A DNA stretch of 63,127 nucleotides, filler included, from Collodictyon triciliatum (Eukaryota), in the NCBI GenBank assembly GCA_043381765.1. It is 45 parts of 45 records of this genome, joined end to end, with 100 filler letters (N's around TTAATTAATTAA, not from the genome) between each part and the next. Parts side by side here need not be neighbours in the genome. Positions count along the whole stretch, not along the records: positions 7,061 to 8,371 come from JBHJMP010011465.1; 44 more parts are not named here. One strand, written 5' to 3'. Shown here piece by piece: positions 1 through 63,127 of this stretch (position 1 is the first letter of the stretch; every line of letters begins with the position of its first letter). The position numbers and the translations under genes were made by a program. Below the pieces are notes generated by a model that saw only the letters and a program-made list of their open reading frames with translations, was not told the DNA's origin and ran no database searches.

Positions 1-143
1 TCCCTTTTTTTTTCCCTTTATCCCTGTTTTTCTTTTTCTATCTCCCACACATCCCCACCTACTTTGGAACTACTTGCCTGATGGTTGAATGAAAGATTGT
101 TGAGACGGGCTCAACAGCTAAGACTTTTAGAATAAAAAAAAAA
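1..143 (+). mobile_element. 3' end of a dispersed A-tailed element ('element C'), copy 1
   Basis: Matches the reverse complement of ~7664-7810 (cccacacatcc.cacctactttggaactacttgcctgatggttgaatgaaa...gagacgggc.caacagc.aaga.ttttagaataaaaaa). Flanks diverge after the A-tail. Hairpin TGTTGAG-ACGGG-CTCAACA at 98-116. Confidence 0.75.
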
Positions 144-554
144 TCTTGTGCTGTCCCTGTGTTCCCCTTTCCTCGAGAATTTCTTTTGTGTTTTCTTTGT
201 GTTTTCTTTGTGTTTTCTTTGTGTTTTCTTTGTGTTTTCTTTGTGTTTTCTTTGTGTTTTCTTTGTGCTGTCCTTGTGTTGTCTTTTTTGCTGTCTTTGT
301 GCTTTCCTTTGAATTATCCTTGTGTTCTCCTTGTGCAGCTTTGTGCAGCTTTCCATCTCAGTTTTTTGAAGGGGAATTATGGAAAAACTCCGAATGAGAA
401 TTTATGTATATACAGTGCATTATTTATGTATATTTGTGACATTGTTTATGTGCCAAGATCAATATGTGCTACTTTTTGAGTTGTAGCACAGTATAGCTTT
501 ATAATTTCCGTAAATATCAAATCAGTTGCACTGCAAGGGCGCAAAGAGGCTCCA

Positions 555-1316
555 GCTCAATCACAACATAATCACGACATAATTACAACATTTTTTTTCT
601 CAACATAATTACAACATAATCACAACATAATCACAACATAATCACAGCATAATCACAGCATAATCACAGCATAATCACAACATAATCACAACATAATCAC
701 AGCATAATCACAGCATAATCACAGCATAATCACATCATAATCACAACATAATCACATCATAATCACAACATAATCACATCATAATCACAGCATAATCACC
801 ACATAATCACAACATAATCACAACATAATCACCACATAATCACATCATAATCACAGCATAATCACAACATAATCACATCATAATCACAACATAATCACAA
901 CATAATCACAACATAATCACATCATAATCACAACATAATCACAACATAATCACAACATAATCACAACATAGTCACAGCATAATCACCGCATAATCACAAT
1001 GCAATCACAATGCAATCACAACATAATTACAACATAATCACAACATAATCACCGCATAATCACCGCATAATCACAACATAATCACAGCATAATCACATCA
1101 TAATCACATCATAATCACATCATAATCACATCATAATCACATCATAATCACATCATAATCACATCATAATCACATCATAATCACATCATAATCACTCATA
1201 AATACAACATAACCACAACATAAATACAACATAAATACAACATAAATACAACATAAATACAACATAAATACAACATAAATACAACATAAATACAACATAA
1301 ATACAACATAAATACA
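555..1316. repeat. 11-bp minisatellite (CATAATCACAA variants, then CATAAATACAA)
   Basis: Tandem array visible directly, running to the contig end. Confidence 0.95.
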
Positions 1317-1416
1317 NNNNNNNNNNNNNNNNNNNNNNNNNNNNNNNNNNNNNNNNNNNNTTAATTAATTAANNNNNNNNNNNNNNNNNNNNNNNNNNNN
1401 NNNNNNNNNNNNNNNN
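1317..1416. other. Artificial contig linker N44-TTAATTAATTAA-N44 (recurs about every 1.4 kb)
   Basis: Identical 100-nt spacer with a six-frame stop cassette between all contigs. Confidence 0.99.
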
Positions 1417-2727
1417 TTCTTTGATATCAGCCGCACCGTGGCCTCTGTAAATCCTTGCGGTAGGTCGCCACCAGACATGATTCCATTCAGAAAAGCCACT
1501 AAGGATGTCTTGACCTCATTAAAGAAAGCAGAGTATATTCCGTTGGGCAGCCTATCTGGTCCTGGCACCTTTTCGTTGTGCAGCGACTTGACCGCTTTCC
1601 ACAATTCGCCTGCATCTATAGGTGCTATCATGCTGGCTGCTTGCGAGGGTGAAGCCTTAGAGCAGTTTGTGGTGATAAGCTCGAGAGTAGCAGCATCATA
1701 GTCTCGCCTTGACCACATCTTTGAGAAGAAGACGCGGGTGTTCTTTTTGTTGTTGCGAGGTAATAAATGCTGCATGCCCGCAGATGGTGTGTAGTAAGGA
1801 TACATGGTCTTTCCTTTTTCCTTTCCCAGTCCAAAGAACCATCTCTCCATCTGCTCGAAGTCTCGCAAGTATCTCGCTTCCCATTTTTCACGGTATTTGT
1901 GGACATCCAATGTCAGCTGCTCGGCAAGTTTATCTTCTAAGCTCGCCAGTTTTTCTTTTTGGGTGCGTTTCCACCCCGATGGTCTACCGGCTGCTTTCAT
2001 GAGAGCCTCTTTCTCCCTTTCAAGCTTCTTCCGCTCCTCTCCGTCATTATTTTTAAACCAGCTCGATTTTTGGATAAGAAGAATAGAGAGCTGTTTTTTG
2101 AGTATAGGCCATTCCGCCTCGATGGGCGCATCACCTGGGGTGTTGAAGTGGGCTCTGAGCTTGTTTTGTATGTCTTCTATCGACTTGGACTCATTGTATG
2201 CCCTCCAGTCTATATACCTCGCCTGCCATTCACAGCCACCGGCTGAGTCGATGTGAGCCAGGATAGCACTGTGGTCGGACAGCGCAGAATAGATTGTTCT
2301 AAGTTTCTTGAACCACGCATGCAAGTCTCTTGTGCAGAGGAAGTGGTCGATTCTGCTCCACGTGAAGCCGCTTTTTGTATGTCTTCTACACGTTGCTCCT
2401 AGAGAGTGAGGATTGAGCGTCTTCCAGGGTCTTGCAGTTTGTGCCTGATTGTCCAGTCGACAAAAGGTTTGTCATTGCGTGTCGAAGACCCAGACCACTC
2501 GGTGCTGGCATCAATAAGAGCGTTGAAGTCTCCACAGATGATGATACGTTTCGCAGACTCCATCTCCTTAGAGATAAGCTCATACTCGTGTATTCTAGTA
2601 TTTGAACCTGCTGTTTGGAGCGACATGTATGTCGTCATTATACGAGTGTCAGCTCCATCTATTTGGATATCGAGACTTATGCAGCGGCCAGGAATAATCT
2701 CTCTGAAGCGAGGATTGAGTTTGGCTA
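1417..2727 (-). mobile_element. LINE (L1/Tx1-like) family A ORF2 fragment: APE endonuclease, linker, RT N-terminus; frameshifted
   Basis: IICGDFNA, WSRIDHF and LSDH endonuclease motifs, then KVPGPDRLP..FF..GFTEATVRLI. Stop/frameshift near 2390-2400. Confidence 0.92.
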
Positions 2728-3517
2728 NNNNNNNNNNNNNNNNNNNNNNNNNNNNNNNNNNNNNNNNNNNNTTAATTAATTAANNNNNNNNNNNNNNNNN
2801 NNNNNNNNNNNNNNNNNNNNNNNNNNNAAAGAGAGAAAAAAGAGAGAATAAAGAGAGAATAAAGAGAGAAGAAAGAGAGAAAAAAGAGAGAAAAAAGAGA
2901 GAAAAAAGAGAGAAAAAAGAGAGAAAAAAGAGAGAAAAAAGAGAGAAAAAAGAGAGAAAAAAGAGAGAAAAAAGAGAGAAGAAAGAGAGAAGAAAGAGAG
3001 AAGAAAGAGAGAAGAAAGAGAGAAGAAAGAGAGAAGAAAGAGAGAAAAAGAAAGAAGGAAAGAGAGAAAAAGAGAGAGAAAGAAAGAAAGAGAAACAGTT
3101 CAGTATCCCACGAATGAAAAAATGATCGGTAGCTTTTGTACCAAAAAAAAAAAAGGAAGTAGGTCGCAGGCTCTCAAGTCAGGAAGAAGTACAAGTGCCG
3201 TTGGATCTCTGTCGCAACACAGTCACAGAAACCCTTCGCGCCAGACAGGCTGACTCAATGCAAAAGCATAAGAAACATGTCCTTTTCATAGCTGCCGATC
3301 GACTCGACTTTTACGTCGTATTGGTTCACGAAACCGACAAAGATGAGCCAAGCTATGATTTCATCACAACCCGCAGTCGATTTGCTGTTTGTTGCTTATG
3401 TCTTGTGTTTGGTTATATATATGTTGCCTTTTTATTTTATTTTAATTTAATCCAGGAGGGTGGCCACGTGATTTGTTTGTCGTAGCTCTCTGGCATTAGT
3501 TTAAATCTTGACTCTGT

Positions 3518-4138
3518 GCCCGCACCTGTTGGGAAAACACAATCCGCGACACATCGACAACTTTGCAAGTTGCGGCCACTTCTTCCGGTTCCAACGCTGG
3601 TGCGGAATAACTCCAACTCGCACGTAAGTCCAGGGAGAACCGTGCAAGGAAGCCACCTGCGAGTCTCTCTGAGCGGAAAGTATTTTTGCACAGTGTCGAG
3701 CAAGTCGTTTATAACAAGAGCAAGGCCTGCAGGCTCACAGATGCACTCGCCTCCTTCTATAAAGCGAACAAACTTTGGGAAGAGTCCATCCAATTGCACT
3801 TACCTGACAGCGAAGGCCTTTGCCTAATCGCCTTCCGCGCTGCAGAAAACGCCCGAAAGCTTCTGGAGCTAAAGCAGGTAAGTTTGAGAGATATTATGAA
3901 CAATATCAGTAAAAGTAAACCAACAGAGACCTCGGTGATGCTCTACCAACTACAGCCGGACGTGTGGCCGCAACTCCTTCGTGAGGAGCTGAAGCCATTC
4001 AGACCGACCCACGTGGAGATTAAAAAGGACAAATGTTCCTTCACAGACACGGCCGTGGTGAAGCTTCTTTGTCACAAGAACCAGCTCCCTGCAAAGTTTA
4101 CGGTCATGGGCAAAAAGTGTCCAAAGCGCATCCTCAAA
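3518..4138 (+). mobile_element. Probable LINE ORF1 fragment (degenerate)
   Basis: Four homologous copies in the window (RLTDALASF..LWEESIQL.LPDSEGLCLIAFR..TSVMLYQL). One copy abuts ORF2 sequence at 4733; ORF1 assignment is inferred. Confidence 0.7.
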
Positions 4139-4238
4139 NNNNNNNNNNNNNNNNNNNNNNNNNNNNNNNNNNNNNNNNNNNNTTAATTAATTAANNNNNN
4201 NNNNNNNNNNNNNNNNNNNNNNNNNNNNNNNNNNNNNN

Positions 4239-4733
4239 CGCCATGGCCATCGAGAATTGCGGAGAATCAGGCGTAATGGACCGCCTTTGGTTCTTCAGGC
4301 GAAAGAAAAATGGCGACGGTGCTCCGTATGAGATGGGGCGTAGTGAGCACCATTCTCCTTTGTTGTTCAGGACGGCTGTGTTTGGGGTTGCATTCGAGGA
4401 GTGAAATATCGTTGCATTTTTCGAGGCATAACCTCGCTACACTTTGAATCGAATAAAGGAAAAAAAATCGTTGCATTTTTCGACGGTGCGAAGCTCCCAT
4501 CCTTTTGGAATGTGACTTGTTGCAGGATGAAGGAGCTGTTTCCTTCTCTTGACTTGATGATACAGAAGCCTTTTGCTCTATCCCAGCAAAATTGGCCTGT
4601 AACAGCATGTGGTTGGGTAGATTCGTACATTTCACAGTTTTCATACAGAACCTTCCACCGCACTAGTAGCGGTTCGGGCGTGTTTGGCGGAGGTGATGGG
4701 ATTCTGCTCTCACAGAGCCGTGCCTTGAAGTTC
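4239..4733 (-). mobile_element. LINE family A ORF2 fragment downstream of the RT core
   Basis: Near-identical to the reverse complement of ~52459-52893. Confidence 0.88.
4425..4466 (+). mobile_element. 42-bp family A 3'-tail insertion with 17-bp TSD
   Basis: ggcataacctcgctacactttgaatcgaataaagg(a)n flanked by atcgttgcatttttcga at 4408-4424 and 4467-4483. The homologous copy at ~52709-52725 has the empty site. The insert matches the 3' end at ~24812-24852 (-). Confidence 0.92.
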
Positions 4734-5549
4734 CGCGGAAAGCACCATCCTAGATGGGAAGATTAGTGAACATCGACCCGTCGAAAGGCCTCGCAAGTTG
4801 CAGCCAGTTCTTCTGGTTCCAACACTGGTGCGGAGAAACCCCCGAGTTGCACGTAAGTTCAGGAAGACTAGTGCAAGGAAGCCGCCTGCGAGTCTGTCTG
4901 AGCGAAGTATTTTTGTGCACAGGTCAAGCAAGTCGTTTACAACAAGAACAAGGCCCACAGACCCACAGATGTGCTCGCCTCCTTCTTGAAAGCGAACAAA
5001 CTTTGGGAAGAGTCCATCCAACTGCACTTACCGGACAGCGAAGGCCTTTGACTGATTGCCTTCCGCACTGCAGAGAACGTCCGAAAGCTTCTGGAGGTGA
5101 AGCAAGTAAGTTTGAGTGTTATTACGAACAGCTTCAGCAGAAGTAAACCAACAGAGACCTCGGGGATGCTCTACCAACTACCGCTGGACGTGTGGCCGCA
5201 AATGCTTCGTGAGGAGCTGAAGCCGTTCAGACCGACCCGCGTGGACATCAAAAAGGACAAAGGCTTCTTCAAAGACACGGCCGTGGTGAAGCTTCTTTGT
5301 CACAAGAACCAGCTCCCTGCAAAGCTTACGGTCATGGGAAAAAAGTGTCCAAAGCGCATCCTCAAAGAGCGTCCGCCAGCCGCGAGCAACGAACGACAAG
5401 TAAAAGCTCCGCAAAAGAATACACCCGCCAAGCAGACAAGCAGATAACGAGGTCAAGGAAGCCAAGGCCAGGCAACATCAGAGTCCGCAAGACTCACAGC
5501 AGATACGCGCATACAGCGACAGCGACGATGACATGGAAGGAAATCTCGG
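4734..5549 (+). mobile_element. Probable LINE ORF1 fragment (degenerate)
   Basis: Homologous to the copies at 3518, 54214 and 56858. Confidence 0.7.
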
Positions 5550-5649
5550 NNNNNNNNNNNNNNNNNNNNNNNNNNNNNNNNNNNNNNNNNNNNTTAATTA
5601 ATTAANNNNNNNNNNNNNNNNNNNNNNNNNNNNNNNNNNNNNNNNNNNN

Positions 5650-5701
5650 TTTTTTTTTATTCTTCCTTTCAATTTTGTGCAGGATGGTGAAGATGTTGGC
5701 T
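5650..5701 (-). mobile_element. Family B-like LINE 3'-tail insertion
   Basis: Reverse complement reads agccaacatcttcaccatcctgcacaaaattgaaaggaagaataaaa(a)n; truncated by the contig edge. Confidence 0.8.
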
Positions 5702-6409
5702 TTTTTTTTTTTTTTAGATATTGGTAAAAAAATTTTAATTGTTACATAATGAAAGAATATGAAAAGACGTTTTTTTTTTTTAGGATTCGTTATTATCAAC
5801 CTTTTTATCACCAATATCTTGATGTCCGCTTGATAAAATAAATCTGAATAAAATGTTTAAGAGGTGCTCTACTGACGGAACACTACCCTTCGAAATTAGT
5901 AAAATTGATGAACGAGGATGACACAGGACTTGGGCCTGTTATTGATAAGATGAACAAGCCAAAATCATAGCGGAAAGCATGAAAAATATGACCCTATAAA
6001 TTGAAGCGATATTCCCGTAGTTCTCAAAAGAATGTTATTTAGCCATAACTTCATCCATTCGCTTTTATATCTCTATACCCATCCTTTCCGGCCACTCCTG
6101 TTTTTTTCTCTGACCCCGTATAAAAATCGAAATAAAAACGTGATTGAAAAAATGTTTCAGAATGTTTGTAATACCGAGACAGGTATTTATCTCCATAACG
6201 CATGAAATGTTATCAGAAATCACCTGGACTCAAAGTTTTGAGTATGATAGCAGTGGCTATAGCATCTGTGATAAAGGATTGGCAAATTGAGATATGTTTC
6301 GAGAATGTGCTGTTCTATCCTGTAAGAAACCAAAACCACACCGGTGGACAATACTTCATGCGTAAGTAAACAGATTAAGAGGTTGGGGTGCTATAGCCGT
6401 ATGTTATAA

Positions 6410-6960
6410 TATTCACCCTTTGAATTTGCGCATGATGGCGGAGATGTTGGCTTTGGCTCGCCAGCCATCGTTTGCATGGACGCTACTTGGTGGCCGGGTG
6501 GCAGAGAAGTAGTCGGTAATCAGTAATTGCATCCTGCGCTTTGGCCTGTAGCCTGGGTCTTGTGCTTGCATGAGAGATACAAGGCGAGGTTTAATCTCCT
6601 TCTCAGCCTCTTTCCACATGTATCTTCTCACAGGGTCTGAGTAGTAGAGAACGTGCAGGTGGCGAAGAAAGCTGTTGAGGAAGGAGATTTGTATGATGTC
6701 ATCCAGCCTATAATCAGGAATGGGTGGCTGGTTGTTGAGTCTTGCTTTGCGTGAGTATATGCGCGCTATCCACATAGTCCATAGCAAATGGCCTCGCGTC
6801 GCTGCCCAGAATGTTTTTGCATCTGGACGCAGCTGTTGCAGAGGCCCAAATATCGCCTGGATTGGGCCAACAGCCGCAGCCGTCTTGAGTGTCAGTCGAA
6901 GAATCTCACCGGCTGTTTCGCGCAGGTTTTGAGCGAAGGGACATTGCACAAATGTGTGCT
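6410..6960 (-). mobile_element. LINE family B ORF2 C-terminus (end of CCHC zf-RVT region) to stop
   Basis: HTFVQCPFA..IFGP..LLWTMWIAR..SFLNS; homologous to but diverged from family A. Ends ANISAIMRKFKG*. Confidence 0.85.
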
Positions 6961-7663
6961 NNNNNNNNNNNNNNNNNNNNNNNNNNNNNNNNNNNNNNNN
7001 NNNNTTAATTAATTAANNNNNNNNNNNNNNNNNNNNNNNNNNNNNNNNNNNNNNNNNNNNATAAAGATAAAAATAAAGATAAAAATAAAGATAAAAATAA
7101 AGATAAAAATAAAGATAAAAATAAAGATAAAAATAAAGATAAAAATAAAGATAAAGATAAAAATAAAGATAAAATAAATATGAACAAAGCAAAACATCAA
7201 GATAAATGAAGTGAAGCAGGGTCTTGTCTAAATAATCCAGGGTATGTACCATCAATAGGAAAACTTATACTATTGGACATTGCGTAGGAAAAGCCTTTCG
7301 GAAAAAAAAAACCTTTTTGTTTGGACGTGGCAGACGATCGCAACCGCTTGGGGGGTGGTTGGGAATCTTCTTCTGGTCGCGGCTCGATCGGATCCGTGGT
7401 GTCGGAAAATAACGTTTATGTGCAGGCCCTCTGCAAAACGCCCTCATAAAGTACAAAAGAGAAGGTAAGAGATCGTTTGAGTGAATCCATCCTCAAGATG
7501 CACGAGTCCTTTGAGCTTTCTCAAGGTGTGTTTGCATGTTGGAAGCAGGATTCCCTTTGTTTTAGTCTGGGTTTTGATACTACCCACAAAAAGCAGAACA
7601 TATTTGCTGGACATGTGGTATCATACCATTTATGGAAAATACAGATGAATGCTTTTACACCCA

Positions 7664-7844
7664 TTTTTTTATTCTAAAAATCTTGGCTGTTGGGCCCGTC
7701 TCAATAATATTTCATTCAACCATCAGGCAAGTAGTTCCAAAGTAGGTGAGGATGTGTGGGAGATAGAAAAAAAAGAAAAAACAGGGATAAAAATAAAGAA
7801 AAAGGGAAAAAAAAACGATGCAAATATATTTTAGTCTATCCTTT
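7664..7844 (-). mobile_element. Element C, copy 2 (3' part)
   Basis: Homologous to 1-143; ends AATAAAAAAA on the minus strand. Confidence 0.75.
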
Positions 7845-8197
7845 ATATTGTTCCGGTATTTCGAGATTCTTGAAGATGGCCTTTTTTAACTTTCGTAACT
7901 CTGCTTTTTTTTTTTAAATAGGTTCATTAATATTCTCATCTTAAGGAACTGTTTGATTTATAAAGCGCAGTAACCTCTTTACAAAATGTCCCTTAATGTT
8001 ATTATGATAAGCTGTTAACATTTGCTTCGCCAAGTATGGTAATACGTGAGACAGTCTAACCAACGGAAAGCGTTCTTCTCGGGACAAAAGGAATCGAAAA
8101 TCATAGAGATAAAAAGTCATCATGTCATCTCTCATATCTGGTTTTTTTTAAAACTTGCGTGTCTATCTTGTGAAACTATTCCGACTGTCTTTAAAGC

Positions 8198-8200
<3 letters not shown>
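7845..8200 (-). pseudogene. Fanzor1-like (TnpB-related) protein fragment, N-terminal helical region; frameshift and stops
   Basis: Translates YALKTVGIV../..DMMTFYLYDFRFLLSREERFPLVRLSHVLPYLAKQMLTAYHNNIKGHFVKRLLRFINQT. This resembles, from memory, the YCIKTLG..FY..LL..LPYLA.Q..T..HNN...HF....LRFIN block of mimivirus-type Fanzor1 proteins. No RuvC region present. Confidence 0.72.
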
Positions 8201-8235
<35 letters not shown>

Positions 8236-8296
8236 ATAAAAATAAAGAAAAAGGGAAAAAAAAAAAACGATGCAAATATATTTTAGTCTATCCTTT

Positions 8297-8371
8297 CGCT
8301 ATCACTGATTTCTTTCCGGTGCTAGCCTCTCCACGGTAGTGTCTTCTCCTACTCGCGTTTGCTCTCTCCCA
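8297..8371 (+). mobile_element. LINE family A 3'-region fragment (5'-truncated)
   Basis: Matches the reverse complement of ~24878-24952. Confidence 0.85.
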
Positions 8372-9070
8372 NNNNNNNNNNNNNNNNNNNNNNNNNNNNN
8401 NNNNNNNNNNNNNNNTTAATTAATTAANNNNNNNNNNNNNNNNNNNNNNNNNNNNNNNNNNNNNNNNNNNNTGTTTTTGTTTTTGTTTTTGTTTTTGTTT
8501 TTGTTTTTGTTTTTGTTTTTGTTTTTGTTTTTGTTTTTGTTTTTGTTTTTGTTTTTGTTTTTGTTTTTGCAGTGAGGAAGCACGGTGTGTTTGGAGCAGT
8601 TTGGTCACAAAGGACAGACGCGGATATGTGAGGGAAGAATCACGATCGGGCTGCGCCAGGGGCAAGAATTACTGGGCCTGAGAGTCCACGAGTCTGTGGT
8701 TGTGCTTTGTGCGCCTCAGAAGAAGCCTTCCGCGAGGTGATCTGAGAACATTATTGGTGATCGTGAAGGGTTGGTGCGAGTGAATCAGTGTGGGCGTTGC
8801 GTTCTGTGTGGCCTATCAGGGTGGATGGAATCTGGATTCCTTTGTCCCGTATATATATATATATGTATTATAATGTATATATGTATATTTATTTGGTATA
8901 TTAAATTAATTATCAAATTATATACACTTAAACATAAACTAATATTATAATTTCCATAAATATACAGGCTTGTTTCCATCGCAGCGAAAGCGAAGAGCTT
9001 CATCGTTTCAACCAAACACAAACAAAGTTTGCCAAATCACTCGCCGGATAAAAAATCAGGAAGGAAGAAA

Positions 9071-9513
9071 ATGCCTCGCCGAGGAAACCAATCGACTCAC
9101 GATTTTCTGGAGAGTGATGCGCTGCGTGAGGAATCGTCTGCCGTATCTGAGGCGAATGCTGGCAACCTGGAATACTACGCCGTTTTGAATCTGTCGAAAA
9201 ACGTAACTTTTTTTAGTTCATTTCATTTCATTATATTTTATTTATTTATTTTGGAGAATAATTACCAATGCTGCCTTTGTGCTCTTCTTTCACAACAAGG
9301 CGACCGAGGAAGAAATACGTGCTGCTTATCGGAGACTGAGCCTCATCTACCACGAAGACAGGTGACCTTTTTCCTGCTCTCTTCTGTCTTCCTTGGCCTC
9401 TATATTCTTTTTGCTCATCCGCCTACCGAAAAGCGCTTTCTAACTGATTGTTTCATCATCAACTTCACTCTGATTTGATTCATTCAAGACACTCAAGTAC
9501 CCAAGATAAAGAG
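9071..9513 (+). CDS. J-domain protein N-terminus, DNAJC11-like (exons 9071-9202, 9300-9361, 9489-9513)
   Basis: YYAVLNLSKN|ATEEEIRAAYRRLSLIYHEDR|HSSTQDKE with GT-AG introns in consistent phase. Confidence 0.8.
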
Positions 9514-10076
9514 GTTAGCTGTAAATATATTTCCACATCCAACTCATGTCCTAATAAAAAAAAAAAACTCACTAACCTGTGCTATATATAGATGTATTCT
9601 CTTTCATACTTTCCTATGTAATATGTAATATTTTCGTTTCGATTATCATAGTTATACTTCCAATTATGTATGTATGTATGTATGTATGTATGTATGTATG
9701 TATGTATGTATGTATGTATGTATGTATGTATGTATGTATGTATGTATGTATGTATGTATGTATGTATGTATGTATGTATGTANNNNNNNNNNNNNNNNNN
9801 NNNNNNNNNNNNNNNNNNNNNNNNNNTTAATTAATTAANNNNNNNNNNNNNNNNNNNNNNNNNNNNNNNNNNNNNNNNNNNNCATATATATATATATATA
9901 TTTATATGAAAACTGAAAATAAAAAGATATTTAGTATGCAGTATCATAGAGTTGGGACCAATCTATATCTAGTGTTGTTGAATTATAATACAGAATAACA
10001 CTCATATTTTATAGCCACTCTTCTCTCATCAAACTGCTTCCAAATAGCCTTAAAATTTATGGAATTCCTATTGTAG

Positions 10077-10951
10077 CATCGAGAAGCTTCCCACAAAGGC
10101 GCCTGTGTATGGGGCCTTGGTTGGACTTTTGAATGCAAAGAATGTCCAAGTAGTGGACCTCATTATGCAAACCTACCATCAACGGCTTCAGCATGCCTTA
10201 GATGGAAAAGACTATGTCTGCTTGAAACTTTTGGTAAACAATTTTTGTCTGCATTTCATTTTTTCTCANNNNNNNNNNNNNNNNNNNNNNNNNNNNNNNN
10301 NNNNNNNNNNNNNNNNNNNNNNNNNNNNNNNNNNNNNNNNNNNNNNNNNNNNNNNNNNNNNNNNNNNNNNNNNNNNNNNNNNNNNNNNNNNNNNNNNNNN
10401 NNNNNNNNNNNNNNNNNNNAAACTCGTGTCGGCCGAGGTCTGCTTCTAAGGCTCTTTCTGTCTAGAGTCGGGACATACTAGGAGCGCTACAACAACAAGC
10501 ATGACTGACTTTGTGATCAAGCCGCGAATCGGGCACGAGCCAGGTACGTTGTCTGATTTCTGTCTCCGCAAACGTCTCTATTTTCTCTCCTTTTCTTATT
10601 AAAACGTTTTTTCTGTTCGATTTTTTTTTCTAATGAAAATATAATTGAAAAATCTTCCTTGTGACTGCTTCGTGTGTGTCAATGAGGGGGGCCACGAAAC
10701 CGCACAGCCGCCCCTTTCGTTCGTGTATATATTTGATATGTTGTATATATTACGCCATCAACGGCCCCATTTCTACCTTTGACAGAGAGCCAAGAAGAGC
10801 AGAGCTTTCTCCATCGCTTAAAATCAAACGTGGTTCGGCTGGGAGACCAATCTCCTTTGCCTCTGGAGGAAAACCTGGATCAAATCAGCCAAATGATACT
10901 TGAGGAAGGTTCCAATTGCACAGACCAGATTGTGGCTTTTATGTTGGAATG
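10077..10951 (+). CDS. NCBP1: Nuclear cap-binding subunit 1 (CBP80) 5' exons, in permuted order (exon1 10501-10543, exon2 10786-10951, exon3 10077-10233)
   Basis: LKSNVVRLGDQSPLPLEENL..FMLEC|IEKLPTKAPVYGALVGLLNAKN is the characteristic MIF4G N-terminus; splice phases fit. Confidence 0.85.
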
Positions 10952-23767: not shown

Positions 23768-24811
23768 GTAAGAGCCTCGATCGTATGCCCTTCTTTTGTG
23801 AAAAAAAAAAAAAAAAAAAAAAAAAAAACACCAAAACCAAAAAAAACCAAACAAAAACACAAACCACAAACAACACNNNNNNNNNNNNNNNNNNNNNNNN
23901 NNNNNNNNNNNNNNNNNNNNTTAATTAATTAANNNNNNNNNNNNNNNNNNNNNNNNNNNNNNNNNNNNNNNNNNNNAAAACCAAAAAAACCAAAAAAACC
24001 AAAAAAACCAAAAAAACCAAAAAAACCAAAAAAACCAAAAAAACCAAAAAAACCAAAAAAACCAAAAAAACCAAAACGAAAAACAAAAAACGAAAAACAA
24101 AAAACGAAAAACAAAAAACGAAAACAAAAGACAGAAAATTCACAAGCAAAATTAAGTCCTTTCAGGAGTGGCACATTTTGGCATGCGATATAGTCATGTT
24201 TATGTTCCTTTTGTTCACGCTCGTGGAAAGACAGCTTTGGCATTTTATCAGCAGATATCGATACTATCAGCCCTTATAAGTAACGCACTTCATACTTATA
24301 GACATATATTCGATAAGATATAATGCTCTCGGACCCAAGTCGTAGTGCTTCTTTATTAAGCATTTCTGGGGTACTTCAGACTTTGTATATTTGGTCAGCC
24401 CCTCCTGTATTGGGTCAATTTTCAATGTTATGCTCTTCATTTGACAAACTTACATCCAGAAGAGATATAGCAATATAGAGGCATAAGGGATTCGAAATCC
24501 TTTACCACAATCACATTCCTCCAATATTAATTGAATATTTTTTCCACCACAACATATCGATAAATATTTCACAAAAAGAAAGCAGATAGCAATATGATAC
24601 ATCGTCGAAGACCTCAAAATACCTCCTGAAAATATGTCAGATATACGAGGATACTTGAAGTCAATAAAGAAATTTTTTAACTTTTGAAAGCAGCTGTGCT
24701 TGGCAGGCAAACAATTTAATAGAATAAAAATACATTAACAGATTTGTAATATCTATTTATAATGGATTCAACTAACAGAGATATCAAAGACGGATATGAA
24801 ATTATTGCCAA

Positions 24812-25282
24812 ATATTTCCTTTTATTCAATTCAAAGTGTAGCGAGGTTATGCCACACAAAGGGGCGGGATGGAGCGCATGGGAGAGAGCAAACGCGAGTA
24901 AGGGAAGACACTACCATGGAGAGGTAGCACTGGAAAGAAGTCAGTGATAGCGAGTTGGTCAGGTGGGCGTCCCAACTCGTTGATTGGTTGCGTGGGTAGC
25001 AGGGGTTGGGTATGATGTGGGAGATATCGCACGACGCATTCCCACATCTCTCTTTGCTTGCGGTCAGAGTAGCGAAGAATGCGAGCGTGTTTCAGCAGGC
25101 TGTTCAGGAAGCTGTATTGCACGAGGCTTTCAAGCCTGGATACATTGATTTCTCGTTCGGGTGAATCATTGGAGCGAGAGAATGCACGCACACTCCATAA
25201 AACACAGCATATGTCCCCTTGCGACTGTCCAGAGTATTCTAGAGTCGTGGGTCATTTGGTATTGTGCGCCAAACAGGATGTC
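24812..25282 (-). mobile_element. LINE family A 3' end
   Basis: Overlaps the 32200-32311 copy (DSRILWTV). Ends ggcataacctcgctacactttgaattgaataaaaggaaa. Confidence 0.88.
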
Positions 25283-26064
25283 NNNNNNNNNNNNNNNNNN
25301 NNNNNNNNNNNNNNNNNNNNNNNNNNTTAATTAATTAANNNNNNNNNNNNNNNNNNNNNNNNNNNNNNNNNNNNNNNNNNNNTTAGGTGGGGTCAAATTA
25401 GGTACGAGAAGCAAAGTTTCACGGGGTTATGATATATAGAGTCGGTGTTGGAAACCTACGTTACTCGCCAAGTGGTCATCCCCAACAGACGATGGCGTTG
25501 CTCTTGTAGTGGATGAGTTTGCTTGAGCGGCCGGTTGCCCCTGATATGGCAAGCTGAGCTTTCTTCGAGGCGTCATTACAGTTTCTGATTCAAAAAAAAG
25601 TGTAATGAGCAAAAGGGTTTGAGGAATGACGCGAAGATTGATTATCTTTCAATTTCATTATACCGCATTTTTTTTTTTTGTTATAACAAGGGTATACTTG
25701 TTCTGGGAGTAGTACTCGATGTTTGGGTGGGTGTATTTGCTTCACTGTCAAGTTGTAGTGATAATGGTCGCTAGGAAATCAATATAGCATCAGTTTTAAG
25801 AATTGATTCATTATGAATCATATATGATGCGCACATATTATATTTTAAACCCTTAATCTTATTTCTTTCTCTCTCCCCCTTTTTTCTTCCCTCTTTTTTT
25901 TTTTTATAAAAAAAAAAGGAAAGAAATCCACAGAGTAAGCTGAATTTTAAATCTACCTGGCGAGGAGTGCTTGTAGAGTACCTCCTCCGGGCAGAGCTAG
26001 AGCCGTCATAATCTCTGGTAGGCGGAGGATGAGGGGAAGCAGGAGACGGCAGGTCCTAAACCCA

Positions 26065-26104
<40 letters not shown>

Positions 26105-28348
26105 AAATAAATAAATGCCATGAACATATCGCACTATGTTTGAGTATATATGACCAGACGTATCAGGCGAAATTCCTACCTGAATAACCAGTTTGTAAAA
26201 GTTTAGCCTAGAGGGGATTGGCTTCACCTCCTCCTGAGTGGGTTTTGGAGGTGCGTGGTTGCTGGACGACTTTCTCTTTTCGTGGATGACAGGTAATTTC
26301 TCGTGACTCTTCTCGGTACTTTTCTCACTCACTATGCTATCGTAGTCAAAACTTGATGAGGAAACTGGAGATGGCAGTGGATTCGAAAGCTGCTCAAGTC
26401 TTGGGGAGTGGTTGAACGACGTTGATTTCCTCGAACTGAGAAGTGAGTCGATTGCTGGCATAGACTAATGTCAAGTATAATTATTATTTAAAATTTAGTT
26501 GACTTTAAGCATTTAGTGTTAATTTATTGAATTTATCTTTGAAAAATAAATCATTCATACAGAGTATCTTTTCTCCCTTCTCAGTTTGTCGTGAAGTAGC
26601 CAATAGGTGGCGGTGGCCTGATGGAATTGTACAAAAATAAGACATAATTTTGGATATATTTTTATAAATAAAGAAATGATATTTGATTNNNNNNNNNNNN
26701 NNNNNNNNNNNNNNNNNNNNNNNNNNNNNNNNTTAATTAATTAANNNNNNNNNNNNNNNNNNNNNNNNNNNNNNNNNNNNNNNNNNNNAGAAAAAGGAAA
26801 AGGAAAAGGAAAAGGAAAAGGAAAAGAAAAAGGAAAAGAAAAAGAAAAAGAAAAAGGAAAAGAAAAAGGAAAAGAAAAAGGAAAAGAAAAAGGAAAAGAA
26901 AAAGGAAAAGAAAAAGAAAAAGGAAAAGGAAAAGGAAAAGAAAAAGAAAAAGGAAAAGAAAAAGGAAAAGAAAAAGGAAAAGAAAAAGGAAAAGAAAAAG
27001 GAAAAGCATTAGGGCATTTCCTAGGACATCGTTTATCAGAATATTATGGGGCTAAGTATATTCGAATCTTGCTTTATTACTTGAGTTCTCTCTCTTCTTC
27101 GCTGAGCAAACGGTCTTGCCCAGTTACTATCCCATATTTCCTCCTTAGTTCCGCCTCCTTTATGAATAAAATTGTTAGAAATTTGAAAGGAGGCTCTTAA
27201 AGAAATTGGTCTGAGTAAATGTCTTGATACCAGAATGATACTCCTTTCGAGAATAATACATAATATAAGAAAAAAACGAGACGAAAAAGAGCCATATATT
27301 TGATCTATACCAATAGACTATGTGCATCAGACTCATCACCAGTCCCAAAATACTCGTCTTGTACTTGGCTATAGCCTGCAACTCAACCAAGATATAAATC
27401 AAAGCGATGCGATAATTATTATTATTATTTTTAAAAAAAGTCTAAAGTACCAGGCATAACAGGGTTTGTAAGTTTTCATGCAGTTAAAGAAAAAATATGT
27501 GATGCATATTATAATTGACTTATTAACAACCTGGGTCAGGATTCGACAGCGTCGCTTCAACAGGTTTATTTCTTTTCGGTGACTTCTCCATGTCACTTAA
27601 AGCAACGACGGTATCCTAGAGTCGTGATAAAATGAAAAAGGATGAAAAAGGAGAATAAATTTATTCTGCGTGGTCTGTGCTTTATATTCATAGATAAATC
27701 ATATGAATTAGTTAAAATATAAATAAAGTCAAGACCTCTAATAGGTCTTCCAACAGTAAATGGGTAATCCTGGTAATGTTGCGCTCTACATTTCGTCGAT
27801 AATCTGATTGCGCTTTCGTGAAAACTTTTTCGGGTACCTGCTCCGTAATAAAAGAAATTTTAGGGCGCAACGATGCTTTCTTTTCAAAAGGAGGAATACT
27901 GGTAATTAAAGAAAAAAAATATAACACCCTTCTAAAATAAATCAATAAAATTCCTTAAAAAATAAAAGAAAGACAAGAAAGACAAGAAAGACAAGAAAGA
28001 CATAAAAGACATAAAAGACATAAAAGACATAAAAGACATAAAAGACATAAAAGACATAAAAGACATAAAAGACATAAAAGACATAAAAGACATANNNNNN
28101 NNNNNNNNNNNNNNNNNNNNNNNNNNNNNNNNNNNNNNTTAATTAATTAANNNNNNNNNNNNNNNNNNNNNNNNNNNNNNNNNNNNNNNNNNNNTGTTTT
28201 TTTGTTTTTTTGTTTTTTTGTTTTTTTGTTTTTTTGTTTTTTTCGTTTTTTTCGTTTTTTTTTTTTTCGTTTTTTTGTTTTTTCGTTTTTTTTTTTTTAA
28301 TTCGTATAAGAGAAAAAGATTTTGGATGAGCTGTTAAGATTACAACAG

Positions 28349-29232
28349 TCTTGCAGTTTGCTTATGTCACATGCTTTGCCACGGCCGCACCGGCAGCAGC
28401 TTTCTTTGCTTTGGCAAACAACCTAGTTGAGTGGCACGGAGACGCCTTTAAGCTGTTATTTATTCACCAGGTTTGATATGTGGTTACTTAAGTTCGGAAA
28501 TGAAAGAAATAATTACTGTTCCAAGAACGTTCTTTCTCTTCATTAAATAGCTATTCTTTTTCCTATTCCTTTTCGAATTGAAGCGACCGAATCCAAGCCG
28601 AGCTGCTGGAATCGGTGAGTATTCCCCAAAATACAAATATTTTGTGCTAATCATGATGTCTATTCCGAAATTGAAGCGGTTGATGCGTCTTTGTATCTAG
28701 GTATTTGGCTTCAAACACTGGAATTTTTTAGCTACATAGCCGTCATCACAAACTGTGGAATTTGCTACTATACGTCCCCACAACTGTCGATCCTTTTTCC
28801 AAGCCTGAGCAAAGAGAGCGTATTTCTGATAGTCCTTCTCGTCGAGGTCTTTATTCTCAAAGAAAATATCGAAAGTGAACAACATTCTTAATTCGCTTTA
28901 CTCTTCTCATACTCCCAGCACCTTCTCATCGCATTTAAGTCTGTCCTTGCCATCGCAATACCCGATGTACCAGACTGGATTTCTAACGAGCTCAAGCGTC
29001 GCGAATTCCTTGCGAAGAAGCGTAATGAGGATGAAAAAATGGTTCGGCTTTCTATCCTCACTTCTCGCTCTGCCTCTTTCGGTTTATATTTCCCGTCTCA
29101 TAAATCTCAATTCATCATCAGCAACGCGTTGGAAGCTCACAGTCCTTCAGCGAAAGAGCGAATGCAAGTGCCCCCACAGGAGTAAACAAGGCCGCAAAAG
29201 CTTTTCTGACTCAACGCAAAGCCAAGCAATAA
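28349..29232 (+). CDS. Anoctamin/TMEM16-family 3' exons
   Basis: LQFAYVTCFA..FALANNLVEWHGDAFKL..|RPNPSRAAGIG|IWL..IAVITNC..|HLLIAFK..IPDVPDWI; TAA at 29230. Confidence 0.92.
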
Positions 29233-29627
29233 AAGAATATTTACTTTTTCTCTTTTTTTTTTCTCTTTTTTCTCTTTTTTCTCTTTTTTCTCTTTTTTCT
29301 CTTTTTTCTCTTTTTCTTTTTTTCTTTCTAGGCATGGGTGGCAGAATTGCACTACATGCAGAAGTCATCTGTGTTGTAGTTTCAACAATACCTCACTCAG
29401 TAGATTGTTGGGTTGTGATGTACTTAATTCTGGCTCTGGGTCTCTGATGCACGCAGGACGGTGGCGATTGTTGTAAAAATAATCATATGCTGCTGTCACG
29501 NNNNNNNNNNNNNNNNNNNNNNNNNNNNNNNNNNNNNNNNNNNNTTAATTAATTAANNNNNNNNNNNNNNNNNNNNNNNNNNNNNNNNNNNNNNNNNNNN
29601 TTTTTTTTTTTTTTTTTTTTTTTTTTT

Positions 29628-29700
<73 letters not shown>

Positions 29701-31872
29701 TTTTTTTTTTTTTTTTTTTTTGGTCTTTTATGTCTCCTTTTTTAAAATATATATGTATAGCAACTGGGAATGAATTCGCGAAGGTAGAATATAAAAGGGA
29801 GCGATTTGATGAACCTGAGTATCCAGAAGTGCAAAGGGTAGCACAAACTAGCAGCGAGAGCACAACGATCGAGTGGCGTGCTTTTCGATCAATCATTGAA
29901 GCGCTGGGTTCTTGACAATCCCTAATGTTAAAGCTGGCTCGGTTATATGATGAACATAATCACTCAACCTGTCTCTGGGGCTCACTGGCTATGTTTATTG
30001 CGTTCGCATTCAATGGGTTTATTATTTTCAAGTGACTTTTTTTTTTTATTCGTTCTTTCAGCCAGCGCTTAATCGTGCTTCTGTCACATCTGTTTCTATT
30101 TGGCTCTAGGTGAAGAAAAATAAATTCCTGACCAGTTTTAAATTTGCCGCCGCCATACAGTGGCTTTTCGTGCTGAGTGGTTGGCAAACTATCTGCCTCC
30201 ACCCGCCCGGACCGGATAATATTGGTTTTTGTCCCTTCTGAAAGGAAAAATAACCAACTCAGCAAAGTGAGTGATTAAAATCAAACCATCAACAGCCTCT
30301 TTACCCCAATCTTTTCTTTCGTTTTTATCTTTTGGTTTTCTGTATTCATCTTTTGATTTTCGTCTCACGTCCTTTTTATTTAAGTGACGGAAGAAGAAAA
30401 AATACATGTTTGGCGCTATTTGCTTCCCTTTCTGCTGCAATAATTCTCTATGAAGTATTGGTTCCATATTTGTATTATAATCTATTTGTGGATTTTATAC
30501 ATAATTATCCACTTTGGGTCATTTCTTTGCTGCAATATCAAATATAATGCATATTATCTAATAATTTATAGCTATGTTACGCTACATCTTTTGTACTGCT
30601 GACCTCTTACGTCTTCCATCGAAGGAGAAACTTACTTGTGGCTGGTCGGCAGAAGCAAACAGAGACCATCAGCTTTGACCAGAGTCGGACTTGAGCTTCT
30701 TTGATCGCCACCAACAAGCCCACACCAGCGACCATGAGCCAGACTCTGATATCATGAACGCCTTACAGAGTGATACTTTGACTGCAGAATGCTGGCCACC
30801 CACCTTATCAGACGCACCGCCCCTTTCGCTGTTTACGCCTTGAATCGCCCGACAATACGCAGCGCTGGCATCCCGTCGTTTCTGATGCCTTCTGTGGTGG
30901 GCATCNNNNNNNNNNNNNNNNNNNNNNNNNNNNNNNNNNNNNNNNNNNNTTAATTAATTAANNNNNNNNNNNNNNNNNNNNNNNNNNNNNNNNNNNNNNN
31001 NNNNNAAGAAAAGAAAAAAAGAAAAGAAAAAAAGAAAAGAAAAAAAGAAAAGAAAAAAAGAAAAGAAAAAAAGAAAAGAAAAAGAAAAGAAAAAAGAAAA
31101 GAAAAAAGAAAAGAAAAGAAAAGAAAAAAAGAAAAGAAAAAAGAAAAGAAAAAAGAAAAGAAAAAAGAAAAGAAAAAAGAAAAGAATTAAAGAATTAAAG
31201 AATCAAAGAATTAAAGAATTAAAGAATTAAAGAATTAAAGAATTAAAGAATCAAAGAATTAAAGAATTAAAGAATAAAAGAATAAAAGAATAAAAGAATA
31301 AAAGAATAAAAGAATAAAAGAATAAAAGAATAAAAGAATAAAAGAATAAAAGAAAAGAAGAAAAGCAGCCAAAAGGGATGGATTACGTGTTTATCAGAAA
31401 CTGTATTACAGCGAAGCTCTAACTAATTATATTTTCGGATAATAGAATTGTCTACGAGCGAAACAAAGATGCTCTTAAAATATTCCTGAAAAAAAAAATA
31501 AAAACATCTAACAAATTCTTGCATCCATTACCTTACAAGATAGGATATAGCGAGCATAATGAAGTCTTTGGACAAACGCGTATACATACTCCCCCCACGG
31601 TTTCAACCCTAGTCCTAGAAGCGCTGAATCGTCTTCCTTTGTAAATTCGAATAAATGATTAACTTGTGAGCACACTGTGTATCATATCAGAGTTCTTCGA
31701 TTCTTCACAAAGCTCCTATTTTTTTTTTAATTGCGTGCCCAGCCTTGTCATTCAAATACGGAGACAGTTGCTCGATTTTCTCTAATTTTTATTAACATCG
31801 GCGTATTATTTCGCGTTTTGGTCAGTGCACCGCGTGCTTTCCAGAAGGTTTATCAGCCTAAAATTGCTGTTA

Positions 31873-32311
31873 AAATCTTACAAACCGAAGAAGATGAGTC
31901 GTTGGGCCGAAACTATAGGCCTTATAGACCTGCCGATAGTCAAAAGCTGGAAGCAAGTCCGTATACCTCAGCTACTCCCGAAGCACCGCGCCCTACTTCT
32001 CAATATCTCCAACAAAGAGCTGTGGATAGGTGCGCGCGTAGTTCATGCAGCAACGACCTCTCCAGAATGCACCATGTGCCATAGTGGAGATGATTCTATC
32101 GAACACACATTTGTGAAGTGCTCTCTTGCTCAAAAATTGACAGAATCGGCCCACAAGATGCTCTCTGAGCTTGATTATGCTCCCAACCGTCTCAGCGCGT
32201 CTGACATCCTGTTTGGCCCACAATACCAAATGACCCACGACTCTAGAATACTCTGGACAGTCACAAGGGAACATATGCTGTGGTCTTTATGGGGTGTGCG
32301 TGCATTCTCTC
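31873..32311 (+). mobile_element. LINE family A ORF2 zf-RVT (CCHC) fragment
   Basis: CTMCHSGDDSIEHTFVKC; overlaps the 52930-53013 copy. Confidence 0.88.
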
Positions 32312-35300
32312 NNNNNNNNNNNNNNNNNNNNNNNNNNNNNNNNNNNNNNNNNNNNTTAATTAATTAANNNNNNNNNNNNNNNNNNNNNNNNNNNNNNNNN
32401 NNNNNNNNNNNAGTCATTTACCGAGTACAGTGCAGAGTCATCAATGAAGAGGCTCGATGCCAAACACAAGATAAACATCAAGTTTTTAGAATGTAAACTA
32501 GAGCTTTAAAAGCAAAATCGATATCAAACGAATAAATAATTTTTCGAATAATTTTGATTCCATTATCCTTGAACTTCAATATATACTCAAAAGAGGACAT
32601 GATTACTTTTTTATCTGCTTGGTTAATCTATTATTGATGCTTTGAGTTTATTGGCCGATTGATAGACGCTGCAATATTCGGCCGCAGCGATGAGCAACCG
32701 TTTCACAAAGAAGCACACCATAATCCTAGCAACTGGAAATATCGGCACATCTCCGTATTCAGTCGACGTCATAAGCTGCGAAAGGTGGCGAGAAATAGGC
32801 ACTTATGCATCGGAGATTGCGCTCCGAGACAAGAAGAACGATAAAAATAAAATATTTATCCTGTATGAAAGGTATAAGAAAACAGAAAAATTGTATTCTC
32901 TTACACATCAATGATGAATTATGTGCGGCAGATTGAATTTTGGACGATGTACTTTTCCCACTTTCATGGTAGAGAGAACCTTTGCATGATGAACCATGGC
33001 CATGCAAACAACATGCGGATGAGGCTGGGAAATATCATCTAATCCAGTGCTTAGAAAAAATCGAATTGGCTCGATGGAATCAAAGAGGCGTCTTGGATAG
33101 ATATAGTTGCGGAGCATCTGACAAAACAGTTGGGCACTTGAAGATGAATAAATCTCGACAGTTCAATTAAGCTTCCGGTTCTGATTGTAACATATAAATA
33201 TATATTTATATTGGTAACAACTGCAGACTTACTTTGATTTTTAGAAGGTTCTGACGGCGATGGCGCTGTATGGGTCGGGCGTGTATCCTTACTCGGCGTG
33301 TATGCCACTTTTATTTGAGCAAGAAAGATGATTTCATTCTTTTCCTGGTTGTTTTTTAACTCATTTACACACAAAGCACCCAAATAATGGTTTTGAAGCT
33401 CTGTTTTTTCTTGTGCAAACGAGAATATGTATATCTCTTCATGCGCTTTATTTAAAGGTAGGTTGTGTTCAGTGCCCCTTTGGTTTTGCACAAAAACCAC
33501 ACGAATAGCAACCAAGCCGAGCTCAGGTGCGGTGAGCGCAAGCGAAACGCACAAGAGCGAGGTGCCTCGAGTTGACGACGAAAATGTGGTCTACGAGCAC
33601 TACCGGACGCGGCCGGTGGAGCGAGCAGCGGGACTGCAGGAGAAGGGACTCTACCCGGCCGGCTGCGTGGTGCGCCTGGTGGGCGAGTACACTGAGACAC
33701 TGACGCACGCCACNNNNNNNNNNNNNNNNNNNNNNNNNNNNNNNNNNNNNNNNNNNNTTAATTAATTAANNNNNNNNNNNNNNNNNNNNNNNNNNNNNNN
33801 NNNNNNNNNNNNNAAAAGCAAAAGCAAAAGCAAAAGCAAAAGACGAGCGAAGTAATTAAAACTTACCTCTAATTTTACCACGGTTCCTAAATTTTATTTT
33901 TGCGAGTTATATGTTCAGATGGTGATTTTTTTTCCCGAGATAATGTATTCTTAAGTTCTTGGTTGTTTCAGGCACGCCAATTTACTTACTTTCATCATGT
34001 CACATGCATTGGGTAACTCAAATATACTGTTATTGAACAAAATCGTACCATTGACAAATATCTGAATCTTGTAGTCATCAACAATTTGTAAGGTTGTTTT
34101 GAGTCCGGAGACTCCTACCGGTCGATGGTCGTAAATCTAGGGCATCAAATTAGCACGGTTTGTATAGTTTTGGTCATTAAAATGATTTGGAAGAGGAGAT
34201 ACTCGCCGCTTATAGTGGAATTATTAAAGGAATATCCATATAATGAGCAATCACTGGAATGTACGATCAATGAATGAATGAATGAATCAATCAATCATCT
34301 AATATATGTCTCGACCTTGAAAAAGAGACTCTCATGAACCCTCTGATATGCCATGGATAGGACTACACTTTGGTTCTATCAAAATAGAACGGTGAATGAA
34401 AGCTATTTGCACATATTTGAATGCTATTCACATTTTCGTAAAGCACATACCAGCTTAGTTGAAATGGGCAACTCGAATCTAAAAACAGATGAGAAATGCT
34501 CGATTACGTTCGTTGGTACCATGTTATACGCAGCGAGAGACTATTAAATAGTTGCAAATCAATCAATCTTCATTCAACAAGCACTTCGATGGACCAATTT
34601 AGTATGTAATCCTTTGTGTGATGTTGTATTTTCACTGTAAGCAGCACACATGAATGTGTTGATATATTCAAATGTCACATCGGTCGTGGTGATGTTCAGG
34701 AAATCAGGTTGAACTGGGTCCTTAAACAACAGTGGGTCCGATTCGATGATGCGCTCCTCGATCTTGGATAATTACAATTTCCTTGTTAATCAGTTGAAGT
34801 ATGAACACCGTACAATGCTACTTGCATAATACTGATACTATGGAGAGGTTCAGTTTAAAATCAGAAAAGAGTAAATAACAAAAGCTGAAATGATATATTA
34901 ATTTGGTCATCCTAACATTTATCCACAAAGTGTTATCTGAGTCATCTTCAGACGAGCTTGATGAACTCCTTTTCGATTAATCTTTTTAACGATAATTTTT
35001 CATATTGCGCAAATTGAAATAACGAGTTAAGAACAAGAACAAGAACAAGAACAAGAACAAGAACAAGAACAAGAACAAGAAAAAAAACAATAAAAAAACA
35101 ATAAAAAACAATAAAAANNNNNNNNNNNNNNNNNNNNNNNNNNNNNNNNNNNNNNNNNNNNTTAATTAATTAANNNNNNNNNNNNNNNNNNNNNNNNNNN
35201 NNNNNNNNNNNNNNNNNGGTATCTATTGAGATTCAAAACATTGAGCAACTTGTAAACCAACTGTGGTAAAGCAATAACAGTAGAATTCATTTTATCTATA

Positions 35301-35361
35301 TGACTATCACTTAAGTACACTTTTTTTTTGAATAAATTAACTAGCAATATCAATTGCCTAG

Positions 35362-36259
35362 GAAGTCGACCGTTTTGAAGATTACAGGGCTGCTTTAAGT
35401 GCACACGGGTTTGCTGGGATTTACGAGAGCAAAGAAAGGCGCGCCACAGTCAAAGATGGTTGCGCACTTTTTTACAAAACCGACAAGTTAGTTTCTTCTC
35501 TATGAGTACATATAAAGCACTTTAGGTATCTTAAATCTTTTTAAAGAGGCATATATCTATCAGAAAATTGAAGGAATTACAGTCCACTATTACCACAAAA
35601 CATAATTGATGGCCATATATAGGGTCACGCTTTTGTGGAATCAGCGACTTGTTCTTAGGAGTGAATCCTTGGAGATACCCAACATGCCCCAGGTTTATTC
35701 TCTGTCTTTTCTTTTGTATATTTGTGAATGTCATTAATTGGGTAGATAGAAAGACGTCATTAACTTAAATTTACAGACGATTCAGCTGAAATAGTTGCTT
35801 TCTATCTGTGAAAAATGATACAGGCGTCCATTATCTCCAAGTTTCAAGTACTGGGAGAAAACAGAGAGCCTATTATTGGGTCTGAGTTTGTTGTTGCTGT
35901 TGGACATTTAAAAGCTGGGATAGAGTTTGGGTCTACTAGAGTTGCACAAGGCAGAGTATTACTCAGGGCTCTGGAAAACGAATTAGCGAAAGACCCGAGT
36001 TAGTTTTCCTCCATCTTTTTTTCTTTTGTATTTGTTTGAATTACAATTCAATGGGACAAAAATCTAATTATCTTAACATATGAATTTCCATGACACATTT
36101 ATCCGTGTTTTACTAGCCACTCCTATAATCATTCTTGGAGACATGAATTCTGACCCTCGGTCGGATGTATACAACCAATTCATCGATTTCCACAATGGAC
36201 TGAAAAGTGCTTACTCTTTATACCGCGCAGAAGGGGAGCCCGAGTACACCACTGCGAAG
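35362..36259 (+). CDS. Nocturnin/CCR4-like EEP hydrolase, spliced fragment
   Basis: EVDRF..DGCALFYK; VAVGHLKA..RVAQG; IILGDMNSDP..LKSAY..EPEYTTAK. Confidence 0.85.
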
Positions 36260-36777
36260 GTGAGTTTAGGACTTCAGTAATGTTACAATCTTACTCATTT
36301 CTCACCGGAACCTTAAGCCCCTACATTAGAAGCTTGTTTATGCCATATTTCATTCGTCTTTTCCATCAAAACGCCTTCATTTTATGATTATCACATCGAA
36401 TTGATTTGTGCCTGTGATGCCAATACTCTAATTGATGTTTATCATTTTACTATTGCATTTGATCTCTGGTGACAAAAAATTCAAAAAATTAAGACAATAA
36501 GTAACATAGCAGTGAAATTGGNNNNNNNNNNNNNNNNNNNNNNNNNNNNNNNNNNNNNNNNNNNNTTAATTAATTAANNNNNNNNNNNNNNNNNNNNNNN
36601 NNNNNNNNNNNNNNNNNNNNNCATCAGCCCAAATACGTCATTTCCTTTCCTTTCCTTTTCTTTTCTTTTTTATGACCATAAAATCGACGTATCAAAATAA
36701 ATCTACATCATCTAAAAGGATAAGTTGAAAAATGTATGTCTAAATGCTAAAGAGTGAATAATATAGGAAAAAATACC

Positions 36778-37144
36778 TCCTATTTGCACAAAGTCTCCTG
36801 CGCTTCTATTCTCAACCACCAGGCTTTTCTGTTTCCGTATATCCGTGATTGCCGAGAGCGAAGCAGGCTTTTGCAAGTGCGTCGGGGAATGCGCTTTTGA
36901 GCACCGATTGCTTGAGCAAGTCTGCAATCTCCTTTGAGCGCTGCGTCATCTCCTGAGACTCGCGTGCTTTCTTCTTTTTCAATTCTTCTAGCCTTTGCAG
37001 CCTCTGAGGCGACACGGATGAGTACGAATCGCGGCTTTCCAATAAGGTGTACGACTGGTCAGCTTCAGAGCCAATGATGTATGCAATCGTGTGAACTGCA
37101 ACGCAATCAGGACAAATCAACCAATCAATCAACCAATCAATCAA

Positions 37145-37187
<43 letters not shown>

Positions 37188-37925
37188 GTAAATCAATCAA
37201 TCAATCAATATATCATAATAATATTTTCATTTTGCATCATCGTGCCGTGATGATTTCCATTCAGATGTGTTTTCCGTCACATTAAGCGAGTTAAAGTTAC
37301 CTTTTGCGGGCCCAGTGATGGAGTCAGACCCGGGCGAATCTTTCAGCACACGATTGGCAACGGGACTCGATGGAGTTGAGTGACTGAAGTCTTGGCGGGC
37401 GAGCGACTGCGAAGGAGTATTCGGCTGTGATGGTATCACACGAGCGCTTTGCATGGGCGTGTATTCGCTGGTATGACTCATCACTGGTGTGATAAGTCTG
37501 TGCGCCTCGGAAAAGCGAGGAGTTTGGCTCACAAAGACAGGCGATGTTTGAGCGTAGAATACGCGCGGATGAGTGGGATGGTTTTGTGGAGTTGGTGTGG
37601 TGGGGATGGGTTGATGTTGATTTTGTGTTTGAGGTGGATTGTGAGTGAATGTTTGTGTTTGTGTTTGTGTTTGTGTTTGTGTTTGTGTTTGTGTTTGTGT
37701 TTGTGTTTGAAGTAGATTGTAGCTTTGGTACTGCGTAAGGATTTGTGTTGAGGGAGATGGAGACTGATATGGGATTGCAATCGGAGAGACGGAAGGCAGG
37801 CGCATCGGTGGAGTGTTTGGGGTTTGGGTGGTGGATATGGGATATGGAAAGGTGGTTGTTTCGTGCAGGGTGGCTTTGCGAGTTGCGGAGGTGATTCGGA
37901 GGCCCTTTGAAGAGCCCGGGCGGAT
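36778..37925 (-). CDS. Unidentified spliced gene fragment with S/P/T/Q-rich exon containing (QT)n
   Basis: Long open frame to ~37280 with a donor site, followed by charged helical exons. No family recognised. Confidence 0.5.
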
Positions 37926-38027
37926 NNNNNNNNNNNNNNNNNNNNNNNNNNNNNNNNNNNNNNNNNNNNTTAATTAATTAANNNNNNNNNNNNNNNNNNN
38001 NNNNNNNNNNNNNNNNNNNNNNNNNCT

Positions 38028-39329
38028 CAGTCTCAGTCTCAGTCTCAGTCTCAGTCCCAATCCCAATCCCAATCTCAATCTCAATCTCAGTCCCAATCCC
38101 AATCCCAATCCCAATCCCAATCCCAATCCCAATCCCAATCCCAATCCCAGTCTCAATCTCAATCCCAATCTCAATCTCAGTCTCAATCTCAATCCCAATC
38201 TCAGTCTCAGTCTCTGTCTCAATCTCAATCCCAATCTCAGTCTCAGTCTCAGTCTCAGACTCAATCCCAATCTCAATCTCAATCTCAGACTCAATCTCAA
38301 TCCCAATCCCAATCTCAATCTCAATCTCAATCCCAATCTCAGTCTCAGTCTCAGTCTCAGTCTCAGTCTCAGTCTCAGTCTCAGTCTCAGTCTCAATCCC
38401 AATCCCAATCCCAATCTCTGTCTCAGACTCAATCTCAATCTCAATCCCAATCTCAGTCTCAGTCTCAGTCTCAATCTCACTCTCAGTCTCAATCTAAGTC
38501 TCAATCCCAATCCCAGTCTCAATCTCAATCTCAGTCTCAATCCCAATCTCAGTCTCAGTCTCAATCCCAATCACAGTCTCAATCCCAATCTCAGTCTCAG
38601 TCTCTGTCTCAATCCCAATCCCAGTCTCAATCTCAATCCCAATCCCAATCCCAATCCCAATCTCAGTCTCAATCCCAATCTCAGTCTCAATCCCAATCTC
38701 AGTCTCAATCCCAATCCCAGTCTCAATCCCAATCCCAATCCCAATCCCAATCCCAATCACAGTCTCAATCCCAATCTCAGTCTCATTCTCAGTCTCAATC
38801 CCAGTCCCAATCTCAGTCTCAATCCCAATCTCAATCTCAGTCTCAGTCTCAGTCTCAATCCCAATCTCAGTCTCAGTCTCAATCCCAATCACAGTCTCAA
38901 TCCCAATCTCAGTCTCAGTCTCAGTCTCAGTCTCAGTCTCAGTCTCAGTCTCAGTCTCAATCCCAATCTCAATCTCAGTCTCAGTCTCAATCCCAGTCTC
39001 AGTCTCAGTCTCAGTCTCAATCCCAATCTCAGACTCAATCTCAATCCCAATCCCAATCTCAGTCTCAATCTAAATCCCAATCCCAATCCCAATCCCAATC
39101 TCTGTCTCAGTCTCAATCCCAGTCTCAGTCTCAGTCTCAATCTCAGTCTCAATCCCAATCTCAATCTCAGTCTCAGTCTCAATCCCAGTCTCAGTCTCAG
39201 TCTCAATCCCAATCACAGTCTCAGTCTCTGTCTCAATCCCAATCCCAATCCCAATCCCAATCTCAGTCTCAATCCCAATCTCAGTCTCAGTCTCAATCCC
39301 AATCACAGTCTCAATCCCAATCTCAGTCT
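38028..39329 (+). repeat. Hexamer mosaic repeat TCYCAR reading (Ser-Gln)n over ~434 codons
   Basis: Units TCTCAG/TCTCAA/TCCCAA/TCCCAG/TCACAG; hexamer phase consistent from end to end. Confidence 0.9.
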
Positions 39330-39587
39330 NNNNNNNNNNNNNNNNNNNNNNNNNNNNNNNNNNNNNNNNNNNNTTAATTAATTAANNNNNNNNNNNNNNN
39401 NNNNNNNNNNNNNNNNNNNNNNNNNNNNNATGTTTTTTATGTTTTTTATGTTTTTTATGTTTTTTATGTTTTTTATGTTTTTTATGTTTTTTATGTTTTT
39501 TATGTTTTTTATGTTTTTTATGTTTTTTATTTTCATAGTTTTGTTTTGTTTATGTTAAAATTTCTGCAGAAGAATCACACGCACTTG

Positions 39588-40733
39588 ATGAAAATTGCGG
39601 CTGTGCAAAACCCCTCCGAGGAACAAAAAGTCACGTTTTCACAGGCTTGGCCAGAGGAATATCCTGGGAACAGCGTCGCATGTGCTCCAAAAGAAATAGG
39701 GGTATCACCAGCAGTCCCTATTGAGCCTGCCAGTGGTTATGAAAGAATGGAAGGAAACAAATCAGCAATTATTTTACAGATTCGTAAAAGTGAAACGTTG
39801 GTTGAGCGTCGTAGGACTGTGCTTATTGAACTAATCAGCAATCAACGAGTATCTGAGATTGTCATCGCTTTTTATCGCATAAAAAGTGTGCAATTATTTT
39901 TCACCCCAATCTTGTGGTTTATTTGCACAATTGTGTGTCTTTCAGTGTGCTTCGGTAAGCCGCTTGTCTCTCCGCCAGCTTATGTACCGCTTCAAATCAT
40001 ATGCATTCTTAATTTCTTTTGCAACCATTTCATCTACATGCGAGTGGATATCATCAAAGCACTGGCAAAATCTTTCAACTTCTGGTTTCTAGTTTTCAAT
40101 CTCTCATCTGCATCTCTGTGCTTTATATTGTTATGGGGATACAGTCTTGTTTCCGTATGCGCGGCAATTCATTTTCTGTGTAGCCTTCTTTTCATGACTC
40201 TTTACGACTCTCATTCTAAAAGAACCTCAAGGCTGATGGTCATGTCTAGCCTTTTGGCATTTCTGGGCATCTGTCCTGCCATTCCCATTCTGTCCTTGAG
40301 CCTGACAAAGTTTGAGACAGAGGCGGTCTATTTGGGCTCTGGAATTGAGATTGTCAACATCAGACTTCAGGCTCTTGACAATTTGACCACATTGATTATG
40401 TATCTCATTCGTATATTCTATACCCAAGTTATTCGTAAGAAACCAAATACAATCACATTCTTGTCCGAGTTTTATGAAATCCTTGCCGATGGCCAGTATC
40501 AAAACCAAGCGACCAACACGACCAATTTCTCTATCCAAAACAAGCAGGAAGCAGGTCCCTCTGGGGCGCAGCATGAAACAGAGCTCTCCGAGATGAATTC
40601 GCAACCAATCGCGCCCAAAGATATGGATGCGCGTCAAAACCAAAACCAAAACCAAAACCAAAACCAAAACCAAAACCAAAACCAAAACCAAAACCAAAAC
40701 CAAAACCAAAACCAAAACCAAAACCAAAACCAA
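39588..40733 (+). CDS. Intronless multi-pass membrane protein with C-terminal (QN)n; 3' end truncated
   Basis: ~380 open codons with about 6-7 hydrophobic segments. Confidence 0.75.
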
Positions 40734-40833
40734 NNNNNNNNNNNNNNNNNNNNNNNNNNNNNNNNNNNNNNNNNNNNTTAATTAATTAANNNNNNNNNNN
40801 NNNNNNNNNNNNNNNNNNNNNNNNNNNNNNNNN

Positions 40834-40931
<98 letters not shown>

Positions 40932-41827
40932 TTACTATTATTCTTACTATTATTCTTACTATTATTCTTACTATTATTCTTACTATTATTCTTACTTTTT
41001 TAAAATATTTGATATGAAGACAACGGTTTATAATTTACCGATTCATTTATCTATATTCAATCCTAAACCCAACTTGTAAAATGGACATTCATCGTTATAG
41101 TCCACTTTATTCGTGTGGCTGTCTTATAAAAAAAAAAAAACTATATTCTTAATCACTGTAACAGCCCCAACATACATATTAATATGTTAATCTTAACATG
41201 ATACTGCAAAACATCGCATAGTGTTTTTTTTTTATGCGCTGCATCTTTGATTCTAATCACTAAACTATTAACATTCACAGGAAGATTGAACCTTCAAGAA
41301 CTTACATCTCCTTACTCCGATATCTGGACTCACTCACTCTGTATATTGCGGGAAATATGCTTTTTCGTAAGTCTATATTACTTTTTCCTTCTACCATCGA
41401 ACCTTCCTCCAAAATGTTATATGCTTTCAAATATTATGAATTTTATGATATGCCTTGTAAGATATATTGGAATTTCAATAATATTGTGCCTAGAGGGAAT
41501 CGCATGTATCCTTTTTACAAGATATGCTATGGCACGTCCCATTACAAATATGAATCGTAGGACCGAGACTTCATGTCATCTGTGACGCTGAACAACGATG
41601 CTGTCATCAAGAAGCTATTTCTATTCATGGTGGCTTACAATGAGTATCTGCCGAGCAGAACATGATATTTAAATTTTTCGATATGTAATATTGCTATTAT
41701 GGCTTATCTATATATGTATGGCACAGGAGAAAAAGGCATTTTTAGACCATTCTGTGTCACTGCTTCAAGGACTGCTCAATTCAAGGCGAATTACACTCGA
41801 CCTTTTGGAAATACGTATGATATTCAT

Positions 41828-41887
41828 TATTTTTTTATTCTTTCTTTCAATTTTGTGCAGGATAGTGGATATGTTAGCTATGGTTCG
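41828..41887 (-). mobile_element. 60-bp family B-like tail insertion with perfect 15-bp TSD
   Basis: acgtatgatattcat at 41813-41827 and 41888-41902. The insert aligns to 6411-6460. Confidence 0.92.
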
Positions 41888-42028
41888 ACGTATGATATTC
41901 ATATAAATGCATCTAAACGAACCGATTATTGGATTTTCTTTTTCTTCATTTTTTGCTTATTATTATTATTATTCTTATTCTTATTATTCTTATTTTTATT
42001 ATTATTTTTATTATTATTTTTATTATTA

Positions 42029-42136
<108 letters not shown>

Positions 42137-42236
42137 NNNNNNNNNNNNNNNNNNNNNNNNNNNNNNNNNNNNNNNNNNNNTTAATTAATTAANNNNNNNN
42201 NNNNNNNNNNNNNNNNNNNNNNNNNNNNNNNNNNNN

Positions 42237-43538
42237 TCAAACTCCGGCTCATATAGCATCATTTCATGTATTGAGTGTCCACAAGGTACTTGGAATGATA
42301 GAGATGGTCAAGCATCATGCACATCATGTCCAGCTGGTACATTCAACAACAAAACGGGCTCACATAACCAATCAGCATGCATTGAATGTTCAAATGGAAG
42401 TTATAGCTTATCTGGGAGCTCATCATGCAGTCTATGCTCACCAGGATTCTATCAAAAAGAAGGAATCACAAAAGACTCAAAATCATGCTATGCTTGTCCA
42501 AAAGGCTCATTCAACTCAAACTTCGGCTCATATGGATATAAATCGTGCATTGAATGTCCACAAGGTACTTGGAATGATAGAGATGGTCAGGCATCATGCA
42601 CATCGTGTCCAGCTGGTACATACAACAACAAATCTGGCTCATTCGATTATTCATCATGCATATTGTGCCCAGATGGAAGCTATAGCTCAGAAAGGAGCTC
42701 TTTATGCAGTTTGTGCTTATCAGGATTCTATCAAAAAGAAAACATCACAAAAGACTCAAATTCATGCTATGCTTGTCTAAAAGGCACATTCAACTCAAAC
42801 TACGGCTCCTATGGAAATAAATCATGCATTGAATGTCCACAAGGCACTTGGAACGATAGATATGGTCAAGCATCATGTACATCATGTCCATCTGGTACAT
42901 TCAACAATATAACTGGCTCATACAAACAATCATCATGCATTACATGTCCAAAGGGAAGCTACAGCTCAGAGAGAAGCTTATCGTGCACTTTGTGCTCATC
43001 AGGATACTTTCAAAAAGAGGGAAAGATAAAAGACTCAAAATCATGTAATGCTTGTCCAAAAGGCACATTCAACTCAAACTCCGGCTCATATGGAAATAGT
43101 TCATGCATCGAATGTCCACAAGGTACTTGGAATGATAGGGATGGTCAAGCATCGTGTACATCATGTCCAGCTGGTACATACAATAATAAAACTGGCTCAT
43201 TTAATCAATCATCATGCATTTCATGTCCAAATGGAAGCTACAGCTCAGAAAGAAGCGCATCATGCAACTTATGTCCCACTCGCTCAACGACAACGAAAGA
43301 AGCCTCTGATTCAATCAATAATTGCACGTGCTTATATTCTTACATATTATTCAATGGCGCTTGCACGTGCCCTTTGGGACAGTTTGAGGACGGAAATATA
43401 TGTGTTCCATGCAGACTTAGTTCATACAAATCAACAAATGGCACGAATTTCTGCCTTTCATGCGGAGATAAGTTTACGACAAAAAATAATGGCTCGATTA
43501 CTTCAACCGATTGTGTTTGTAGTACTGGATTTGAAATC
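42237..43538 (+). CDS. Cysteine-rich surface protein (GCC2_GCC3/ephrin-receptor-like CxxCPxGT repeats), open at both ends
   Basis: Single frame across the contig; 279-bp (93-aa) higher-order repeat starting at 42273, 42552, 42831 and 43110. Confidence 0.9.
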
Positions 43539-43638
43539 NNNNNNNNNNNNNNNNNNNNNNNNNNNNNNNNNNNNNNNNNNNNTTAATTAATTAANNNNNN
43601 NNNNNNNNNNNNNNNNNNNNNNNNNNNNNNNNNNNNNN

Positions 43639-44676
43639 CATTCATTTAGGCAAAATTCATTTGAATCCTGTGTGATTGACTTTGTAAGAGTGGTTTTTCC
43701 TGTCTCACCTTCTCCTAGTAACAATAATCTTCCTTGCCTCCATTTTGATATACCTTGAGCTGATGCCAGAAGGAAGTCAAAAATGGCCTGTGATCCTTTT
43801 TTCAACACATTTTTCGGAACATTTTTGATTGGATTCCCGCAAAGAACTAGGCCGTTTCTTAGGGCTTTGTTAAAGCCAATGAATAAGGGTATTTCTTCGA
43901 TCTATATAGACAAGGCAAACCGTTGAATAGACTATTTTAATTGCAATAGAAGAATGTATGCTTAATGACACTAGTCATTCTATTTGCTTTAAAATCCATT
44001 TGTCTACACATATAAAATAAACAACAGTATATACCTGATTAAAAGACATATTCAGTTTTTCTAGGTGTACGAGATTAGAAATGGCCCTGGGAACTTCTGT
44101 AAGCTAATATGATAATAAAGTTAAGTAACACAACAAATACATAAGGGGTCAGAAAGGAATATAGAACACGAATTTAAATTAGTATATTAGGAAAACCTGG
44201 GCTTGAGATATATCGAGATACTTAATCCATAACATTTTTCCAAACCACTCGTTATTATAGTTAATCTACATTTTGTTTTTAAAAGTAAAGGAATAGACAT
44301 CAAAATTTATAGGCGATTTCATAATCAATTTGGTATTTCGATTCCAAAATTATGGTATTAGAAAATCACATTATTTGCAGACGCGTCCAAATACTTAATC
44401 GAGGTCATTACAGACAGAATTTCAGGCAATTCTGTAAACTATCAAATACATAAGATGAGTTAGATAATTGATCACATGCGTTCAAAATTTTGTTTCTTTG
44501 CTATTTACAGAGAGTTTAATACTTGCCTTATTATGACTAATACTCAGATGCGTCAAATTTGTTAAACATCGAAGACTCGGAGGCAATACAGATACGTTCA
44601 TTCCATAAAAGCTGAGCAACTGAAAATCTGTTTGTTTTTCGCTGGGAATCCACCCTGGCTCCATAGCTTCGTTACC
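43639..44676 (-). CDS. LRR-ROC (ROCO family) protein fragment
   Basis: Short LRR exons (LPPSLRCLTNLTHLSISHNK; LPEILSVMTSIKYLDAS), then LCGNPIKNVPKNVLKKGSQAIFDFL..RLLLLGEGETGKTTL. Confidence 0.88.
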
Positions 44677-45072
44677 CTATTACCCACGAAAAAAAAAGAG
44701 GGTTAATAATATAGCCCAATAAATATAATTTTTTATTATTGATTTATTTAAAAGAGGATTCTGGTCACCAAGAATTCATAGAGTTCCAATGAACGGATGT
44801 GCTCCCGATCCCCGTTGGTTGTATTCCAACAAGGTAGATTCTTTATTCCGTGAGGTGCTCTCTTGATGGTTTGCCCTGCTCCCGAATTTATCCAAAGTTC
44901 CTCCAAATTTGTGAGTCCTGTGATTTGCGGAGGGAGCTCTNNNNNNNNNNNNNNNNNNNNNNNNNNNNNNNNNNNNNNNNNNNNTTAATTAATTAANNNN
45001 NNNNNNNNNNNNNNNNNNNNNNNNNNNNNNNNNNNNNNNNTTCTGATTGGTTTTTTTTTTCATACAAACAGC

Positions 45073-45392
45073 TGTCAATATCCCTACAGAGCCGCTTCGA
45101 GCCTTATCTGCTGGACTCGGACGACACTCTGTCGACTAACTGCTGGCTGCTGCTCTATGTATCTTTCTTTGCAGCGCTTGTACAGCAGCTTGTGCCAGGG
45201 AACAACTGGATTTCGTTTGCAGTGGTCGGAGTGAATGCCGCCTTTATACTGTCGTTTGTGGTAACTTTTGCCAAGGAGATATTAGAATCCACAGTCGGGC
45301 TGTTCTTGATGGTCATGAAAAAGCTCTACTTCATCATTCCAGCAGTATGGCAAACGAGAGAGAAGGCTCCTTCAACCATGGAGATGATGTAG
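45073..45392 (+). CDS. Terminal exon of a multi-pass membrane protein
   Basis: LQSRFEPY..DDTL followed by two hydrophobic helices and a TAG stop. Confidence 0.5.
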
Positions 45393-45634
45393 CCACTAAT
45401 ATCAGCTATTCTTCAAGGCACATGGGATGAGAGAGAGCGATGGAGTCCGAGTGTGGAGAATAAACCTTATGACCCGGTGGGCTAGAAACTTAGCGTCTCT
45501 GAAAAGCTTGAAGTATGTTTATCTTTCGTTGGTACATAATATAATGACATAGACATGAGGGTGCAGAACGTATTGTTGAAATGGATAGCACGCGGAAAAC
45601 CATGGGCGCAAGGCAAGATTATATTGATGAGTGT

Positions 45635-46340
45635 CCTTTATAAAAGAAAGAGGATGCAACTGACCTCAGAGACTGGCGCCCGACATCGCTGCTCAACAAC
45701 GACTACAAGATATTTGCCTCAATCCTAAGAAACCCAATCTCTGATATCGCCGACAGGCTCATATCAAAGGAGTAAATAGGATTCATGCGTGGCAGGAACA
45801 TCGACACAAACATATGGCTCGTGAACAAGGAATACATGGAATATCAAGTCTCCAAAGACCCGCGCATCATGATATTTTACGACCTTGAAAAAGCGTATGA
45901 CTATGTGAACCATGAAGCCCTAGAAATCATCCTACAAAAGCGAGGATTCTGCTCAAAGTTCACCACACTTATCAAGAAGCTACACGACAACGCCGCAACT
46001 AGGGTTCTGACTGCACACGGCCCTACTGACATAATCCAGAGACAAAGCGGCGTCTACCAAGGATGCCCTCTGGCGCCGCTTCTCTTTAACTTTGTAGCCG
46101 ACTGCCTTGCAATCCACTTCAGAAACAACAACAAAATCCGCAACCAGTTCCTCCTGCAATATGCCGACGATACAGCCTTCATTCTTCGCTCCCCTGAAGG
46201 CGCTATCCTGGCAAATAAGTGTATGCAAGAATACACACTTGCAGTCGGAGGTAAAATCAACTTCAACAAAACAGACGGTATCCTATTCGGCCTACAGGAT
46301 GGTGGAATCCTACCAGAAAACATCGACTGGAAATACTCAA
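45635..46340 (+). mobile_element. LINE RT core fragment (diverged from family A; in-frame stop)
   Basis: DWRPTSLLNNDYKI, DLEKAYDYV, GVYQGCPLAPLLF, QYADD. Confidence 0.95.
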
Positions 46341-46644
46341 NNNNNNNNNNNNNNNNNNNNNNNNNNNNNNNNNNNNNNNNNNNNTTAATTAATTAANNNN
46401 NNNNNNNNNNNNNNNNNNNNNNNNNNNNNNNNNNNNNNNNAACAATAATAACAAAAAAAAATAATACAAATGAATCACCATCTTCTTGTACTATCTGAAA
46501 GGAAGAATAAAAGAGAAAAGAAAAACCAAAATAAAAACAAAAACAAAACAAAACAAAAATAACACAAAAACAAAAACAAAAAGAAAAAGAAAAAGAAAAG
46601 AAAAATAAAAAGAAAAATAAAAAGAAAAAGAAAAAGAAAAGAAA

Positions 46645-46675
<31 letters not shown>

Positions 46676-47473
46676 GAAAAAAAAAAAGAAAAATAAAAAG
46701 AAAAAGAAAAAGAAAAGAAAAAGAAAAAGAAAAAGAAAAAGAAAAAGAAAAAGAAAAAGAAAAAGAAAAAGAAAAAGAAAAAGTGAAATATAAGTGAAAT
46801 ATAAAACAAAACGCTGAGACGACAAGGGGAAAAAAAGAAAGAGGATAGCAGCCCAAGCAAAGATAAACCTTCTTGGGGTCGGTGGAGCGCCGCTGCCAGG
46901 ATCCATAGCGTTGAGCGTAGAGAGAGAGGTAAATCAGGTGTCTGGGGCCAACCATGACGATTTAGCAGACAGTTTTGAAGAGATGAAGCACAAGCATTGA
47001 AGGATGCGTATAGAAGAAGCGATCAGGAGCTTCACTTTCGATTTACATTACACGACACTTCTCGTCACAGACAGACGCAAAGGTTGCGAGGCGATTTACA
47101 ATAATTTCATCTTGAGGCAGACTTTCGTCCCACTTCATATCAGATCGGTCTTTCACTAACATCTTGACTTTTTTCCCCCTCCCTTTCGATTGTACTCATA
47201 AGGAGGCATTGTTTCGCCCATCAGACCTAACAGCATAGAGGTAACCAATAACTATTACAGACAGCTTCTAATAGTCCCCATAGCAACTCTTAGATGCTTG
47301 CGAGAGGAAGTTAACGGAATCAAAGCCCGCTTGAACCACCACGACGATTTTCGGATATTGTTTGCACATACAGGCATCCCATTATTTTGCTTCGGATAGA
47401 GGATAATATGGCTAATTCTTTCTAACTTATTTTAATTAGAGTGCATACCCTCCTTTCATTACACTATGTAGAA

Positions 47474-47743
47474 AGGCTGCCCGACGGAGTATACTGTGCT
47501 TTCTTTAATGAGGTCAAGGAATCCTTGGTGACTTTTCTGAATGGAATCACGTCTGGTGGCGACCTACCGCAAGGATTTACAGAGGCCACGGTGCGGCTGA
47601 TACCAAAGAAAGGAAACTCGAGCAATCTTGCAGACTGGCGGCCAATATCACTGTTGAATAACGACTATAAGATATTTACGACGCTACTCAGAAATCGCAT
47701 ATCACCCATCGCTGACAAACTCATATCCAAAGAGCAGATTGGT
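47474..47743 (+). mobile_element. LINE family A RT N-terminal fragment (5'-truncated)
   Basis: GFTEATVRLIPKKG..DWRPISLLNNDYKIF; matches 1417-1550 (-). Confidence 0.93.
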
Positions 47744-47872
47744 NNNNNNNNNNNNNNNNNNNNNNNNNNNNNNNNNNNNNNNNNNNNTTAATTAATTAAN
47801 NNNNNNNNNNNNNNNNNNNNNNNNNNNNNNNNNNNNNNNNNNNTTTGCGAACAGAAATACGTCCGACTCAAC

Positions 47873-48817
<945 letters not shown>

Positions 48818-49463
48818 GTATGTGACTAATTTTTCTGATGAATACGTTTGTATTATATCCATTGTATAATTTGACTGACCACAGAAGATTGATGGGAAAA
48901 TTAATTAATGGCTTATCTTCCTCTCTCTTCTTTTTCTTTTCTTCTTTTCTTCTTTTCTTCTTTTCTTCTTTTCTTCTTTTCTTCTTTTCTTCTTTTCTTC
49001 TTTTCTTCTTTTCCTCTTTTCCTCTTTTCTTCTTTTCTTCTTTTCCTCTTTTCTTCTTTTCTTCTTTTCTTCTTTTCTTCTTTTCTTCTTTTCTTCTTTT
49101 CTTCTTTTCTTCTTTTCTTCTTTTCTTCTTTTCTTCTTTTCTTCNNNNNNNNNNNNNNNNNNNNNNNNNNNNNNNNNNNNNNNNNNNNTTAATTAATTAA
49201 NNNNNNNNNNNNNNNNNNNNNNNNNNNNNNNNNNNNNNNNNNNNTCATTATTATCATCATTATTATCATCATTATTATCATCATTATTATCATCATTATT
49301 ATCATCATTATTATCATCATTATTATCATCATTATTATCATCATTATTATTATCATTATTATTATCATTATTATTATCATTATTATTATCATTATTTGAA
49401 AACTTGTCTGTTATATCGAGTGTATAGTCACTATTATCAACTCACATCATCATGAATGGTCAG

Positions 49464-50424
49464 TTGCTGGTATCGACCTTCCCGACTCTGAGCTGGACAA
49501 CGTAATCCACTTCATAGACACCGATCATAACGCCAAGTAAATCACGAATATCTTGTGCATATAATGTCGATTTGAGTAGAGTGTTAAATTGAAAACACAA
49601 AGTTAGGCATGTCTATTGCGTGTTTGGGCAACTTTATTTTAAATAAAGATTTATTTTATGTATGTAACGAAGGATATGCTACGCTGAATTTGTTGAAGCC
49701 TTTAAAGTGATCGACGTAAAAAAAGTTTGATTCTAATTGTATAAACTACCAGATTCACATAATTGTATCGACATCGTTGTCCAGTCGCTTATGTACATCC
49801 TTTTCATTTTACATGTAGCATACCAAGAACTGGCAGGAAGCCATCATTCGCCAAATGGTCGAAATTCTCTACTACAACAGGATTGGGCTTAAACACGCGT
49901 TTCGTTTTTTTGACCGTGATGCATCAGGTGGAATAAATATTTTTTCTTCTTCCTTTTTCTTTTTTCTTTTTTCTTTTTTCTTTTTTCTTTTTTCTTTTTT
50001 CTTTTTTCTTTTTTCTTTTTCTTTTTTCTTTTTTCTTTTTCTTTTCTTTCTTTTTAAACTTAATTACTCTGAATGCGGAGGTTTCTCACATCTTCTTGCT
50101 TTGCATCTAGGCAAAATCAGCGCCGACGAATTCCGAGAAAGCATGCGCGCACTTAACTTGGCACTGAGAGAGCCCCTCACCGATATGCAAATCGAGCAGC
50201 TGATTAAAGCCGTTGATTTGAATCGAGGTTTTTTTTTCTTGTCTTTTATTTTATTATTGGTGCATCTCTACTTTTGAAATAAAAAAAAAGGAGAAATCAT
50301 TATAAAAAATCATGTAATATCATGTCACACAGCACCAAACATAACCACACAATTTTTAGATGGCGAAATCGACTACAAGGAATTTTGCAGCTGTTTCTAT
50401 GTTAGCAGTGCCGAAGGGTGCTGA
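49464..50424 (+). CDS. EF-hand protein C-terminus, PPEF/rdgC-like (5 exons)
   Basis: IDTDHNAK|ICYAEF; FRFFDRDASG|KISADEF; AVDLNR|DGEIDYKEF; TGA at 50422. Confidence 0.8.
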
Positions 50425-50976
50425 GCATAATCACTCATGCCTGCGATGTGACCAAACCAAAACAAAGTACACCTATGAATCATCTCTGCGATTCAGAAAA
50501 GAGACATACGCAAATCTGAATCGCATCCATTTGTTTTGGTTTCTNNNNNNNNNNNNNNNNNNNNNNNNNNNNNNNNNNNNNNNNNNNNTTAATTAATTAA
50601 NNNNNNNNNNNNNNNNNNNNNNNNNNNNNNNNNNNNNNNNNNNNGAAAAGAAAAGAAAAGAAAAGAAAAGAAAAGAAAAGAAAAGAAAAGAAAAGAAAGG
50701 AAAAGAAAGGGAAAGAAAGGGAAAGAAAGGGAAAGAAAGGGAAAGAAAGGGAAAGAAAGGGAAAGAAAGGGAAAGAAAGGGAAAGAAAGGGAAAGAAAGG
50801 GAAAGAAAAGAAAAGAAAAGAAAGGGAAAGAAAAGAAAAGAAAGGGAAAGAAAAGAAAGGGAAAGAAAAAGAAAAAATATCATGCAATTCTCACCTGTGA
50901 CGGACGGCATTTGTGCAGACAAGACTTGGGAAGTTCACCAAACACAAAAGGGGAGTCTCTAAGATCTGACAGATAC

Positions 50977-51692
50977 CTAGAGGACCTTCAACTCGGAGGA
51001 GAGGAACCGAGGGGAAGCATACAGTACCTTCTCTAAGGGCATATACAATGACCCTAATGGATATGTATGTTCATGATTAAAAGCTGATTCTAATTCTGAT
51101 TCTTCTTTATTTAAGACAATAAAAAAAATGTAACAAAGGACCAACACCAGTGATTCATACACATAGCTCTTGATAAACACAAGACTCTAGAATAAATACG
51201 TATATACACATGATATATATAAGCTACTCTGAACAGTCCAATGTGGATAACCATGAGAAAAACTCTTCTTCACAGGTGGGCATTATGCGGCGGAGAAAGT
51301 CAACTTGTTCTGGGGTGATGCGGAAGGAATGGATGAAACGGATCTAATTCGGGTTAACTTCGTTCAGGAAAAAATTAAGTGGGGCTGCTGTGAAGTAATT
51401 ATGAAGGCTCTGATTTTCTGCAATTATGTGTAATGTTGTATGTATTAGACAGAGGACATATATCAATATAGTATAATCTTATTTATATTTTGAGTGAAAA
51501 TCTGAGTTCACATGAAGAGAAAAGTAAAAGGACATCATCAAACTTAAATAGAAATTTTAGATTACGAACCGCCTCTTCCAGCCCAGCAAAAATTGTAAAT
51601 TCTCCATGGAACGGGTTCTTACGAAAGTAGAGGTCAAACACAGAGGTGTCATTGTGTCTTTTATTCTTCCAATACGCGTATACCATAGTGAA
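50977..51692 (-). CDS. NAPRT: Nicotinate phosphoribosyltransferase exons
   Basis: [33 protein letters not shown]|..[37 protein letters not shown]. Confidence 0.95.
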
Positions 51693-52044
51693 CTGATTGA
51701 TAAGGATGAATTAATCAAGACTAGATATAAAAAAAACCGTAGGAATATTCAAAATTATGCTGACATAGGTTCCTCAACTTATAGAAACCAGAAAAATATG
51801 AAGGGAAGACGAGACAGATGTGCAAGTAGTACGCCAAACAATATATTCATGTATGTATGTATGTATGTATGTATGTATGTATGTATGTATGTATGTATGT
51901 ATGTATGTATGTATGTATGTATGTATGTATGTATGTATGTATGTNNNNNNNNNNNNNNNNNNNNNNNNNNNNNNNNNNNNNNNNNNNNTTAATTAATTAA
52001 NNNNNNNNNNNNNNNNNNNNNNNNNNNNNNNNNNNNNNNNNNNN

Positions 52045-63127: not shown

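Follow-up and report, generated by a model that had tools for sequence, protein, structure and literature searches.

Known Fanzor1 systems and the locus

Fanzor1 proteins are descendants of TnpB in eukaryotes and giant viruses, and they are omegaRNA-guided RuvC endonucleases carried by transposons. In the solved Fanzor1 structures, helix alpha-4 recognizes the TAM and makes contact with the first guide:target base pairs. Three such structures were compared here: GtFz1 of Guillardia theta (9cer), SpuFz1 of Spizellomyces punctatus (8gkh), and PpFz1 of Parasitella parasitica (9cf0). According to the accessible part of PMC10432273, the REC extension that contains the block surviving in our sequence is specific to Fanzor1, and S. 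punctatus carries 42 SpuFz1 loci, which are either full-length (19) or partial. The available portion of PMC10530073 gives up to 122 Fanzor copies per genome and describes an association of Fanzor1c with LINE elements.

The DNA analysed here (the window, 63,127 nt) is a string of unlinked contigs of ~1.3 kb, and the real context of the locus is therefore limited to the small, repeat-rich contig at 7061–8371. On the minus strand of this contig, positions 7845–8200 are very probably the remnant of a Fanzor1 gene, now a pseudogene fragment. Compared with the solved Fanzor1 proteins, it retains about 115 codons in a broken frame; they amount to ~18% of the protein and belong entirely to its N-terminal REC side. 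The 78 residues at the N terminus, the remainder of REC and WED, the RuvC triad, the zinc ribbon, and the 3′ omegaRNA region are missing. Degraded eukaryotic Fanzor loci are likewise multi-copy, with intact and degraded members, and the copy in the window is a degraded one. Unlike those loci, it is an internal piece lying amid other repeats; the inverted repeats found in 7000–9000 were only linkers and A/T-rich runs, and no transposon ends were recognized there.

Homology to Fanzor1

The fragment, read from 8200 to 7845, was collinear with residues 79–193 of a full-length relative of 648 aa, P0005. When P0005 was searched against the 63-kb window by tblastn, the identity was 66.7% over residues 79–96 and 59.4% over residues 96–193 (E = 2.4e-27); the sole further match had an E-value of 9.5, and no second Fanzor piece was found. 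A family profile, which was built without the window sequence, recovered the 68-aa open piece of the fragment (P0001) with an E-value of 6.2e-22 among 2294 six-frame pieces of the window and found no Fanzor piece outside the fragment. Another profile match, at 58669–58989 (E = 0.17), was rejected as the translation of a microsatellite (NIHTNIQT...; hhalign probability 3.8%). The hhalign comparison of P0001 with the family gave a probability of 99.4% (E = 2.3e-21). P0001 was 69% identical to P0005 and kept nine of the ten invariant family positions. It also matched GtFz1 (9cer) over residues 4–64 with an E-value of 2e-5, at a modest score of 28 bits, and the next non-Fanzor match had an E-value of 0.5.

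In the PDB copy, P0005 matched 9cer (2e-28), 9cf0 (3e-24), and 8gkh (4e-23), and what followed was noise at an E-value of 0.38 or worse. A 24-sequence profile retrieved the three Fanzor1 chains only (2e-56, 2e-55, and 1.5e-47) at E ≤ 1 and covered SpuFz1 over profile positions 3–603 of 618; no TnpB or Cas12 chain of the PDB copy was matched by the family profile at this threshold. TnpB (IS200/IS605 and IS607) and Cas12 are ancestors or relatives of Fanzor, and their RuvC, zinc-ribbon, and WED/REC plan is kept in the full-length relatives. The RuvC D/E/D residues (D364, E555, and D604) were invariant in 24 of 24 relatives, the CxxC pairs were invariant or nearly so, and P0005 retained both the RuvC and the zinc-ribbon motifs. 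The local Pfam gave P0005 only a sub-threshold match to PF07282 (Cas12f1-like TNB; 13.1 bits, where the cut-off is 26.3). The precomputed label PF26935.1, which is missing from the local Pfam copy, was present on P0005 and on all 120 relatives listed.

The likeness to Fanzor1 claimed by the sequence-only reading was thus supported by the match to 9cer, by the identity to P0005, and by the fact that P0005 matched Fanzor1 structures only. The check it had proposed, a comparison of the peptide with Fanzor profiles, gave significant results and no better unrelated family. The notion that the resemblance arose by chance, or comes from some unrelated protein rich in helices, could appeal to the local Pfam, in which no family matched the fragment at E ≤ 10. 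It is refuted by the E-values of the independent profile and of tblastn, by the hhalign comparison, by the collinearity over three reading-frame pieces, and by the invariant positions kept in P0001. The link of the fragment itself to Fanzor1, as judged from these alignments, is carried by its putative REC part alone.

The surviving REC block

Within the open piece, the block RLSHVLPYLAKQMLTAYHNN (7998–8057, minus strand), which the same reading had pointed out, is assigned to REC helix alpha-4 of GtFz1 (S123..N142). This predicted domain assignment was based on sequence alignment to the solved structures and on residue roles given in the accessible part of PMC11423790. In that text, S123, H126, and Y130 of GtFz1 are TAM contacts, and T137 and N141 contact the third base pair. 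The residues named there fit the aligned GtFz1 string, and an offset of 410 between the numbering of the GtFz1 alignment and that of the paper was inferred from how six named residues are spaced. The fragment aligned to the REC region of GtFz1 with moderate identity in the block. In the alignment of P0001 with 9cer, the equivalents of H126, Y130, T137, and N141 were retained, and the S123 equivalent was Arg; this position is Gly in P0002–P0005.

Decay of the reading frame

The first coding piece, YALKTVGIVSQDRHASFK (8147–8200, minus strand), was delimited by frame translation and by tblastn with P0005. Its frame (8287→8132) ends with ...FFFFYALKTVGIVSQDRHASFKKNQI and a stop codon. Its similarity may extend two to three codons into the T-run, where the relatives (the P0002 and P0005 sequences) read FFLYALK. 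The frame is lost in a minus-strand A8 homopolymer at 8142–8149, which the sequence and the run analysis located at a site that reads K-H-P in the relatives; the copy in the window has two extra bases there, and in contigs from the sequencing runs other copies lacked one, two, or three bases at 8148–8149. The next minus-strand frame (8147→7944) reads KKPDMRDDMMTFYLYDFRFLLSREERFPLVRLSHVLPYLAKQMLTAYHNNIKGHFVKRLLRFINQTVP and corresponds to P0001, the piece that carries the 9cer, profile, and hhalign matches. It is closed by the first in-frame stop, TAA at 7941–7943, where most other copies have AAA (Lys): the depth with the other base at 7943 was 3.02 of 3.02 in X1, 119 of 126.1 in X3, and 71.1 of 77.9 in X4, depths of placed contigs that are not copy numbers. 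X3 and X4 may be RNA data, and the depths are not read as expression. A second in-frame TAA (7914–7916), seen in the sequence and in the tblastn alignment, adjoins an expanded A-run, and six nucleotides at 7911 were missing in some copies in the run contigs. The last collinear piece, KKKAELRKLKKAIFKNLEIPEQYK(G) (7839–7913, minus strand), was found by tblastn and matched profile positions 173–196 in collinear order (E = 0.28). The coding similarity continues to about 7845–7839 (..AELRKLKKAIFKNLEIPEQYK), and beyond this end P0003 and P0004 go on with ...EWAIAHL....

One substitution lies inside the open piece. At 7989–7991 (minus strand), the alignment of relatives and the run contigs placed a GGA (Gly) codon where 24 of 24 aligned relatives have Glu (E148 of P0005). 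At position 7990, every contig covering the site (one in X1, 11 in X3, and nine in X4) had the other base, which gives GAA. The change from Glu to Gly is private to the copy in the window.

Instead of an uninterrupted frame of ~600–700 codons, the locus holds about 115 codons, which are interrupted by one frameshift and by TAA stops at two places. Neither a RuvC-coding piece nor a zinc ribbon was found in the window by tblastn with P0005 or by the family profile, and the contig does not contain the 3′ end of the Fanzor1 gene, at or beyond which the omegaRNA would be encoded. The copy in the window is dead and has no nuclease or guide function, because domains are missing and the remaining part carries the frameshift, the two stops, and the private loss of an invariant Glu. 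The reading made from the sequence alone had proposed a minus-strand frame with one frameshift and stops downstream and had called the copy not functional; the frames described above confirmed the former, and truncation at both ends together with these lesions supported the latter.

The frameshift was also seen in public sequencing data. A contig from a freshwater metagenome matched 8004–8154 with no difference over 151 nt, the frameshifted A-run included, and a contig from a lake-water run bridged the left junction over 7699–7911 with three differences and one 5-nt insertion. Therefore, the fragment sequence is probably not an assembly artefact. In the placement of contigs, 8190–8269 (a repeat, at the right junction) and 7785–7815 (low complexity) were masked.

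These data also bear on the proposal that the region belongs, as one exon or another part, to a live Fanzor gene with introns, and that its breaks are sequencing errors. Eukaryotic Fanzor genes can have introns (PMC10530073, accessible part), and the frameshift sits in a homopolymer, a common place for sequencing errors. However, the metagenome contig reproduces the frameshifted A-run exactly, the two stops reflect substitutions and lengthened A-runs, and the Glu that the relatives share without exception has gone. In addition, a GT or AG splice signal could be read from the sequence at neither boundary, the flanks are unrelated repeats, and no further Fanzor piece occurs on the contig or in the window. 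We consider this proposal very improbable, and the pseudogene reading is retained.

A multi-copy family

Three other fragments with 82–86% identity were found in public data, and the runs of two coded organisms contained many contigs that were 85–99% identical. From these two organisms 132 and 113 contigs were placed, and 11–12 and 8–10 distinct contigs, respectively, lay over single positions of the fragment. At most 0.19 of the sampled words occurred in any one sequencing run. It had been claimed earlier that this genome hosts or hosted a Fanzor family, so that intact copies may lie on other contigs. The related fragments and the contigs of the two organisms spoke for a family in part only, since the window held no other piece of it and the intact relative P0005 could not be tied to this genome.

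The fragment is a marker of a Fanzor1 lineage that is only 36–50% identical to giant-virus forms in this region. This lineage has lived and spread to many copies in the present genome or in close relatives of it, and the fragment points to a full-length relative, P0005, with intact catalytic motifs. Surveys of natural RNA-guided nucleases search by the RuvC domain (PMC10530073, accessible part). Such surveys would miss relics that consist of REC only, and fragments of this kind can therefore flag genomes for a full search.

Relationship to giant-virus Fanzor1

The closest full-length relatives found were the Fanzor1 genes of giant viruses (38–47% identity to P0005). These genes (IMG/VR, many of them GVMAG; ~620 aa) belong to the same family and length class as P0005. 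In the viral contig collection, searched with the alignment as query, 457 of 533 candidate stretches encoded Fanzor1 relatives, and by our own count 34 of the 80 viral loci kept bore GVMAG names. At two loci (L001 and L004), the gene was surrounded by genes for an mRNA-capping enzyme, the small chain of ribonucleotide reductase, HSP70, and an SNF2 helicase. The attribution of the motif spacing to proteins "of mimiviruses and protists", made before any database search, was in substance borne out by these candidates, names, and neighbours. A DDE_3 transposase (Tc1/mariner or IS630-type) lay near the gene in 30 of the 80 loci, whereas no DDE_3 match was found in the window.

Other searches returned little. 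P0005 alone against the viral contigs yielded 36 pattern matches, none of which was confirmed, and the phage collection gave one match at chance level (E = 9). Among the JGI metagenome contigs, searched with the alignment of close fragments, one of 50 candidates was confirmed (36% identical), and no close copies with context were obtained.

For the phylogeny, a tree was built by a quick method from P0005, 25 viral-contig proteins, one metagenome protein, and 22 database proteins. The branch of P0005 was long (1.26), its fork was not resolved, and P0005 was not nested in a viral clade; the tree gave no direction of transfer. P0001 was 36–50% identical to 23 aligned relatives of P0005, compared with 69% to P0005 itself; at least two of these relatives, P0006 and P0030, were virtually identical to viral-contig proteins.

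The abundance of the closest full-length relatives in viral contigs and the viral neighbours at the two loci would fit an origin of the fragment as a remnant of an integrated giant-virus genome rather than of a cellular transposon family, as would a DUF5906/VapE-like helicase ORF on an unlinked contig of the window. Against this, the contig carries no viral gene, and its flanks are repeats that are common to other contigs of the window and occur at high depth in two organisms. The many diverged copies of the fragment region fit amplification inside a cellular genome. Moreover, P0001 stands much closer to P0005 than to the 23 aligned relatives, P0006 and P0030 among them, and P0005 is an unplaced branch that does not fall within a viral clade. 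A viral remnant therefore appears improbable.

A wider picture can be drawn tentatively, which as a whole we regard as rather unlikely: a distinct Fanzor1 lineage, related to but not nested among giant-virus genes, would have amplified to many copies, probably in a freshwater eukaryote, with P0005 and its full set of catalytic motifs as the known full-length member. Pieces of this lineage would be reshuffled as antisense transcripts are reverse-transcribed, the copy in the window would be a retrocopy with an unusually long target duplication (61–64 nt), and the same genome would hold, at other places, intact nucleases that may be active, together with their omegaRNAs.

Flanking repeats and arrival of the fragment

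LINE-mediated retroposition classically leaves a copy that is truncated at its 5′ end, has an A-run at its 3′ end, and lies between direct repeats. On the plus strand, the contig reads 61-nt repeat, antisense Fanzor1 fragment, A33, and 64-nt repeat. Repeat search and alignment placed the left copy at 7784–7844; it is composed of the A-rich end of a short repeated element, Y, and 29 nt that occur nowhere else in the window. The right copy (8233–8296) is the same except for A12 in place of A9. Directly after the antisense fragment, the run analysis identified an A33 run (8200–8232, plus strand), which may be the poly(A) tail of a retrocopy, so that an A-run is followed by a direct repeat that also precedes the insert. 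Element Y (7664–7815, plus strand; 89.6% match to window positions 140–1) has an A-rich tail and a 5′ end common to several copies; its loose ends were at 7664/7665 in X2 and X4, and others were at 7771 and 7774. To the right, a high-copy repeat, Z (8297–8371, plus strand; 92% match to 24953–24879), is cut at its 5′ side, and its other copies in the run contigs have different sequence leftward. Within repeat Z lies the coding sequence for a C-terminal tail (AITDFFPVL...), which belongs to a repeat-borne ORF related to the ORF at 6413–7012 (31% identity, E = 3e-14).

Because of this layout, retroposition was considered. An RNA running antisense through an already decayed Fanzor copy would have been reverse-transcribed, and a 5′-truncated retrocopy would have been inserted by target-primed reverse transcription, with a target-site duplication of 61/64 nt and the A33 as its tail. 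The layout suggests such an event without proving it. The locus shares with LINE-mediated retrocopies the 3′ A-run, the flanking direct repeats, the truncated 5′ end, and the overlap at the junctions, with 4-nt overlaps on the left and a homopolymer on the right. However, several features speak against it. The RNA that was copied would have run antisense to the Fanzor1 gene, a duplication this long is unusual, neither AATAAA nor another canonical poly(A) signal could be read from the sequence before the A-run, and the A-run begins where the gene has a T-rich FFL stretch. Neither an empty site nor a source copy was seen. The end of the right repeat also coincides with the start of repeat Z. Finally, one contig of organism B (160 nt) extends into the left repeat by 29 nt at ~89% identity, just under the 31 nt of the bridging rule used in contig placement, and this hints that the left junction may be older than, or common to, other copies. 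Arrival as a 5′-truncated retrocopy of an antisense RNA is a serious possibility, to which we give somewhat less than an even chance.

Much of the same evidence can be explained at the DNA level, without RNA, by partial duplication in tandem (period ~450 nt) or by microhomology-mediated repair with Fanzor sequence as filler. Short overlaps are present at both junctions (AAAG/CTTT at 7844|7845 and the homopolymer at 8200), and 7784–8296 amounts to 1.13 units of a 449–452-nt period (repeat spacing 452). The exact stop of the right repeat at repeat Z and the possible presence of the left junction in the diverged contig of organism B are also in its favour, and element Y normally has the A-rich part of the repeat as its tail, as its loose ends at 7771 and 7774 indicate. 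On the other hand, neither the left copy nor the other Y copy seen has the pure A33; they have AAAAAAAAGAAAAAAC and AAAAAGAAAAAC before GGGAT. Also, the elements of the retroposition signature occur here together. We judge an origin at the DNA level to be about an even bet. The choice bears on the arrival of the relic only and leaves its identity untouched. If the retroposition reading of the flanks is confirmed, the locus would show on a small scale that parts of a DNA-transposon gene are moved by the machinery of retroelements.

Other features of the contig and the window

No Rfam family matched the contig 7061–8371 (E ≤ 1) or the whole window, and the tRNA search found none. The promoter and terminator scan remained at chance level; it is of the bacterial type and not relevant to a eukaryote. 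Elsewhere in the window, the DUF5906/VapE-like helicase ORF fills its contig, and another contig carries an Ephrin-receptor-like ORF, whose best matches (35–36% identity) bear scattered protist and ctenophore names.

Identity of the Fragment

The fragment at 7845–8200 (minus strand) contained a 68-aa open piece, P0001, and a local Pfam search of this piece matched no family. In a large protein collection, four longer relatives of P0001 were found at E ≤ 1 among 12 candidates. P0002–P0004 were short fragments of 137–143 aa with 82–86% identity to P0001, and P0005 was a protein of 648 aa. The identity of P0001 was 69% to P0005 versus 36–50% to the 23 other relatives aligned with it (alignment A1). 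P0005 carried the motifs GVDPGK, NEFRTSKLCCNC, and TRDFNSANNI, which represent the RuvC D, E, and D residues with the zinc ribbon. In a tblastn search of the whole window, residues 79–96 of P0005 fell on 8200–8147 and residues 96–193 on 8147–7845 (59–67% identity, E 2.4e-27); the sole other match was at chance level (E 9.5).

Among sequences of solved structures, P0005 matched the Fanzor1 proteins of Guillardia theta (GtFz1, E 2.1e-28), Parasitella parasitica (E 2.7e-24), and Spizellomyces punctatus (SpuFz1, E 3.7e-23), and nothing significant was found beyond these three, the next matches being myoglobins (E 0.38 and worse). The A1 profile gave only the three Fanzor1 chains at E ≤ 1 (2e-56, 2e-55, and 1.5e-47), spanned SpuFz1 nearly end to end, and met no TnpB or Cas12 chain at that threshold. 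The profile check bore out the sequence-only reading of a Fanzor1-like fragment: P0001 itself matched GtFz1 directly (E 2e-5, residues 4–64), and the A1 profile, in which the window was not included, scored P0001 at E 6.2e-22 among the 2294 six-frame pieces of the window. The collinear piece after it (7839–7913) scored weakly (E 0.28), and the profile found nothing else credible among these pieces. The comparison of P0001 with the family by hhalign gave a probability of 99.4%. No unrelated family gave P0005 a better match among the solved structures.

Reading Frames and Defects

Translation confirmed that the fragment reads on the minus strand from 8200 to about 7845, as had been read from the sequence. 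Its first frame ends in YALKTVGIVSQDRHASFKKNQI at a stop. A frameshift lies in an A8 run (8149–8142, minus), and P0001 (8147→7944, minus) reads KKPDMRDDMMTFYLYDFRFLLSREERFPLVRLSHVLPYLAKQMLTAYHNNIKGHFVKRLLRFINQTVP before a TAA. Beyond this stop come DENINEPI, a second TAA, and then KKKAELRKLKKAIFKNLEIPEQYK in the same frame; the two in-frame TAA stops are located at 7943–7941 and 7916–7914 (minus). Nine of the ten invariant family positions within P0001 were retained (F107, Y108, L124, Y133, T140, N145, F157, N159, and T161), and the tenth, E148, was Gly in the window copy when compared with A1.

Contigs from public sequencing runs (X1–X4) were aligned to 7600–8371, which indicated the defects that were private to the window copy. 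At 7990, all aligned contigs (one in X1, 11 in X3, and nine in X4) had the base that restores GAA (Glu). At 7943, the depth carrying the base with which the first TAA reads AAA (Lys) was 3.02 of 3.02 in X1; X3 had 119 of 126.1, and X4 had 71.1 of 77.9. Lys was also found at this position in P0002 and P0003. In some other copies the A8 run was 1–3 bases shorter, and in some the A-run next to the second stop was shorter by 6 bases. A 151-nt contig (record 7) of the freshwater-metagenome run X2 reproduced 8004–8154 with zero differences, the frameshifted run included. Therefore, the frameshift is probably real and no error of this assembly. The X2 and assembly data may be related.

The copy, which had been considered not functional, is dead: it is truncated, frameshifted, interrupted by two stops, and has lost an invariant Glu. 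The RuvC triad, the zinc ribbon, and an intact frame were each tested in the window sequence, and all were absent. The window sequence is thus derived from a Fanzor1 gene, yet it is no Fanzor1 nuclease.

Surviving Part of the Protein

The fragment represents residues 79–193 of the 648-aa P0005, ~18% of the protein. As described for GtFz1, the TAM is read by REC helix alpha-4, at its N-terminal end, and by a WED helix; S123, H126, and Y130 (and Q278) are required for cleavage, and the third guide:DNA base pair is held by T137 and N141 of alpha-4 (Xu et al., 2024; PMC11423790). The five REC residues had exactly the expected spacing in the aligned GtFz1 string SLSHVLAYSIDNLLTAYKNN if the chain numbering was offset by 410, a value that we inferred from residue spacing, and R85 was consistent with the same offset in the P0005–GtFz1 alignment. 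From this spacing, the window block RLSHVLPYLAKQMLTAYHNN (8057–7998, minus) corresponds to alpha-4, and the motif picked out in the sequence-only reading is thus the helix that reads the TAM and contacts the seed. The equivalents of the alpha-4 His, Tyr, Thr, and Asn were retained in this block. The equivalent of S123 was Arg in the window copy and Gly in P0002–P0005. The fragment stops well short of the WED residue Q278 of GtFz1 and long before RuvC.

A Probably Multi-Copy Family

In two small runs from the coded organisms A and B, 132 and 113 contigs aligned to 7600–8371 with 85–99% identity, and single positions of the fragment were covered by ~8–12 different contigs. P0003 and P0004 extend beyond the 3′ boundary of the window copy (…EQYKEWAIAHL…), and P0002 extends beyond its 5′ boundary (…SFFLYALK…). 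The window copy is therefore secondary, a remnant of a longer gene that is truncated at both ends. No second Fanzor piece was found within the 63-kb window by tblastn or profile. Nearly identical pieces occurred in a lake-water run and in a freshwater metagenome run, which weakly hints at the habitat of the host.

Fanzor1 has been reported in fungi, protists, arthropods, plants, and giant viruses, and in S. punctatus full-length (19) or partial genes were described at 42 loci (PMC10432273). A survey listed 3655 Fanzors, as many as 122 of them in one genome, and four Fanzor1 clades, of which Fanzor1c prefers LINE, CMC, and Mariner/Tc1 elements (PMC10530073). Degraded copies of eukaryotic Fanzors are therefore to be expected. 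The fragment is chiefly useful because it flags a Fanzor1 lineage, probably multi-copy, in a eukaryote.

Relatives in Giant Viruses

Among 7037 candidates of similar length to P0005, 243 relatives were found at E ≤ 1e-5. The best 120 of these had 37–46% identity, all 120 carried the precomputed label PF26935.1, and one was named "Transposase, viral metagenome". A search of all protein representatives gave 3147 matches at E ≤ 1e-3, of which 1703 reached E ≤ 1e-10 and 537 reached E ≤ 1e-30. Relatives were encoded by 457 of 533 candidate stretches in the viral contig collection (IMG/VR); 80 of the 457 were retained, with 38–47% identity, and by our count 34 of these 80 had "GVMAG" in their names. 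In a tree of 49 proteins built by a quick method, P0005 sat on a long branch, and the fork at its base was unresolved. The data show the window family to be akin to the Fanzor1 genes of giant viruses, with no direction of transfer readable.

At two viral loci examined, a 634-aa Fanzor1 gene adjoins a divergent DDE_3 plus HTH transposase, and the surrounding genes encode mRNA-capping enzyme, SNF2-type helicase, ribonucleotide reductase small chain, and HSP70. A DDE_3 match was present near Fanzor1 in 30 of the 80 retained IMG/VR loci, which suggests a two-gene Tc1/mariner-type unit within viral genomes; no DDE_3 match was found in the window. The DDE_3 plus HTH_28 transposase, divergently oriented beside the Fanzor1 gene, occupied 6641–7678 (-) in locus L001 and 6648–7676 (-) in L004, and the distance between transposase and Fanzor1 was ~320 nt in L001, L002, and L004.

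Layout and Possible Origin of the Fragment

The window contained 89 N runs, with regular 100-nt linkers (44 N, TTAATTAATTAA, 44 N) between ~45 unplaced contigs ordered by size from ~1311 down to ~1297 nt; it is a bin scaffold. Neighbouring contigs are therefore physically unlinked, and the true surroundings of the fragment comprise only 7061–8371.

Within this contig, the repeated element Y with its A-rich tail (7664–7815, +; 89.6% identity to window 140–1) is followed by 29 nt that were found nowhere else in the window, the fragment (7845–8200, antisense on the plus-strand layout), and a run of 33 A (8200–8232, +). After the A-run, the last 32–35 nt of the Y tail and the same 29 nt appear a second time. 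The two direct repeat copies (7784–7844 and 8233–8296) are identical except for A9 versus A12. Next comes Z (8297–8371, +), a high-copy repeat truncated on the 5′ side; in its other copies the left-hand sequence differs. A lake-water run contig (record 1) bridged the left junction over 7699–7911, where it showed 3 differences plus a 5-nt insertion.

Target-primed reverse transcription is recognized by an insert and a poly(A) run flanked by direct repeats, by loss of the 5′ end, and by overlap at the 5′ junction, which here is 4 nt. The fragment would then have been copied from an antisense RNA, truncated at the 5′ end, and inserted with an A-run and a target duplication by LINE-type target-primed reverse transcription. 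We consider this retroposition somewhat less likely than not. Against it, the RNA that was copied would be antisense to the Fanzor gene, the duplicated stretch is very long, and no AATAAA was found before the A-run, whose start falls on a T-rich part of the gene (codons FFL). In addition, the end of the right repeat is the exact edge of Z, and a diverged contig of organism B (record 19) extends 29 nt into the left repeat. We give about an even chance to the explanation that a duplication or repair event at the DNA level placed the fragment.

Y (7664–7815; 1–140 in reverse) consists of ~105 nt and a tail rich in A that carries GGGATAAA motifs. It looks SINE-like, several copies had the same 5′ end, both within the window and in runs X2 and X4, and tRNA and Rfam searches of Y gave no match. 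Z had by far the highest summed contig depth in X3 and X4 and encodes the tail of an ORF related to the 199-aa ORF at 6413–7012. This C-terminal tail (…AITDFFPVL… or …LLITDYF…) was observed at 8297–8371, 24847–25251 (-), and 6413–7012 (-). The two longer Z-type ORFs shared 31% identity (E 3e-14), and no family was found for them by Pfam search.

Other Contigs

An RVT_1 reverse-transcriptase fragment (E 6e-19) was found on another contig at 45776–46396 (+); retroelements are present in this genome. Long microsatellites were observed at contig ends (7061–7180, 8472–8575, and ~9650–9782), with units of 12 nt (ATAAAGATAAAA), 6 nt (TTTTTG), and 12 nt translating as MYVC; these terminal microsatellites probably explain why the contigs stayed unplaced. 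A weak profile match at 58669–58989 was rejected as a translated microsatellite. The region 38001–40000 had a strong negative GC skew (-0.49) and several overlapping 467-aa frames open on both strands, for which a Pfam search gave no match; it is probably a simple or tandem repeat.

A 469-aa open frame spans the whole contig at 14070–15479 (+), with matches to DUF5906 (E 4e-10) and a VapE-like domain (E 2e-7). Its domains are those of a D5-type primase-helicase, a protein type known from large DNA viruses, virophage-like elements, and phages. The frame may represent either an endogenous viral element or contamination. An intron-free frame of 465 aa with nine Ephrin-receptor-like cysteine-rich repeats fills the contig at 42189–43586 (+), and its best database relatives, with scattered protist and ctenophore names, were only 35–36% identical.
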